Virus record (IMG/VR): IMGVR_UViG_3300027816_000057
Length of the DNA: 64,000 nt
Source: a virus
Direction: 5' to 3' (one strand)
Below, piece after piece: positions 1 to 64,000 of this stretch (position 1 is its first letter; each line of letters begins with the position of its first letter). The position numbers and the translations under genes were made by a program. The notes under the pieces are model-generated. The model was given only the letters and a program-made list of their open reading frames with translations. It did not search any database and was not told the DNA's origin.

Positions 1-316
1 GGTTCCCCTGCCAAATAAGCCAGCTAATGCTAGCGGAACTAGTTTAAAGAGATGGGAAACCAAAGTGGAAAAGGCTCGTGAATCACGAGTTAAAATGAAT
101 CAACGAATGATGTACGAAAGCGATACTCTAAAGCAGAAGCCTAATCTTTGGCTTGCGTATAACAGTGTAAATTGGTACAACGAGAATCATTCTCGTATTA
201 ATCAAGAAGATGATTACAGTCTCAATCGTCCGTTTAGTATTGCTCTTGGTCGTATTGGCGAACTTAATATCGATGCTTATGATGCTGCGTATGACATGAT
301 GTTAGCTAACGCTTAA
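1..316 (+). CDS. C-terminal part of a DUF932/DUF945-like phage protein (starts before the window)
   Basis: Frame is open from base 2; NLWLAYNSVNWY resembles the T(L/A)WxAxNAVTxY motif of this family. Confidence 0.45.
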   Translation, partial: VPLPNKPANASGTSLKRWETKVEKARESRVKMNQRMMYESDTLKQKPNLWLAYNSVNWYNENHSRINQEDDYSLNRPFSIALGRIGELNIDAYDAAYDMMLANA

Positions 317-320
317 ACCG

Positions 321-352
321 ATAGTCTAGATAGAAATATCTAGACTATTTTT
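321..352 (+). terminator. Intrinsic terminator
   Basis: Perfect 12-bp stem ATAGTCTAGATA/TATCTAGACTAT, GAAA tetraloop, T run. Confidence 0.8.
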
Positions 353-544
353 ATGCAATATCCAACTCTAGATGAAGTAAACAATGCTTCTCATGAACAA
401 ATTTGTAGATTGTATAGATTTTTACCAACCCCAGCGTTTTATTCGCAAGAATCTTTCGATATACTAACTAGAGTTTGCGAAAGGCTTAAAGAATTTGGTG
501 GTTTTACTCCCGAAATTTCTAAGAAAATTGGATTTCAATTATGA
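353..544 (+). CDS. hypothetical protein
   Basis: ORF in gene-dense context. Confidence 0.6.
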   Translation: MQYPTLDEVNNASHEQICRLYRFLPTPAFYSQESFDILTRVCERLKEFGGFTPEISKKIGFQL

Positions 545-558
545 ATTGATAATTGCCT

Positions 559-584
559 TAAAAAATTACAATCTTAGATATAAT
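559..584 (+). promoter_or_regulatory. Class E promoter (TAAA-N14-GATATAAT), leaderless
   Basis: Recurrent motif; ATG at 589. Confidence 0.7.
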
Positions 585-588
585 ATTT

Positions 589-1206
589 ATGAGCCGCAGT
601 CTATACTATTTTGAAACTCTCGTTAAAACTAAATCATCTGCTGATTGGCTAGCGTGGGGACTTTTCCCTAATGCTAAAGAAATCACAGAATCTTTAGGCT
701 GTTTTGAGGCCGTTGCTCAAAATATTGATGAAGATTTTAATAATGACAAAGTTAATTTGGTAGTCATTGGCGACGGTAGCACCCCTAGAACCGCCGCTGT
801 ATTTGCTACTAGAACAAAGTGGAATTGTTATAGTGTTGATCCTGAAATGAGGGATCGACCTTGGGATTCTATGATCGGTCGTCTTAAAACGTTTAAATCA
901 AAGATACAGGATGTTCCTCTAGATTTAAACGGTCCTACTATCTTAGTGTTTCCTCATAGCCATGTTAAAATTAATGACGCTATTAAAAATTTGAAAGTTA
1001 ATGGTCCATTGCATATAATGGCTATGCCGTGTTGTCTGCCTTTATATCTAAAAGGCTTTCCACACCATATCGAATATAACGATAATATGATTTGGTCCGA
1101 GAAGAATCTTATTAAAATTTGGAAGAATCTCAGCTTACAAGAAATAAAGGAAAAGAAACATGAAATTAACCCAAAAAGCAAGAAAGTTTCTAAGGCAGTG
1201 GATTAA
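589..1206 (+). CDS. Class I SAM-dependent methyltransferase-like protein
   Basis: VVIGDGSTPRTA motif-I-like loop, SVDP acidic end of strand 2, AMPCC motif. Confidence 0.55.
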   Translation: MSRSLYYFETLVKTKSSADWLAWGLFPNAKEITESLGCFEAVAQNIDEDFNNDKVNLVVIGDGSTPRTAAVFATRTKWNCYSVDPEMRDRPWDSMIGRLKTFKSKIQDVPLDLNGPTILVFPHSHVKINDAIKNLKVNGPLHIMAMPCCLPLYLKGFPHHIEYNDNMIWSEKNLIKIWKNLSLQEIKEKKHEINPKSKKVSKAVD

Positions 1207-1543
1207 AGATTTAGAGAGTGGCAATTTTAGACAGGCAAGATGTAAACTTAAAGATCAAAGAAATAAAGGTTATAATTATTGTTGTATTGGTGTAGCTGAA
1301 GTTTCGGCTAAAAAATGTGATCTAGTTAATGATGTTACTCATAATGTGAGCGGTGATTTACTTTCAGTACTTGCTGAAGAACCAGACGGTTATGATATCG
1401 TAAAGCATTTTTTGAATACTAAAAATCCAGAAATATCTATCAATAATATTGATACAAATTGTATTTCAGCTAATGATAGATATCTTTGCAATTTCAAGCA
1501 AATAGCACAAGGTTTGCGGGATAAATACAATGTTCGAGGTTAA
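1160..1543 (+). CDS. Phage protein, WxxALRSG/YCCLGV family, copy 1
   Basis: WIKDLESGNFRQ..YCCIGV..ND..FKQIA; paralogs at 22180 and 22533. Confidence 0.7.
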   Translation: MKLTQKARKFLRQWIKDLESGNFRQARCKLKDQRNKGYNYCCIGVAEVSAKKCDLVNDVTHNVSGDLLSVLAEEPDGYDIVKHFLNTKNPEISINNIDTNCISANDRYLCNFKQIAQGLRDKYNVRG

Positions 1544-2549
1544 AAACTATCGTCTGCGGCTAGTAGAACCATTAGTTAATTCAGACTTTCTTGATATAGC
1601 GTGGGTTAATGATTGGCCCTGCGTCGTAAAACGATCGCAGTATAAAACTGGTGATCTTGTTACTTATATTCCCTCCGATTCTATAGTTCCGGATGAATTG
1701 CTGGAACAAATTGGTCTTAAAGGGAAATTAAGTGGTAGCCGTAAAAACCGGGTAAAAGCTGTTAGACTAAGAGGCCAGTTTAGCTGCGGTTTGATTGTAG
1801 ATGTTCCTAACGGAACAGAAGAAGGCCAAGACGTAGCCGAGATTTTAGGTATTACAAAATACGAAGAACCTATTCCTGCTCAGCTTAGAGGAGTAGCAAG
1901 AAAACATCCTCCGTATTGGTTACATTATGATATCGAAAATATTAGAATGTATAATAGCTGGTTTGAAGAAGGTGAAAGCGTTGTTATAACTGAAAAAGTT
2001 CACGGATGTAATTGCTCGTTCTCTATTCATCTTTCAGATGAAAATGAAATCGTTTTTAGTGTATCATCTAGAAATATAACCTTAGAAGAATCTGATTCGA
2101 ATACATATTGGTCTGTTGCTAGAAAATATAACATTAAAGATTTCATGATGAAATCGTTTTCGCACCTTTTAAATAAAGGAGACGCGATATATTTGTATTG
2201 CGAAATTCTTAATACTCAGGATTTAAAGTATGGAATTCCAAATGGCGAGTTTGAAATCAGGTTCTTTGATCTCCGATTTAATTATAATTGGAGGTCTTTC
2301 TATGATCTTGCTTCATTTCTTGGAAATGATTATAAAACGGTTCCTGTTCTCTACGAAGGGCCGTTCTCAAAAGAAAAAGTATTAGAATATACTAATGGCA
2401 CTGAATTGATTAGCGGGCAACAACTTCATATCCGAGAAGGCTGTGTGGTTCGTCCGGTATTAGAAAGATATTGTGGACGCAATAGAGTCATAGCTAAATC
2501 AATTAGCGAGGACTATCTAACCAGACAAAATGGTACGGAGATGCATTAA
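1530..2549 (+). CDS. ATP-dependent RNA ligase (DRB0094/Rnl5-like)
   Basis: N-terminal OB-like domain with RVKAVRLRGQFSCGL; TEKVHG motif I; REGCVVRP; AKSISEDYL. Confidence 0.9.
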   Translation: MFEVKNYRLRLVEPLVNSDFLDIAWVNDWPCVVKRSQYKTGDLVTYIPSDSIVPDELLEQIGLKGKLSGSRKNRVKAVRLRGQFSCGLIVDVPNGTEEGQDVAEILGITKYEEPIPAQLRGVARKHPPYWLHYDIENIRMYNSWFEEGESVVITEKVHGCNCSFSIHLSDENEIVFSVSSRNITLEESDSNTYWSVARKYNIKDFMMKSFSHLLNKGDAIYLYCEILNTQDLKYGIPNGEFEIRFFDLRFNYNWRSFYDLASFLGNDYKTVPVLYEGPFSKEKVLEYTNGTELISGQQLHIREGCVVRPVLERYCGRNRVIAKSISEDYLTRQNGTEMH

Positions 2550-2833
2550 TGGGATTTCTCGTAGATATAGATGATGATCTAGGAATAGAGCTTCGTAGAA
2601 CATCTGTTATAATAAGTGATCTTTTTGATGAGTTAGAGGATAATCGCACTGCTAATATTTTTGCTTTTAGTAAATATAAAGTCGAAAATATAAATTCTCA
2701 AACAGTAGAAATAGGGGCATCAACTCTACTAAAATTAGTAGAGTATTTTTCTCTTGATATAAACTTGCAAGATTTAAAAAAGCGTGCAGAAAGAGATAGA
2801 ATTGAAACAAAAAATAACTCTAAAACAAATTAA
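2549..2833 (+). CDS. hypothetical protein
   Basis: TAATG-coupled ORF. Confidence 0.55.
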   Translation: MGFLVDIDDDLGIELRRTSVIISDLFDELEDNRTANIFAFSKYKVENINSQTVEIGASTLLKLVEYFSLDINLQDLKKRAERDRIETKNNSKTN

Positions 2834-3037
2834 ATCTAATTTAGGATGGATTAAAAGAAAAGCGGAATTACACGAAATTAGATTTAAAGAAGAAGTAGAA
2901 AATTTAAACAATATTGTGAAAAATTCAGGTGCTAAGCCTATTAATTTAGATATGAATATTCGCCATATTTGTGCGTTATATAATAATTATCATGCATTAC
3001 TAGCGTCTGCTGCTATAATAGAAGGGAAAATGCTTTA

Positions 3038-3373
3038 ATGTATATTAACGAATCAAAATTAAAAAAGATTGGGGAAGTAGGAGTTGATGCAGGTTGTGTT
3101 TGGATTGGCGATCCTTGTTATGTTCTTCATAAAGACGAACCTTATCCAGCAATAGGTAAAAACTGGTCTGATTTTTGTGAAATTCTTGACAAGGATAATT
3201 TTTATAATAAAGGTTATTTATCTTTTGGTAATTTAGGTGCGTGTATCAGCACTGCATATGGAGATGGATCATACCCGATTTATATTCAATTTAATAGGGA
3301 TGGTAGACCTAGCAAAATTGTAATTGATTTTGAACCAACAGACGAAGATGAGGAAATCTATGACAGCAGATAA
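3038..3373 (+). CDS. DUF4241-like protein
   Basis: IGEVGVDAG..IGDPCY and STAYGDGSYP motifs. Confidence 0.6.
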   Translation: MYINESKLKKIGEVGVDAGCVWIGDPCYVLHKDEPYPAIGKNWSDFCEILDKDNFYNKGYLSFGNLGACISTAYGDGSYPIYIQFNRDGRPSKIVIDFEPTDEDEEIYDSR

Positions 3374-4328
3374 AAAATTAATAAGCGATTTATCGTCTAT
3401 AGTAAGTAACGTAAACAGAGTCCAAGATCATATAGATGATTTAATGAAGCAAAATACAGCACTTAGATTTCCTAAGTCTATAATTAAATTAGAACTGTAT
3501 GAGGACGTAAAATATCCAGAACGTCGCTACGATAGTTATAATAGAACATATTATGATGATTTTACAACAGTAGAATTATGCGATAATATGATAACAAAAC
3601 TTGGCGAAAATCACGCCATTATGTTAGAAAGAAAAGACAAAAACGCGGCGGCTATTAAAAATAATCTAGAAGTTCTAGATAATGCTGTTAAATTTATGAC
3701 ATCATTAGGTTTAACTACAACTTATGGCGAATATAAAGGTTCCGGTAATCGTAGAAAATATGTCAGTTTAACATCTCCTTGGTATTCCTCTATACTTCAA
3801 CAAATTCCAACTGTTGATGGTTGGTATAGCTATGAATCAGCATATAAAATTAGAATGAAAGATATGCAAGATAAAAAAGAAAATATTATAAAGCAACAAA
3901 AAGAAAAAGAAGAAAAAGAAAAACGCGAAAAAGACACAAAAGAAAAAGAATTTGAATTAGCTAAATTAAAAGTAAAATATAATTTAGATGCGGAGGCGAA
4001 TGCTGATGATTTGTTAGATTCTATTTTATCTAAAAATAAATATCTATGTCTAGCTCATTATTTAGAGCTTAATAGAGAAGATTGGAATGACGGCTATGAT
4101 TATGCTCAAATGGGTATAGATAATTTTACAATTGATTCTGATTTAGATCAAAAAATATACAATAATATAACCTCTTATTTTGATGATTTTAGCGATGGTC
4201 GCGTTTTTAGAGATTGTGAATATAACTATAGTTTCTTGTATGGAATAGTAAAAGAACAAAATCAAGAATTGTATAATGATTATAAAACAGCTTTTGAACT
4301 TTTAAATTTTTTCAATCCGAGGTATTAA
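3324..4328 (+). CDS. hypothetical protein with central coiled coil
   Basis: Long ORF with K/E-rich segment; start codon uncertain. Confidence 0.65.
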   Translation: MILNQQTKMRKSMTADKKLISDLSSIVSNVNRVQDHIDDLMKQNTALRFPKSIIKLELYEDVKYPERRYDSYNRTYYDDFTTVELCDNMITKLGENHAIMLERKDKNAAAIKNNLEVLDNAVKFMTSLGLTTTYGEYKGSGNRRKYVSLTSPWYSSILQQIPTVDGWYSYESAYKIRMKDMQDKKENIIKQQKEKEEKEKREKDTKEKEFELAKLKVKYNLDAEANADDLLDSILSKNKYLCLAHYLELNREDWNDGYDYAQMGIDNFTIDSDLDQKIYNNITSYFDDFSDGRVFRDCEYNYSFLYGIVKEQNQELYNDYKTAFELLNFFNPRY

Positions 4329-4652
4329 ATGGCAGGAAAAGGTGATACATATAGACCTGTAAACAAAAAAGTCTATAACGAAAACTACGATCATATATTT
4401 CGTAAAACTACTCTTTTAGTTACCGAAGCTAATGTGGATGCTATTTTAAAATTTTTGAAAATTAATTTTAATTATACCACAATAGTTCGTTATAACGATA
4501 AGGATCAAATAGAAGCGGGGATAGAAAGACCAGATAAATCATTAGTTGTAGGATACGGTATATCAACTAAAGAAAAAACGGGCACAAAAATTTTAATTGA
4601 ATCATGTCAAAACGCCGTAAATGAATTAGGATTAAAAGATGAGGAATCTTGA
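4329..4652 (+). CDS. hypothetical protein (N-terminal MAGKGD..RP..Y..NYD.IF phage peptide motif)
   Basis: Recognisable small phage motif with a C-terminal extension. Confidence 0.55.
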   Translation: MAGKGDTYRPVNKKVYNENYDHIFRKTTLLVTEANVDAILKFLKINFNYTTIVRYNDKDQIEAGIERPDKSLVVGYGISTKEKTGTKILIESCQNAVNELGLKDEES

Positions 4653-4958
4653 ACTTGCTGTTTTGATATTCGAAAAATATAAAATAAATCAATACCTGTC
4701 AAGATGGAACGGGATAGATTTAGTAATGAAAGACAGTAAATATTATTTTGGTTTTGATAAACAATTTCTATTACCTATTCCTTATGAAACCGCCGAAGCC
4801 TATAGCACCGGTATGCTAACCGGCGAATTAATAGGAAGAGGATATCATTCATTTGAATGGGATTATGATTTCAATAGAGAGCTATTATTTTTAGATTTAT
4901 ACTCAAAAAAAAATAGTCGGACGTAATATGACAGAATGTTTATGTAGGGCAATTATAT

Positions 4959-5216
4959 ATGATGAAAGAAAAAATAAAACAACTTAAAAACGGCAAAATT
5001 TTTGGCTGCTCTTTTGTAAAACGTTCGGACGGAACTATCCGAAAAGGATCATTTAGATTTGGTGTTCATTCTTATCTTCATGGTGGTGGTCTAAAATACG
5101 ATCCCGAATCTAATAATCTTATTTCCGTATTCGATATGAATAAACTTGGATATAGAATGATTCCGGTTGATTCTATTGTAGAGATTAATTATAAAGGACA
5201 AAAATGGAAAGATTAA
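4959..5216 (+). CDS. SH3/WYL-like beta-barrel protein (DUF2693-like)
   Basis: FVKRSDGTIR...VFDM..GYRMI pattern. Confidence 0.6.
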   Translation: MMKEKIKQLKNGKIFGCSFVKRSDGTIRKGSFRFGVHSYLHGGGLKYDPESNNLISVFDMNKLGYRMIPVDSIVEINYKGQKWKD

Positions 5217-5620
5217 TCACTAAGGGAACTATTCGATTTTCCAGAGTAACAACAAATAAAGACCCTGGTTTTTATTTTATTGTTGAAATTGATGATGAAA
5301 CAAGTGGATGTAGGCTAGCTTCTGTTTCTATTCCTCCGGATCAAATAGGACATTTTTTTGGTAATATGTTGGCGACTGCAGAAATTGAAACATATAATAA
5401 TCAACATAAACTAGGTAAAAAACTAGTTGATGAAGATATTCTAGTTGACCTATCTAAATTTAAAAAATATTCTTATCAAGAAGAGCCTAAACTAAAAACA
5501 GATATTATAAACTATCTTAAAAAAGAGTATCCTGAGTGGGAGCCTTTCGGAATTGATCCTAACAATTACAAAAAAATAGACAACGATCAATTAAGAGTTA
5601 CATTAAGAAAATGGATTTAA
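5204..5620 (+). CDS. hypothetical protein
   Basis: ORF. Confidence 0.6.
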   Translation: MERLITKGTIRFSRVTTNKDPGFYFIVEIDDETSGCRLASVSIPPDQIGHFFGNMLATAEIETYNNQHKLGKKLVDEDILVDLSKFKKYSYQEEPKLKTDIINYLKKEYPEWEPFGIDPNNYKKIDNDQLRVTLRKWI

Positions 5621-6183
5621 ATATGGAACTTCGATACTGTGAAAAGTGGACCGGTCAATATAAAGGTTTTTATTTTGAGATTTCTTGTCACGAAATAAGA
5701 GATTGTTTATCTGACGATAAAAATAAAAAAAAGAAATGCTGGTGTTATTATCTATATATAAATGAAAAACAGGTACCAGACGAGCTTAAATCTAACTTTA
5801 TATTAGTTCCTGATCTTACTAAAGATTATTCTAGATATAATTATTATGACGATATTTGTGCATTAGCAAAAATAAAATGGCACGGCGGTATAACATTCTA
5901 TAATTTAGAAAACGGATGCGTCAAAGCTGGTTGCGATTTTTCCCATATTTGGGACGACGGAGTTTTCTATAATTTAGAATATGTGACGTTTGAATGTCAA
6001 AGAACTATTGATGATCTTATAAGTAAATATCCTAATTTAAAAATTAGATGTCAGTATAACGGAAAATATTACGATCAATCAGTTATGAAACCTTATGGAG
6101 ATAGTTATATTTCCCAAGAAGGCGAAAAAGAAAAAGGCTTGCATTTGTCAAACATGATTAAAAATGATCTCAAACAGATATAA
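5611..6183 (+). CDS. hypothetical phage protein (HGGITF...GCDFSH family)
   Basis: Common phage motif WCYY..HGGITF..GxDxxH. Confidence 0.6.
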   Translation: MDLNMELRYCEKWTGQYKGFYFEISCHEIRDCLSDDKNKKKKCWCYYLYINEKQVPDELKSNFILVPDLTKDYSRYNYYDDICALAKIKWHGGITFYNLENGCVKAGCDFSHIWDDGVFYNLEYVTFECQRTIDDLISKYPNLKIRCQYNGKYYDQSVMKPYGDSYISQEGEKEKGLHLSNMIKNDLKQI

Positions 6184-6184
6184 T
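6159..6184 (+). promoter_or_regulatory. Class E promoter, leaderless
   Basis: TAAA-N14-GATATAAT, ATG at 6190. Confidence 0.7.
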
Positions 6185-6189
6185 AGCGT

Positions 6190-6579
6190 ATGCTGAAAAA
6201 CGCTGACGAATATCTGAATATCGCCATGTCTTTGATTGGTGATATTGACTGCACCAATAAGCATATCAGTTTTATTATTCAGCGAAACCGCATCCTCTCA
6301 ATTGGTACTAACAGTTCTAAGACTCACCCCTTGGCAGTTCGCAAAGGATATCCGCTAGAGCAAATGCATTCTGAGTTAACTGCGGTTATTCGAGCGGGGC
6401 GTAATGTGGAATTAAAAAAGTGTCGTCTTGTAAATGTCCGTCTTAGTTCTACATCTTTGGTAGTCGATAGACCCATTCTTAGATTGTCTAAGCCTTGTAA
6501 AATTTGTTCTTCTTGGTGTCTAGGTCTTTTTAAAGAAATTTATTACACAGACGAAAACGGATTTGTTAAGTATGAGTAG
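6190..6579 (+). CDS. Zn-dependent cytidine/deoxycytidylate deaminase-fold protein
   Basis: HSE...SKPCKIC (HxE/PCxxC). Confidence 0.8.
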   Translation: MLKNADEYLNIAMSLIGDIDCTNKHISFIIQRNRILSIGTNSSKTHPLAVRKGYPLEQMHSELTAVIRAGRNVELKKCRLVNVRLSSTSLVVDRPILRLSKPCKICSSWCLGLFKEIYYTDENGFVKYE

Positions 6580-6955
6580 AAAATCATTTACAATTATTTC
6601 GCTGTTTTTTATATTAGCTGTTAATTTAGCGGATATATATTTAACGTGGGAATTTTATCATACAGGATTAATGACTGAATTAAATCCATTAGTCTTGTCG
6701 TTTTTAAATCACTCGGTTTTAGCTACTTTTATATATAAAGTTTTTTGCACATTACCAATATGTTTTTTAATAATTCACTTGCAAAACAAAAAATATTATA
6801 AAACAGTCAACGCTATAGCTTTAAGTATTTGTTTTTTCCTCTCTTTATGGTGGGTACAATATCTTGAAAACGAAGTAAAATTTTATCTTGAAAGCGATAT
6901 AAATTATATACTAAAGCTGGAAGAGTATCGTAAACTTTATCCAGATAATTACTAG
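6563..6955 (+). CDS. DUF5658-like membrane protein
   Basis: LADIYLT..ELNPL motif, three hydrophobic helices. Confidence 0.6.
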   Translation: MLSMSRKSFTIISLFFILAVNLADIYLTWEFYHTGLMTELNPLVLSFLNHSVLATFIYKVFCTLPICFLIIHLQNKKYYKTVNAIALSICFFLSLWWVQYLENEVKFYLESDINYILKLEEYRKLYPDNY

Positions 6956-6963
6956 GAGATTTT

Positions 6964-7185
6964 ATGAAGCAGAGCGGTTTTGTCGGTAGCGGTTGTACAA
7001 TTTCAGTATTTGGTTTGCCGGTTCATAATCCCGAACCTTCTACTGATCGTGGTCGTCGTCGTCTAGCTAAGCTGAACAATCAGCAGCAGGAGAATCGGCG
7101 TAAATCTTGGAATAAAAATAGGACTAATCGCCAAAGTCGGTATCAGAAAATGATCGGAAGTCTAGGTCTAACACGAGGAGTATAA
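6964..7185 (+). CDS. small basic hypothetical protein
   Basis: AGGAG SD upstream; Arg-rich. Confidence 0.6.
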   Translation: MKQSGFVGSGCTISVFGLPVHNPEPSTDRGRRRLAKLNNQQQENRRKSWNKNRTNRQSRYQKMIGSLGLTRGV

Positions 7186-7325
7186 TATGGATCATAAACT
7201 ATACAAACAAATACGTCAGTTTATTAACGAGCTTTCCCAAGCCCGAGAAGTCGATCCTGTTTGGCTAAAAAACAAATCGCGTGAAATTATGTATTCTATT
7301 GACAGTTATGAGGAATCTTTTAAAA

Positions 7326-7892
7326 ATGAAAAATCGGATAATGACGGCGGTTTCGGCCTTAGTAATTACTAATTGTAATGCTTCTGTTTATACAGGAAAT
7401 AATCAGTATTATAATTACAATATAAATACAGGTAATCTGTTTTCTAGTGTCCAGCTAAATAATAATAAGTTTAAATTTTTAGCTAATGGATATAATATTG
7501 TTCAAAACAGTCCCGGATTTAATTTTATTCAGGATACTTCATTTATTAATCTAATTGGTAATAATTATACTTTTACTAATTTAGTAATTACAGTTAAAGG
7601 TAAAGCTAAAGTTTATAATGGAGGATATATACCGACTTTATCAACAAACTTTAATACTTTTGACTCTTATCAAAACAATACTGAAAATTTTTCTTTAGCT
7701 CGATCTCTTAATTTTAATAATTCGATAATCAGCATATCTATGGGCACTTCTCTGTTTCTTTATAATCTAGATTATCAGGTTATGTCGGTAGCTATTGAAC
7801 AAATGGAAGTCGAGGTTTACGGTAATCCTATACCGACTTATTCTACATCTTTACCTTTATTTTTAATGATAGCATCTAGACGTAAACGCTAA
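7326..7892 (+). CDS. Secreted protein with PEP-CTERM-like C-terminal sorting signal
   Basis: Signal peptide MKNRIMTAVSALVITNCNAS; C-terminus IPTYSTSLPLFLMIASRRKR (Pro motif, hydrophobic stretch, basic tail). Confidence 0.6.
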   Translation: MKNRIMTAVSALVITNCNASVYTGNNQYYNYNINTGNLFSSVQLNNNKFKFLANGYNIVQNSPGFNFIQDTSFINLIGNNYTFTNLVITVKGKAKVYNGGYIPTLSTNFNTFDSYQNNTENFSLARSLNFNNSIISISMGTSLFLYNLDYQVMSVAIEQMEVEVYGNPIPTYSTSLPLFLMIASRRKR

Positions 7893-9460
7893 AGGGTATT
7901 TAACGCACGGTTAGCTTTTAAAGCTTTTAGAGTCAAATTGTTTGGATCTGCACTGGTAATAAAAGTTGGATTTTCGCCGTATCCCGCTATAAATAAATTA
8001 AAAGCGTCTTGTGTATCCGTTGATACTGATAAAAACATATTTATACCGCTGTTATCCACGAATGGATTATTAATTCCGCTTATATCAGCGTAAGCCGCGT
8101 TAAGATAATTATTAAATCCTTGCTGTTGTTCAACATATCTATTCCAAAAATAAGATGTGTTATCGTTATTATAATCTAGCGACTGTCCGCTTCCATACAG
8201 ATAACCTCCGGTAAATAAATTGGTAGTGTATCCGCCGACCGATGGACTACCAAAAGATAATACGGTTCTATTACCACATTCTGGTGGTTTGAAAAATCCA
8301 CTTATATTTCCCGATGATGCGGTATTTATAACTATAAATCTTTTAGCCGCATTATCCCAAGAAAAATTGACTGGACCCAACAGCCAAGGACAAAGATAAG
8401 TATTAGTTTGATTAATACCAGTATTTACGGTAAAAAGACTTGTATGATTTTGTATTCCTGTATTAATTACACCAGCTACTTGATTCATATTAGTACAAGA
8501 AGTAAAATTTAATCCAGTAACATTTACAGGTATATTAGATATAGTTATTCTAAATCCACCGTTATTTATAGTATTCCAAGCAGAAACATCGCCTAAATTA
8601 ACCGATGGGCTGAAAAAATATCTAAATCCTGCTATATATGAGGCTGAATCCCATAATATCATTCCGTGCCCATATCTTCTACTTCCGCTTAAATTTATAT
8701 TAATTAATTCCCAACTCTTAATTTTTCCAATCCAAGCTGTACTAGGATGAAACCAGTAGTTAGTAAAAGTATAAATTTCTTTATCGGCTCCAAAATTACC
8801 ACTAACCAAAGCTAGACTCTCGTTTACAAAATTATAATATCGAGTAGCGTCTGAGTTACCGTAATAACTAAAAGTTGGTATCACAAAAATATCATTATAT
8901 TGATTAAGAGGTCTGTCTGTATATCCTCCGTCACCGTCATATCTTTTATTTAATCTAGTAAAAGCGTTTACCCAATTATTATAATTTGTTAAATTATTCA
9001 AATTTCCCGTAGGACCAAAATAATTTCTTATCGCACCTAAAGCCCAAAAAGAAACTTTTAAACCGGAATTAATAGCTTTAGTTCTATTATATAGAGACTC
9101 AAATTCATTTAAATAAGCATCAACAGTAAGTTCTGAATGATTAGTTATGTCAGTTTTAAAAGCAGATAATTCTAAATCATAGCATATATAATCTTGATTT
9201 CTTGATAATGCTTCATTAATAGCAAAAACAAGCTCTTCGTCAGTTATTCTACTAGCTACAATATCTCTTGATCCAACAACATTGACCGATTCATTTAATC
9301 GAAAAGAAGATATACCCGATCCAAAAAAAAGTCCCGACTGAGTTCCTTGAAACCCCTGCATATCTTCTAAAAATTTAAATTTAGTATTATCTAAATAAGT
9401 TTTTCCTAAATTGATAAAGTCCCCTGTAGGCTGAAGTAGATTATATCTTTTATAATTCAT
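7889..9460 (-). CDS. Putative virion protein: glycoside-hydrolase-like TIM barrel plus DUF3383-like segment
   Basis: YICYDLE and HGMILWD motifs shared with the 29411 ORF; NNGGFRITI..VTGLNFTSCTNMNQVAGVIN segment; class L promoter. Confidence 0.5.
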   Translation of the reverse strand: MNYKRYNLLQPTGDFINLGKTYLDNTKFKFLEDMQGFQGTQSGLFFGSGISSFRLNESVNVVGSRDIVASRITDEELVFAINEALSRNQDYICYDLELSAFKTDITNHSELTVDAYLNEFESLYNRTKAINSGLKVSFWALGAIRNYFGPTGNLNNLTNYNNWVNAFTRLNKRYDGDGGYTDRPLNQYNDIFVIPTFSYYGNSDATRYYNFVNESLALVSGNFGADKEIYTFTNYWFHPSTAWIGKIKSWELININLSGSRRYGHGMILWDSASYIAGFRYFFSPSVNLGDVSAWNTINNGGFRITISNIPVNVTGLNFTSCTNMNQVAGVINTGIQNHTSLFTVNTGINQTNTYLCPWLLGPVNFSWDNAAKRFIVINTASSGNISGFFKPPECGNRTVLSFGSPSVGGYTTNLFTGGYLYGSGQSLDYNNDNTSYFWNRYVEQQQGFNNYLNAAYADISGINNPFVDNSGINMFLSVSTDTQDAFNLFIAGYGENPTFITSADPNNLTLKALKANRALNTL

Positions 9461-9466
9461 AATTGA

Positions 9467-9474
9467 TTATACAC
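9467..9474 (-). promoter_or_regulatory. Class L promoter GTGTATAA, leaderless
   Basis: GTGTATAA-N6-ATG(9460). Confidence 0.7.
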
Positions 9475-9476
9475 CC

Positions 9477-9503
9477 TAAAAATGCATATTAAATTGATAT
9501 AAT
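9477..9503 (+). promoter_or_regulatory. Class E promoter, leaderless
   Basis: TAAA-N15-GATATAAT, ATG at 9509. Confidence 0.7.
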
Positions 9504-9508
9504 AGACT

Positions 9509-9760
9509 ATGGTATTAATGCCGGAAAGACATATCGTTTTAGCTAAATTTAAAAGAATTTGGAACGAATCTTTTGTCGGCGATATAATCGATAATGCGTT
9601 TTTAATTAATAATGTAGTTAACAAATTAGCGGATCAAACAAAAAACGAAGTAGAAATAGGTTCTTGGTGTACTTTAATTATTGAGGGTACTTTATTTACA
9701 AAAGACGAGTGTATATCTATTTTAGACGGAAAGATTAAGGAAAGGAAAAAATATGCTTGA
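9509..9760 (+). CDS. hypothetical protein
   Basis: ORF directly after promoter. Confidence 0.6.
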   Translation: MVLMPERHIVLAKFKRIWNESFVGDIIDNAFLINNVVNKLADQTKNEVEIGSWCTLIIEGTLFTKDECISILDGKIKERKKYA

Positions 9761-9932
9761 TGCTATTGATAAAGAGGCTATTCGAGAAGGTATTGCTATG
9801 ATTAAAATGTGTGGTTATCGAGGTAAAGTACCTAAGCGTAGAAGCACTATTCGTTTAAGTAAAGAGGGTTTAGCTAATGCTGTTGATAAATCAGCATTTA
9901 GAGGACTTTCAAGAAAGGTTGTTAAGAAATGA
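9753..9932 (+). CDS. small basic protein (59 aa, not in ORF track)
   Basis: MLDAIDKEAIREG...; AAGGA SD; overlaps both neighbours. Confidence 0.55.
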   Translation: MLDAIDKEAIREGIAMIKMCGYRGKVPKRRSTIRLSKEGLANAVDKSAFRGLSRKVVKK

Positions 9933-10072
9933 TTTGGTTTATCCTAGGAGTTTTATTGTCTTTATTTGTTGTCTTTTGGTTTGCTCGTAAAAATACGCAA
10001 ACTCTAAATAATTTTTCTGAATCTTTTGTAAAATTTTGGAAAAATTTATATTCAAAAATCAAACGACGATAA
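9929..10072 (+). CDS. small single-TM membrane protein (47 aa, not in ORF track)
   Basis: MIWFILGVLLSLFVVFWFARK; ATGA overlap. Confidence 0.5.
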   Translation: MIWFILGVLLSLFVVFWFARKNTQTLNNFSESFVKFWKNLYSKIKRR

Positions 10073-10074
10073 AT

Positions 10075-10101
10075 TAAAAAGAGTTTTCCGTATGATATAA
10101 T
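10075..10101 (+). promoter_or_regulatory. Class E promoter, leaderless
   Basis: TAAA-N15-GATATAAT, ATG at 10108. Confidence 0.7.
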
Positions 10102-10107
10102 AAGCAT

Positions 10108-10602
10108 ATGGAAACTTCTAAGAAAACATATCGGAATAAAAGCGAAGAGAATTTCTTTGGGGTTTTGATTGAAAACCCAAAAGTTCCGCAAAATTCATCT
10201 ATCGTTTTTAGAACGGCGGTAGGTTTAGGAAATGTAGATTTTATCGGAACCGTTGGCACTAAATATCACGACTGTCATTCAAATGTAGTTAAAGCACAAA
10301 GAATTCTACCGTGCTGGAATTTTCCTGATTTTAAGACATTTCATGGACAACTACCTATGAATTGTGTTATTGTTGGTGCTGAAATTGATGAACGATCGGT
10401 ACCTATTGAAAATTTTGTATGGCCGGATCGATGTGTTCTTTTGCTTGGAAATGAAAAAGATGGTCTATCTAAAGAAGCTCGTAGCGGTTGTCATAAACTA
10501 GTTAAACTTCCAAATCCTAGAGAGTTGTCTTTTAATTTAGCTATGGCAGGTTCTATGCTTATGTATGATCGATATTGTAAACGTATTAAAGCGGGGTTGT
10601 AG
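10108..10602 (+). CDS. SPOUT TrmH/SpoU-family RNA 2'-O-methyltransferase
   Basis: ENPKVPQN..FRT, LLLGNEKDGLS and SFNLAMAG..MYD motifs. Confidence 0.9.
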   Translation: METSKKTYRNKSEENFFGVLIENPKVPQNSSIVFRTAVGLGNVDFIGTVGTKYHDCHSNVVKAQRILPCWNFPDFKTFHGQLPMNCVIVGAEIDERSVPIENFVWPDRCVLLLGNEKDGLSKEARSGCHKLVKLPNPRELSFNLAMAGSMLMYDRYCKRIKAGL

Positions 10603-10664
10603 CTCATCGGTAGAGCGGAAAACTGTTAATTTTCTGGTAGTAGGTTCAATTCCTACCTACCCCT
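10593..10664 (+). tRNA. tRNA-Asn(GTT), atypical (T6:T67 mismatch, T73, no CCA)
   Basis: GCTC/GAGC D-stem; GAAAA-CTGTTAA-TTTTC anticodon arm; GTAGG-TTCAATT-CCTAC T-arm. Confidence 0.85.
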
Positions 10665-10668
10665 TTAG

Positions 10669-10757
10669 GCGGGATGTTCCATGAATCCGACTGTAAATCG
10701 GATGAGTGTTATATATTCATGGTGGATGCTCGGAAAGTTCAATTCTTTCATCCCGCA
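10669..10757 (+). tRNA. D-arm-less tRNA-Tyr(GTA)-like RNA with a 30-nt variable region
   Basis: Perfect acceptor GCGGGAT/ATCCCGC+A73; TCCGA-CTGTAAA-TCGGA; GAAAG-TTCAATT-CTTTC; only 10 nt where the D-arm should be. Confidence 0.75.
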
Positions 10758-10789
10758 TTTAAAAATATCATTAAATCGGAGTATTTATA

Positions 10790-10969
10790 ATGAGAGTATG
10801 GGAATTAATAGAAAAACTATCTAAATACGATCAAAATATGCCTGTTAAAATTTCTGCATATGAATCTTTTATTACAGATGCTGGAACAGATCTAGGAGAT
10901 TTTATCGAAAAAGATATTGATGATATATATGATCTTGAAAGTAGATTAGTAATAAGGGGCGAATATTAA
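10790..10969 (+). CDS. small hypothetical protein (59 aa, MRVWELIEKLSKYD; not in ORF track)
   Basis: GGAG SD; common phage M(T/R)VxELIExL start. Confidence 0.6.
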   Translation: MRVWELIEKLSKYDQNMPVKISAYESFITDAGTDLGDFIEKDIDDIYDLESRLVIRGEY

Positions 10970-10990
10970 ACATTGAATTTTCAAACCGCT

Positions 10991-11016
10991 TAAATTTTTA
11001 AAAAAGGAGATATAAT
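10991..11016 (+). promoter_or_regulatory. Class E promoter
   Basis: TAAA-N14-GATATAAT, ATG at 11022. Confidence 0.65.
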
Positions 11017-11021
11017 AGAGT

Positions 11022-11339
11022 ATGAATACAAACATTTATCGTCGTTATGTTCGTCGTCGCAGGCGTGGTCAGGATGTTCCCGTAGGTCTTTTGGTTGCGG
11101 AACGTTTTTCCGAAACTGTGTTTAAACTCGGCTATAGTATTTGCCATAGTACCGACCAGTTTAATCGAAAAGAAGCTTTTGCCGTCGCTACCGAGCGACT
11201 AGTTAACGAACCTATTATTGTTGATCTTAGAGACAGAGATGATATCGAATTAGCTTTAACCAGACTTCCGCATTCGTTTGTTCGTCTCGCAGACAATTTT
11301 CTTACTCTGCAACGTGGTCGTATGCGTACAAGTCTTTAA
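11022..11339 (+). CDS. hypothetical protein (GYSICxxxDQFxRxxAxxxAxxR motif)
   Basis: ORF after promoter. Confidence 0.65.
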   Translation: MNTNIYRRYVRRRRRGQDVPVGLLVAERFSETVFKLGYSICHSTDQFNRKEAFAVATERLVNEPIIVDLRDRDDIELALTRLPHSFVRLADNFLTLQRGRMRTSL

Positions 11340-11349
11340 TTCACTAAAT

Positions 11350-11380
11350 GTGGCATCTTTAGCGAGGTGCCATTATTTTT
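11350..11380 (+). terminator. Hairpin/terminator-like element just before ruvB
   Basis: GTGGCATCTT/GAGGTGCCAT stem followed by TATTTTT. Confidence 0.55.
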
Positions 11381-12565
11381 ATGCCTGATATTGCCAATCA
11401 ATCTATCCGTCCAAAAAGTCTTGATGAAATTATCGGTCTTGAAGAAATTAAAACTTCGATTAATTACGATCTTAAAGGTGCTAAGATTAGAGGATGTGAT
11501 TATCCTCACTATATTTTGTCTGCGGCACCGGGGCAAGGTAAAACTACCTTAGCTGATATTATTGCATCACTCACCGAGGGTAATATTCATAAGGTGTTAG
11601 GAAACGATCTTAAATCATCAGATGATATTTACACCATTCTACAACAGGCAAAAGACGGAGATGTAGTCTTTGTAGAAGAAGCACATGGAATTAATAAGAA
11701 AGTTGATACCGTACTTTTACCTATCCTTGAAGAAGGTGAAGTAATAGGCGGTGCTAATTGGGGCTTGCTTAAAGCACCAAAAGTTGTTTTTATCTTTGCT
11801 ACTACTAATGCTGGTAGACTTTCTCAGGCACTTAGAAACAGATGTAAAGTATTGCAGCTACGATTCTATTCAGTAGATGAATTATGTTTAATTTTGAAGC
11901 GAGCTGCGACTATTCTAGGCTATCAGTTTGAAAATGCCGAAGCTCTTCGTTTACTTGCTCAGTCCAGCCGTGGTACACCTAGAACTGCGGTAGAACAAAG
12001 ACTAGAAGCGGTATTAAATGTTATGGCGGTAGATAGTCTGCCGTTTAGTATTGATACAGTAAAAAAGTCTCTAGAATTAAACGGTGTTAACGAGTGGGGT
12101 CTAGAACGTAACGATCTCAATTATTGTGAAACTCTATACAGAATCCAAACTGATAACGGTAATCGTCCTGTATCTCTAAAAATTATCAGTCAAACACTTA
12201 ATCTATCCGATGATGTAATCGAAATTATTGAACAGTATCTAAATCAAATTGGTGTTATTGTTATTACGTCGCGAGGACGAATACTTTCTGCTTTAGGATA
12301 CAATATTATCGGAAAAGAAAGATTACCGGAAAACCTAGAGATTAAAGGGGCGATTGATTTTATACCTAACATCAGTCCTAACATTAAAGCCCTTGCTGAG
12401 TCCTCTGACTTTGAAACAAGATTAAAGGGAGGCGAGTTTAAAACCATACGAGATATTTGTGTCGCATATGGTTTACGTTATGGTATCGATAATGATATTG
12501 TTAAAATTGAATTAGCTAAATACGGTTATAAATCATCTCAGCGTAGCGGCATCAGAAGTAATTAA
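11381..12565 (+). CDS. ruvB: RuvB Holliday junction helicase-like AAA+ ATPase with C-terminal extension
   Basis: IRPKSLDEIIG, APGQGKTT, VFVEEAH, ATTNAGRLSQALRNR, SRGTPR, TSRGR. Confidence 0.9.
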   Translation: MPDIANQSIRPKSLDEIIGLEEIKTSINYDLKGAKIRGCDYPHYILSAAPGQGKTTLADIIASLTEGNIHKVLGNDLKSSDDIYTILQQAKDGDVVFVEEAHGINKKVDTVLLPILEEGEVIGGANWGLLKAPKVVFIFATTNAGRLSQALRNRCKVLQLRFYSVDELCLILKRAATILGYQFENAEALRLLAQSSRGTPRTAVEQRLEAVLNVMAVDSLPFSIDTVKKSLELNGVNEWGLERNDLNYCETLYRIQTDNGNRPVSLKIISQTLNLSDDVIEIIEQYLNQIGVIVITSRGRILSALGYNIIGKERLPENLEIKGAIDFIPNISPNIKALAESSDFETRLKGGEFKTIRDICVAYGLRYGIDNDIVKIELAKYGYKSSQRSGIRSN

Positions 12566-12567
12566 TT

Positions 12568-13029
12568 ATGATACTTACTGTTAACACAAAAGAAAATACA
12601 AAAAATTATGACTTTTCTTGCGAAAATTGCGGTCTAACCGTAGGAAAAAGAACTAAAGAATGGTGTGACTATGCAGGTTATTCAGATCAAAAATGGAAAC
12701 CTAAATTTATAGTCAGATGTGATCGTTGCCATCAGATTCATTTTACTCATTTAATGAGAGAAATAGATAAGGAGTTTTACAGAAAAATGGAAGAAAGTAC
12801 TCAAAATAACGTTAGTCAACCAGTCGAACAGTCGGTAAATATTAATTGGTCAGAAATTGACACTCTTATTTCTGACAGAAAACTAAAACTTGCTGACTAC
12901 GCTAAAACCCTAAATATGGCGGTAAACGAATTTAGGCAAGCCGTAGTTGATCATTACGGCAGTCGAGTAGTCTTTAGACGCGGTAGAGGCGGCGGTGTTA
13001 TGTTTAACGATCAAGCCTCAAATGAATAA
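12568..13029 (+). CDS. Zn-ribbon plus winged-HTH-like protein
   Basis: CENC..CDRC; C-terminal helices ending in RGRGGGV. Confidence 0.55.
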   Translation: MILTVNTKENTKNYDFSCENCGLTVGKRTKEWCDYAGYSDQKWKPKFIVRCDRCHQIHFTHLMREIDKEFYRKMEESTQNNVSQPVEQSVNINWSEIDTLISDRKLKLADYAKTLNMAVNEFRQAVVDHYGSRVVFRRGRGGGVMFNDQASNE

Positions 13030-13318
13030 AAAAATAGAATTTATATTTAACAATAAAGAGAAACCGGAAATAGTATTTTCCGGTTCTTTTTCTTATTCAG
13101 ATTTTGCAAATATACTTTTATATTTTAGCAACGGTAATCCTTCTGATGTTATTTGCGATAAATTAGAATCTACTTTATCTCCTCTAGCTATAGAAAAAAT
13201 ACTTTCTAAGTATATGGGAAGTTTATCTAAATTAACAAAGAATACAAATCATCAAAATATAATTTCAGAATTAATCGAGGCTCAAAGACCGGCGATCAGC
13301 CCCAATAAAGAATAATAT

Positions 13319-13951
13319 ATGTTACACAACAACACGGTACAATTAATAGGGCATTACGGAAGTGATGAAATACATGCGTTATCGGCATGGACTTCAACAT
13401 CTAGAGAGTTATCAGACAGTAAAGTAGAGAGGATACCTGCGTTACTAAATATGCTAGCTAAAGAAGGTCATCATACACCTTTCGAAAAATCTTGTTTTCA
13501 TTTTTTAGTAACAACAGATGTAGCAAGCCATATACATTTAATAAAACATAGAATTAACGTTTCGGTAAATGCTGAGTCGGCAAGATATAAAGAATTAAAA
13601 GAAGATAAATATTACATCCCCTATGATTGGCCTGATAATTGGAAAAATAAACTAGAAGAATATACTGCACAAGGAAATAAACTATATCATGAAGCTATAG
13701 AGGATTTGACTAAGCAATACGGTTTCGACAGAAAAAGAGCGAAAGAATCAGCTAGATTCTTTAAAACTTACAATTCTCAAATTACATCAGATGTAATGTT
13801 TAATTTTAGAAGTTTTAATCATTTTCTTAGTTTAAGAAAAACAGAACATGCTCAAAAAGAAATTTTTTATGTAGCCTCAGATATGTTAAATCTAGTTAAA
13901 AATATACCTTCTAATCCGTTCAAATTTACTCTTGCAGCTTTTGGATATTAA
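13319..13951 (+). CDS. thyX: FAD-dependent thymidylate synthase
   Basis: GHHTPFE; HLIKHR..SVNAESARY; HAQKEI. Confidence 0.92.
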   Translation: MLHNNTVQLIGHYGSDEIHALSAWTSTSRELSDSKVERIPALLNMLAKEGHHTPFEKSCFHFLVTTDVASHIHLIKHRINVSVNAESARYKELKEDKYYIPYDWPDNWKNKLEEYTAQGNKLYHEAIEDLTKQYGFDRKRAKESARFFKTYNSQITSDVMFNFRSFNHFLSLRKTEHAQKEIFYVASDMLNLVKNIPSNPFKFTLAAFGY

Positions 13952-13953
13952 TT

Positions 13954-14487
13954 ATGTTCTTTGACAAAGACCCGGAAATTGTTTTTACGCATGTAGCTTG
14001 TCCCGTATGTCACGAAAAAACTGGACCAGATACAATCTGTTTTAACGATAAAGTAAAGCCTCAAACTATTAAAACCATAGATGGTACTTCTTTTACAGCT
14101 AGAAGCCCGTCGTGTCATTTTAGACAAAATAAACAAATTAGAGCTGAAACAAACTATACTGTTTCTAAAGCTTTAATAGATTATTTATCTGACAACACTT
14201 TAAATATTTCGTATATATCCGCACTGACTCCTTATTCTTTTGTTTTTTTTCCTGCAAATTTAGTACCGGAAGATTCTGTTAAAAATGAGATAGCTAATAA
14301 TTATCGTTCATTTATAAAACGACTGAATAGTCTAGAATCGGATTTAGTAGAAGATAAAAAAATTAATGTTGAAATAACGATAAATGGTAAAACTAAATCT
14401 TATAGTTTATTTAAAAGTTTGACGAACGAAATAGAGTCAATAAAAAATATAATTCCATTTGCCGAGATTAAAATAAATGATAAATAA
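13954..14487 (+). CDS. hypothetical protein (CPVC..C..H possible zinc finger)
   Basis: ORF. Confidence 0.55.
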   Translation: MFFDKDPEIVFTHVACPVCHEKTGPDTICFNDKVKPQTIKTIDGTSFTARSPSCHFRQNKQIRAETNYTVSKALIDYLSDNTLNISYISALTPYSFVFFPANLVPEDSVKNEIANNYRSFIKRLNSLESDLVEDKKINVEITINGKTKSYSLFKSLTNEIESIKNIIPFAEIKINDK

Positions 14488-15154
14488 ATACACTGAATGT
14501 TATCTAGGCGAATGCTTTGATTCTATGTTGATAGAAAAATTAGTTAAAGTTATATTAGATAACGGATATAAAGGAATAAGTCTTAGTCCATCAATTATAG
14601 ATATTGTTGGCGAATATACAAATTATCCAAATCTATATCTAAATCTAGATCATCCTTTTTCTTTTCATACGTCAGATATACGATTATTAGTACTAAAAGA
14701 ATATATTAAAAAATATAGCGAACTGATCAAAGGTATTAATTTAAGTCCGGTTTACTCGTTTTTAAATAATTGGTCAATTGAAAAAATAAGAGAAGATTTT
14801 GACATTATAGCAAAAATTTGTAATAAATCTAAAATAGAAACAAGAATGTTTTTAGATATAAGTTATTACTCAAATGATGTTATTTATAGAATAAGTGATC
14901 TAGCTAATCAGTCTGGAATAAACAGAGTAGTATTAGGATGTTTCAATAAAAAATATTTTAATCTACAAGATACTTTAATTCATATAGATAAGATCAAAAA
15001 GTTCTCTAATATTAAAACAGGTATATTTGGAGCGTTTGATTTAGATGAAACAAATGATTATAAGTACTTTTCAGAGTCAAATTTAAAGACAGGTAACGAC
15101 ATAATTTTTTTAAAACCTAAAAAAATATTATCAAATTTTAACGATAGTGTATAA
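14477..15154 (+). CDS. Degenerate DeoC-like TIM-barrel protein
   Basis: LDHPF..TSDIRL and overall spacing resemble DeoC; KTSTG motif absent. Confidence 0.45.
   Translation: MINKYTECYLGECFDSMLIEKLVKVILDNGYKGISLSPSIIDIVGEYTNYPNLYLNLDHPFSFHTSDIRLLVLKEYIKKYSELIKGINLSPVYSFLNNWSIEKIREDFDIIAKICNKSKIETRMFLDISYYSNDVIYRISDLANQSGINRVVLGCFNKKYFNLQDTLIHIDKIKKFSNIKTGIFGAFDLDETNDYKYFSESNLKTGNDIIFLKPKKILSNFNDSV
15147..15154 (+). promoter_or_regulatory. Class L promoter, leaderless
   Basis: GTGTATAA-N6-ATG(15161). Confidence 0.7.
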
Positions 15155-15160
15155 TGTATT

Positions 15161-15697
15161 ATGGCAGAAAGAACAATAACAAACGGTCAATCTCAAAATA
15201 ATCCTGTAGGATCGCTGAAATTTTCAGGGTCTGAAATACGATCAGAAATGTTTAATACTGTTAATTTAGGTAGTACTAGCGAAGCTAATACTTTAGTCGC
15301 TACCGGTGCTTTAGTTGGAATTCGATTTATTACTACTTCTGTAGGAATACCCGCTGTAACCGGAGAGATTAATCTTATTAATCATCCTTTGGGTGATCCC
15401 GGCAGACCAAGATTAAGCCAAGGTCTAAATATGCAAAACGTAAATCAAGTAGGCTTAATAGCTGGAGGCGGTCATGCCTCTGCAACTTTTGAATTTACCA
15501 GAGATCGACATGGTAGACTTTTCAGTATTGTTTCTAATACAGAGAGTAACGAAAACGATATGACGACCAACGTACAAGACGCTGATAGATTATCCACAGT
15601 TAATAATGATAATTCAGTATCAGCTAGAGGTTATTCAGCATCTGGCGTTGTTCAATACAGAAATGGTAATTCGATTACAAACTACAATATAGTATAA
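15161..15697 (+). CDS. Putative virion protein, paralog 1
   Basis: G/S/N/T-rich; shares LINxxLGDP, RDxHG and GYxxSGV..YxNG with the next ORF. Confidence 0.6.
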   Translation: MAERTITNGQSQNNPVGSLKFSGSEIRSEMFNTVNLGSTSEANTLVATGALVGIRFITTSVGIPAVTGEINLINHPLGDPGRPRLSQGLNMQNVNQVGLIAGGGHASATFEFTRDRHGRLFSIVSNTESNENDMTTNVQDADRLSTVNNDNSVSARGYSASGVVQYRNGNSITNYNIV

Positions 15698-15706
15698 AGG
15701 TTAAAA

Positions 15707-16207
15707 ATGTCAAATCAATTAATTAATAATTCTTTACCAAGAAACAATTTTATCGGTGTTACAAGATCAGCCGGTAGTTTAGATTCTAATCGTCAGGCAG
15801 GCGTTTCTGTTCTAGGTAGTAACTTAAGTGGCGATTTACCATTTCCTACAGGCGAGGGATTCTCTTTTATTTCCGGTGCCAGCGTTAGCGGTATAGAACA
15901 AACAGTTACTCTAATTAATAGAAATTTAGGCGATCCTAATAAGACTGGTCCTAAAGGCCAAGTTTCTAATAGAGTCGAGCCTATTGATATTGGCTACGGA
16001 TCAACTTCCGCTGCTTTCGTTAGAGATATTCACGGTAATATCGTTTCACAATCTGACGGTACTTTAGTTAGCAATACAGGTTTAAATCCTTATGTAGCTT
16101 TGTCCGCGACGGGTACGGATAATCAATCATTGATCGGCTACAATCAATCGGGCGTTTATAATTATAATAACGGTGCTAATGTAATTAATCTTAATATGAG
16201 GGAATAA
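15707..16207 (+). CDS. Putative virion protein, paralog 2
   Basis: Tandem paralog of 15161. Confidence 0.6.
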   Translation: MSNQLINNSLPRNNFIGVTRSAGSLDSNRQAGVSVLGSNLSGDLPFPTGEGFSFISGASVSGIEQTVTLINRNLGDPNKTGPKGQVSNRVEPIDIGYGSTSAAFVRDIHGNIVSQSDGTLVSNTGLNPYVALSATGTDNQSLIGYNQSGVYNYNNGANVINLNMRE

Positions 16208-16459
16208 TGTTTTATAGTTCTGAAAAAAAGTTAAGATTCGCCGATTTAAATGTCGGCGATTTTTTTGTAATGGAATATGAAGATAATGATAAATCGGAAT
16301 ATTGTCCTGTTTTAGAAAAAATATCTGATACATCATATAATATAGCTAGATGCGTACATCAACTTAAAAGAGATAATAGAGTATCTAAATACGGAAAACG
16401 TATTCTTAAATTAAGTGGTTCGTGCAGCAATAGTATTATTGTAAAATTTGTAGATAAAA

Positions 16460-16900
16460 ATGAAGTTTAAACTTATAGCCAAGCCGGGTTATATATCTAA
16501 AAAAAATAGAGAAATTCTAGACAAGCTAGATAAAGAATGCTTTAAATACGATCCTTTATATGAAAAAGAAGATTGTTATTGGTGGCTTTTATTTGATAAA
16601 AATCAGCCGGTAGGTTTTGCTGGTTTAAAAATAATCAAAGAAGAGAAATGTGCTTTTTTGTGTCGCGTCGGTATTTCTGAAAAGTATCGAGGAAAAGGGT
16701 ATCAAAAAAGATTTATTAAAATTCGCGAAAGACAATGTAAAAAATTAGGAATATACGATATAATAACCTATACTTATTATAAGACATTAAATTCTGCTAA
16801 TTCACTGATAAGTAGCGGTTATAAGTTATATGAACCGGAAAAACATTGGGCTTCTTTACCAAGAAAAGAAACCTTGTACTTTAAAAAAACTTTACTATGA
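16460..16900 (+). CDS. GNAT acetyltransferase
   Basis: PVGFAG, RVGISEKYRGKGYQ, NSANSLISSGY. Confidence 0.85.
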   Translation: MKFKLIAKPGYISKKNREILDKLDKECFKYDPLYEKEDCYWWLLFDKNQPVGFAGLKIIKEEKCAFLCRVGISEKYRGKGYQKRFIKIRERQCKKLGIYDIITYTYYKTLNSANSLISSGYKLYEPEKHWASLPRKETLYFKKTLL

Positions 16901-17532
16901 AATTAATTGTAACAAGCGATCTTCATGGCAATTTACCAGAAATTAGCCAAGATCATGATATCACTATTATTAATGGGGATATTTATCCTGATAAATATTG
17001 GGATTATTATAGAAATCTTGCAATACAAGAAGAATGGCATTATAAGAAATTTGTTCCTTGGCTTAAAAATTTAAAATCAAATCAAATTTTTATTTCGGCT
17101 GGCAACCATGATAATTTTATAGCACATAATATATGTTATCAAAATTGTTTGCCTGATAAATGTATTTATTTTGAAACTTCTGGAATTGAAGTTGACGGTA
17201 AGAAATTTTGGTTTAGTCCTTGGTGTCCCGATATTCCGGGTAGAAATTTTCCTTTTACTAATAGAAAAGAAATATTAGACGCTAACGCTAATTTAATACC
17301 AAAAGATGTTCATATTTTAGTTACACATTGTCCACAGTCTCATGTTTTAGATTTTTGTCCTATACAACAAAGACATTTTGGCTCTACCTCATTAACTGAA
17401 ATAATACCTTCTTTATCGGAATTACAGTTGCATCTTGTAGGGCATATTCACGGAATACAAGAATATATTGTTCACAATGGCAGATTCACAACGATTAATT
17501 CTGCTGAAAGAGTAATAGAATATATACTATAA
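16897..17532 (+). CDS. Metallophosphoesterase
   Basis: SDLH, GD, GNHD, THCP, GHIH. Confidence 0.9.
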   Translation: MKLIVTSDLHGNLPEISQDHDITIINGDIYPDKYWDYYRNLAIQEEWHYKKFVPWLKNLKSNQIFISAGNHDNFIAHNICYQNCLPDKCIYFETSGIEVDGKKFWFSPWCPDIPGRNFPFTNRKEILDANANLIPKDVHILVTHCPQSHVLDFCPIQQRHFGSTSLTEIIPSLSELQLHLVGHIHGIQEYIVHNGRFTTINSAERVIEYIL

Positions 17533-17803
17533 GGAATATATATGAATAATGATAATGAAAAAATAGCACAAGAAGTACAAGATTTAGGTAAAAAAATAGA
17601 AAATTTTGCTTTTTTAAGCACGGAAGAAATCCTTGGTCGATTAGAAAAAATTAGAAAAAAACTAAAGATAAAAGATTCACTAGAATCTTTATACCATGTT
17701 TATAGAGATCAACAGACTATATTAACCGAATTTGTAATTCAAGGTATGAATGTATCTAATAATCAAGTGGCTAATCATCAAGAGGAAGGATTTGAGGTAA
17801 CAG

Positions 17804-18235
17804 ATGAATAAAATAAAAATTAAATTAAATCATGCGGACGCGGTAATACCAGTAAAAGCTAACGAGGATGACGCCGGATATGATTTATTTGCAGCAACCG
17901 ATCCAGTATTTAATGGTCAATATTTAGAATATGATACCGGAATTTCTATCGAGCCTCCTTCGGGTTATTATACCGAAGTTGTTCCAAGAAGTAGTATTTC
18001 TAAATATGATCTATTACTATGTAATAGCGTTGGCATAATTGATCCATCGTATAGAGGTAATATTAAACTTCGATTTAAAGTTACTCAGCCTTATGAAAAC
18101 GCTCTAATATACAAAAAGGGTGATAGAATAGGTCAATTAATTCTTAGATCATTGTTGACAAGCGAGTTTGAGTTAGTATCTGATTTAACTGAAACATCAA
18201 GAGGAAGCGGCGGATTTGGATCAACTGGAAGATAA
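17804..18235 (+). CDS. dut: dUTPase
   Basis: AGYDL, PRSS, GIIDPSYRG, RGSGGFGSTG. Confidence 0.95.
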   Translation: MNKIKIKLNHADAVIPVKANEDDAGYDLFAATDPVFNGQYLEYDTGISIEPPSGYYTEVVPRSSISKYDLLLCNSVGIIDPSYRGNIKLRFKVTQPYENALIYKKGDRIGQLILRSLLTSEFELVSDLTETSRGSGGFGSTGR

Positions 18236-18638
18236 TATGCTTATTTCTTTAAAAGAAACAAAAGAAGTTCAAAAAACAATTAGTCATGTAACTATTCAAT
18301 ATCAATCTAGATATGATGATACCGCACCCGCCTACAAGGAAGATGCGATTGTTACTTTAAAAATTTCCCCTCATGGAAAAATTTTACAATCATCGTATCC
18401 AATTGAAGATGAAGTAAATATATTTGAAAAAGTTGTAGATTGCGGAACATACAGTATTAATTTTGGCAAATACGATTCTTTTATTATTGAGAATAATTAT
18501 GTACCATCTTGGATTCCCGGAAAATATGGTGATTATATTAATTTAGAAATTAAAAATGGTGTAATTACTAATTGGCTGCGATATTTTACAGAACAACATA
18601 TTAGAGAATCGTATGAGTCTCAAAACAATGATTTTTAA
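18216..18638 (+). CDS. hypothetical phage protein
   Basis: YVPxxIPGxYGDYIxL motif common in phages. Confidence 0.6.
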   Translation: MDQLEDNMLISLKETKEVQKTISHVTIQYQSRYDDTAPAYKEDAIVTLKISPHGKILQSSYPIEDEVNIFEKVVDCGTYSINFGKYDSFIIENNYVPSWIPGKYGDYINLEIKNGVITNWLRYFTEQHIRESYESQNNDF

Positions 18639-19329
18639 TAGTATATTATTTTGGTCTTTATTTATAAGCGGATGCAATTTACATCCGCCGGTTGAAGATA
18701 ATGGTAATATTAAATATTTTTTTATTGATGTAACAGTTGAAAGAACAGAACATGAAGTATATCAAATTCCTTTTAAAGAACCTTTTAATGTAAGATTATC
18801 AAAAAAAGAAGAAGATTTTATTGCTTGGATAGCTAAAGTAAATGACAAATTTGAAGATTCTGGAATACAATTTTATTTAAGAAATTTTAAAGAGATTCCG
18901 CCTCAAAAAATTGAAAATAAAAACTTTTTTTTGATGTTAAAAGAATATGGATTAAATAACGAAGCTATTCAGATTTATTATTATTGCAACCCATCAGTTT
19001 TAGCTGGTATATCATCGTTTCCTTGGGAAAAAAATAATAATTTTATTTATTTAACTTGGCAACACAATGATTCAGATAACAGCTATACTCTGTCACATGA
19101 ATTAGGTCATTACTTTGGAATAAGACATATATTTGATCCTAAAAATGATATACCCGATGTTCGGTTTTATGAAAAAAATGATCCCGCTGGTTTTGATTAT
19201 CCAAATATAATGAATTATACATTATATAATATTGATTATCTAAGTTTTACCGCAGGACAACTTGAAAGAATACGATACAACGCCTTGTTTTATCGAAAGG
19301 ATATGATAGCGTTTGAAATCGATCCATGA
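18628..19329 (+). CDS. Lipoprotein metzincin (M43-like) zinc protease
   Basis: Lipobox FISGC; HELGHYFGIRH; NIMNY Met-turn; FTAGQxxR. Confidence 0.8.
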   Translation: MIFNSILFWSLFISGCNLHPPVEDNGNIKYFFIDVTVERTEHEVYQIPFKEPFNVRLSKKEEDFIAWIAKVNDKFEDSGIQFYLRNFKEIPPQKIENKNFFLMLKEYGLNNEAIQIYYYCNPSVLAGISSFPWEKNNNFIYLTWQHNDSDNSYTLSHELGHYFGIRHIFDPKNDIPDVRFYEKNDPAGFDYPNIMNYTLYNIDYLSFTAGQLERIRYNALFYRKDMIAFEIDP

Positions 19330-19816
19330 TTATGAATCTATCGGAATTTTTTCCGATAATAGATTTGTCGCAAAAAATGAAAGATTATCGTGGGATGAGT
19401 ATTTTCTTAATATCGCTTTTCTTGTTGCGGAAAGATCGCACGATTCACAAACAAAACACGGCTGCGTTTTTGTAAAAAATAATCAAATAATAAGTACCGG
19501 TTATAATGGTTTTCCCGGTGGTTCACCCGATGACATTATACCAAATGTAAGACCATATAAATATGATTTTATACATCACGCAGAAGATAATGCTATTTTT
19601 CAAGCAGCTAAATTAGGATTAACTTTAGATGGTTGTGTAGCATATATTACCGGTATGCCGTGTTGCAGATGTTTACCTAAATTAATTAGTGTTGGTATTA
19701 AAAAAATACACATTGGCGATAGAATACATCAACAAACCGAAAAAGATAAATTGTTGCAAGATTTTTGGATTTCTCAGTTTAAATTGGAGATAATAAAAAA
19801 TGGAATTAACCGATAA
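19313..19816 (+). CDS. dCMP deaminase
   Basis: SWDEYF, STGYNG, HAEDNA, PCCRC. Confidence 0.92.
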   Translation: MKSIHDYESIGIFSDNRFVAKNERLSWDEYFLNIAFLVAERSHDSQTKHGCVFVKNNQIISTGYNGFPGGSPDDIIPNVRPYKYDFIHHAEDNAIFQAAKLGLTLDGCVAYITGMPCCRCLPKLISVGIKKIHIGDRIHQQTEKDKLLQDFWISQFKLEIIKNGINR

Positions 19817-21173
19817 TATACTTTTACAGTCAGATAGTTATAAATATTCAATGCATAATCAGTACCCTTCGGGCACTGAATATGTTTATGAATATATGGA
19901 AAGTCGGAAAAACTCGGAATATCCCGATACGGTATTTTTTGGACTTCAATATTATTTAATGAGATATTTAAGTAAACCTGTTACCAAAAAAGAGGTTGAA
20001 TACGCTAGAGATTTTTTCGCACAACACTTCGGTAAAGAGGTATTTAATTATGACGGTTGGATGTATATTGTAGAAAAACACGGCGGATATCTACCTGTTA
20101 CTATTCGATCGGTTGACGAAGGATCGGTTATTCCAATTGACAATGTTCTAATGACGATAGAAAATACCGACCCTAATTGTTTTTGGCTAACTACCTTTCT
20201 AGAGACATTGCTTCTTAAAGTTTGGTATCCTTCAACCGTCGCCACCATTAGTTATTTCAATAAACAAGAGATTCTTAATAATCTAATAGCAACCGGAGAT
20301 CCTTCTTTAATTGATTTTAAGCTGCATGATTTTGGATTCCGAGGAGTTTCATCCTGTGAATCAGCCGCCCTTGGTGGTGCCGGGCATCTAATAAACTTTA
20401 AAGGAACCGATACGGTATTGGCTCTAGAATTAATACGTCAATATTACGACATTGATATGGTCGGTTTTTCTATTCCGGCTATGGAACATTCTACTGTTAC
20501 ATCTTGGGGAGAGAAAAATGAGTCCGCTGCATACGCTAATATGTTGAATAAATATCCAGACGGATTAGTAGCTTGTGTTAGCGATAGTTATGATATCTTT
20601 AACGCTTGCGAAAATATCTTTGGCGAAGAATTAAAAGATTTAGTTGTCAACAGAAAAGGATGTTTGGTCATTAGACCAGATTCTGGTGAACCTACATTAG
20701 TTTTGATGAAGATTCTTCCTAAATTAGAGGCTAAATTTGGCTCTACAATAAATAGTAAAGGATACAAGGTATTACCTCCTTATGTTAGGATTATTTGGGG
20801 CGACGGTATTGATTCTAAGTCTATCCCTTTTATTTTACGAAATCTGAAAGATTTAGGATGGTCCGGCGATAATCTAGCTTTTGGTTCTGGAGGCGGATTA
20901 TTGCAAAAACTAAATAGAGATACACAATCATTTGCTATTAAGTGTTCATCTATTACTGTATTAGGTAATCAAATTAATGTATATAAAAATCCAGTTACTC
21001 AATCTTCTAAACAAAGCAAGAGAGGTAGACTAGATTTAGATTTAATCGCGGGTAAATATATTACCGTGCCAGAAGGTACAGCTATTAATAGTCAGCTAAA
21101 AACTCGATTCCATAATGGAAAACTATTTAATTTAATTTCGTTTAACCAAATAAGGAAAAACGCGAGCAAATGA
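19800..21173 (+). CDS. nadV: Nicotinamide phosphoribosyltransferase-family enzyme
   Basis: SDSYK, LHDFGFRG, PAMEHS, VSDSYD, IRPDSG, WGDG, AFGSGGGLLQ. Confidence 0.93.
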   Translation: MELTDNILLQSDSYKYSMHNQYPSGTEYVYEYMESRKNSEYPDTVFFGLQYYLMRYLSKPVTKKEVEYARDFFAQHFGKEVFNYDGWMYIVEKHGGYLPVTIRSVDEGSVIPIDNVLMTIENTDPNCFWLTTFLETLLLKVWYPSTVATISYFNKQEILNNLIATGDPSLIDFKLHDFGFRGVSSCESAALGGAGHLINFKGTDTVLALELIRQYYDIDMVGFSIPAMEHSTVTSWGEKNESAAYANMLNKYPDGLVACVSDSYDIFNACENIFGEELKDLVVNRKGCLVIRPDSGEPTLVLMKILPKLEAKFGSTINSKGYKVLPPYVRIIWGDGIDSKSIPFILRNLKDLGWSGDNLAFGSGGGLLQKLNRDTQSFAIKCSSITVLGNQINVYKNPVTQSSKQSKRGRLDLDLIAGKYITVPEGTAINSQLKTRFHNGKLFNLISFNQIRKNASK

Positions 21174-21811
21174 TCCACTTTACTTGTTGCACTCATTTTT
21201 TTGATGATAGACTAGAGTTACTAGGTAGACCATTTTCTTCAGTAGAGGAAATGAACAGTCATATCGTTGAAAACTGGAATAAAAAAGTTAAACCAGATGA
21301 TGAGGTTTACCATCTTGGGGACGCTATAAAATTTGATAGATTTGATATTGAAGATGATGCGAATGGTTATCCTCTAAAAATATCGGATGAAAATTTAGAA
21401 AAAATTTCTATATTAGGTCGTTTGAATGGTAAAAAACACCTTATATTAGGAAATTATGATCCGTCTTTAGATAAAACCAATTTTTATTTTCAAGAATATT
21501 CAAAATACTTTCTATCGATTTCTAATAACTTCTCATTAGATGTTAACGAACGAGATTTAACCTTTAAGTTATTTTTAACTCATAAACCGATTCATGCGGT
21601 AAAAGACAGATTTAATATCGTCGGACATATTCATGGTGCTTGGAAAATACAACGTAATATGTTAAATGTTTGTCAAGACGCACATCATTATTATCCGGTA
21701 TCTTTTGACAAAATATTATTTTATTATCAAGGTATATCAAAAGGATACTTTGATGAAAATGTTTTTTGTCAAGAATCAGCAGCAAACAAAACAACCGCCC
21801 GAATTATCTAA
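21170..21811 (+). CDS. Calcineurin-like phosphoesterase (divergent metal motifs)
   Basis: CTHF, HLGD, GNYD, GHIH; paralog of 27357. Confidence 0.8.
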   Translation: MIHFTCCTHFFDDRLELLGRPFSSVEEMNSHIVENWNKKVKPDDEVYHLGDAIKFDRFDIEDDANGYPLKISDENLEKISILGRLNGKKHLILGNYDPSLDKTNFYFQEYSKYFLSISNNFSLDVNERDLTFKLFLTHKPIHAVKDRFNIVGHIHGAWKIQRNMLNVCQDAHHYYPVSFDKILFYYQGISKGYFDENVFCQESAANKTTARII

Positions 21812-21835
21812 AATTTTTGAAAAACAGGATATAAT
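21809..21835 (+). promoter_or_regulatory. Class E promoter, leaderless
   Basis: TAAA-N15-GATATAAT, ATG at 21840. Confidence 0.7.
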
Positions 21836-21839
21836 AATT

Positions 21840-22097
21840 ATGAAAATTACAGTAAAAGAATCATCAGAACAAATATTTAATTTTACTTTAAATGATATTA
21901 AAAAATGTGATGGAATTTATCAAGCAAGATGGAGAGATGATTCTTATCAAGAAGTGTGTTATGTTTTAGTTATAAATTCTACTCCTTATACATGCTGTAA
22001 TGCAGAAACTTTTGGATTTAATCAGAATACTATTTTTTCTAATCCAAACTATAGATTTAGAAAATTAGATAACGCGGAAGTAACGCTTAAATTTTAA
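21840..22097 (+). CDS. hypothetical protein (start re-called at 21840), paralog of 22855
   Basis: MKIT..TLNDIKK.DGIY vs MKIN..SLRDIQKKNGVY. Confidence 0.6.
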   Translation: MKITVKESSEQIFNFTLNDIKKCDGIYQARWRDDSYQEVCYVLVINSTPYTCCNAETFGFNQNTIFSNPNYRFRKLDNAEVTLKF

Positions 22098-22102
22098 TTT
22101 AT

Positions 22103-22177
22103 TGGGTTTTGGTGTCATTCGGCTTAGCACTTCTGGTTGTGATCCAGAGAGACAGGGTTCGATGCCCTGAAACCCTA
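22103..22177 (+). tRNA. tRNA-His(GTG), lacks G-1:C73 (T1:T72, A73, no CCA)
   Basis: GTGT/GCAC D-stem; TCTGG-TTGTGAT-CCAGA; CAGGG-TTCGATG-CCCTG; GGGTTT/AAACCC. Confidence 0.8.
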
Positions 22178-22179
22178 TT

Positions 22180-22524
22180 ATGAAAAAGAAATATAAAGAT
22201 GCTTGGATCAAAGCTTTACGTTCTGGACGCTATAAACAATGCCGCGAGCAATTACGCGACGGAGAGGGATACTGTTGTTTGGGTGTTTTAGCAAGAATTA
22301 ACGGATCATCTAAAAAAGATTTGGAAAGTCAAGCATCTGATTTAGATGATGGAGTCTGTATTACAGATTTAAACCTAAGTATTATACTTCATGGACAACT
22401 TTCTGATTCTTTCTTAAAGAAGGTTGGTATAAAAACAACTGAACAATCACGATTGATTAAATTAAATGATGATCTTAGTTACGATTTTATTGGTATCGCA
22501 GATTATATAGAAGATAATTTATAA
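22180..22524 (+). CDS. WxxALRSG/YCCLGV family, copy 2
   Basis: WIKALRSGRYKQ..YCCLGV..LNDD..IADYIE. Confidence 0.75.
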   Translation: MKKKYKDAWIKALRSGRYKQCREQLRDGEGYCCLGVLARINGSSKKDLESQASDLDDGVCITDLNLSIILHGQLSDSFLKKVGIKTTEQSRLIKLNDDLSYDFIGIADYIEDNL

Positions 22525-22532
22525 AGGAAAAT

Positions 22533-22853
22533 ATGAATAAAATAATTAAAAATAAATGGGTTAAAGCGTTACGGTCTGGTAGATATAAGCAGTGCCAAGA
22601 TTATCTTTGTAATGGTGCTGGCTATTGTTGTCTTGGTATTTTGGCAAGAATTAGCGGATGTTCTAAACATAAACTAGTAGAAGACACTATTAATACGGAC
22701 TATCGAAAAGATCAAAACGGTGATCAACTTTTATCATCTAAATTTCTTAGAGAAGTAGGGATGAAAAAAGAAACCCAACTTAATCTAGCTTTAATGAATG
22801 ATGAGCAAAAATCTTTTGAGGAAATCGCCGACTATATTGAAAAGAGACTATAA
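22533..22853 (+). CDS. WxxALRSG/YCCLGV family, copy 3
   Basis: WVKALRSGRYKQ..YCCLGI..MND..IADYIE. Confidence 0.75.
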   Translation: MNKIIKNKWVKALRSGRYKQCQDYLCNGAGYCCLGILARISGCSKHKLVEDTINTDYRKDQNGDQLLSSKFLREVGMKKETQLNLALMNDEQKSFEEIADYIEKRL

Positions 22854-22854
22854 T

Positions 22855-23085
22855 ATGAAAATTAATTTTAATATAAATGATGATTCAAAATACAATCTAT
22901 CTTTAAGAGATATTCAAAAGAAAAATGGCGTATATTCTACCAGCCTCCCCACAGAGAATAAGCATAAAAGTTATGCGTTTGTTTTAAATGGTCTAGTTTA
23001 TACAGAAAACGGTGATGATTTTTTGAATGGTTTATATAAATTTAAATATATACCAAACGGATCAATAACTATTAATTTTGATTGA
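22855..23085 (+). CDS. hypothetical protein, paralog of 21840
   Basis: Shared motifs. Confidence 0.55.
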   Translation: MKINFNINDDSKYNLSLRDIQKKNGVYSTSLPTENKHKSYAFVLNGLVYTENGDDFLNGLYKFKYIPNGSITINFD

Positions 23086-23102
23086 TTTTTAAGAGAGAAA
23101 AT

Positions 23103-23579
23103 ATGGATAAAATACAACAATTAGTCACATCATATAAAAAACAAAAAATTACTTTTATCCTTATGGGTGGTGGTGCCGAGTTAGCTGGTATTATAAAGTA
23201 TCCCGGTGCGTCCGCTTTGATAAATAATATTTTTATTCCTTATAATTCGCCAGATTTTTTATCGGCGTATGATATAGAATATAATAAAATTGTTTCACAA
23301 GAAACAAATAATCGTATTATTGAAGCTTTTAGAGATAATAATGATATTACTGTTGTAGTAAACGCTTCGTTAACCACAAATAGAATTCGTAAAGGTGTAA
23401 ACGAGGCTTTTATCTCAATTGATATACCGGGAAAATCTACTATCCATAAACATTTGATTTTTGACAAATTTACAGAAGAACAAAGTTATCAAATATTTTT
23501 TGCTAAACGTTCACAAGAAGATTCAGAGATTTTTGATTTTGTTATTAACACACTAAAGGAATACAATGAAACCAATTAA
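23103..23579 (+). CDS. CinA/PncC-like N-terminal domain of the CinA-like+nucleotidyltransferase family
   Basis: GGG..PGAS..IPY..ASLTTNRIRKG..RSQED pattern. Confidence 0.65.
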   Translation: MDKIQQLVTSYKKQKITFILMGGGAELAGIIKYPGASALINNIFIPYNSPDFLSAYDIEYNKIVSQETNNRIIEAFRDNNDITVVVNASLTTNRIRKGVNEAFISIDIPGKSTIHKHLIFDKFTEEQSYQIFFAKRSQEDSEIFDFVINTLKEYNETN

Positions 23580-23922
23580 TGTCAATCGAAAGAATTTAGT
23601 TAGTAAATTAATCGCTAATAGAGAATTGCATATCTCAAATTACAAAAGAGCGATTACAGGATATTATAAAGAACGTAATTGTATAATTAAAGAAATGTTC
23701 GATAAAGTTATGAATAATGTGGATTTTTCTCATAACGAGATGTTGGCCGAATTAGATAAACCTTCTTCGCACGAAAAAGATTATGACGCATATATTGAAA
23801 TGTACTCAAATTCCGTCGATGAAACGATAGAATTAGCTGAGCAAGAATTCAAAATGCTATTCCTAGATCAATGGAATTGGCATCAAAGATTTAATGATAG
23901 CGTGACAAAATATGTCAAGTAA
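23566..23922 (+). CDS. conserved phage hypothetical protein
   Basis: L..NRE.H..Y..P.SH...YD..I....DQWNW. Confidence 0.65.
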   Translation: MKPINVNRKNLVSKLIANRELHISNYKRAITGYYKERNCIIKEMFDKVMNNVDFSHNEMLAELDKPSSHEKDYDAYIEMYSNSVDETIELAEQEFKMLFLDQWNWHQRFNDSVTKYVK

Positions 23923-24511
23923 TTTTAAAGATAAAGTCAATCAAGGCTTAATTATCCATGAGGATGGTAAAGAAGAATTACTATCTTCTTATTTACAGCA
24001 AACTTCAGTACTTCATATATATAGCGGATCATTTAATCCGTTGCATGATGGACACAGAGAAATATTTGACTCTATATCAGATAATACTCCATTAGCACGA
24101 AAAATATTTGAAATATCTACATTGAGAGTTGGAAAAGAAGATTTAACTGAATTTGAAGTTATTGAAAGAACAAAACAATTTGATTATTATGCCAAACTGC
24201 TTGTAACAGATCAATCTTTGTTTATTGATAAATTAAAAGTAATTAAGAATCAAAACAGCGATTGCTCTGTAATTTTCCATATTGGAGACGACACTTTTAT
24301 TAGGCTTGCACAACATCATACACAGAAAGAATTATCAAAATTTGATTGTAAATTCGTAGTCTATCCTAGATCAAGAGAAAAACTACTAGAATATAGACAG
24401 TTGTGCAGATATCAAGAATTTTTTGGTAATTTTTACTGTGATAATTTTATGTTTAATCTTCAAAATAGAAGATATTACAATCTTTCGTCTACCGAAATTA
24501 GAAATAGATAA
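23912..24511 (+). CDS. HxGH nucleotidyltransferase (NMNAT/NadD-like)
   Basis: GSFNPLHDGH, GDDT, LSSTEIR. Confidence 0.85.
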   Translation: MSSNFKDKVNQGLIIHEDGKEELLSSYLQQTSVLHIYSGSFNPLHDGHREIFDSISDNTPLARKIFEISTLRVGKEDLTEFEVIERTKQFDYYAKLLVTDQSLFIDKLKVIKNQNSDCSVIFHIGDDTFIRLAQHHTQKELSKFDCKFVVYPRSREKLLEYRQLCRYQEFFGNFYCDNFMFNLQNRRYYNLSSTEIRNR

Positions 24512-24517
24512 ATATTT

Positions 24518-24600
24518 GCCGTCGTGTACCGAATTGGTATGGTACCGGTTTTGTAAACCGGCGAGGAAACTCATTGCAGGTTCAAGTCCTGTCGGCGGCT
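24518..24600 (+). tRNA. tRNA-Thr(TGT) with a long variable arm, no CCA
   Basis: GCCGTCG/CGGCGGC+T; CCGGT-TTTGTAA-ACCGG; V-arm GAG-GAAA-CTC; GCAGG-TTCAAGT-CCTGT. Confidence 0.85.
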
Positions 24601-24878
24601 TTATATTGAGATTTAATTAATGAGTAAGAAAAAGTATCCAACAATTTTGACTGGCAACGATTATGCTATATCTAAAGAATTAAAAACAAGAAAACATAAA
24701 TTTGAAATTAAAAAAGCGAATATAGGATATATTTATGGTAAAAATTGTGGATATAAAAAATTGATACTTTTATATCGAGATTCTTTCCCTTCTAAACTAT
24801 CAATACAAAGATTAATTAAAAATAGAAATTTACCTTGGCCTGATTCAAAAATGTTAATCAACACGATAGAATATAAAT

Positions 24879-25982
24879 ATGAATCCAGCAGAAATAGTTA
24901 ATCAGTTCGACTCGATTAAAATTCTTTTACAAGAATTAGATAAATTAGTAGCTGATGGCTATATTTATGAATCCAAAAAGGGTTCACTATCACTATTCAA
25001 TTATTCTGATAAATGCTGTTTTGAAAAACTCTGGAATCCGGTTACTCGTTTAGCACGCGGTCTTATTATTGATCGTGAAAGCGAGCAAATTATATGCTGG
25101 CCTATTCCTAAGTTTTTTAACTATCTTGAAAATATTAATGACAAAATTCCCGATCTCTCATTTGAAATACAAGAAAAAATAGACGGTTCTTGTATATTTT
25201 TATGGATGTATCAAGGTGAATGGTTTTGTTCTACGCGGGGTTCTTTTAATAGCGACCAAGCGGCTTGGGCACAAGACTATATTAATTCTATTTTACATAA
25301 TCTTAATTTATACGCCGACACAACTTATATATTTGAGGTTGTTTATCCCGGTAATAAAATAGTAGTAAATTATAATGGCTACGCCGGATTGTATTCTTTG
25401 ACAGGCTATCAAAATGGAATTGAGGTTGATAAACTATTTTTAGACGATACTTTTCAATATGCTAATTCTCAGAATTCTGATACTATTCGTTTTCCTAAGA
25501 TGTATTCTTACGAAAATATAGAATCTTTAGTTGAAATATGTAAGACTCTTCCGAAAGACGAAGAAGGTTTTGTCGTTCGCTGGAATAATGGTTTTCGTTT
25601 AAAATTCAAAGGTGCGGAATATTTACGAGTTCATAAACTCATTAGTCAAGTTACTCCACTTGGCATTTGGGATATTCTGTGTAATAATGATAATGTTGAT
25701 AATGTAAAACAACAATTACCTGAAGAATTCTGGAATGATTTTGATAGCATAGCCGAAAAACTTAAATTTAAATTTCAACATATAAAATCTCATAATATTC
25801 TTTGGGTTTTAGCTGAAGAAAAAATGAATAATTTAGATAGAAAGACATTTGCGAAGCAGGCTATAGAATCATCTAAAAATGATCCTATTTTAAATACCGC
25901 TTTGTTATTTAAAATATATGACGGAAAAGATATAGATGATATGATTTGGAAAATGATTCGGCCAACGGGTAATGTATTATGA
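24879..25982 (+). CDS. T4 Rnl1/RnlA-like RNA ligase
   Basis: ARGLII, PKFFN, EKIDGS, TRGSF, EGFVV, KFKGAEY. Confidence 0.9.
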   Translation: MNPAEIVNQFDSIKILLQELDKLVADGYIYESKKGSLSLFNYSDKCCFEKLWNPVTRLARGLIIDRESEQIICWPIPKFFNYLENINDKIPDLSFEIQEKIDGSCIFLWMYQGEWFCSTRGSFNSDQAAWAQDYINSILHNLNLYADTTYIFEVVYPGNKIVVNYNGYAGLYSLTGYQNGIEVDKLFLDDTFQYANSQNSDTIRFPKMYSYENIESLVEICKTLPKDEEGFVVRWNNGFRLKFKGAEYLRVHKLISQVTPLGIWDILCNNDNVDNVKQQLPEEFWNDFDSIAEKLKFKFQHIKSHNILWVLAEEKMNNLDRKTFAKQAIESSKNDPILNTALLFKIYDGKDIDDMIWKMIRPTGNVL

Positions 25983-26239
25983 ATATTCTAATATCACTTT
26001 TTTGTATTGTCTTTATTGTTTTTATAGTGTCGCTATTAATTATAGACGCCATTATGTGTAATATATGTCCTGATTGCAGCAAAAAAGAATGGAAGTACAT
26101 GACTGAGAAATGGAACGATCTTCCGTTTCCAGATAAAGAAATTCGAGAGTGTGTAAACTGCGGTTGTCGTCAGTGGTATAATGACGGTTACGGTAATTGT
26201 GATGGAGCTTGGTCGTCTTATGAGAATAACAATAATTAG
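25979..26239 (+). CDS. membrane-anchored Zn-ribbon protein
   Basis: N-terminal TM; CPDC..CVNC. Confidence 0.5.
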   Translation: MNILISLFCIVFIVFIVSLLIIDAIMCNICPDCSKKEWKYMTEKWNDLPFPDKEIRECVNCGCRQWYNDGYGNCDGAWSSYENNNN

Positions 26240-26437
26240 CTGTACAAGCAAATATAAAAGTAGTAGACAAAATCACGACGTTGTTTATTATGCCGTTGTG
26301 ACTGAAGTAGAAACGGGTTGTCCTTTTTTATTGGGTGAAAATATATATAGAACAATTACCGGTTTATCAGTTGTTCCACAAAAATATTCCACAGAAGCGG
26401 TAGTCCATCCAGATAGTTATGATTTTTGGGAGAGAAT

Positions 26438-26806
26438 ATGAATAATGAAATCTTTGTTTTTGGTTCCAATCTGGCTGGCAGGCACGGCAAAGGATCGGCC
26501 CTAGAAGCCCGTTTAAACCACGGAGCCAAATACGGATGCGGGGTTGGTCGCCAAGGTCAATCCTACGCCATACCCACCAAAGACAAAAATCTAGTGGTTC
26601 TAGATTTAAACGTAATTGAAAAATATGTGGATGAATTTGTGTCTTACGCGATACTGAATCCCGATTTAGTTTTTAATGTAGTTAAAGTCGGATGCGGATT
26701 AGCTGGCTACAAAGATGAAGAAATGGCACCATTATTTAAAAATGTGCCAAACAATGTAAAATTACATCCCGATTGGGATAGAATATTAGGAAGAAATTAT
26801 GAATAA
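26438..26806 (+). CDS. A1S_2505-like (macrodomain-like) phage protein
   Basis: EIFVFGSNLAGRHGKG, GQSYAIPT, VGCGLAG. Confidence 0.8.
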   Translation: MNNEIFVFGSNLAGRHGKGSALEARLNHGAKYGCGVGRQGQSYAIPTKDKNLVVLDLNVIEKYVDEFVSYAILNPDLVFNVVKVGCGLAGYKDEEMAPLFKNVPNNVKLHPDWDRILGRNYE

Positions 26807-27010
26807 CTGTATTTGCTATTTTACTAATACCGCGTTTCCGAAATCCGATTATCATAATATTGCAGTTGCTGAATTAGTTTTATCTGCTGATGGAAGCACT
26901 GTAATTAAAAATAGATTTGGACCGACAGGAAGAATAGTTGCTAATGATGAAAAATCTGAAAAGGCCGAACTTCAAAGATTGATTACAAAATATTTAATCG
27001 AGAATTAAAA

Positions 27011-27352
27011 ATGACCGAACAAGAAGAAATAAGTTATATTGATAAGCATAAAAGCATCAACTATTTAGTTATTGATTTTGGCGTAATTTCTTTACAGGAC
27101 TTTATTGATAAAGTGCTTGATTTAGGCACGGAACAAGACTTATCTAAGATTATGATTCGTTTTGATGCTGGTTATGAAACGGTTACTCTTGATACGATAA
27201 AAGAAAAAAGTCAAAAAGAACTAGATCAAGAGATAGAAGCTATCAAACTAAAATACCGAAAAGAAGAAGAAAAAAAAGAAAACGCGAAAAAAGCAAGACA
27301 AAAAATTAAACAATTAGAAGAAGAAATTTGGCAACTAAAAATGAAACTATAA
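27011..27352 (+). CDS. hypothetical coiled-coil protein
   Basis: ORF. Confidence 0.55.
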   Translation: MTEQEEISYIDKHKSINYLVIDFGVISLQDFIDKVLDLGTEQDLSKIMIRFDAGYETVTLDTIKEKSQKELDQEIEAIKLKYRKEEEKKENAKKARQKIKQLEEEIWQLKMKL

Positions 27353-27356
27353 ATTT

Positions 27357-27977
27357 ATGATATCATCTAAATATAACGAATATACTTTTTTAACTAGCGA
27401 TAATCATTTTCAACATGAAAATATAATTAAATATTCCAATAGACCATTTTCTTCTGTTAAAGAAATGAATGAATGTATGGTTGAAAATTGGAATAACTCG
27501 GTGACTTCTGATGAATATATTGTATATGATTTAGGCGATGTCTGCCTAGGTTACAAAGAAACAATGAGAGATATTGTTTCTAGACTTAACGGAAGAATCC
27601 GTCTTCTAAAAGGCAATCATGAAGGCGTTTTAAATGTTGCAAAAGACAGATTTGAATGGGTAAAAGATTACCATGAAGAAAGTTTTGAAATCAACGGGAA
27701 TTCTCAAAAAATTGTAATGTGTCATTATCCAATCGAGGACTGGAATTGTAAAAATAAAAAATCTTGGATGATACACGGTCATTCCCACGGAATTTTACCT
27801 AATAAAATCCCATTTCGATTTGATGTAGGCGTTGATAGCGTAGCTTCATATCTAACTCAAAAAGATAGAGATTCAGGATTGTGGAATAGTATTAAGAATA
27901 ATCCTAAACATTATAGACCGATTTCTCTAATAGAACTAGCTGAAATATTTGAGGACGATTATGCAAAATCAGGATAA
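27357..27977 (+). CDS. Calcineurin-like phosphoesterase
   Basis: SDNHFQH, LGD, GNHE, CHYP, HGHSH, DVGVD. Confidence 0.9.
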   Translation: MISSKYNEYTFLTSDNHFQHENIIKYSNRPFSSVKEMNECMVENWNNSVTSDEYIVYDLGDVCLGYKETMRDIVSRLNGRIRLLKGNHEGVLNVAKDRFEWVKDYHEESFEINGNSQKIVMCHYPIEDWNCKNKKSWMIHGHSHGILPNKIPFRFDVGVDSVASYLTQKDRDSGLWNSIKNNPKHYRPISLIELAEIFEDDYAKSG

Positions 27978-28515
27978 GCCTTATCTAATATTGATTGGCG
28001 GGCCAAGCGGGAGTGGCAAATCTACTCTTGCTAGAACTATTATAAATAGTTTTCATCCTCTACCATTCTATATGTTTGAGGCTGATGATTATTTTAACAA
28101 AAATAGTGAATATAATTTTAATCCTAAAGGATTGGGACAGGCCCACAAAGAATGCTGGAATAATGTTTTATATAATATAAAACACGGCTATAACACAATT
28201 GTTTCTAATACTTTTACTACTCACAAAGAAACCGAAAGATATTTAAATTTAAATAATTGTCAAGTTTACTACACCTTTCCTAATCGTATTAGGCATATGG
28301 ATATAGAAGATTTTTGTAAATCCTCAATTCATAAAGTCCCCAAAGAAACTATTAAAAAACAATACGATAGGTGGTTTGATTATGTGAATAATAATATGGA
28401 TTTAAGTCATTATCTAATTAGCGAAGAAGATTTGTTAGAAAAATTAGAAAAAGAGAGAGAAAAATATGTTGAGTCTAGAAATACTGTACTACATGGAGAA
28501 CCGAAGTCAAGATAA
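27961..28515 (+). CDS. P-loop kinase (AAA_33/polynucleotide kinase-like)
   Basis: GPSGSGKST, EADDYF, VSNTF, HKVP. Confidence 0.85.
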   Translation: MQNQDKPYLILIGGPSGSGKSTLARTIINSFHPLPFYMFEADDYFNKNSEYNFNPKGLGQAHKECWNNVLYNIKHGYNTIVSNTFTTHKETERYLNLNNCQVYYTFPNRIRHMDIEDFCKSSIHKVPKETIKKQYDRWFDYVNNNMDLSHYLISEEDLLEKLEKEREKYVESRNTVLHGEPKSR

Positions 28516-28765
28516 GAATAAGACTATAGATGAAACAGTATATTTAGGAATTAACGATAAAAGAGAATATTATTATGGATATGAAACAAACAATCTTTAT
28601 AAGTCAGGTATTAAAGCTAGTGACGATCAACAGTACGGCCCCTATACTAAAAATGAAGTTTTAGAGATCGCTAAGAAACGCGATAATTTAACCAATGATT
28701 CTACAAAACAATGGTATTTATTGTGGTGTGCTTTGTATGATGAAGTAATTCAAAATATTAAATAA
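28466..28765 (+). CDS. hypothetical protein
   Basis: ORF. Confidence 0.5.
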   Translation: MLSLEILYYMENRSQDKNKTIDETVYLGINDKREYYYGYETNNLYKSGIKASDDQQYGPYTKNEVLEIAKKRDNLTNDSTKQWYLLWCALYDEVIQNIK

Positions 28766-28897
28766 TGGATGAATTTAGAAAACATTTTTTTGAAAGATTT
28801 GTAAGATCAGGATGTCCCTGTTGCCAAGGGCCGGGTACTCAAAAATCATTCAAAAAGAAAACACGAAAGATTACTCGTAAAAGATTAAAAAATAAAG

Positions 28898-29401
28898 ATG
28901 AGAAACAAAGCCAATCAATATGATCCTAGAGGATATGTAAAAAATAAACCAATCATCTATCTAGATTTAGATGGTGTTTTGACTGATTTTCAAGGACATT
29001 TAAATAACTATAATAAATCTTCCGGTTTAAAAATTACCGCCTATGAAATAGGAACGGTTGATTACAACTGGTGGGCGACTATGCCTTGGACAAAATGGGG
29101 TAAAGATTTATATGATTACTGCAATAACCTTTGCTATACTTGTATTTTATCTTCTGCTGGTGGACACCCGGAAGCTGCTAAAGGTAAAACTATTTGGTTA
29201 GAAAAAGAAGGTATAAAAGATTACATTCTTTCTGGTTCTAAATGGGCAGTAGCTAATAATAAGACTTTGTTAATAGACGACACTCCTAAGAAAGTAGATA
29301 AATTTATCTTAGCCGGTGGTGTAGGTCTTTTATTTTCTGAAGAAAAATTAGAAGGTATTTATAAAGCTGTAAAAGAATGGGCAGATTATCATAGTGTATA
29401 A
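28898..29401 (+). CDS. HAD 5'(3')-nucleotidase-like phosphatase
   Basis: YLDLDGVLTDF, LLIDD. Confidence 0.88.
   Translation: MRNKANQYDPRGYVKNKPIIYLDLDGVLTDFQGHLNNYNKSSGLKITAYEIGTVDYNWWATMPWTKWGKDLYDYCNNLCYTCILSSAGGHPEAAKGKTIWLEKEGIKDYILSGSKWAVANNKTLLIDDTPKKVDKFILAGGVGLLFSEEKLEGIYKAVKEWADYHSV
29394..29401 (+). promoter_or_regulatory. Class L promoter
   Basis: GTGTATAA-N9-ATG(29411). Confidence 0.6.
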
Positions 29402-29410
29402 TATTAAACT

Positions 29411-30289
29411 ATGCCTAAAATCATATTTGATAATCTTAGCTACAGAGAAGGTAAAACGCCAGCAGAACAATTAGGATTTATTCCTCTTAATTTTTGTAAT
29501 AGAGGATTTTACGGATTAGTTAACGGTCAAATATCTTACGATTTTCCTCCTAATCCAAATGATACAGTAAATACAATTCAATCTATTAGACAAGATCAAG
29601 ATTTGTATTTTGATTTAGAGCCTTGGTTTTGTTTGCCCGATCACGCATCTAGTGTAGACAAGATTAAGAAAAAAGTCTATGCTTTAGATTTATTGTTTAA
29701 TTTTAAACAAACTTATCCTAATTTTAATAAATATTTAGGATGTTTTGGGATACCCGATGGTAATATACATCCTCAAAATCCTTCAGAGGCTATTGAAATT
29801 TGGAAAAATAAAAACCGTAAATTAATGAGCGGCGAAGTTTGGAATTTGATTTATTCTAAATTAAGCTGTATGTTTCCTTGTTGTTACCCATATGATTATG
29901 GAAATGGAAACAGTGTTGAAACCAACAGACTTCAATTTATATATAATCAATTACAGCTAGATATTATAAAAGAACATAACACGAGAAATCTTCCTGTCTT
30001 TGCTTTTTGGCAACCTAGACTTAAAAAAGCAGACGGATCAAGACCTTTTATGAACTACGCTGATACTGTTACTCAATTAAATTGGCTATTATCTCGTTGC
30101 GACGGTGTAGTATTATGGGATTGGGACGGTCAAATAGACCCGCAAACCGGAGATATTGCCGTTTGGGATGATGATGCTCCTTGGTTAAAAGCCGCACAAG
30201 ATGTTTTAAAAAGTTTCAATAGACCGGCTCAATATGCGACTATAAATAAAAACAATGTTACACCTTTTAGAAGCCGTTTTTCAGGTTAA
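29411..30289 (+). CDS. Glycoside-hydrolase-like TIM-barrel protein (hyaluronidase/GH56-like motifs)
   Basis: YFDLEPW, PCCY, PVFAF, DGVVLWD. Confidence 0.5.
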   Translation: MPKIIFDNLSYREGKTPAEQLGFIPLNFCNRGFYGLVNGQISYDFPPNPNDTVNTIQSIRQDQDLYFDLEPWFCLPDHASSVDKIKKKVYALDLLFNFKQTYPNFNKYLGCFGIPDGNIHPQNPSEAIEIWKNKNRKLMSGEVWNLIYSKLSCMFPCCYPYDYGNGNSVETNRLQFIYNQLQLDIIKEHNTRNLPVFAFWQPRLKKADGSRPFMNYADTVTQLNWLLSRCDGVVLWDWDGQIDPQTGDIAVWDDDAPWLKAAQDVLKSFNRPAQYATINKNNVTPFRSRFSG

Positions 30290-30312
30290 AAAAAATTCGC
30301 ATCTGATATAAT
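30287..30312 (+). promoter_or_regulatory. Class E promoter, leaderless
   Basis: TAAA-N14-GATATAAT, ATG at 30319. Confidence 0.7.
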
Positions 30313-30318
30313 ATATAC

Positions 30319-31167
30319 ATGGATTATCCTAAATTTTGTGATCATCCCGATTTTCTAGCATTAACGGGGTCAAGATTATACGGTTATCATACCGAAAAAT
30401 CGGATTATGATTATCGCGGTTTTGTTGTGCCTCCCTCTAAATATCTTCTTGGTATAGAGAATTTTTTATTCCACCAAAAGAAAGATACTGACACTATAGT
30501 TTTTTCACTAAAGCATTTTATAGATATAACTCTAAAAGGAAATACTCAAACTTTTGAGATTCTTTTTTCTAATGATATACAACATAGTCAGACCGGATAT
30601 GAATTACTTTCTTTGCGTAAAAATTTCTTTAGTCAAAAGATAATACGTTCTACTTTAGGTTTTGCTTTAAGCGAGTGGAGGAAAACTCTTTCTCAGGCTT
30701 TAGTATTTGAATATCGTGATTCAAAACAAGAAGAAATACTAACTCAATTAGCCGGAACCTTTCAACTTAAAAGAGATGAAATAAAAGAAATATACGATAT
30801 AATATTTAGAGAACGAATAGACGACGATCCGCGTCGATATGTTCCTAATGATAAAATAGGCGAAAAAGCTAAACTAGATATACAGCAGTATGGATATCAA
30901 TTAAAACCTGCCTGTAATACAATACGTTTACTTTGCCAAGCAATAGAATTTGTTGAAACCGGCAAAATAACATATCCCCGTCCGGAATTATCGGTACTTA
31001 AAGATATACGATCCGGTTTACTGTCTTATGCAAATGTAAATGATTTATTTAATGAATATTATAATAAATTATCTAAAATTGATTTGTCTAGTTTACCGGT
31101 AAAACCAAATCATAATGGTGTTATGGAATGGTATCGGGACGTAGCCGAAAAGGAGATTAAAAATTGA
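30319..31167 (+). CDS. Pol-beta superfamily nucleotidyltransferase (RlaP/YcgL-like)
   Basis: GSRLYG...SDYDYRG; C-terminal IRLL..L..IRSG. Confidence 0.85.
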   Translation: MDYPKFCDHPDFLALTGSRLYGYHTEKSDYDYRGFVVPPSKYLLGIENFLFHQKKDTDTIVFSLKHFIDITLKGNTQTFEILFSNDIQHSQTGYELLSLRKNFFSQKIIRSTLGFALSEWRKTLSQALVFEYRDSKQEEILTQLAGTFQLKRDEIKEIYDIIFRERIDDDPRRYVPNDKIGEKAKLDIQQYGYQLKPACNTIRLLCQAIEFVETGKITYPRPELSVLKDIRSGLLSYANVNDLFNEYYNKLSKIDLSSLPVKPNHNGVMEWYRDVAEKEIKN

Positions 31168-31598
31168 TCGCATTTATTATTTTTATTATTGCTTTGATTT
31201 TTATAGTTAAAATTCTTTTAGAATTTAATTATAGTATGGAGGGGGTCATACTGTCTTTCGCAACTGCAGTTATAGCTACTATAGTGATATTGCTTGTTTT
31301 CGCTTCTTCACTAATACCTGCTGGCGATTTAGTGTATGAAAAAATTGATGTTAATCGTTCTATTTTTATTGATTCAGGACAAATTCTTTATTATAAAGAA
31401 AATAATATGCGTCAGCAGTCGGTCAATATAAGATATTTAACCTTTAATACTAAAGGTGAAAATTTAGTAGTTTTTTATTCAAAAGAGGAAACGATTCCTT
31501 TTTGGTTTCCAAATATAAAATCATATGATGCAAAAATACTAAAAGAAATTAGATTAGGTACAAGTGTAAAATTAGAAAGTATAAACAAGGAAGAATAA
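31164..31598 (+). CDS. membrane protein
   Basis: Two N-terminal TM helices. Confidence 0.55.
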   Translation: MIAFIIFIIALIFIVKILLEFNYSMEGVILSFATAVIATIVILLVFASSLIPAGDLVYEKIDVNRSIFIDSGQILYYKENNMRQQSVNIRYLTFNTKGENLVVFYSKEETIPFWFPNIKSYDAKILKEIRLGTSVKLESINKEE

Positions 31599-32323
31599 TG
31601 CATTATCACGGCGGAAAAGCGGTATTATCAAAATATTTAGCACCTTTTATTAATGATCGACTTAATAGATTACAATCGGGCTATAAATGTTATATAGAAT
31701 CTTTTCTTGGTGGATGTAATTTTGTAGACAAAATTCAATTTGACTTTGCTGTATTAAATGATATCAATCTATCATTAATAAATATGTACCGAGCTTTGCA
31801 AAAAGATTGGATTCCTCCAACAGATTTATCAGAGGATCAGTATTATTTCTTACGCGATCAAAAAGATCCTGAAAGACCCGAAACAGCATTTGCCTCTTTT
31901 GGATGTTCTTTTGGTGGTAAAGAATGGGGAGGCTATGCTCGCGGCGTAGACAATAAAGGCAAGGCTAGAAATTACGCCATGCACGCTCATAAAAAGCTTA
32001 TGAGGTTAAAAGATGTAATTCAAAATAAAAAAATTAAATTTATTTGCGAAGATTATCTATCAGTAATAGACTCAGCTAATTATAGCGTTATATATTGTGA
32101 TCCTCCTTATGAAAACACCTTAAAATATAAAACGGGTAGTTTTGATAATAATAAATTTTTAAATGATCTAGAAAAAAATAAAAGAGACAACTATATATTA
32201 TTATCAGAATTTTCTAACCCTAGAAATTACAACGTGATATATAAAAGAGAACGTGCTATAAATATGAAATTAACCAAAAATGCTACGCAAGAAAGAAAGA
32301 CCGAACTCTTGCTGGAAATATAA
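31598..32323 (+). CDS. DNA adenine methyltransferase (Dam/D12-like)
   Basis: YHGGK, ESFLGG, ND, YCDPPY. Confidence 0.9.
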   Translation: MHYHGGKAVLSKYLAPFINDRLNRLQSGYKCYIESFLGGCNFVDKIQFDFAVLNDINLSLINMYRALQKDWIPPTDLSEDQYYFLRDQKDPERPETAFASFGCSFGGKEWGGYARGVDNKGKARNYAMHAHKKLMRLKDVIQNKKIKFICEDYLSVIDSANYSVIYCDPPYENTLKYKTGSFDNNKFLNDLEKNKRDNYILLSEFSNPRNYNVIYKRERAINMKLTKNATQERKTELLLEI

Positions 32324-32385
32324 ACTATTGTAGGTACTCTCTATTAAGAAGCAGAGTATAATACTTACTACTATTGAGAAAAAAC

Positions 32386-33360
32386 ATGAGCATTTTTGAC
32401 AAAAGAATTGCGTTTAAACCTTTTGAGTATACCGAATTAACTAAATTTAAAGATGCAATTAATCATAGTTATTGGTTAGTTAGCGAATGGAATTTTATAA
32501 GCGATATACAAGATTTTAATGTTAAATTAAACGACACGGAACGAAGTGCTATAAAAAATACATTATTAGCAATTTCGCAAATTGAAGTATCAGTAAAAAA
32601 ATTCTGGACAAAACTAGGTGAAAGATTTCCTAAACCTGAGTTTGAGCAAGTAGGCGTTACTTTTGGAGAATCCGAAGTCCGTCATGCCGACGCTTACTCT
32701 CATTTACTTCAAGTGTTAAATTTAAATAATGATTTTGAAATGCTTCTTCAAAACGAAGTTATACAAGGAAGAGTTGATTATCTTACAAAATATTTAAAAG
32801 GTGCATCTGATAATAGTAATGAAAATTACACATTAACACTTGCACTGTTTTCTTTGTTTATAGAAAACATTAGTTTGTTTAGTCAATTTGCCATTATTAA
32901 ATCATTCAATAAACATAAAAATATTTTAAAAGATATAGATAATGTCATTCAGGCTACTCAAAAAGAAGAACTGATACATGCTATGTTTGGTACTTATGTT
33001 ATCAATCAAATTAAGAAAGAATTTCCTGAATGGTTTAACGAGGAATTTTTTGAAAAAATTTATAGAGCCTGTAAAAAAGCTTATGACGCAGAATCCAAAA
33101 TTATAGACTGGATTTTTGAAAATGGTGATGTTGAATTTATCTCACGAGACAGTTTAAAAGAATTTATTAAAAATAGATTCAATGAGAGTATTAAAGGTAT
33201 TGGCGGAAAAGACGTTTTTGAAATTAATCAAGATTTACTAAAGCCGTTTGACTGGTTTGAACAAGAAATTTACGCTGAAATAAGCACCGACTTTTTTCAT
33301 AAAAAACCTACTACATATAGCAAAAAAACAAAACCAGTCAATGACGATGATCTATTTTAA
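32386..33360 (+). CDS. nrdB: Ribonucleotide reductase class I beta subunit
   Basis: EVRHADAY, ENISLFSQF, EELIH, DFF. Confidence 0.93.
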   Translation: MSIFDKRIAFKPFEYTELTKFKDAINHSYWLVSEWNFISDIQDFNVKLNDTERSAIKNTLLAISQIEVSVKKFWTKLGERFPKPEFEQVGVTFGESEVRHADAYSHLLQVLNLNNDFEMLLQNEVIQGRVDYLTKYLKGASDNSNENYTLTLALFSLFIENISLFSQFAIIKSFNKHKNILKDIDNVIQATQKEELIHAMFGTYVINQIKKEFPEWFNEEFFEKIYRACKKAYDAESKIIDWIFENGDVEFISRDSLKEFIKNRFNESIKGIGGKDVFEINQDLLKPFDWFEQEIYAEISTDFFHKKPTTYSKKTKPVNDDDLF

Positions 33361-33375
33361 AGAAAGAGATGTATT

Positions 33376-35022
33376 ATGTCTGAATTTATTTGGTATAACG
33401 ATTTATCTAAACAATTTTTAGAAAAAGATTATTTATTAAAAGGCCAAACTCTTGAAGAAAGAGTTGATATTATATGTAAAAAAGCAGAAGACATTCTAAA
33501 GATAAAGGGCTTTGGAGAAAAATTTAAAGACAATCTAAAAAAGGGATGGTATTCTTTATCTACTCCTATATGGACTAATTTTGGAACAAACAGGGGACTT
33601 CCTATTAGTTGCTTTGGTTCATATATTGAAGATACAATGGAATCTATTTTATCTACAAACGCCGAAGTCGGAATGATGACAAAATACGGCGGCGGCACAT
33701 CCGCTTATTTTGGTAATCTTAGACCTAGAGGCTCTGCTATTAATAGCAACGGCGAATCGTCCGGTTCCGTTCATTTTATGCAAATGTTTGATACTACTAT
33801 GACAACGGTTAATCAGGGTAGTACAAGACGAGGTAATTTCGCTGCTTATCTACCGATAGATCATAAAGACATAGAAGAATTTCTAAATATTAGATCTGAA
33901 GGAAACTCCATTCAAGATATTTCTTTTGGAGTTTGTGTTCCTGATTATTGGATAGAAGAAATGATAGCAGGCAATACTGAAAAAAGAAAGATATGGGCCA
34001 AAGTTCTTCAAAGTAGAATTAATACTGGATATCCATATATAATATTTACCGGTAATGCTAATAAAAATAAACCACAAGTTTATAAAGATAAAAATCTAGA
34101 AATTACTCATTCTAATTTGTGTTCTGAGATTTTTCTTCATACTAATAAAGACGAATCATTTGTATGCGATCTTTCCTCAATGAATATTGTTCATTTTGAT
34201 GAATGGAAAAATACCGACGCAGTAGAACTCCTTACTTACTTTTTAGATGCTGTAATGACAGAATTTATAGAGAAAGCAAAAGTTATTCCGTTTATGAATA
34301 GAGCTGTTAAATTTGCTGAAAATCAAAGAGCTTTAGGAATAGGATGGATAGGTTATCATTCTTATCTACAAAGTAAAATGATTCCGTTTGAAAGTATGGA
34401 AGCTAAGTTTACGAACATCGAGATAGCTGAAACCATTAAAAATCAAGCGGAGCAGGCTACTAGAAAATTAGCAAAAGAATACGGCGAGCCTGAGCTTCTT
34501 AAAGGCTACGGAATTAGAAACGCTACCCTTATGGCAGTAGCACCTACTAAATCGTCCGCCTTTATTTTAGGGCAAATCTCGGAAGGTATAGAACCTAACA
34601 AATCCAACTATTATATAAAAGATTTAGCCAAAGGAAAATTTACCGTAAAAAATCCTTATCTTATTAAAATTCTTGATGAAAAAGGATATAATACTGATCA
34701 GATATGGAATTCTATACTTAAGAATAAAGGTAGCGTCCAACATCTAGATATATTATCAGAAAAAGAAAAAGACGTATTTAAAACATTTAGAGAAATATCA
34801 CCTAAAGAAATTATAATTCAAGCCTCTCAGAGACAAAAATATATAGATCAAGGACAATCTTTAAATTTGATGATTCATCCGTCTATACCAACAAAAGATT
34901 TAAATGCTCTGATTATAGAAGCATGGAAACTTGGAGTTAAAGGATTATATTATCAGATTAGTGTAAACGCAGCACAGGAATTTGCCTCAAATATTTTAGA
35001 ATGCAAAAATTGCGAAGCGTAA
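33376..35022 (+). CDS. nrdA: Ribonucleotide reductase class I alpha subunit (no ATP cone)
   Basis: PISCF, GGGTS, RRG, SNLCSE, APT.SS, DQGQSLN, LYY, C-terminal CxxC. Confidence 0.95.
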   Translation: MSEFIWYNDLSKQFLEKDYLLKGQTLEERVDIICKKAEDILKIKGFGEKFKDNLKKGWYSLSTPIWTNFGTNRGLPISCFGSYIEDTMESILSTNAEVGMMTKYGGGTSAYFGNLRPRGSAINSNGESSGSVHFMQMFDTTMTTVNQGSTRRGNFAAYLPIDHKDIEEFLNIRSEGNSIQDISFGVCVPDYWIEEMIAGNTEKRKIWAKVLQSRINTGYPYIIFTGNANKNKPQVYKDKNLEITHSNLCSEIFLHTNKDESFVCDLSSMNIVHFDEWKNTDAVELLTYFLDAVMTEFIEKAKVIPFMNRAVKFAENQRALGIGWIGYHSYLQSKMIPFESMEAKFTNIEIAETIKNQAEQATRKLAKEYGEPELLKGYGIRNATLMAVAPTKSSAFILGQISEGIEPNKSNYYIKDLAKGKFTVKNPYLIKILDEKGYNTDQIWNSILKNKGSVQHLDILSEKEKDVFKTFREISPKEIIIQASQRQKYIDQGQSLNLMIHPSIPTKDLNALIIEAWKLGVKGLYYQISVNAAQEFASNILECKNCEA

Positions 35023-35029
35023 ATTAATT

Positions 35030-36662
35030 ATGAATAATATTGAAAATCTTGAATTTTTGTATAAAAATAGCAGCCTTAATTTTCCTGTCGCTTGGGAAGG
35101 TAGAAAAGTCGATGATGGATATACTTTTATTCCACAAGGTTCATATTTAGGTCATACTCTTATAGTATTATCTGATGTTTACGAAAATAGCGGAGTAGAC
35201 TGCGATCTTGTTGCAGCAGCTATAAATATAGTACCGTCTTTTTTAGAATTGGTTAAACTAGTTTCTAATCTAGAGAAAAAGGCTAGTGACTACAATGATG
35301 GTTGCGGATGTCGTTCTAGTAATAGTTTATCTAGCGACGAAGATTTTAGAAATCTAGTTAAGATTTGTAAAAGTTTAAAAATAGAGAATTAAAATGATAG
35401 AAGTATTATGGACAATATTGGGAATATTAGTATATCTAGCAATTGGTATTTGCGTGTCGAGGTTAGTTTCTCGTCCATATTTTACAAACGAAGATAGAGC
35501 CTGTCATGCGATCTTCTGGCCTTATTGTTTAATTTTATTATGTCTTACAAAGTTTGTAGATTTGATGGGATATCTCTCGGGAGGCAAATAGTTATGTCAC
35601 AATTAAACGAAACAGAGAAAAGAATATTTAGCGATCTTTTAGATTATCTTAGTCAAACTCTTAGTAACGCCGGATGTAATGATTATCCCATCGAAAATAC
35701 AGATGAAGGAAAAGCGTTATGGCTTGAAATTGAAAATTCGGTAAGAGAAGATAATGGTGATCCATTACTAGATAAAGTTCCTGAAAATCAAAAAGATTTT
35801 TGGACTTTTAATTGGCTTTTACTGAATACATTGCGGAAAAAACTGGAGCTATGATCTATGGAAATTAAAACCATTCCCGAAAAAGTTATTCCCGAACAAT
35901 ACGTTGTTAACGGAGGATCGTTTTCTAATTTAGAAGATGCCCAAAAAGAACTTGAAAGAGTTAAAAAAGAAGAAAGAATTAAAAATAAAATTATTTTTAA
36001 AAAAATATTAAATGAAGAATTATATCTGATAGATATACTAGATCAAGAATGTTTAGATTATATTTCTATATATGGAAACAGACTTCTTTTATTAAATAAT
36101 AATATACCTGATAATAGTTATGTTGAAACGGCGGACTTTAGCATAATTAAAAAACCCGGAAAATATTTTGTTTTGTTAGAAAAAATAGGTCATCGTTTTG
36201 AAACTCAATTATATAGTGCCCGCATATTAGAAGATAGGGATTCTATTAATAAACTTCTTAATAAAGAATTAGAAAATCTGACAGAAGAAATTGAAGAACT
36301 GAATTTAAAAAAGCATGAAATTTATAAACTTATGATTAAGAATTAAATATATGCCAACCAAAATTTACGGGCAATCGGATGATTTAGTAGAATTTAAAGG
36401 CGAATATAACGGAGAGGTTTCGTTTTACGGATCAAGTGATGAAGAACAAGGATTAATAATTTGCGATGATGGTACGGTAGCCTCCGTAAAATACGGTAAG
36501 GCTGATATGGCTATTTGGCAAATTACGGTATTAAAAAAAGGAAAACTTTTTGATAAATTGGAAACCTGTGAAGATGAAGACGCTAAGATATATAGCGATA
36601 TTCTTTATCTAAAAAGCGGTATCAAAAATATTTATTTCGCGTCGAATTGGGAAAAGGTTTAA
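35030..36662 (+). CDS. Run of five small hypothetical genes (35030, 35394, about 35594, 35858, 36351)
   Basis: Contiguous ORFs; the last has the common phage YGxSDDLVE motif. Confidence 0.55.
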
Positions 36663-36668
36663 TAGTCA

Positions 36669-36676
36669 GTGTATAA
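36669..36676 (+). promoter_or_regulatory. Class L promoter followed by a structured 5' leader
   Basis: GTGTATAA; leader with alternative stems and AAGGAG SD. Confidence 0.6.
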
Positions 36677-36730
36677 ATTTACGAGACTTTAATTTTAGTC
36701 CTCTAGTCTCGGGACTTTAAGGAGCATCGA

Positions 36731-37510
36731 ATGGCTTTTGCAAATAATTTTGTTGCGGTTTTAGTTTCAAATAATCAAATTTTAAGAGAAAATAGAGTAC
36801 AAGAAAGGGATGAAATTTATATTCCTTTCGGTAACGAATATAGTTTTAGATTTAAAAATCTTAACTCTAAAAGAGCCTTAGTGAATATTTGGATTGACGG
36901 AAAATCTGTTTCGGCTGGTGGATTAGTCATTGACCCTAATAAGGAAATAGATTTTCTAGGTGAAATTAATAATAATTTAGCTCACAACTCTTTCAAGTTT
37001 ATTGAAAAGACACAAGAAATTTCCGATTATCGCGGCGATAGAATTGATGATGGTATCATTCGTATAGAGGTTCAATTTGAAAAGGTCCAGAAGCCATTAA
37101 AAGGAAAACCGTACACTCCGTATGATAATGATCAATGGACTAGACCGCCATTTCATCCTAAGTGGCCTGATTTTGATAGACCTCATATTACATTTAATAC
37201 TAATCCAGTTTTAAGAGGATCGTCTTTTTCTTGTCAGTCCGCTTCTTCAGAATCTTCTTTTCAAAACGATTGTGTTGATGGTATAACCGTACCCGGAAGT
37301 GTCGTAGATCAACGATTTACTTCCGTAACAATTGGTCCGTTAGAGAATGATAAAACCGTATTTACCTTTCAATTAGTTGGTAAAAAAAAAGATAATACCA
37401 GTGTAGTGATACCAAAAACAATTCAGCAAAAAACTAAATGCCCCACTTGTGGGAAAATTTCAAAGAGTAATAGTAATTTTTGCAAAAATTGCGGAACTTG
37501 TTTGATATAA
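36731..37510 (+). CDS. Conserved phage protein with C-terminal double zinc ribbon
   Basis: IPFG.EY..KN; IDG; FKF; GITVPGS; CPTCG..FCKNCG. Confidence 0.75.
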   Translation: MAFANNFVAVLVSNNQILRENRVQERDEIYIPFGNEYSFRFKNLNSKRALVNIWIDGKSVSAGGLVIDPNKEIDFLGEINNNLAHNSFKFIEKTQEISDYRGDRIDDGIIRIEVQFEKVQKPLKGKPYTPYDNDQWTRPPFHPKWPDFDRPHITFNTNPVLRGSSFSCQSASSESSFQNDCVDGITVPGSVVDQRFTSVTIGPLENDKTVFTFQLVGKKKDNTSVVIPKTIQQKTKCPTCGKISKSNSNFCKNCGTCLI

Positions 37511-37511
37511 T
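37504..37511 (+). promoter_or_regulatory. Class E -10 element, leaderless
   Basis: GATATAAT-N5-ATG(37517); upstream element imperfect (CAAAAA). Confidence 0.55.
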
Positions 37512-37516
37512 AGTCT

Positions 37517-37783
37517 ATGAAAAATGAAAATATCACCGTAAAAGATTTTATTAATATTCTTTCACAATTCGATCCTAATCGTATTTTAATTATGAGTAAA
37601 GACGGCGAAGGAAATAGTTATAGTCCTTTGTGTAGTGCTTGGGAAGCCTCATATCTACCAAATAATGCATGGTGTGGAGATATAGGTTTAGAAAAACTAA
37701 CTCCAAAAGATAAAGAATTAGGATATACTGATGAAGATGTCGTGAATGGAATTCCTTGTATTGTTCTATCTCCAATAAATTGA
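37517..37783 (+). CDS. hypothetical phage protein
   Basis: SKDGEGNSYSP motif. Confidence 0.6.
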   Translation: MKNENITVKDFINILSQFDPNRILIMSKDGEGNSYSPLCSAWEASYLPNNAWCGDIGLEKLTPKDKELGYTDEDVVNGIPCIVLSPIN

Positions 37784-38223
37784 TGCAAACCTTTTTACCA
37801 TATCCAGATTTCCAAAAATCGGCACAATCTTTAGATTGGCGTAGATTAAATAAACAAGTCATAGAGGCTATGCAAATTGCTAATGTCTCTATTTTACTTC
37901 AATCTAAATTGACTACCGGTTGGAAAAATCACCCAGCACGGCGAATGTGGTTGGGTTACGAATATCAACTTTGTAATTATGCTCTTGCCTGTAGAGACGA
38001 GTGGGTAAAAAGAGGTTATAATTCTAATACTAGAGATAAGATAATCAACATTCAGTCTCATTATAAAGACACCGGACTACCATCATGGATCGGGCGAGAA
38101 GATTTTCATTTATCCCACCGTCAGGCGTTGCTACATAAAGAAATTGAAAGAAATGAACCGATCTGGTATAAAAATCAGTGGCCGGATTTAGAGCCTAAAC
38201 TAGATTATATTTGGCCTGTATAA
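37783..38223 (+). CDS. MSMEG_6728 family / pyrimidine-dimer glycosylase (DenV-like)
   Basis: MQTFLPYPDF..LD.RRL.KQ..E; GWKNHPA..MW; SHR..L; YIWPV. Confidence 0.85.
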   Translation: MQTFLPYPDFQKSAQSLDWRRLNKQVIEAMQIANVSILLQSKLTTGWKNHPARRMWLGYEYQLCNYALACRDEWVKRGYNSNTRDKIINIQSHYKDTGLPSWIGREDFHLSHRQALLHKEIERNEPIWYKNQWPDLEPKLDYIWPV

Positions 38224-38233
38224 TAATTAAATA

Positions 38234-38584
38234 TCAATATGTAAAAGTTGTGCTATGATCTATTTTTACAGTTCCGTTAGCTACAACTTTTCTGTTTCCT
38301 GATGTGTCAGTGATAGAAGCTTCGTGATAGTACATACCCCAAAGATTTTGTACATCACTAGAATTAATATCAACCATCATTAAACCGCTTTCTGCATATG
38401 GAAATGTTATACCTGATAATGTCGTTTTTGATATTACAGGAGAACTAACGTTATTTCGCGATAAAAGCCATTCAGCAGATGATCCAGTAAGATCAAATAA
38501 ATCGCCGTTACTATCTCGAATAGTAAAAATTATATTTTTATCTTCGCCTTTAAATAAATTAAAATTTTGGTTGCTACTAGACAT
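38234..38584 (-). CDS. BppU-N-like beta-sandwich virion protein
   Basis: GED..I.F.I.D..G..FDLTG..Y.HE pattern. Confidence 0.6.
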   Translation of the reverse strand: MSSSNQNFNLFKGEDKNIIFTIRDSNGDLFDLTGSSAEWLLSRNNVSSPVISKTTLSGITFPYAESGLMMVDINSSDVQNLWGMYYHEASITDTSGNRKVVANGTVKIDHSTTFTY

Positions 38585-38838
38585 TATATAATTTCCACTA
38601 TTATATTATATACACCCGATAACTGTTCGGTATTATAAGTGCCGTTTAAATTAATTGATCCAAAAACACCATTTAAATTAACTGAATCTGCAGTTCCTTG
38701 TAAGTTATTATCAGCATAATTTCCGTTTAAATTAATAATATTAATAATTGGCGGTTTTATTACGGAAGTACTAAATAATTGCCAATAATTTATCGGCCAA
38801 TAATTTTTAGGAAAATAATTTTTAGGAAAAGCTATCAT
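38584..38838 (-). CDS. small protein with FPKNY/WPINY repeats
   Basis: TAATG-coupled; repeats visible. Confidence 0.6.
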   Translation of the reverse strand: MIAFPKNYFPKNYWPINYWQLFSTSVIKPPIINIINLNGNYADNNLQGTADSVNLNGVFGSINLNGTYNTEQLSGVYNIIVEII

Positions 38839-39572
38839 AAAGTTAATGTGGGATTAGAAGTGGAATTACCGTTATTATCAACTTGCATGGTTATTCTAGT
38901 AGTAGAATTGTCCAAACCTTTGAAGGTTATGGTCGATGTCCCGCCGCCCGCACGAGAGCCTCCTAGAGCCGCCCCGATTAATCTGAACACCTGATTGACC
39001 GTAACGCCCGCCTCTACAGGAGAATTTAATAGGCCGCTTATAGCCTCATTTGTAAATCCGGTAGTATAAACATTATACGAGTCAAGAGAAACCGGATTGC
39101 TAATTGTATTTACAAGCGGTATAACAGCATCGGTATGTAAACCGGTTGCTAGTGTAACTTTATGAATACCGGGATTAAAATTAAATCCAGTTGTAGAGGC
39201 ATTTACTCTATTACCGTCAAAAGTAAATCTATTATTTTGACTATTCAATGAGCTGAAATCTATTTCATTATCGCCGTCCCAATATAAATTATCGCATAAT
39301 AATAATAAATCATTAGTTCTATCTATATTTAATCCAATTTTTCTTAAAAAGTCAACAGAATAAACGCCGCTATTTGCTGTAAAATTTATATTATTATAAT
39401 AAATTCCTTGTCTATAAATTCCAGTTAATTCAATAGCGTAATTAGATTGTTCATTTAATAAAAAGTTTTTAAATAATCCAGATTGTGAAACATATACAAA
39501 ACCAGACGTATCATATATATTTACATAATAGTTTCCGGTAGGGCCAGCAAATTGTATTTTTAAATCACTCAT
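38835..39572 (-). CDS. putative virion protein
   Basis: C-terminal RL..AAL.G..AG.GT.TITF..D..RI..VD..GN domain typical of tail-associated genes. Confidence 0.6.
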   Translation of the reverse strand: MSDLKIQFAGPTGNYYVNIYDTSGFVYVSQSGLFKNFLLNEQSNYAIELTGIYRQGIYYNNINFTANSGVYSVDFLRKIGLNIDRTNDLLLLCDNLYWDGDNEIDFSSLNSQNNRFTFDGNRVNASTTGFNFNPGIHKVTLATGLHTDAVIPLVNTISNPVSLDSYNVYTTGFTNEAISGLLNSPVEAGVTVNQVFRLIGAALGGSRAGGGTSTITFKGLDNSTTRITMQVDNNGNSTSNPTLTL

Positions 39573-39575
39573 ATT

Positions 39576-40601
39576 TTATCCATTAAAATAATTAAATCTT
39601 TCAAAAGTTGGTGTTAAAATTATTGGTGTAATAGCAAAACAATCTTTTCCGTTTGCAGAATAATTCCAAGTAGGAGGAGATCCAGCCGTATTTCTATTGA
39701 CACCGCTAGCGTTATATATTACAGCTTCTCTTTCATTTTTATCTACAAAATCACGAACAACTCTAGTATAGTTTCCAGTAGTTAACGGTCTTATAGATGA
39801 AATATATCTTTTACCATTTTGTAAAGTAATAGGATTAAAGTTTATTGTAGACATGCCTTGCGAAGATGTTAAATTTTGAAGTCCACCATTAATTATTCCA
39901 GAAGCTAGTAAATTTTGACCAGTTGAACTTATTTTTTCATATAAACATAAAGCGACATCGCTATTATTATTTAATAATCTCAAAGAAGCGTGTATTCCAA
40001 TACATTGACAATTAAATTCTTGTGTCCATTCCATACCGTATTCATTTGGATTTGAAACAGAGTTAGTATTCGCTGTAGTTGATCTTGATACAGGAAAAGT
40101 AAAAGGTAAAATCGAATTATCATTAAATTTTACCGATATAACTGAGGCACCGTTTAATTTTGACCAAGTAGAACCAGCAGAAGATAGGCTGTAAGGTAAT
40201 CTTTGTAATCCATATGTTCCAATAATAGTATTTACTGTAGCTTGTGCCCCTCCGCTAGCACGAGTTATATATAAAGATGCTCCGCTATTTGGAAGCAAAG
40301 TTTGTGGAGCAATTAAAGGTATCCATTGCCAACCAGTAACAGCGGCAAATGTATTAGTCATTGATCCAGTCGATAATATTGATCCGCTATTAGGAGTATA
40401 ATTTGTTGGATTTATATTACATAATGTTGCTCTTAAAAACGGCGTACCAACAACGGAAGAAACGTTAAGTCCAACATGAGTAACAGTTCTTCCTGTTTCT
40501 TCTCTCCATACTAAACCAATATTATTCGCACCTGTTACTGCAGAAGTAGTTAATGCACCGGCACTTTCCCAATCACAATTAAAAAGATTATAAGTTCCCA
40601 T
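39576..40601 (-). CDS. putative virion/receptor-binding protein (two beta-sandwich-like halves)
   Basis: T/S/N/G-rich; in the tail-fibre operon. Confidence 0.55.
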   Translation of the reverse strand: MGTYNLFNCDWESAGALTTSAVTGANNIGLVWREETGRTVTHVGLNVSSVVGTPFLRATLCNINPTNYTPNSGSILSTGSMTNTFAAVTGWQWIPLIAPQTLLPNSGASLYITRASGGAQATVNTIIGTYGLQRLPYSLSSAGSTWSKLNGASVISVKFNDNSILPFTFPVSRSTTANTNSVSNPNEYGMEWTQEFNCQCIGIHASLRLLNNNSDVALCLYEKISSTGQNLLASGIINGGLQNLTSSQGMSTINFNPITLQNGKRYISSIRPLTTGNYTRVVRDFVDKNEREAVIYNASGVNRNTAGSPPTWNYSANGKDCFAITPIILTPTFERFNYFNG

Positions 40602-43567
40602 TAGTTTTGTTCCATTGTTAAATGAATATTTAGATTATTTATTCCGCTTATATTAACGACATTAAATCTTAATAAATCGCCCGCAGCTAATCCGGTAGTC
40701 CAATTTGTTATAGATTGATTAACATAATTTTGATTTGATAATGTAATAAGAGAATTATTTAAAATACTTGTAAAAGTAGGATAATTGATCGAGTTTGATT
40801 TTAATAAATCGATTTGTAGAGTTCCAGTTGTAGAACTAAAAACATCGCATTTATCTATTATTGAAGCTGATGCTATTCTTGAAAAACCTTTAACTCCGGT
40901 TGATATTGGATAGCCTTCAATATTGATACCAAAATTATATTCATTTTTTCTAAAATATGTATTTTGACCATCCGTAAACAAAAATCCGCCAGATGTTTGT
41001 GTAGGTAAAAGATTATTTAAAGCAGCAGTTGGTGTTGATGCGTTTGTACCGCCTCGGTCTATTGTTAATATTCCAGTTGTGTTAACAATATTAATATTTG
41101 ATTCTAAAACAAAACCAGAAATAGCGTTTGAGACATCATTATAATAGAGTTGTAAATTATTACTATTATTTAATATAGTACCTACAGCGTCTTGTGCTTG
41201 TTCATCGGTATATGATCCGCCTCCGCTAGAAGCTGTAAGTCCGGTAACGCTAATAGTCAATGATGTAGTGCCATTATAGTTAAAAACTACATTTGTTCCA
41301 GCAATAAGAAAACCAGTTACTTCATTTCTAGTTCTAGTAGAATTAAAATAGAGATTTGAACCTTCGGTTAAGTTTGAGGTAGTCTTTGTACCTAACCAAG
41401 TATCGGCACGAGTAGTATTAAAATATTGTGTATGAGGATCGCCAACAAGTAAATTATTTAATGAATTATGATCTAAACCTGTTGCCTGTACATTAATTCT
41501 TAATATACCACCGGCACCAGAATCCGTAAAATTAATTCCAGTTCCGGCTGTCAATACTCGTTCGCTAGTTAATCCAGTGGTAGAAGAAAGCGTTAAATAA
41601 GTAGCGTTAAGCTGTGCATATATTGGAGGAACACCATTAGATATTGCGGTAATTCTACCATATGGGTCTGTTGTAACTGTAGCAAACTGATATGTATCAG
41701 GAATTTGAGTATCGATTAATTCTGGTAATACATTTATAGTAGTAGTACCGGTTCCTATAACTGCACCTTGAATACTAATTAATTGATTACTAGATAATTT
41801 AGAGTCAAGTTGTGTCTGTATATTTGATGTAGCTGTAGAAAGATAATTTAATTTTGTATTGTCTACGGTACCAAGACCAATTTTATTAGCATTTATTCCT
41901 GTTGGCATTAAATAATCAGCAAGTCCTGATATATTAATTCTATAATTATTAATATTTCCCGAAAGTTCAATACCATTACCGGCAATTAAAAATCCAGTTA
42001 CTACGCTTCTAACTTTATTAGATGTATAGTACTCATTTGCTCCTTGCGGTAAATCAGACGTTGATCTAGTTCCTAGCCACGTTAATGCTCTACTGTCGTT
42101 ATGATATTGAGAGTGTACATCTCCTACAGAAAGATTATTTAAATTATTATGATCAATTCCGGTTGGCTGTACATGAATTATAAAAGTATTACCAGCACCA
42201 TTATCAACAAAATTAATTCCACTTCCTGCAGTAATTGATCTTTCTGAGGCAAGATTTGAATCATTTCCTATCGTTATATAAGCAGAACCTGTAGGTGCAT
42301 AAACTAAAGGATTATTAGACGAAGCCGATGTTACTTGACCTTTTGAGTTAATGGTAATTGTCGGATATGAAAATGTACCGACATTTGAATTTACATTTGG
42401 TAAAGTAACCGGTATAGTTGTGTTTCCTGTTCCAACTATATCACCAGACAATGTAATTAATTGATCGCCGGTATTTGTTCCGGTTAAATTAATTCCAGAA
42501 ACATGCTGTGTAGCGACAACGGATACAGGTACTATTCTTTGTAAACCTACAGAAAGAGACGGAGTACTGGCGGGATTTGTAATATGGATTACGATTCCGC
42601 TAGCGTTTACATTTGATATGTTGGTTACTGTACCAGATCCTTTAGAATCTAATTGAGACTGGACATCTCCGGTTAGTGTAGATAAATAATCTAATACTGT
42701 ATTATCTACGGTACCCAATCCAAGTTTTTCAACATTAATACCGGTAGGCATTAAATAGTCTGCTAAACCAGAAACATTAATTATAAGATTTGAGTTAGAG
42801 CCTTGATCGACAAAAGAAATGCCTTGTCCTGCGGTTAAAACTCTTTCGTTGGTTAATATAGAATCGGTACTTAAAGTAATATAAGATACGCCGGTTGGGG
42901 CAAATACTGGTCCATTAGATGCCGATGTAATCAAACCTTTTGAATTAATAGTGATAGTTGCGTTTGTAAATATACCGGTACTAGAATTTACATTTGACAA
43001 CACAACGGGGATTGTCGTTTGTCCAGTAGCAGAGACATCTCCAGATAGAGTTATTAACTGATTAGAAGATATTTTTGAATTTAACTGAGTTTGAATATTA
43101 GATGTTACGCCGTCTAAAAATCCGTATTCTGTATTATCTACTGTTCCGTTGCCTATTTGGTTTGCATTAAACCCCGTAGGTAATAAATTGTTTAATCCAG
43201 AAACTGAGAATTGTAAAGTATTACCTAAGTTAGTAATAGATATACCATTACCATTAACAAGTTTTCCGGTAATCCAAGGATTAACTGCATCATAAACGCC
43301 AGTGGTAAAATTTATTATTTGACCAGTGGTATGAGTATGATTTATTAAAGCAAAATCATTACTAGTATATCCATTTAAGAAATTACTGTTTAAGCCAGAT
43401 ATTAAAACACCAAAACCAGTTCCTGAAATAGTAAAAGGAATTAATCCAGAAAATACATGATTGGCAGATATAATTCTAGGATTTGATAAATGAAGATATT
43501 GTAAATGATCGTCATTATTAAGACCAAAAACGGTAGAATGAAATATGTTTTGATATCTAGGATTCAC
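40601..43567 (-). CDS. Long repeat-rich tail-fibre-like protein
   Basis: Three copies each of GTVDNT..L...TS.IQ.QL.SK, T.T....G.IT..S and Y.T....L..ER.LTAG.GI.F.D modules. Confidence 0.75.
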   Translation of the reverse strand: MNPRYQNIFHSTVFGLNNDDHLQYLHLSNPRIISANHVFSGLIPFTISGTGFGVLISGLNSNFLNGYTSNDFALINHTHTTGQIINFTTGVYDAVNPWITGKLVNGNGISITNLGNTLQFSVSGLNNLLPTGFNANQIGNGTVDNTEYGFLDGVTSNIQTQLNSKISSNQLITLSGDVSATGQTTIPVVLSNVNSSTGIFTNATITINSKGLITSASNGPVFAPTGVSYITLSTDSILTNERVLTAGQGISFVDQGSNSNLIINVSGLADYLMPTGINVEKLGLGTVDNTVLDYLSTLTGDVQSQLDSKGSGTVTNISNVNASGIVIHITNPASTPSLSVGLQRIVPVSVVATQHVSGINLTGTNTGDQLITLSGDIVGTGNTTIPVTLPNVNSNVGTFSYPTITINSKGQVTSASSNNPLVYAPTGSAYITIGNDSNLASERSITAGSGINFVDNGAGNTFIIHVQPTGIDHNNLNNLSVGDVHSQYHNDSRALTWLGTRSTSDLPQGANEYYTSNKVRSVVTGFLIAGNGIELSGNINNYRINISGLADYLMPTGINANKIGLGTVDNTKLNYLSTATSNIQTQLDSKLSSNQLISIQGAVIGTGTTTINVLPELIDTQIPDTYQFATVTTDPYGRITAISNGVPPIYAQLNATYLTLSSTTGLTSERVLTAGTGINFTDSGAGGILRINVQATGLDHNSLNNLLVGDPHTQYFNTTRADTWLGTKTTSNLTEGSNLYFNSTRTRNEVTGFLIAGTNVVFNYNGTTSLTISVTGLTASSGGGSYTDEQAQDAVGTILNNSNNLQLYYNDVSNAISGFVLESNINIVNTTGILTIDRGGTNASTPTAALNNLLPTQTSGGFLFTDGQNTYFRKNEYNFGINIEGYPISTGVKGFSRIASASIIDKCDVFSSTTGTLQIDLLKSNSINYPTFTSILNNSLITLSNQNYVNQSITNWTTGLAAGDLLRFNVVNISGINNLNIHLTMEQN

Positions 43568-43573
43568 ATTATC

Positions 43574-43581
43574 TTATACAC
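43574..43581 (-). promoter_or_regulatory. Class L promoter, leaderless
   Basis: GTGTATAA-N6-GTG(43567). Confidence 0.7.
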
Positions 43582-43599
43582 TAGAGGACTTATACTAAT

Positions 43600-43607
43600 G
43601 TGTATAA
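43600..43607 (+). promoter_or_regulatory. Class L promoter, leaderless
   Basis: GTGTATAA-N6-ATG(43614). Confidence 0.7.
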
Positions 43608-43613
43608 TTTATT

Positions 43614-44294
43614 ATGAGAATTTTCATTCTATTGATAATAAGTTCTTTATTCATATTCGGTTGCGTATCTGATTATTCAGATGGTGGATCAACTATTTTT
43701 TCTAAAACGACAACAGAAAGTTATGCTGATGGAAAAACTAAAAGCACTACTATATCAGCAGAAGTAAAACAGCCAGATGCACCAAAGAATCCTGCCACTA
43801 TTTCTTTTAAAGACAATCCAGATGGTACTGTAGATGTCAAAACTGATACAGGTGAATCGCAAGATTTAGGTAAAATTAAATCAGCAATGTCAGCTATTGG
43901 TATGCTTCACCCGCTGGTTTTTGCTGGAGCGGCTTTATGCGTACTAGGTATTTTAGCTGCTGTTATTGTTAGACAATACATTTGGGGTGCTGGCCTGTTT
44001 TTTGGTGGATTAGCTATGTCTCTTGGAGCGGTATTAATTGCTCAATATGCTGTATATTTTGGAATTATAGGCGTATTAGCTCTAATTTGGCTTCTTTATA
44101 CTTTATATGAAACAAAAGCAAATAAAAAAGCTAATGCAGAAAATGTTAAAGTTGTAGAAAAATTAAAAAAGGAATTACCTGAAGACAAAAAGCGTCAGTT
44201 ATTTAATGAAAAAAACGGTGATATCTCTTTAATACAAAGTTCAAGTACCAAAAAATTAGTTAAAAATATTAAAAAGAAACTATTTAATACATAA
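43614..44294 (+). CDS. Lipoprotein with three C-terminal TM helices (possible lysis protein)
   Basis: Lipobox FIFGC; polar domain; hydrophobic helices; basic tail. Confidence 0.6.
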   Translation: MRIFILLIISSLFIFGCVSDYSDGGSTIFSKTTTESYADGKTKSTTISAEVKQPDAPKNPATISFKDNPDGTVDVKTDTGESQDLGKIKSAMSAIGMLHPLVFAGAALCVLGILAAVIVRQYIWGAGLFFGGLAMSLGAVLIAQYAVYFGIIGVLALIWLLYTLYETKANKKANAENVKVVEKLKKELPEDKKRQLFNEKNGDISLIQSSSTKKLVKNIKKKLFNT

Positions 44295-44626
44295 TGATCT
44301 ATGAATTTAAAAATAAAGACGGTGTAATTGTAGAGAAAAACTACCGAATAGGAAAGTGTCCATCAAAAATAAAGATTAAAGGAGTTGTTTATGAAAGAAT
44401 AATTTCTTTACCTTATGTTATAATGGATGCTGATAAACCAAAAACCATTGGTGGATTAATAGATAAACAAAAAAGAAAAGACGAAAAAGACGGTAAGATT
44501 AATAAAGTCAAAGAAGCACCAGAACCTTGGTGGAGAAAAGGAAAGAAGAAAGTAGATAGAGATTTAGCTAAAATGAGTCCTAAACAAAAGGAACATTATA
44601 TTATGACCGGGGAGAAGAAAATATGA
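44294..44626 (+). CDS. FmdB-like small protein (degenerate Zn ribbon)
   Basis: MIYEFK..CP..RIIS.P..KTIG pattern. Confidence 0.45.
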   Translation: MIYEFKNKDGVIVEKNYRIGKCPSKIKIKGVVYERIISLPYVIMDADKPKTIGGLIDKQKRKDEKDGKINKVKEAPEPWWRKGKKKVDRDLAKMSPKQKEHYIMTGEKKI

Positions 44627-46129
44627 GTGAAAAGGAATTTGATAAATCAAAAGTGATTAAATTAAAATGTACTCTTTGTAATAGAGAATTAATGAATTTA
44701 CTACCAGTTAAAGACGGTCCAACTAAACAAAAATTTCAAGCTTCCTGTTATTTCTGCAAAGGATTTTCCCAAATAGAGACTATTCATGGTGTTTGTGCAA
44801 CAGGACCAATTGGTGAAGACGAATTAAAACGTGAAACAATTATCGAGGACGTTCGGTTAGATGACGATGATAAATACTTGTTTATAGTGAAAGCAAAATA
44901 ATGAATAAAAACTTTAAGTATAATAACTGTATTCAGCCAATAAGTAACTCAAGTAATATTAAAGAAAACAACAGTATTACTCTTTATGATATTTCTGGTT
45001 CTAAAAACACCAATCTTTCAAAAGACGGAGATATATTCGCTAAACGATCAGTTAAAGACGGAAACATAAAATTCTTTGCCAAAGCAAACAATAATCTTCA
45101 ATTGTTAAATCCGTTTAACGAAAGCTTTACGGTATATAATATAAATAATACTCCGGGATCAGACGTATACAATTTTGTAGAAATCACTCAAAAAAGCTTT
45201 GATCATTATATCTCATTTTTACAATCTCAAAATTCCGTTCAATATCGTTTAGCACAAAAGGAATTATCGGAAACATCTTTTGTAAAAAGAGAATATATTT
45301 CATCTACTGACGACTCTGTAAATTTCCCAGAATTTAAAATGTATAATTCAATGGACAAAGAAACAAATGAAAATAAAAATAGTAACAAACGAAAAAACAA
45401 TAGAAATAAACGAAAATGATTTTACATGGTGGCAACAAAATAAAAATCTGACTAAAATTCAAGAAATTGTCGTATATAATAATGAGCAGTTACTAGTTGG
45501 GTGTCATAATTACGATGTGTATTTTCTAGGTCTAAAGAAAATATCTATCAATTTTAACGAACCTCATACACTAGTTGGTATTGGAGCTGAAGAAAACGGA
45601 AAAATAGAAGTTCTTTGGTTCTTTGCTAAAGACGGTTCATTGCATGAAAAAGAAATCAGAACAAGAGAAGACGCCGGATTTTTCTTGCACAAAAATATAT
45701 AAATCATTATTTGTACTTGATTTAGATATAGACGTATCTAATTATATTACAGAAATTATAATATCTAGATATTGGGAATTTAAAAATAAAATTCCGCCAG
45801 TTCCTTTTTGGCAAAAAGAATATAAAGATAATTATAAAAAACTAACTGATTCATATGTATATGAGCTTACCCAAGTCAAAAAACTTTTAAAGGTTTTTAG
45901 TCCTGCTGTGGTTTTATACTATATTAAAAATAACAATATTACTACTCTAAGATACGCTAAACTAGAAGATACTAAAGAAATTATATTTGGTTTATTCAAA
46001 AATCAATTAATTTTTATTAATCAGATTAAAGAAATTTCAAAAAACGAACTAGAAAAAGAAAACGATAAGATAGAATATATAGAGAACAAGACTCGTAAAA
46101 AAGATAATTTATTCTCGAAAGGCGTTTAA
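44623..46129 (+). CDS. Four hypothetical genes (44623 Zn-ribbon, 44901, 45367, about 45623)
   Basis: Overlapping ORFs leading into recA. Confidence 0.55.
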
Positions 46130-47139
46130 TGGCAAAAGCGGTCAATACATTACTAAAAACAATTCAAGATAAATATGATTTTGAACCAATGATAGCTACA
46201 TATTTAAAAGACGATGTAGGTGAGTTTATTCCTACAACTCTTAGTATGGATATAGCACTTAATGGTGGGATAAGAGAAGGAACAATTACAACTCTATCAT
46301 CTAAAGCCGGTGGCGGTAAAACATCTTTTTGTATACAAATTGCTGTAAATGCACAAAAGATGGGTAAAAATGTATATTTTTCTGATGTAGAAGGTCGATT
46401 GCAGCCAGAATTATTAAATTGTTTTCCTGAATTAGATCAAGACAAATTAATTGTTTTTAAATCAACTACAGATAAATTTTTAACTGCCGAAGATCATGTA
46501 AACATTATTGAAACAGTTCTTAAAGATGATCCGGGATGCGTAGTTATTTTAGATTCAATTGCGGCTTTATGCCCTGAAACAGAACACGGCGAAGATGTTA
46601 AAAGTAATAGCCGATCTTCCGTTCCGAAATTAATGTATTCTTTCTATCGAAAAATAGCACAAATTATTACCGCTAATAAATCAACTTTTATAGCAATTAC
46701 ACATCAACAAGCTAATACATCTGGATACGGTTCATCAATTGTTGAAGTCGGTGGTAACGCTAATACTTATTTCGCGTCTAATCATTTAATTGCTACCAAG
46801 GTAGAAGATTTAGTTGATGATAAAACTAAAAAATCTTATGGTAAAAATACAACGTTTAAAGTTAAAAAAGTAGCCGCAGGTGCCCCTGACGGTCTTCCTA
46901 CAATTTATGTAAGATATGGAAAAGGTTTAGATCATGTTGTTGATTTAATTGCGGTTGCTACTGAATTTGGTTTTGTTGAACGAAAAGGTGCTTGGTATAA
47001 TTTCTCTAATATTGCTGAATTAGAAAAAGAAAAATTTCAAGGTCAAGACGCATTGCATGAATTTTTAACTGTCAATAAAGATAAAGCTAGTTTAATTGAA
47101 AAAGAAATTAGATCAATAGTTTTTGGAAGTAAAAAATGA
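46129..47139 (+). CDS. recA: RecA/UvsX-like recombinase
   Basis: DIALNGGI, GGGKTS, DVE, ILDSIAAL, GGNA, KGAWY. Confidence 0.92.
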   Translation: MAKAVNTLLKTIQDKYDFEPMIATYLKDDVGEFIPTTLSMDIALNGGIREGTITTLSSKAGGGKTSFCIQIAVNAQKMGKNVYFSDVEGRLQPELLNCFPELDQDKLIVFKSTTDKFLTAEDHVNIIETVLKDDPGCVVILDSIAALCPETEHGEDVKSNSRSSVPKLMYSFYRKIAQIITANKSTFIAITHQQANTSGYGSSIVEVGGNANTYFASNHLIATKVEDLVDDKTKKSYGKNTTFKVKKVAAGAPDGLPTIYVRYGKGLDHVVDLIAVATEFGFVERKGAWYNFSNIAELEKEKFQGQDALHEFLTVNKDKASLIEKEIRSIVFGSKK

Positions 47140-47376
47140 TATACGGACTAGATACAGCATTAGATGATTTTAGAAATAAAATTAAAAATTTAGTAGATAA
47201 TCATATTGATGATATACTAGACTCCGAAGAAGAAAAATTACAAGAAAAACAAGATCATACAAAAGAATTACTAAATAGATATTTAACGTTTTTAGAAAGT
47301 GCTGTATTAGACAATAAATATAAGCTTCCTAAAAAAGTAATTCAAGAATTAGAAGATGATTATAATATAATCAAAA

Positions 47377-47772
47377 ATGAAATTAATAAATAGCAACAAT
47401 AAAACCGTTAAAATAAGTGTCAAAGAATCAGACTATCCTCTTAAAACTGAGACTTCAGCTAAATCAAAAATACAATTTAACTGTGGTAAATTAATTAAAG
47501 ATCATTTTCCGTCTGATCCTATATTAGAAGATGTACCTGTAGATGGTGCGTCTTTTTATTTTGATTTCTGGCTTCCGAGAAGAAAAATAGTATTTGAAAT
47601 ACAAGGTCGCCAGCACGATCAATACGTTAAATTTTATCATAAAGATAAAAATTCATATTTTAAAAGCATTGACCGAGATTTAAAAAAAGAAGAATTTTGT
47701 CGCATTAACGATATTAAATTATTCTATGCTAGAACTATAGAAGAATTGGAGAAACTGCTTGCAACGGTATGA
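47377..47772 (+). CDS. DUF559/Vsr-like endonuclease
   Basis: FDFWLP..FEIQGRQH..RD..K..FC..N.I. Confidence 0.75.
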   Translation: MKLINSNNKTVKISVKESDYPLKTETSAKSKIQFNCGKLIKDHFPSDPILEDVPVDGASFYFDFWLPRRKIVFEIQGRQHDQYVKFYHKDKNSYFKSIDRDLKKEEFCRINDIKLFYARTIEELEKLLATV

Positions 47773-48241
47773 CAAAAAAGACATAGCTACTGAAATAGAA
47801 ACCACGAGGGCTTCTTTTAATTTTCCTAACTTATCTTCTCCTAATGATATTAATAAAATAATTGGTATAATTACTAAAGAAGATTTAACAAAAGTGCCGG
47901 TTGAAGAGCTGCTTGATTATAGTACTAAAATAGTTGTTTATAGTCTATATTTGACGCATGAGACAAATAGAATAAAAGCAAAAGCCGACTGGATTGAATC
48001 TCAAATTCGACATATTGTAGGAAAAGAATTAGCGAATTCACGAGGATTTACTTTTGAAGAAAAAAATATAGACATACGAGCAAATCACGATCATGCTAGT
48101 GAATTCGAGCAAGAAAAAGTTTTAGAACTTACAAAATATGAGGTTTTTAAAAACATAGCCTATAAAATGCAGAATCTAGCCGAACAACTAAATATGGTTA
48201 TAAGAGAAAGAAACAACTTTAATAGAAAGAATAATATATGA
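47759..48241 (+). CDS. helical protein, possibly UvsY-like
   Basis: Size, helical character and position between recA and dnaB. Confidence 0.35.
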   Translation: MQRYDKKDIATEIETTRASFNFPNLSSPNDINKIIGIITKEDLTKVPVEELLDYSTKIVVYSLYLTHETNRIKAKADWIESQIRHIVGKELANSRGFTFEEKNIDIRANHDHASEFEQEKVLELTKYEVFKNIAYKMQNLAEQLNMVIRERNNFNRKNNI

Positions 48242-48681
48242 ATTTTAAAAATTTAAAAACAGCTATTTTAAATAAGTCTTGGGATGACGTTATCATATTT
48301 TATGAAAATATAACAGGGGAAAGTCTAGAGAATAATAATAGCACAAATGCTAAAAAAACAATTGCTAAAAAGGGACGACCTAAAAAAACAAGTAAAAAAG
48401 TAAAAACTAAAGCGGAGTCTAGAACTAATGATGACGATATGGTTTTTTACGGCGGGGAAGACGCAGAAGAAAACGAAGAATCAAAGATAGCTAAAAAAAT
48501 AGCTAAGGGTCTAAAAAAAAGAAAAGTAAAACAATCTCGTGATTTATATCAACCAAATATGGTAAATTGCACTAACTGTAATAGAGCGTTTGACAAAAAT
48601 AAAGATAACAGCTTTACAGTAATTGGTGAATCTTCAGGTATAAATAAAAATCTATGTAATAAATGCGTTCTTTCAAGATAA
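48238..48681 (+). CDS. hypothetical protein with C-terminal Zn finger
   Basis: CTNC..CNKC; KKGRPKK. Confidence 0.55.
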   Translation: MNFKNLKTAILNKSWDDVIIFYENITGESLENNNSTNAKKTIAKKGRPKKTSKKVKTKAESRTNDDDMVFYGGEDAEENEESKIAKKIAKGLKKRKVKQSRDLYQPNMVNCTNCNRAFDKNKDNSFTVIGESSGINKNLCNKCVLSR

Positions 48682-48682
48682 T

Positions 48683-50146
48683 ATGAAAAACAATATATCA
48701 AACCTAGAATTAGAAAAATCTATAATTGGAACTATAATAAAAAATGGTAGCGATAGTTATTACGAAACAGCAGATTTAATTGATTCTAATTGTTTTTATT
48801 ATCCAGAAACTCAATTAATATATAATGCGGTTACAAATTTAATAAAAAATGGTGTAGAGAAATTTGATAATTCTACCGTTATACATCAAATAAAAGAAAT
48901 AGATAAAAACGCAGTAGAAAAATATGAAATAAATGATGTAATATCCGATTCAATTAATCTGTCTGTTTTACCTGAAAATATATCAAATATATCTAAATCT
49001 TTATTACGTCTAACTCTTTTGAGAGGATTAGATCAGGGAATAGTAGCCGCTAGAGAAAAATTAAAAAACGTTGACGCTTCTGCTACTTTATTAGATATAA
49101 CCAGCACAGTAGAGAAGGTTTTATTTGATTTTACGTCTAAAATTATTAATGGTCAAAATCAAATAGTAGATGTTTCCAAGAATATTCATTCATTTGTAGA
49201 ATATCTAGCTACAAATCCACAGTCTATTAGAGGTATTCCAACCGGCTTTCCTTTATTTGACAAAGCTATAGGAGGCGGTTTACGTCGCGGTGGTTTTCAT
49301 GTTATCGGCGGGCGTGCTAAATCTTTAAAATCTACTACAGGTTTTAATATGGCTAATAACGTAGCACAAAATGGAATACCTGTACTGTTCCTAGATACTG
49401 AAATGAATGAGTCTACCTGTATGTCAAAATTACTAGCTATGAATTCAAACATCTCAATACGAGATATTGAAAGTGGTAATTTTGCTAAAAGTGAATCTAC
49501 TTTAAAACAAGTAGCTGAAGCAGAAAGAAAGATAGACGGATATAATTTTTCATATGTTCCAGTTGCTGGATTGAGTCACCATAAAATAATTTCTATTGCT
49601 AAAAAATGGTTACTTAAAAATGTAGGATTAGACGAAAATGGTAGATTTAAAGATTGTCTTGTTATTCTAGATTATCTTAAAACAATGGATTTAAAAGAAA
49701 AAGGGAACGATCAAGAATATCAGTATTTAGGACAAATAGCTACCGATCTACATAATTTTGCAACACAATACGATGTTCCAGTTCTTACCTTTGTTCAATT
49801 AAATAGAGACGGTATAGATCGAGAAGATTCCGGCGTTGTATCAGGATCAGATAGAATTTTATGGCTTTGTACGTCATTGTCTATAATTAAAAAGAAGAGT
49901 GACGAAGATAGAATGATTGATCCAGACACTAACGGCGATAGAAAATTAATAGTTGTTGCCGCTAGATACGGGTCTGGATTAAGAGAAAAAGAATATATAA
50001 ATATCTTTTCTGAACCAGAAAAAGGTATAGTAAAAGAAGGAAAATCGAATTTAGATAATATTGTTTCTAATGGCGGATCATCGAATAATGGCTATAAGCG
50101 TAAAAATTCAAACATAAAAGACGATGATAGTTTCTCATCTTTATAA
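48683..50146 (+). CDS. dnaB: Replicative DNA helicase
   Basis: GIPTGF, FLDTEM, ILDYL, QLNR, ARYG; Walker A variant GRAKSLKS. Confidence 0.92.
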   Translation: MKNNISNLELEKSIIGTIIKNGSDSYYETADLIDSNCFYYPETQLIYNAVTNLIKNGVEKFDNSTVIHQIKEIDKNAVEKYEINDVISDSINLSVLPENISNISKSLLRLTLLRGLDQGIVAAREKLKNVDASATLLDITSTVEKVLFDFTSKIINGQNQIVDVSKNIHSFVEYLATNPQSIRGIPTGFPLFDKAIGGGLRRGGFHVIGGRAKSLKSTTGFNMANNVAQNGIPVLFLDTEMNESTCMSKLLAMNSNISIRDIESGNFAKSESTLKQVAEAERKIDGYNFSYVPVAGLSHHKIISIAKKWLLKNVGLDENGRFKDCLVILDYLKTMDLKEKGNDQEYQYLGQIATDLHNFATQYDVPVLTFVQLNRDGIDREDSGVVSGSDRILWLCTSLSIIKKKSDEDRMIDPDTNGDRKLIVVAARYGSGLREKEYINIFSEPEKGIVKEGKSNLDNIVSNGGSSNNGYKRKNSNIKDDDSFSSL

Positions 50147-51077
50147 GCAGTCAGTTTATCGCTTATTTGAGGACTTAGGCTTTCCTTTGTTTAGTGAAAG
50201 TTTAAGATGCCAGTGCCCTATTCACGGCGGCGACAACGCTAGTGCCTTTAGTTTTAATTTTGAGAACGGATGGCGTTGTTGGACTCATAATTGCCACGAA
50301 GATTATCCAAAGGGTTTAATCGGCCTTATTATGGCTGTTGATAAATGCGAGCTAGATGAAGCCAAACAAAAATTAGCAAAATATTTAGAAAATCAATCAG
50401 TAGAAGATATAGGGAAGATTGAATTCAAAAGAACGGTTAAGACAAATAAAATTTTTGATTCTTCTGTTTTGCCTAAAGATAACTACTCAAAATATTTTGA
50501 AAAAAGAGGATTTAGTAAAAACACTATGGAAAAATTCCAGTGTTTTGAATGCCTTAATAAAAACAAAACTTTATATAATCGTGCAGTAGTTCCAATTTTT
50601 GATGATGAAAATAATTTAGTCGCATTTACCGGACGATCTATTGAAACTAGTTTTATTAAATGGTTACATCAACCAAAAAGTTTTTACAAGTCTAATATAC
50701 TGTACAATTTAAATAATTCTAAAAGATATCTTCTTCGGTTAAAAACTGTAATTATCGTAGAAGGACCGATGGACGTATGGCGATTACACGAAGCAGGTAT
50801 CTATAATGTAGTTGCTCTATTAGGAACATCTATAAGTTACGAACAAATAAAGCTTATAAAAAAATATAATGTCAAAAAAGTAGTCATATTATTTGATCCA
50901 GATCACGCTGGTTTAAAAAGTATGTTAAAAGAAAACGGAATTGTTGATCAATTGTCTAAAGATTTTGAAATTTTTAGTTTACGACATCTTTTAGAAAAAG
51001 ATATAGGTGAAACTGATATTGATTATATAAACTATATAATTAAGCCAGAATTAAGAAAAATTATTTATGGAAAATAA
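50124..51077 (+). CDS. dnaG: DNA primase
   Basis: CPIH..C..C zinc finger; FTGR; VEGPMD; FDPDHAG. Confidence 0.92.
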   Translation: MIVSHLYKQSVYRLFEDLGFPLFSESLRCQCPIHGGDNASAFSFNFENGWRCWTHNCHEDYPKGLIGLIMAVDKCELDEAKQKLAKYLENQSVEDIGKIEFKRTVKTNKIFDSSVLPKDNYSKYFEKRGFSKNTMEKFQCFECLNKNKTLYNRAVVPIFDDENNLVAFTGRSIETSFIKWLHQPKSFYKSNILYNLNNSKRYLLRLKTVIIVEGPMDVWRLHEAGIYNVVALLGTSISYEQIKLIKKYNVKKVVILFDPDHAGLKSMLKENGIVDQLSKDFEIFSLRHLLEKDIGETDIDYINYIIKPELRKIIYGK

Positions 51078-51783
51078 GATTATAATAATAAGCGGTAAAA
51101 AACAATCAGGGAAAAGCTCAGCAAGAGCCTTTTTAACATCAGAAATTTCAAAAGGATATGGTATAGACGGTACTTATACTGAATGGTACAATCCCGTAGT
51201 TAATCATTATTCTTTTGCTGACGAACTTAAAAGATTAGCAATCGAATTATTTAATTTATCGGAAAAAAATGTATACGGAACAAATGAAGAAAAAGACTCT
51301 CCTACTCATATTAAGTGGTCTGATCTTCCAATGCAAGGATATCAATTACACGATTTGCGTCAAGAACTGTGGACGATTAACGGGGTATATAAAAACTTTC
51401 AAAGACAGTATGTAACTGGTCGTGAATTTTTAAAAATATTTGGAACCTATATATGTAGGCGGATATATCCAGATTGTTGGGTTTTAGCGACAATCAATAA
51501 AATCAGAAAAACTAAACAAGATTATGCTATAATAGATGACGCAAGATTTCCAAATGAAATCAAATTACTTTATAACGAATTTAAAGATAATTGTAAAATT
51601 ATAAGATTAGAAAGAAATATTTTTAACGATTCGGATATAACAGAGACTGCACTGGATGATTTTGATTTTAAATCACTTAATTCTGTTATAATTGATAATA
51701 GTAATATGTCGATAGAAGAAAAAAATCAAACTATATTAAATAAACTAAAGGAAAACAATTTCTATGCTAGAAATACTAGATAA
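51067..51783 (+). CDS. Deoxynucleoside monophosphate kinase
   Basis: SGKKQSGKS, SFADELK, IDDARFPNE. Confidence 0.88.
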   Translation: MENKIIIISGKKQSGKSSARAFLTSEISKGYGIDGTYTEWYNPVVNHYSFADELKRLAIELFNLSEKNVYGTNEEKDSPTHIKWSDLPMQGYQLHDLRQELWTINGVYKNFQRQYVTGREFLKIFGTYICRRIYPDCWVLATINKIRKTKQDYAIIDDARFPNEIKLLYNEFKDNCKIIRLERNIFNDSDITETALDDFDFKSLNSVIIDNSNMSIEEKNQTILNKLKENNFYARNTR

Positions 51784-52825
51784 AACGTATTCTTTTGATG
51801 ATGTATTGTTGATACCCAATCATTCTAAAATTAGATCAAGACTTGATTCTACTATAGATATTTCAACAAAAATAGGAAATACTAAATTAGATATACCTAT
51901 TATTTCAGCTAACATGGATACCGTAACTGAATTAGATATGGCTAAATCTATAAGATCATGCGGTGGGCTAGGTATTTTTCATAGATTTTATAAATCAAAA
52001 GAGAAATATCACGCTCAAATAAAAGATTATCAAATTAGCACAAAAGAAGTTCCATATGTAAGCATAGGATTAAAAACTTCTTTTGAAGAAATAAAAGAAT
52101 TAATGGATTTATTTCATACCGACAAATTAAATCTTTGTTTAGATATAGCAAATGCGGATAATGAGAATGTATTAAATTACATATCCAATCTTCTTATTAA
52201 TTTAGATAATAAAGTCAACTTAATTGTTGGTAATATATGCACTAAACAGGCAGCAGTAAGATTAATAAATATAGGCGTTAAGACATTCAAAGTAGGAATA
52301 GGTCCGGGTTCTGCCTGTACTACACGAATACAAACCGGTCATGGAATTCCTCAATTATCTGCTATTCATTATGTAAAAGAAGCTATAGAAGATTTACGAA
52401 ATCCTAAAGATTATCATATCATAGCTGACGGCGGAATTAAAAATTCCGGAGATATTGTAAAAGCTTTAGCGGCTGGTGCTAGTAGCGTTATGATTGGTAA
52501 AGTATTAGCATCTTGTAATGAATCGCCCGCTCCTTTGATTTATCACGACGGACATTCATATAAAGAATACAGAGGTCAGTCCTCTTATAAGTTTCAAAAA
52601 GACAACAATATACATCGTCCAGATATTACACCTGAAGGCGAATGCTTTTTTATTGATTCTACCGGTCCAGTAAAAGACACTATAGATTTACTTGTCGGCG
52701 GAATTCGTTCCGGTATGTCTTACGCTGGTGCTTTAAATTTACGCGAGCTTTATCTTAACTCTAGATTTGTAGAAATATCTAACGCGGGCTTAAAAGAGTC
52801 TTATCCTCATGGTAAAAATAAATAA
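51764..52825 (+). CDS. guaB: IMP dehydrogenase/GMP reductase (no CBS domain)
   Basis: [39 protein letters not shown]. Confidence 0.9.
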
Positions 52826-53294
52826 AATAGTTAATATAGGTATAGTTGGACCTAAAGGATATGCTTTAGGGGGTTATGATTTTAACGATAGAAGAAGAAA
52901 AATTCTTAATGAATATCTATCGCATATCTTTCAGATAGAATCTATCAATAAAACCGTTGTTGGATATTGCGGCTTAAATAGTGGTAGCGATTATGAATTT
53001 GCAAAAACATGCAATGAAAACAGAATTCCTTACTATATTTATCTTTCTAATGAAAACGAACAAGACTCATGGATATCAAATATAAAAGAAAGAAATTTGA
53101 TTTTAAATTCCGCAAACGAGGTTCAGTATTTATATAAAGGCGAGTATTCTCCTAAAAAAAATATGAATAGAACAAAAATGATTATAGAAAATTCAGATAT
53201 AGTAATTTATGTTAAAAATAAACTTAAAAATAAATGTAGTATTCTAAATTATATTCTTAATACAAAAAAAACTATTTACTACATCAATATATGA
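52809..53294 (+). CDS. SLOG/YspA-like protein
   Basis: IGIVGP..LGGY; GL..G.D..FA; W; MIENSD. Confidence 0.6.
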   Translation: MVKINKIVNIGIVGPKGYALGGYDFNDRRRKILNEYLSHIFQIESINKTVVGYCGLNSGSDYEFAKTCNENRIPYYIYLSNENEQDSWISNIKERNLILNSANEVQYLYKGEYSPKKNMNRTKMIIENSDIVIYVKNKLKNKCSILNYILNTKKTIYYINI

Positions 53295-53695
53295 AATTAA
53301 TATGTTATTTTGACGGCTCTTATCGTTGTAATAAAAACAAAATGTATTGGGCTTTTGTAATTAATGACCAAAATGGAAACATTATACAGCAAAAAAATTC
53401 CAGCTTAACTCAAAAGGTATGTACGTCTAATTTAGCGGAATTTATAGCTTTAAAAGAATTACTACTATTCTTAAACGAATACAGTCAATCAAATACTATA
53501 TCTAATGTAGAAATATATGGTGATTGTAAAAATATAATAAATGGCATCAATGGTGAATCAAAAATTAGACCCAAGCATTTAAAAGAAATAAAAGATATTT
53601 GTCTAGAATATATAGATCAAATTAAATGCGAAGATATAGAAATATCTTGGATATCTAGAAAAAACAATACAACTTGTGATCGGTTAATGAGATGA
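53291..53695 (+). CDS. rnhA: Ribonuclease HI-like
   Basis: FDGS, TSNLAEF, GDC, WISRKNN..CD. Confidence 0.85.
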   Translation: MKLICYFDGSYRCNKNKMYWAFVINDQNGNIIQQKNSSLTQKVCTSNLAEFIALKELLLFLNEYSQSNTISNVEIYGDCKNIINGINGESKIRPKHLKEIKDICLEYIDQIKCEDIEISWISRKNNTTCDRLMR

Positions 53696-53885
53696 AAAAA
53701 GATAAAAAACCAACAATTGAATTTGTAGCTAACTATATTTTAGATATTCTTAAATATAGACAGGTTCCGACCGATGTAAAAACACCTATGGGTTTTTTAC
53801 CAGATAACCAGATTAAATTTTTAGAAAAATTTGGTTATAAAGTAAAATTATTAGATCAAAATGAAAAAGGCACGGTATATAATAT

Positions 53886-54875
53886 ATGCAAATAGAATCC
53901 GCTTCAAAAAGTTCTTTAGACACCTATCTTGATTGCCCGTTTAAATGGTATTTAACTTACTACTGCAAACAACGAGAACCTTCGGGTAAAGCTGCGGTAA
54001 TCGGTACAATAGTACATAAAGTATTGGAAGTTTTAGCTAAGGCTAAAAAAACCAAACATCATTTACTAAACGATAAATATACTGATTATAATTATTTATC
54101 TAAAATTTGTTATAATCGAGAAGTAAGAAATAATCCTCATTTATCTTTTTCTGACTCAGATTTAAAAACAGTAATTAAACTATGTGATAGTATAATGAAG
54201 ACCATGTATAATCCATTAAAAATGGAAACACTGGCAACTGAAATGGGTTTTGAAATTGAGATACAGAAAAAGGGATTCTCTTATAAATTTGTAGATTATA
54301 GGTCTAATGAGACTAAAACCGGATTTTTTAAACTTACAGGTTTTATAGATTTAATATGTACCTCTAGCGATTCTGTTATAGAAATAGTTGATTATAAAAC
54401 CGGTCAAAGAAAAGATTGGGTCACGGGAAAAATTAAAGATGTACATAATATGCACGATGATCTACAGCTTCAAATCTATAATCTTGCTGCACACTATATA
54501 TATCCAGATAAAAAACGTTTGTTAACACTATATTTTCTAAAAGACGGTGGACCTTATACTATATCACTGGATGAATCTAATGAAGAAGAAATCCTTGACA
54601 AAATTAGAAAAATATTTCGTGTTATTTCTATAGATAGCGATCCTAAAAGATTAAAAGATGACGACGATAAGAAAAAATTTCATTACAAATGTAGAAAATT
54701 TTGTCACTTTGGAAAAACAGAAAATGAAAACGGAGTCAGTCTTTGTGATGAATATTATAATATGTATAAAAAATTAGGATTAAACGAAGCAGCCTTACAG
54801 ATTCAATCATTAACTATTAATGGTAAAAAAAGCAATCGAGTGTTTAAAAACAACAAAAAGGGAATTATCAAATAA
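53886..54875 (+). CDS. PD-(D/E)XK exonuclease (AddB/Cas4-like)
   Basis: CP..W, GT.VH, G.ID..IVDYKTG, QLQIY, C-terminal Cys cluster. Confidence 0.85.
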   Translation: MQIESASKSSLDTYLDCPFKWYLTYYCKQREPSGKAAVIGTIVHKVLEVLAKAKKTKHHLLNDKYTDYNYLSKICYNREVRNNPHLSFSDSDLKTVIKLCDSIMKTMYNPLKMETLATEMGFEIEIQKKGFSYKFVDYRSNETKTGFFKLTGFIDLICTSSDSVIEIVDYKTGQRKDWVTGKIKDVHNMHDDLQLQIYNLAAHYIYPDKKRLLTLYFLKDGGPYTISLDESNEEEILDKIRKIFRVISIDSDPKRLKDDDDKKKFHYKCRKFCHFGKTENENGVSLCDEYYNMYKKLGLNEAALQIQSLTINGKKSNRVFKNNKKGIIK

Positions 54876-56530
54876 TGATCCATATTACTTATAGTCATTA
54901 TTCTTTACAAGAAGCTTTTAGTCATATTGATGAAATTGTAGATCGTGCTTGTAAATTTAAGCTTCCGTATGTTATTTTAGCTGATTATAATTCTGTAGCT
55001 GGTTGTCCGGAATTTATACAATTGGTGCTTAAAAATAATAAAAAGAATAAAGACAATATAATAAAACCGATAATTGGATTTACCTCGTTTTATAACAATA
55101 AAAAAATTCATATACTTTCTCTAAAAAGAGATGGATGGTTTTCTTTAGTAAAGATTATATCTAGACTTAATTCTAAAGATCATTTTTTAAAATATAAAAA
55201 CAGTCATATACAAGACGAAGATTTATCAATTATAAAATCTGATAATAATTTATATCTTCTGTATAGCGACGACAATATATCAGAATCATATTATGTTGAT
55301 AAAGACGACCTGCCTTTTCAACAAATATTAATATGCAATAAACTAAAGACGGACATTGACAATAAAGATTCCGTATTGAAAAATTATCCAGAATATCAAA
55401 TATTTTTTAATAATAATGACTTTAGCTTAAAAGAATACTCATCTGAGCAATGGGTAGATTTTGATAAATTTGAAATATATGATATTTCTAGTCCGTCCAG
55501 ACTTCCAGTATTTAAGAATGAAAAAAACGAAGAGGTTGATCCTGATAAATATCTGACTGATTTATGTCGTATAGGTTGGTCTGAAAGAAAGATGAATGAT
55601 CGTTTTATTAAATATCCAGAATTAAAGACGATATATGTTGAAAGAGTTAAAGAAGAACTAGACACATTAAAAAAATATAATATCTCTAACTATATGTTGC
55701 TGGTTCGAGATTTTACAAATTTTACGAAAAGCAATAACGCATGTGTTGGACTAAGAGGATCTGCGGTAGGAAGTTTAGTATTCTATTTGACTGGCGTAAC
55801 AAATATCGACCCTGTATGGCCGGATACAAATATTCCTTACGATTCTGATAAATCTCTATTATTTTCTCGATTTATTAACAAAGGTCGATTAGCTGAAGGC
55901 AAAAACGCTTTACCGGACGTAGATATAGACATTCCTATCTCTTTTAGAGATAAATTAAAAGATTATATATATAAAAAATACGGTCATGATAAAGCAGCCC
56001 ATATTGCTGCGTTTGGTAAAATTAAAGCAAAAATGGCTATTAAAGATGTGTTTAGAATTCGAGGAAAATCATTTGATGTAGCGAATGAAATTACATCTAA
56101 AATGATCGACGAATCTAAAGTCCAAGATGAACTAGAAGATTTAAAGCAGGTAGACTCTAAATATAATATTATTAACTATAATATAGAATACATTGAAGAT
56201 TTATCAAATTATTATAAAGAATATAAAAATGAATTTGATATAGCTATTCGGTTAAATAACACCAACCGTAGTTTTAGTCAACACGCAGCCGGACTTGTTT
56301 TAGCCGACATTCCTTTAAAAGATTTTTTGCCAATCTATTACGATTCCGAAAAGGATTTAGACGTTGTTGGACTAAAAATGCAGGACGTTGAATATTGCGG
56401 TGCTGTAAAATATGATCTATTGTCATTAGCTGCGTATTCTAAAATTGATGAGATAATAAAAATGGTCAATAAGAATACCAATGAACCAGAGATGACAACT
56501 TACGAACTAGAGGAAAATTATGATATATAA
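54875..56530 (+). CDS. dnaE: DNA polymerase III alpha, N-terminal half (degenerate PHP plus palm/thumb)
   Basis: RGSAVGSLV, LLFSRF, PDVDID, HAAG, KYDLL. Confidence 0.9.
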   Translation: MIHITYSHYSLQEAFSHIDEIVDRACKFKLPYVILADYNSVAGCPEFIQLVLKNNKKNKDNIIKPIIGFTSFYNNKKIHILSLKRDGWFSLVKIISRLNSKDHFLKYKNSHIQDEDLSIIKSDNNLYLLYSDDNISESYYVDKDDLPFQQILICNKLKTDIDNKDSVLKNYPEYQIFFNNNDFSLKEYSSEQWVDFDKFEIYDISSPSRLPVFKNEKNEEVDPDKYLTDLCRIGWSERKMNDRFIKYPELKTIYVERVKEELDTLKKYNISNYMLLVRDFTNFTKSNNACVGLRGSAVGSLVFYLTGVTNIDPVWPDTNIPYDSDKSLLFSRFINKGRLAEGKNALPDVDIDIPISFRDKLKDYIYKKYGHDKAAHIAAFGKIKAKMAIKDVFRIRGKSFDVANEITSKMIDESKVQDELEDLKQVDSKYNIINYNIEYIEDLSNYYKEYKNEFDIAIRLNNTNRSFSQHAAGLVLADIPLKDFLPIYYDSEKDLDVVGLKMQDVEYCGAVKYDLLSLAAYSKIDEIIKMVNKNTNEPEMTTYELEENYDI

Positions 56531-56828
56531 AGTAGAACAATTTTTATCTGACGAAGGTAAAGAAATAAAAGTGCTAACGAATACAGAAAATGAAAAAGAC
56601 GTTAAATATACAACTCCTGTTCCCGTATTGCATCCTGAAATGGGAATTATGGAGGCGTCCGCTGTAATTAAGGTCAGCTCTTTAAAAGAAGCCTTTGATA
56701 GAATAGACTCATTACGAGAAGAATATATTAAAATGATGGAAATGCAAGCTGATAAAATGAAAAATCAGCTAGTAATAGCTAATGACGTTCCAAATATTTC
56801 AAATAAGGCTGGTAAATTAATAATATGA
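56520..56828 (+). CDS. hypothetical protein
   Basis: ORF. Confidence 0.6.
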   Translation: MIYKVEQFLSDEGKEIKVLTNTENEKDVKYTTPVPVLHPEMGIMEASAVIKVSSLKEAFDRIDSLREEYIKMMEMQADKMKNQLVIANDVPNISNKAGKLII

Positions 56829-57322
56829 GTAAATCAACAATATGTTTTATAGGAAAACGACCTAAAGATTTAGTTATTGATTATGGGGATAATGCACTAG
56901 GATTAATAGAAGAATATATTGAAGATTTTGTTAAATCTAATCCAAATGTACAGCTTGCTACATCTTTATCTTATGGAATAGAATATATAGCTGGTAAAAT
57001 TTTTCAAAAGCATCAACTTCCTTATCATGTATTTTTAACTTTTAACAATCAAGAAAAAATATGGCCTAAAAAAACACAGGAAGAATACAAGCAATTATTA
57101 TTAAATGCAAAATCAGTTAATCAAGTAGAAACTGGCGAATGGAGTTTAGATCGATTAAAACTAAAAGATAAAACACTTATTGAACAAAGTAACACAGTTT
57201 ACTATTTATTAGATAAAAAACCTTATGGGAATTTTACTAATAAGGAATTAATTAAAATAAATCTAAATAAAGAGGAAAAATCGGAATCTGACGAAAATTT
57301 AGAAGAAGGGTTTTCATTTTGA
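56825..57322 (+). CDS. SLOG/YspA (DUF1273)-like protein
   Basis: ICFIGKRP; G.E..A; F..QE..W...Q..Y..L. Confidence 0.7.
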   Translation: MSKSTICFIGKRPKDLVIDYGDNALGLIEEYIEDFVKSNPNVQLATSLSYGIEYIAGKIFQKHQLPYHVFLTFNNQEKIWPKKTQEEYKQLLLNAKSVNQVETGEWSLDRLKLKDKTLIEQSNTVYYLLDKKPYGNFTNKELIKINLNKEEKSESDENLEEGFSF

Positions 57323-57960
57323 ACAAACAAGTATTTATATATTTTGATACAGAAACAACAGGCGTCGATCCTAGAGCTGGGCACGAGATTATACAAATAG
57401 CTGCTAAAGCTATTAACCCCGCTACTTTAGAATTTTATGAAAACGGCGAATTTGAAATAGTGTTAAAACCTCAAAGACCAGAAAAAGCTAGTCCAGAAGC
57501 GGTAGAGATACTTGGACCAGAACTTTGGAGCAGATGTCAAAAAGAAGGTTTTGAGCCTAAAGTTGGTTTACAAAAATTTATGGATTGGATTAATTCATAT
57601 AACAATACTCCCGGAAAAAAGTATTGGGGTCAGCCCATTATGGTTGCTCACAATGTAGCGTATGATTTAATGATGATGCACCACGCATTATTAGATGAAC
57701 ACAAACTATATAAAAACCGAGACAGTCTACCTTTCTGTTCTAGATCATTAGATACTTGGGCTTGCTTTTTTACTTTATACGAATCTGATCCAGAAGTTTC
57801 TAAATATAGTCTAGACTCATTAATGGGTATATTAGGTATGAAGAGAACAGCTTCTACTCACGATGCACTAGAAGATGTAAGATTGGGTGCTAACGCTTTT
57901 ATAAGATTTATGAAACTTTATCGACAATTCAAAAAGAAAATAAAAATTAATAACGAATAA
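57319..57960 (+). CDS. dnaQ: DEDDh 3'-5' exonuclease (DnaQ-like)
   Basis: FDTETTG, AHNVAYD, HDALED. Confidence 0.88.
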   Translation: MNKQVFIYFDTETTGVDPRAGHEIIQIAAKAINPATLEFYENGEFEIVLKPQRPEKASPEAVEILGPELWSRCQKEGFEPKVGLQKFMDWINSYNNTPGKKYWGQPIMVAHNVAYDLMMMHHALLDEHKLYKNRDSLPFCSRSLDTWACFFTLYESDPEVSKYSLDSLMGILGMKRTASTHDALEDVRLGANAFIRFMKLYRQFKKKIKINNE

Positions 57961-57984
57961 AATAATCGTGCATGTTGGATATGA

Positions 57985-58518
57985 TTGAAAAGTTATATCC
58001 TGCTTTTGAACTACAGAAAAGATAATCGTACTAAAAATCAATTTGCCGACGATATAATAGAATGTACGAAAATTGAACGCGAGTTGATGAATATATATGT
58101 AGACGACCTAAACAAAAGAAAAGGTGCGTATATCTATACTTTTGTCGATAACGGTATAGATAATAGTGGAAAATTAATTGAAAACGATAAAGAAATAACA
58201 ACAAGTGCCGACTTTAAATTAAAAAAAATTAAAGGTAGAGATAGATTAATCGAAATCAAGTTTTGCCGAAAAGATTTAAACGTTTTTCATTTAAAAACTT
58301 CGCAATTAAAATCATATATAAGGCAAGATTGTTGCGTTGTAATGTTTATGGGTATTGATACCGAAAATATACGATATACTATATTAAAACCTTCAGATAT
58401 GGAGGCGGTATTATTAGGATATAAAGATGTATTTTTTTGGGGCAAAAAACAAAAGAGATTGCCCATAAAAGACTTTAACTGGTATTATGTTAACATCAAT
58501 AGAAAATCTACCAATTAA
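57985..58518 (+). CDS. Putative PD-(D/E)XK nuclease-fold protein
   Basis: E...ADF...IEIK. Confidence 0.5.
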   Translation: MKSYILLLNYRKDNRTKNQFADDIIECTKIERELMNIYVDDLNKRKGAYIYTFVDNGIDNSGKLIENDKEITTSADFKLKKIKGRDRLIEIKFCRKDLNVFHLKTSQLKSYIRQDCCVVMFMGIDTENIRYTILKPSDMEAVLLGYKDVFFWGKKQKRLPIKDFNWYYVNINRKSTN

Positions 58519-60031
58519 CGATTCAAAAACATGGGAATTGATAGCAAGCGGAAAGACTAATGGAGTTTTTCAATGTGAAAGTTTGCTAGTTCAAAATTGG
58601 TTATCTAAAATTCAACCCAAAAATATTTGGGAGTTATCAATTGTTATCGCTGGTGTACGACCAGCTAGTTTACAATCTGGTGCTATGGATAGGTACTTAA
58701 AGTACAAAAATGATCCATCATCGATTAAAAAAACCGGAAACGAAACAATTGATTCAATTTTAAAAAGCACTAATTTTAATATCTTTTTTCAAGAACAATT
58801 AATCTTATTAGCACAAAGATTAGCGTGGAAGCATTTACCTGAATTAGAAAGACTGGCTAAGTCTGACGATTTAAGAAAAGCGGTAGGTAAAAAAGATAGT
58901 GCTAAAATTTTAGCAATTGGTAAAGAATTTACCGATGGATGTATAGCGAATGGAGTTAATCAAGAATTAGCAGATAAATTATTCAATGTACTAAAAAATG
59001 CCGGTAGATACGCATTTAATTTGTCTCACTCTATAAGCTATGCTTTTGTTGCTTATTACACCGCTTATTTAAAAACTCACTATCCAAAACAGTTTTTTGC
59101 TACCTATCTTAGTTATAGCAAAGAAAAAATAAAACCATTTTATGAATTAAATAAAATGGCACAAGACGCTAAACGTTTTGGTATTAAAATACTTCCGCCT
59201 AATATCAATAAGAAAAATCTTGAATTTAGTATAGAAAACGATAATATCAGATACGGTCTGTCTCATATAAAATTTATAGATAATAAATTCAGAGATAATA
59301 TCAAAAATTTAAAAGAGATTAAGTCTATTGCGGATTTTCTAAATTTTATCATCAAAGGATATTTTGTCGATAATGAATACATCAAACCTAACTGTAGATG
59401 TGTTCAATCTTTAATAATTACTGGATGTTTTAGTGATATTGGATGTTCACGCAACGATCTTCTTAATATCGCTAATCTTATCGACAGTTTAACTAAAAAA
59501 GAGCAAGAGGGCGTAATTACAATATTAGATGAATGTAAAGATATTAATAGTGTTCCCTCTATTATAAGTAAAGTAGCACAGCATGTTTCTGTTAAAAAAC
59601 GTAGACCTATTATAGATAGCGAGTCTAAATTTTTAGAAAAATCTTTAAATAAAGATGATACTGAGTATTTTATAGAAAAATCAGAAAAAGAATACTGTGG
59701 CACTATTATTACTGGAAATTTACTTGGAGACAAAGAGAAGTTTTCTACAAGAAAATGCCTAGAATTAAATGATTACTCGGGAGATGATAATCAGTTCTTA
59801 ATTTGCGTAATAGATAAAGTGGAAATCAAGGTTATTAAAAGCGGTGCTAATAAAGGCAAAAAAATGTGTACTTTATCAGTACATGATTCTACCGGAACTT
59901 TAGATAATATATGTATATTTTCAGATATATTTGCTAATAGCAGTGATATAATAAGAGAAGACTCGATTATCCAGCTTACTCTAAATAATAAAAACGGAAG
60001 ATGGATTACCCGAGGTATATGCACAATATGA
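58487..60031 (+). CDS. dnaE: DNA polymerase III alpha, C-terminal half (fingers, HhH, OB)
   Basis: GVFQCES, RP, FQEQ, LRKAVGKK, YAFNLSH..Y..AYLK.HYP, PPNIN, IRYGL..IK. Confidence 0.9.
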   Translation: MLTSIENLPINDSKTWELIASGKTNGVFQCESLLVQNWLSKIQPKNIWELSIVIAGVRPASLQSGAMDRYLKYKNDPSSIKKTGNETIDSILKSTNFNIFFQEQLILLAQRLAWKHLPELERLAKSDDLRKAVGKKDSAKILAIGKEFTDGCIANGVNQELADKLFNVLKNAGRYAFNLSHSISYAFVAYYTAYLKTHYPKQFFATYLSYSKEKIKPFYELNKMAQDAKRFGIKILPPNINKKNLEFSIENDNIRYGLSHIKFIDNKFRDNIKNLKEIKSIADFLNFIIKGYFVDNEYIKPNCRCVQSLIITGCFSDIGCSRNDLLNIANLIDSLTKKEQEGVITILDECKDINSVPSIISKVAQHVSVKKRRPIIDSESKFLEKSLNKDDTEYFIEKSEKEYCGTIITGNLLGDKEKFSTRKCLELNDYSGDDNQFLICVIDKVEIKVIKSGANKGKKMCTLSVHDSTGTLDNICIFSDIFANSSDIIREDSIIQLTLNNKNGRWITRGICTI

Positions 60032-60498
60032 ATTTACAACGACAAATACTTAAAGACTTTAATTTACTTCCAGAATATCAATATATTGATGACGATAACA
60101 TATCATATAAAATATTAGAACACATATATAGATTTAGTATAAAAGAAAATATTATTAATTTTTACTATAAAGACAAAAAGTTTATTATCAATTGCGATAA
60201 ATACACTATTAAATCCATCATTGAGATGCAGATAAGAAATATAAATAAATTATATAATATACCATTTGAATTTATCGTATTTAAAAATGACGACGTTATT
60301 TGTTCAAATGTTTTTGTAAACATTAAAGAATGTAATAAATCTAAGTCTATTTATAAGATGTATCATGATATGTTAAAATTTGGGATCACTGACGAATTAA
60401 TTAAAACAGTAGAAAAAGAAGGTATGTTAGACAGCTTTAATTTAATTATTAAAGCATATATAGGATATGAATTATGCGTACCGAAAAAGAAAATTTAA
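60028..60498 (+). CDS. hypothetical protein
   Basis: ORF with ATGA overlap. Confidence 0.5.
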   Translation: MNLQRQILKDFNLLPEYQYIDDDNISYKILEHIYRFSIKENIINFYYKDKKFIINCDKYTIKSIIEMQIRNINKLYNIPFEFIVFKNDDVICSNVFVNIKECNKSKSIYKMYHDMLKFGITDELIKTVEKEGMLDSFNLIIKAYIGYELCVPKKKI

Positions 60499-61103
60499 TA
60501 AAAGAATACGATGATATGGCGGTAAAATTAGGACATAAATTTGCAAGAAATTTTGGACGAAGACACACTAAAGATTTTATTCAAGAAGCAAGAGTCTTAT
60601 TGATAAATGCGGTAGAAAAATATTTACTATCAAATAAAAGTAATAAAGAAAAAAGTATAAAAGGATATATCAATCACATAATAAGAAACGGATTAAGTAA
60701 AGTCGCGTTAAAATTAAACTCTGATGTATCGGTATCGGTATCTACAAGAGAATTAATTAATAGAATTAAAAATAGTTTAAAAAATGATGAAGATTTTAAT
60801 ACTATAAGTAAAAAATACAATATATCTAAAAAAAGAATATCCAAATTATTAGACTATACATTTAATTTTTATTCTTTTAATAATCTTCCAAAAGAACAAA
60901 AAGAAAAACAATTAGATTTTAAGAATAACCATAGACAGTTTGAAATATTAGACGGACTAATGGGAATCGATCGTGTTATTTTTGAAAAGATATGCGAAAA
61001 CAAAACTATAACAGATATCGTGCAAGAAACTGGAATCAATCATAGTTTAGTAAAAGAACGCTTAATAAATATTAACAATAGAATACAGCAAGAAATTTTA
61101 TGA
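60474..61103 (+). CDS. Sigma70-family (group 3-like) phage sigma factor
   Basis: Region-2-like DFIQEARVLLINAVEKY..YI..IIR; C-terminal HTH. Confidence 0.7.
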   Translation: MRTEKENLIKEYDDMAVKLGHKFARNFGRRHTKDFIQEARVLLINAVEKYLLSNKSNKEKSIKGYINHIIRNGLSKVALKLNSDVSVSVSTRELINRIKNSLKNDEDFNTISKKYNISKKRISKLLDYTFNFYSFNNLPKEQKEKQLDFKNNHRQFEILDGLMGIDRVIFEKICENKTITDIVQETGINHSLVKERLININNRIQQEIL

Positions 61104-62767
61104 GAAAATTAAGAGTATTATTTGATTGCGAATTTTCACAGCTAAATACGGGTTTTTCTAATATCTCAAATGAAATACTAAAGAGATTAGAAAAAACAGG
61201 AAAATACGAACTGGCAGAACTAGCCAGCTATTGTAGTCCGTCTGATCCTAGAATTAATGATGTAGACTGGAAAGTTTATCCAGTTATGCCTCATCCGCAA
61301 GATAATGAATATCAAAATCAATACAACTCCACTAGAGACGCCCAATTCGGATCATTAAAATTAACTGAGGTAATGCTAGATTTTAAACCTGATATTGTAT
61401 GGGGATGCCGCGATCCTTGGATGACACAGCATCATTTTAGCAATCCTTATCGTCAATATTATAAATTATGGTGGATGGCCTGCGTTGACAGCGAGCCGCA
61501 GCAGAAGATTTGGGTCGATTGGTTTAAAAAATGCGATTACATAACAACATATACCGAATGGGCGAAATCAGTATTAGAAAATGATAACGTTAACGTCTTT
61601 TCAGTAACACCTCCCGGAACAGATACTAAAATTTTTAAACCCGCAGACAATAAAAAAGAGCTAAGAGAAAAACTAGGATTAAATCCGGATTGGTTTATAA
61701 TTCAAACTGTAATGAGAAATCAGGGTAGAAAATTATATCCCGATTTATTTAAAGCTTTTGCTAAATTCTTAGAAATATGTAAAGAACAGGGAAATGAAAA
61801 ACTTGCTCAAAAAACATTTTTACATATACATACATCTTTTGTTGACGTTGGTTTTGATTTGAAGCACGAAATCCAAAAACATAGTCTTGGACATAAAGTA
61901 TTAATAACATATCTTGATCATAAAACAAAAAATTACGAAATATCCTTTTATAAAGGAATTAACGCTTTTACTAATATAACTAGAGAAAGAACAGCTCAAA
62001 CAACAAACACAGCCGTTGGAGTTACTAGAGAACAAATGGCTGAAATTATGTCTGTCGCCGATTTATATGTACAATACAGTGTAGCTGGTGCTGCTGAAAT
62101 GCCTATTATGGACGCTAAAGCTTGCGGTGTTCCTATAATGGCTACTGCATATGCGGGTATGGCTGAACAAACTATTAACGGTGGCGGAATACCATTAAAA
62201 GTACTGTATTATGTACAAGAATCTAGCATACAAGAAACCGGTCAGTTAAGAGCAAGACCTGATCATGAATACGCCGCTAAAAAACTATATGAATTTTTCA
62301 ACGCAAAACCTGACTATAGAGAAAAACTATCAAAAGAAGCTAGAGAATGTTCATTAAGATACGATTGGGATGAAATAGCTAAAAAATTTGAAAATCTACT
62401 TGATCAAGTAACAATCCCTTCAGATGATTCAAATATCTGGACATCTAAACCATTTATTCATACATCATTAACCGAAATACCTTATATAGAAAGCAATAAA
62501 GTATTTATAGATTGGTGCTACTCTAACATAGTTGGAAGACCTTGGTTTAATACTTTAGAACTATCTAACAAGATTCTAACTTGTTTAGAAAGCGGATTTG
62601 AAACAGTTATTGAAAACGGACAGCAAAAAAATATTCCTTTTGGTCGTAAGGAATTAGCTGAAAAATTATTAAAATATTGCCACTTTTTAAATCAGCAAGA
62701 AGAAATACGTTATAATTTATTAGTGAATAACCAAACTAATAAAAACATTGGATACATTAAACTATGA
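61100..62767 (+). CDS. GT-B (GT4) glycosyltransferase
   Basis: TGFS, GTDT..F.P, RNQGRK, ADLYV..E.P..DA.ACG.P. Confidence 0.88.
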   Translation: MRKLRVLFDCEFSQLNTGFSNISNEILKRLEKTGKYELAELASYCSPSDPRINDVDWKVYPVMPHPQDNEYQNQYNSTRDAQFGSLKLTEVMLDFKPDIVWGCRDPWMTQHHFSNPYRQYYKLWWMACVDSEPQQKIWVDWFKKCDYITTYTEWAKSVLENDNVNVFSVTPPGTDTKIFKPADNKKELREKLGLNPDWFIIQTVMRNQGRKLYPDLFKAFAKFLEICKEQGNEKLAQKTFLHIHTSFVDVGFDLKHEIQKHSLGHKVLITYLDHKTKNYEISFYKGINAFTNITRERTAQTTNTAVGVTREQMAEIMSVADLYVQYSVAGAAEMPIMDAKACGVPIMATAYAGMAEQTINGGGIPLKVLYYVQESSIQETGQLRARPDHEYAAKKLYEFFNAKPDYREKLSKEARECSLRYDWDEIAKKFENLLDQVTIPSDDSNIWTSKPFIHTSLTEIPYIESNKVFIDWCYSNIVGRPWFNTLELSNKILTCLESGFETVIENGQQKNIPFGRKELAEKLLKYCHFLNQQEEIRYNLLVNNQTNKNIGYIKL

Positions 62768-63888
62768 AAATAGAATATATAGGTGTTTATAGAGATGGTA
62801 CGGGATATGCTAAAGCGGCTGAAGATCATATTTTAGCAATAGATTCAGCTAATATAGAAGTCGTACCAAGAAATGTAAAATTAAATAATATCAACAGTAC
62901 ACCTCCTCAAAAAATTCTAGATTTAGAAAAAAACAATCTTAAGGACGTTACTCATATTGTACAACACTATCTTCCAAATATGTTTGTAAGAAAAGAAGGT
63001 GTTGAAAATATAGGTGTTTTTGCTTATGAAACCAATAATATTCAACCGTCAAATTGGCATTTGTATTGTAATTTAATGGATAAGATTGTTGTATTTTGCG
63101 ATCAAAATAAAAAAATGTGTTTAGAAAGTGGTGTAACTAAACCAGTATATGTTGTTCCACAAGCGGTAGATGTAGAAAAATTCAAAAAACCAAGAAAAAT
63201 ATTAGACCATTTGGATATAAAAAACAAGTTCGTTTTTTATGCTATAGGTGATTTCTCTGCTAGAAAAAACTACATCACTCTTATCAAAACATACTTAGCT
63301 AATTTTGATCGATCAGAGAATACCGTCTTATTATTAAAGACATTTATTTCTGGTCAAAATTCCAAAAATTCACTACAAGAAATTATAAATGTAATAGAAA
63401 CGATTAAAAAGAAACTTCGTAAAGGCACTACTTATCCTGAAATTATTGTGGTGCCAGAATATCTATCAGAAGACGATGTTCTAGACTTGCACTACAATAG
63501 CCATTGTTTTGTTTCCGTAGAAAAAGGAGCTGCGACTTGTCTTCCAGCGTTAGACGCTATAGGTTTTAGTAACTCGGTTATTGCACCAAATTGGGGAGGA
63601 ACAGCCGATTTTGTTCCATCTAATAATTTACTATCTGGTAATTTAGAAATGGTATTTGGTATGGACTCTTGTCCACAACAAGATTTATATACTTGTTACG
63701 AAGATTGGTTTTTAATTGATGAAAATGATTTACGAGATAAAATGAGAAAAGAATATAATTTCTGGAAAGATGGTCCTAGTTCTTACAAAAATAATATTTC
63801 TAAATGGTTTTATGATAATGGAAATTATATACAAAAATTTTCATATAAAAACATAGGTAAAATATGGAAGGAAATTTTTTCAAAATGA
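62764..63888 (+). CDS. GT-B (GT4) glycosyltransferase
   Basis: TGYA, YET, RKN, CFVS..G...LP..DA. Confidence 0.88.
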   Translation: MKIEYIGVYRDGTGYAKAAEDHILAIDSANIEVVPRNVKLNNINSTPPQKILDLEKNNLKDVTHIVQHYLPNMFVRKEGVENIGVFAYETNNIQPSNWHLYCNLMDKIVVFCDQNKKMCLESGVTKPVYVVPQAVDVEKFKKPRKILDHLDIKNKFVFYAIGDFSARKNYITLIKTYLANFDRSENTVLLLKTFISGQNSKNSLQEIINVIETIKKKLRKGTTYPEIIVVPEYLSEDDVLDLHYNSHCFVSVEKGAATCLPALDAIGFSNSVIAPNWGGTADFVPSNNLLSGNLEMVFGMDSCPQQDLYTCYEDWFLIDENDLRDKMRKEYNFWKDGPSSYKNNISKWFYDNGNYIQKFSYKNIGKIWKEIFSK

Positions 63889-64000
63889 ATATTAAATTTA
63901 AAATAAAAAAAATAATATTTAATTTTATTCATCGTTTTATTATGAAAGATGTATATTTTTGTGAAATGACAAAACGATATTACGCAGACTTGCTTGGTGT

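Follow-up and report, generated by a model that had tools for sequence, protein, structure and literature searches.

The cloverleaf is, to our knowledge, regarded as universal for the tRNAs of Bacteria and their phages, and it is the basis of the annotation tools. In bacterial tRNA-Tyr the pair G1-C72, the discriminator base A73 and the anticodon GUA are the identity elements of the tyrosyl-tRNA synthetase (TyrRS). Plant RNA viruses have pseudoknotted tRNA-like structures (TLS): the bromovirus 3′ TLS mimics a tRNA and accepts tyrosine. In structures of the bromovirus type, which are found at the 3′ end of the genomic RNA, the pseudoknot serves to form the acceptor arm, and there is no role in decoding. 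Truncated mitochondrial tRNAs have lost the D domain and depend on mitochondrial factors which have co-evolved with them (PMC4013460, PMC1636415). Allo-tRNAs are 8/4 and 9/3 cloverleaves, in which the D arm is a normal hairpin (Mukai et al. 2017, PMC5389517). In a search of the literature we found no description of D-armless, non-cloverleaf or pseudoknotted phage tRNAs, nor of a tRNA-Tyr in crAss001.

The window which we have studied is a stretch of 64,000 nucleotides of viral DNA (IMG/VR record IMGVR_UViG_3300027816_000057). At positions 10669-10757 of its + strand there is an element of 89 bases, in which a perfect acceptor stem, a perfect anticodon arm with GUA and a perfect T arm can be read. 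The local D hairpin of a cloverleaf (positions 10-25) is absent: there are only 10 nt between the acceptor and anticodon stems. This connector, GTTCCATGAA (10676-10685), stands in the place of the D arm, and the variable region has 30 nt (10703-10732). The original prediction had described these arms, and the coordinates it gave proved exact to the base when the sequence was read again. We consider, with a probability of about 0.7, that the element is an intact gene and belongs to a conserved family of non-cloverleaf tRNA-Tyr, found mainly in phages, and that its RNA would be folded, charged and used in decoding as proposed below. The features of the region are as follows.

10108-10602, + strand: open reading frame for an RNA 2′-O-methyltransferase of the SpoU/TrmH class (Pfam PF00588, 6e-17; weak matches to RlmB/TrmH)
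10593-10664, + strand: canonical tRNA-Asn(GUU), found by ARAGORN and with 66.3 bits in Rfam, 4 nt upstream of the element
10669-10675, + strand: 5′ strand of the acceptor stem, GCGGGAT, in which G1 pairs with C72; its partner is ATCCCGC at 10750-10756
10676-10678, + strand: linker GTT, whose G8 can form an eighth acceptor pair with C10749
10679-10685, + strand: 5′ strand of helix a, CCATGAA, in the place of the D stem and directly abutting the anticodon stem
10686-10702, + strand: anticodon arm TCCGA-CTGTAAA-TCGGA, with anticodon GTA/GUA (Tyr) at 10693-10695
10704-10707, + strand: 5′ strand of helix b (the variable-arm stem), GAGT, 1 nt past the anticodon stem and paired with 10728-10731
10708-10715, + strand: loop L2, GTTATATA, A/T-rich, unpaired and variable; the version of the nearest relative, L001, is TTAACTT
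10716-10722, + strand: 3′ strand of helix a, TTCATGG, inside the variable-arm loop
10723-10727, + strand: TGGAT, with a YGG triplet (TGG, 10723-10725) directly 3′ of helix a, a candidate equivalent of G18G19
10728-10731, + strand: 3′ strand of helix b, GCTC, 1 nt ahead of the T arm
10733-10749, + strand: T arm GAAAG-TTCAATT-CTTTC, with a perfect stem and a loop of the TTCRA type
10750-10757, + strand: 3′ strand of the acceptor stem, ATCCCGC, and discriminator A73 at 10757; CCA is not encoded and TTT comes next

The two strands of helix a are exact reverse complements over 7 bp. When the connector and the variable region were shuffled, a perfect Watson-Crick run of at least 7 appeared in 0.45% of 200,000 shuffles (P = 0.0045), so the exact complementarity, which had been noticed at the outset, is beyond chance. 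Since the connector pairs with a strand beyond the anticodon arm, in the loop of a class-II-type variable arm, helix a and helix b cross as a pseudoknot. The variable-arm stem had been predicted with 7 bp, GAGTGTT/GATGCTC; a stem does exist there, with 4-5 bp (GAGT/GCTC), and the longer extent was not upheld. Single nucleotides flank it in the window copy, a T before GAGT and a G after GCTC. When helix a is added to a fold in which the three arms are kept, the computed energy falls from −19.3 to −25.6 kcal/mol. Counted from the first base of the element, C81 can be taken by either G8 or G65, and the acceptor branch may accordingly be 7/5 or 8/4. The bacterial tRNA-Tyr identity set is present: G1-C72, A73, G34-U35-A36 and a long variable arm. 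In the window ARAGORN called the tRNAs for Asn, His and Thr and did not call the element at 10669-10757, to which the Rfam tRNA model (RF00005) gave no match even at E<=10. We also looked for a conventional tRNA with an excised intron or with the anticodon arm elsewhere, and no cloverleaf was found in any register tried by eye. A tRNA 3′ fragment of the attP type would not fit, as both acceptor strands are present.

The tRNA-Asn and the element probably share one transcript. The stop codon of the SpoU reading frame (10600-10602) falls within the first 10 nt of the tRNA-Asn, and L001 is arranged likewise. Beyond the window and L001, SpoU is absent near the other members of the family of rewired tRNA-Tyr genes described below, and its linkage is lineage-specific context only. 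Pattern matches give a promoter-like site ahead of SpoU and a first terminator-like site at 11350. The window has about 30% G+C and contains phage genes, for a DUF3383 protein, a RuvB-like protein and ThyX. Contigs from freshwater metagenomes, with lengths up to 162,761 bp, contain an identical SpoU protein. Three metatranscriptome runs match part of the 1.4-kb stretch; in the two which were examined, coverage is confined to the open reading frame at 11022-11339.

The other tRNAs of the window have some peculiarities. The tRNA-Thr(UGU) at 24518-24600 (+), with 83 nt, has a class-II-like variable arm of 14 nt, CGAGGAAACTCATT, with a GAG/CTC stem, and it scores merely 33.9 bits with Rfam. Thr tRNAs seldom have long variable arms. 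Three of the four tRNA genes have GUN anticodons, which read NAY codons: Asn GUU, Tyr GUA and His GUG (22102-22178). The GUN tRNAs, which are those with queuosine, form the set targeted by anticodon nucleases of the colicin E5 type.

The nearest relative, L001 (identical to L011 and L177), is a syntenic IMG/VR contig, in which SpoU is 84% and RuvB 79% identical; it keeps both the tRNA-Asn and the element. The two elements have 83% identity over the family alignment. Every structural element is kept in L001: in this comparison of two sequences all differences are either unpaired or preserve the pairs, save for one lost terminal pair of helix a. The changes which preserve pairing, numbered along the element, are G15:C50 to A:T in helix a, T18:A34 to G.T in the top pair of the anticodon stem and T39.G60 (U.G) to C-G in helix b, which in L001 is GAGC/GCTC. 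The differences at unpaired positions are found in T35, loop L2, T55 and one base of the T loop. The element of L001 is also without an encoded CCA.

L001 was the sole relative found when IMG/VR was scanned with SpoU, RuvB, the neighbouring protein of 523 aa and two exact motifs of the element. In INPHARED, blastn with the region of 601 bp gave no match, and tblastn with SpoU and RuvB gave distant matches only. A search with a 17-nt motif of the anticodon arm gave canonical tRNA-Tyr genes and one unrelated hairpin. A metagenome collection which lacks the window's own contig was scanned with a T-arm/acceptor motif: it gave 40 matches, none of them homologous. In the contigs L171-L176, with a RuvB 45-53% identical, the element is absent from the neighbourhoods of SpoU and RuvB, which were those examined.

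Several of these more distant phages have other features related to tRNA. L171, L173, L174 and L175 have near RuvB/ThyX RNA ligases of the T4 Rnl1 and Rnl2 types, AAA_33 kinase-like proteins and Metallophos phosphatases; in L173 this gene set, of the tRNA-repair type, additionally includes a Thg1-family protein. L173, whose RuvB is 53% identical, also has at 1476-1548 (+) a gene resembling tRNA-Ala(UGC), 10 nt ahead of a tRNA-Met. ARAGORN does not call it, and its D region, CATGTTCCAAGGTGGCGAT, has no obvious D stem.

Homologues of the element are found by its structure. We built a covariance model from the window copy and L001 only; the resulting family alignment will be called A2. The model matches at least 83 copies in IMG/VR phage contigs, at least 70 of them distinct, with 35-117 bits; beyond the two model sequences there are at least 81 copies, at 35-68 bits. 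A pattern search of IMG/VR for Tyr anticodon arms with a T loop farther downstream than a normal tRNA-Tyr would allow gave at least 119 loci. Among the loci listed 29 copies are crAss001-like, and most others belong to the subtype of the window. An IMG/VR scan with a fixed gap N{10}, where the layout needs N{9}, gave mostly chance matches; only L234 and L262 are real.

In A2, which was aligned to a nested model that favours helix a, this helix (columns 11-17 with 70-76) is 96.7% paired, and changes on both sides are seen at six of its seven pairs. The bias is mitigated by the invariant flanks, free of gaps, which anchor both strands, and also by RNAalifold, which recovers helix a in its own prediction of the structure of A2. 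There are 39 distinct pairs of helix-a strands in the family. In columns 13:74 we find CG 38, UA 12, AU 11, UG 5 and GC 4 times, counts which overstate the number of independent events because the sequences are related. The covariation of helix a equals in quality that of the acceptor stem (columns 1-7 with 109-115), which is 99.6% paired with changes on both sides in all seven pairs, and that of the anticodon stem, whose pairs also covary. For the whole structure on A2 none of 500 shuffles reaches the observed values, and the true register is 93% paired versus about 48% with slid partners. It had been proposed that pairing of the connector with the variable-arm loop rebuilds the D domain, and the family bears this out.

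The crossing stem is equally general. Helix b has at least 4 bp in all 68 distinct members, with 34 distinct strand pairs, which include GCC/GGC, GGC/GCC, GAC/GTC, GCTT/AAGC, GAGC/GCTC and ACCT/AGGT. Throughout the family this helix of 4-5 bp crosses helix a, and the pseudoknot expected in the original prediction is thus supported. Helix b begins 0-1 nt past the anticodon stem in 65 of the 68 distinct sequences, and its mean score is 4.32 versus 3.49 ± 0.10 in shuffles. Loop L2 has mostly 5-7 nt. The triplet 3′ of helix a is TGG in 56 of the 68 distinct sequences, CGG in 11 and AGG in one; columns 78 and 79 are G in all of them. The likeness of this GG segment to G18G19, already pointed out from the single sequence, extends therefore to the whole family, and we infer for it a tertiary role.

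Other features are those of a tRNA. In the linker, T is found in column 9 in 59 and in column 10 in 65 of the 68 sequences. A73 is invariant in A2, as are the TTC and A58 of the T loop; of the 69 distinct sequences which have letters at the pair 1-72, 68 have G1-C72. The anticodon loop is conserved by construction, since it was part of the search pattern. CCA is encoded directly after A73 in 64 of the 83 copies, and 67 of the 83 have a canonical tRNA within 300 nt. ARAGORN, run on all 83, called none. Position 8 pairs with position 65 (columns 8 and 108 of A2) in every one of the 83 copies (GC 61, AU 10, UG 9, UA 3), and the outer two pairs of the T stem are mostly unpaired in the relatives (region of columns 90-93 with 106-108). 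The family consensus therefore resembles an acceptor stem of 8 bp with a T stem of 3-4 bp. The window copy has all the features of the subtype with a 10-nt connector: a connector N-TT-CC-NNNNN, helix a, YGG and a crossing helix b. It is an A/T-rich member without CCA, linked to the SpoU methyltransferase.

Some contigs contain additional unusual elements. In L237 a second gene of the rewired layout (GTT-CCATGTG ... ACATGG-AGG) is found at 727-826 (−), adjoining the Tyr copy at 836-924. Its anticodon region is different and about 19 nt longer; it may have another specificity or contain an insert. In L131 (about 1228-1281) and L132 (about 1148-1244) a T arm and an end like the 3′ part of an acceptor (GAAAG-TTCAAYT-CTTTC-ATCC...) follow directly behind a normal tRNA. 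The approximately 45 nt upstream of this end form no cloverleaf, and the whole may be one more unusual tRNA-like element.

When the layout of the element in the window was turned into a descriptor, this also matched crAss001 (MH675552), at 4141-4235. The match is found in the tRNA cluster of this phage, where tRNA-Lys and tRNA-Phe are separated by an unannotated gap of 170 nt. Its parts are an acceptor stem, an 8-nt connector, TAACATCA, an anticodon arm with GUA and a variable region of 38 nt. In the latter TGATGT pairs with ACATCA, which is followed by AATGG, and a CTCC/GGAG stem crosses that helix. There are 23 canonical tRNAs in crAss001, with no other Tyr among them. At least 29 copies (at least 19 distinct) are of this kind; their helix a covaries as AC-NN-CA / TG-NN-GT. 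Judged by its sequences, the crAss001 type is a second subtype, with helices unrelated to those of the window.

Copies are also present in bacterial MAG contigs. The covariance model from the window and L001 finds six of them, with 52-58 bits: five in Phycisphaerae/Planctomycetota and one in Anaerolineales. Three of the six adjoin tRNA-Leu genes. In L332 (68-153 and 4580-4665), a Planctomycetota MAG contig of 6.4 kb, the rewired tRNA-Tyr heads an array of Leu, Leu, Ser, Cys and Ser tRNAs; the contig has a canonical Thr-Tyr-Gly-Thr cluster too.

The tRNA clusters in which the rewired gene is found give the strongest indirect indication of its role. Our census comprises 34 loci, each with a rewired gene and 12 or more canonical tRNAs, whose tRNA sets differ from one another. 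A canonical Tyr is found in two of these clusters (6%), against 71-91% (24-31 clusters) for each of the other 19 amino acids. As so few sets contain it, the rewired gene occupies the Tyr slot. There are six loci which have a canonical tRNA-Tyr besides the rewired gene. The data on the Tyr slot point to an ordinary role in decoding rather than to the nuclease resistance or decoy suggested in the original prediction, and the element most likely serves as the tRNA-Tyr of the phage.

We propose the following path for this RNA. RNase P and 3′ processing would release it from a transcript with SpoU, tRNA-Asn and tRNA-Tyr, and a host enzyme would add CCA. Helix a can stack on the anticodon stem because its 5′ strand continues that stem, and it would do so in the fashion of a D stem. 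The strand ahead of the anticodon arm would fill the canonical positions 22-26, and the strand in the variable loop, together with YGG, positions 10-19. Starting from the anticodon stem, the closing G.U/A-U pair would correspond to 26:44, the four covarying pairs to the D stem and the two invariant C-G pairs to the layers 8:14 and 15:48. The Y and GG would then represent the run to G18 and G19, which pair with T-loop positions 55 and 56. The two invariant C-G pairs of helix a and YGG would in this way replace the upper layers of the D domain and G18G19, and docking on the T loop would restore the L-shape. A canonical geometry of the elbow is not assured, since the link from GG to helix b has only 1-2 nt. 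The host TyrRS would charge the RNA by way of G1-C72, A73, the anticodon GUA and its variable arm; once charged, the RNA would decode UAY codons for the phage. Recognition by bacterial TyrRS involves the acceptor end, the anticodon and the variable arm, that by EF-Tu the acceptor/T branch, and that by RNase P this same branch together with the elbow; a hairpin D arm is thus not obviously required by any of the three.

Other explanations of the element have to be considered. Its rejection by tRNA finders and Rfam and the lack of an encoded CCA could be due to decay of a tRNA-Tyr, a pseudogene with a D-arm deletion and an insertion in the variable region. We find this extremely improbable: every stem is perfect in the window copy, and at least 70 distinct sequences repeat its design with compensatory changes, as does a second subtype. 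Random decay had been doubted from the start, and rightly so: homologues exist and covary, and the nearest relative, L001, has the same design and not a normal tRNA-Tyr. It is also very unlikely that the RNA is simply a D-armless tRNA without pseudoknot, with a single-stranded connector and a local hairpin in the variable region (A34-T52 to T41-A45). This hairpin is present in the minimum-free-energy fold which ViennaRNA gives for the window copy, and the D-armless mitochondrial tRNA-Ser(AGY) functions without a D arm (PMC4013460). However, when the three arms are kept the local hairpin has −17.0 kcal/mol, a worse value than the −25.6 kcal/mol of the fold with helix a. It is also broken in L001, where A34:T52 becomes T:T and T35:A51 becomes A:A; in the family its segment is the variable A/T-rich loop L2, whereas helix a covaries.

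A conserved tRNA-shaped RNA might also act outside translation, either as a decoy or sponge for a nuclease that targets tRNA-Tyr or as a processing handle for RNase P/RNase Z which punctuates the operon. We consider it unlikely, yet it deserves more weight than the two former ones. An acceptor/T minihelix alone is sufficient for recognition by RNase P, in agreement with a handle. The tRNAs of the window (Asn, Tyr-like, His and Thr) include three of four in the GUN set of colicin E5-type nucleases, six loci retain a canonical tRNA-Tyr, and relatives carry the tRNA-repair genes Rnl1, Rnl2-like, kinase, phosphatase and Thg1. Phage tRNA-Tyr is known to counter the degradation of tRNA-Tyr by retron-Eco7 (PMC11555353). 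On the other hand, the specific replacement of canonical Tyr in 32 of the 34 large tRNA sets is not expected from a decoy or handle, which has no need either to retain G1-C72, A73 and an encoded CCA. A decoy would need no rewired arm if the nuclease recognizes its target by the normal D or variable arm. We prefer a tRNA-Tyr which decodes. Its link to defence systems that target tRNA is plausible but unproven, given the repair genes of the relatives, the GUN-rich tRNAs of the window and the precedent of retron-Eco7 (PMC11555353). One possibility is that the rewiring is an escape from a host factor which recognizes the D or variable region of a normal tRNA-Tyr.

A wider proposal has in our opinion about even chances of being right. 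Phages and some bacterial arrays would contain a class of non-cloverleaf tRNAs used by the ribosome, with half of the D arm transposed, a pseudoknot and an acceptor stem of 8 bp, which are the sole tRNA-Tyr in most of the phages that carry them. The rewiring was perhaps selected to hide from host factors which read the D or variable region, such as defence nucleases. If the decoding role is true, TyrRS, EF-Tu, RNase P, the CCA-adding enzyme and the ribosome tolerate a D domain of different topology. The rewired tRNA would provide a natural orthogonal scaffold for tRNA engineering and a concrete test case for phages which reshape their tRNAs against defences that target them. The tRNA sets of phages would also be under-annotated: Tyr seems "missing" in crAss001 and in many uncultured phages. 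Since crAss001 can be cultured, direct testing of its rewired tRNA-Tyr is possible. The census of the Tyr slot and the 8:65 pairing in this family are new here.

The closest of the known systems is the canonical class II tRNA-Tyr(GUA) (RF00005; E. coli tyrT/tyrU, phage T5). The element shares with it G1-C72, A73, the CUGUAAA loop, a variable arm which forms a stem and begins immediately past the anticodon stem, a canonical T loop, a similar length and its location in phage tRNA clusters. It differs by the absence of a D hairpin: one strand of the D stem and the GG segment are found in the variable-arm loop, which gives rise to the pseudoknot. Helix a has 7 bp versus 3-4 in a D stem, the family consensus has an eighth acceptor pair and a T stem of 3-4 bp, and the element scores below every threshold of the tRNA finders. 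With the D-armless metazoan mitochondrial tRNA-Ser(AGY) and the truncated mitochondrial tRNAs it has in common a short connector and an anticodon-bearing arm which is effectively longer. In contrast to them, it rebuilds the missing helix by long-range pairing, is full-sized, has a normal T arm and would use the ordinary bacterial machinery.

Allo-tRNAs and the (8/4) tRNA-Ser/tRNA-His resemble the element in their occurrence in metagenomes and phage clusters, in their non-standard form and in their long variable arms. Their acceptor branch of 12 bp has a split other than 7/5; in the family the 8:65 pair is present in 83 of 83 copies, and the window copy can form 7/5 or 8/4. A transposed D strand or a pseudoknot, as in the element, is not described for allo-tRNAs (PMC5389517). 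The bromovirus TLS is, like the element, a viral and pseudoknotted mimic of a tRNA, but the element is a free-standing gene of tRNA clusters with a true anticodon arm.
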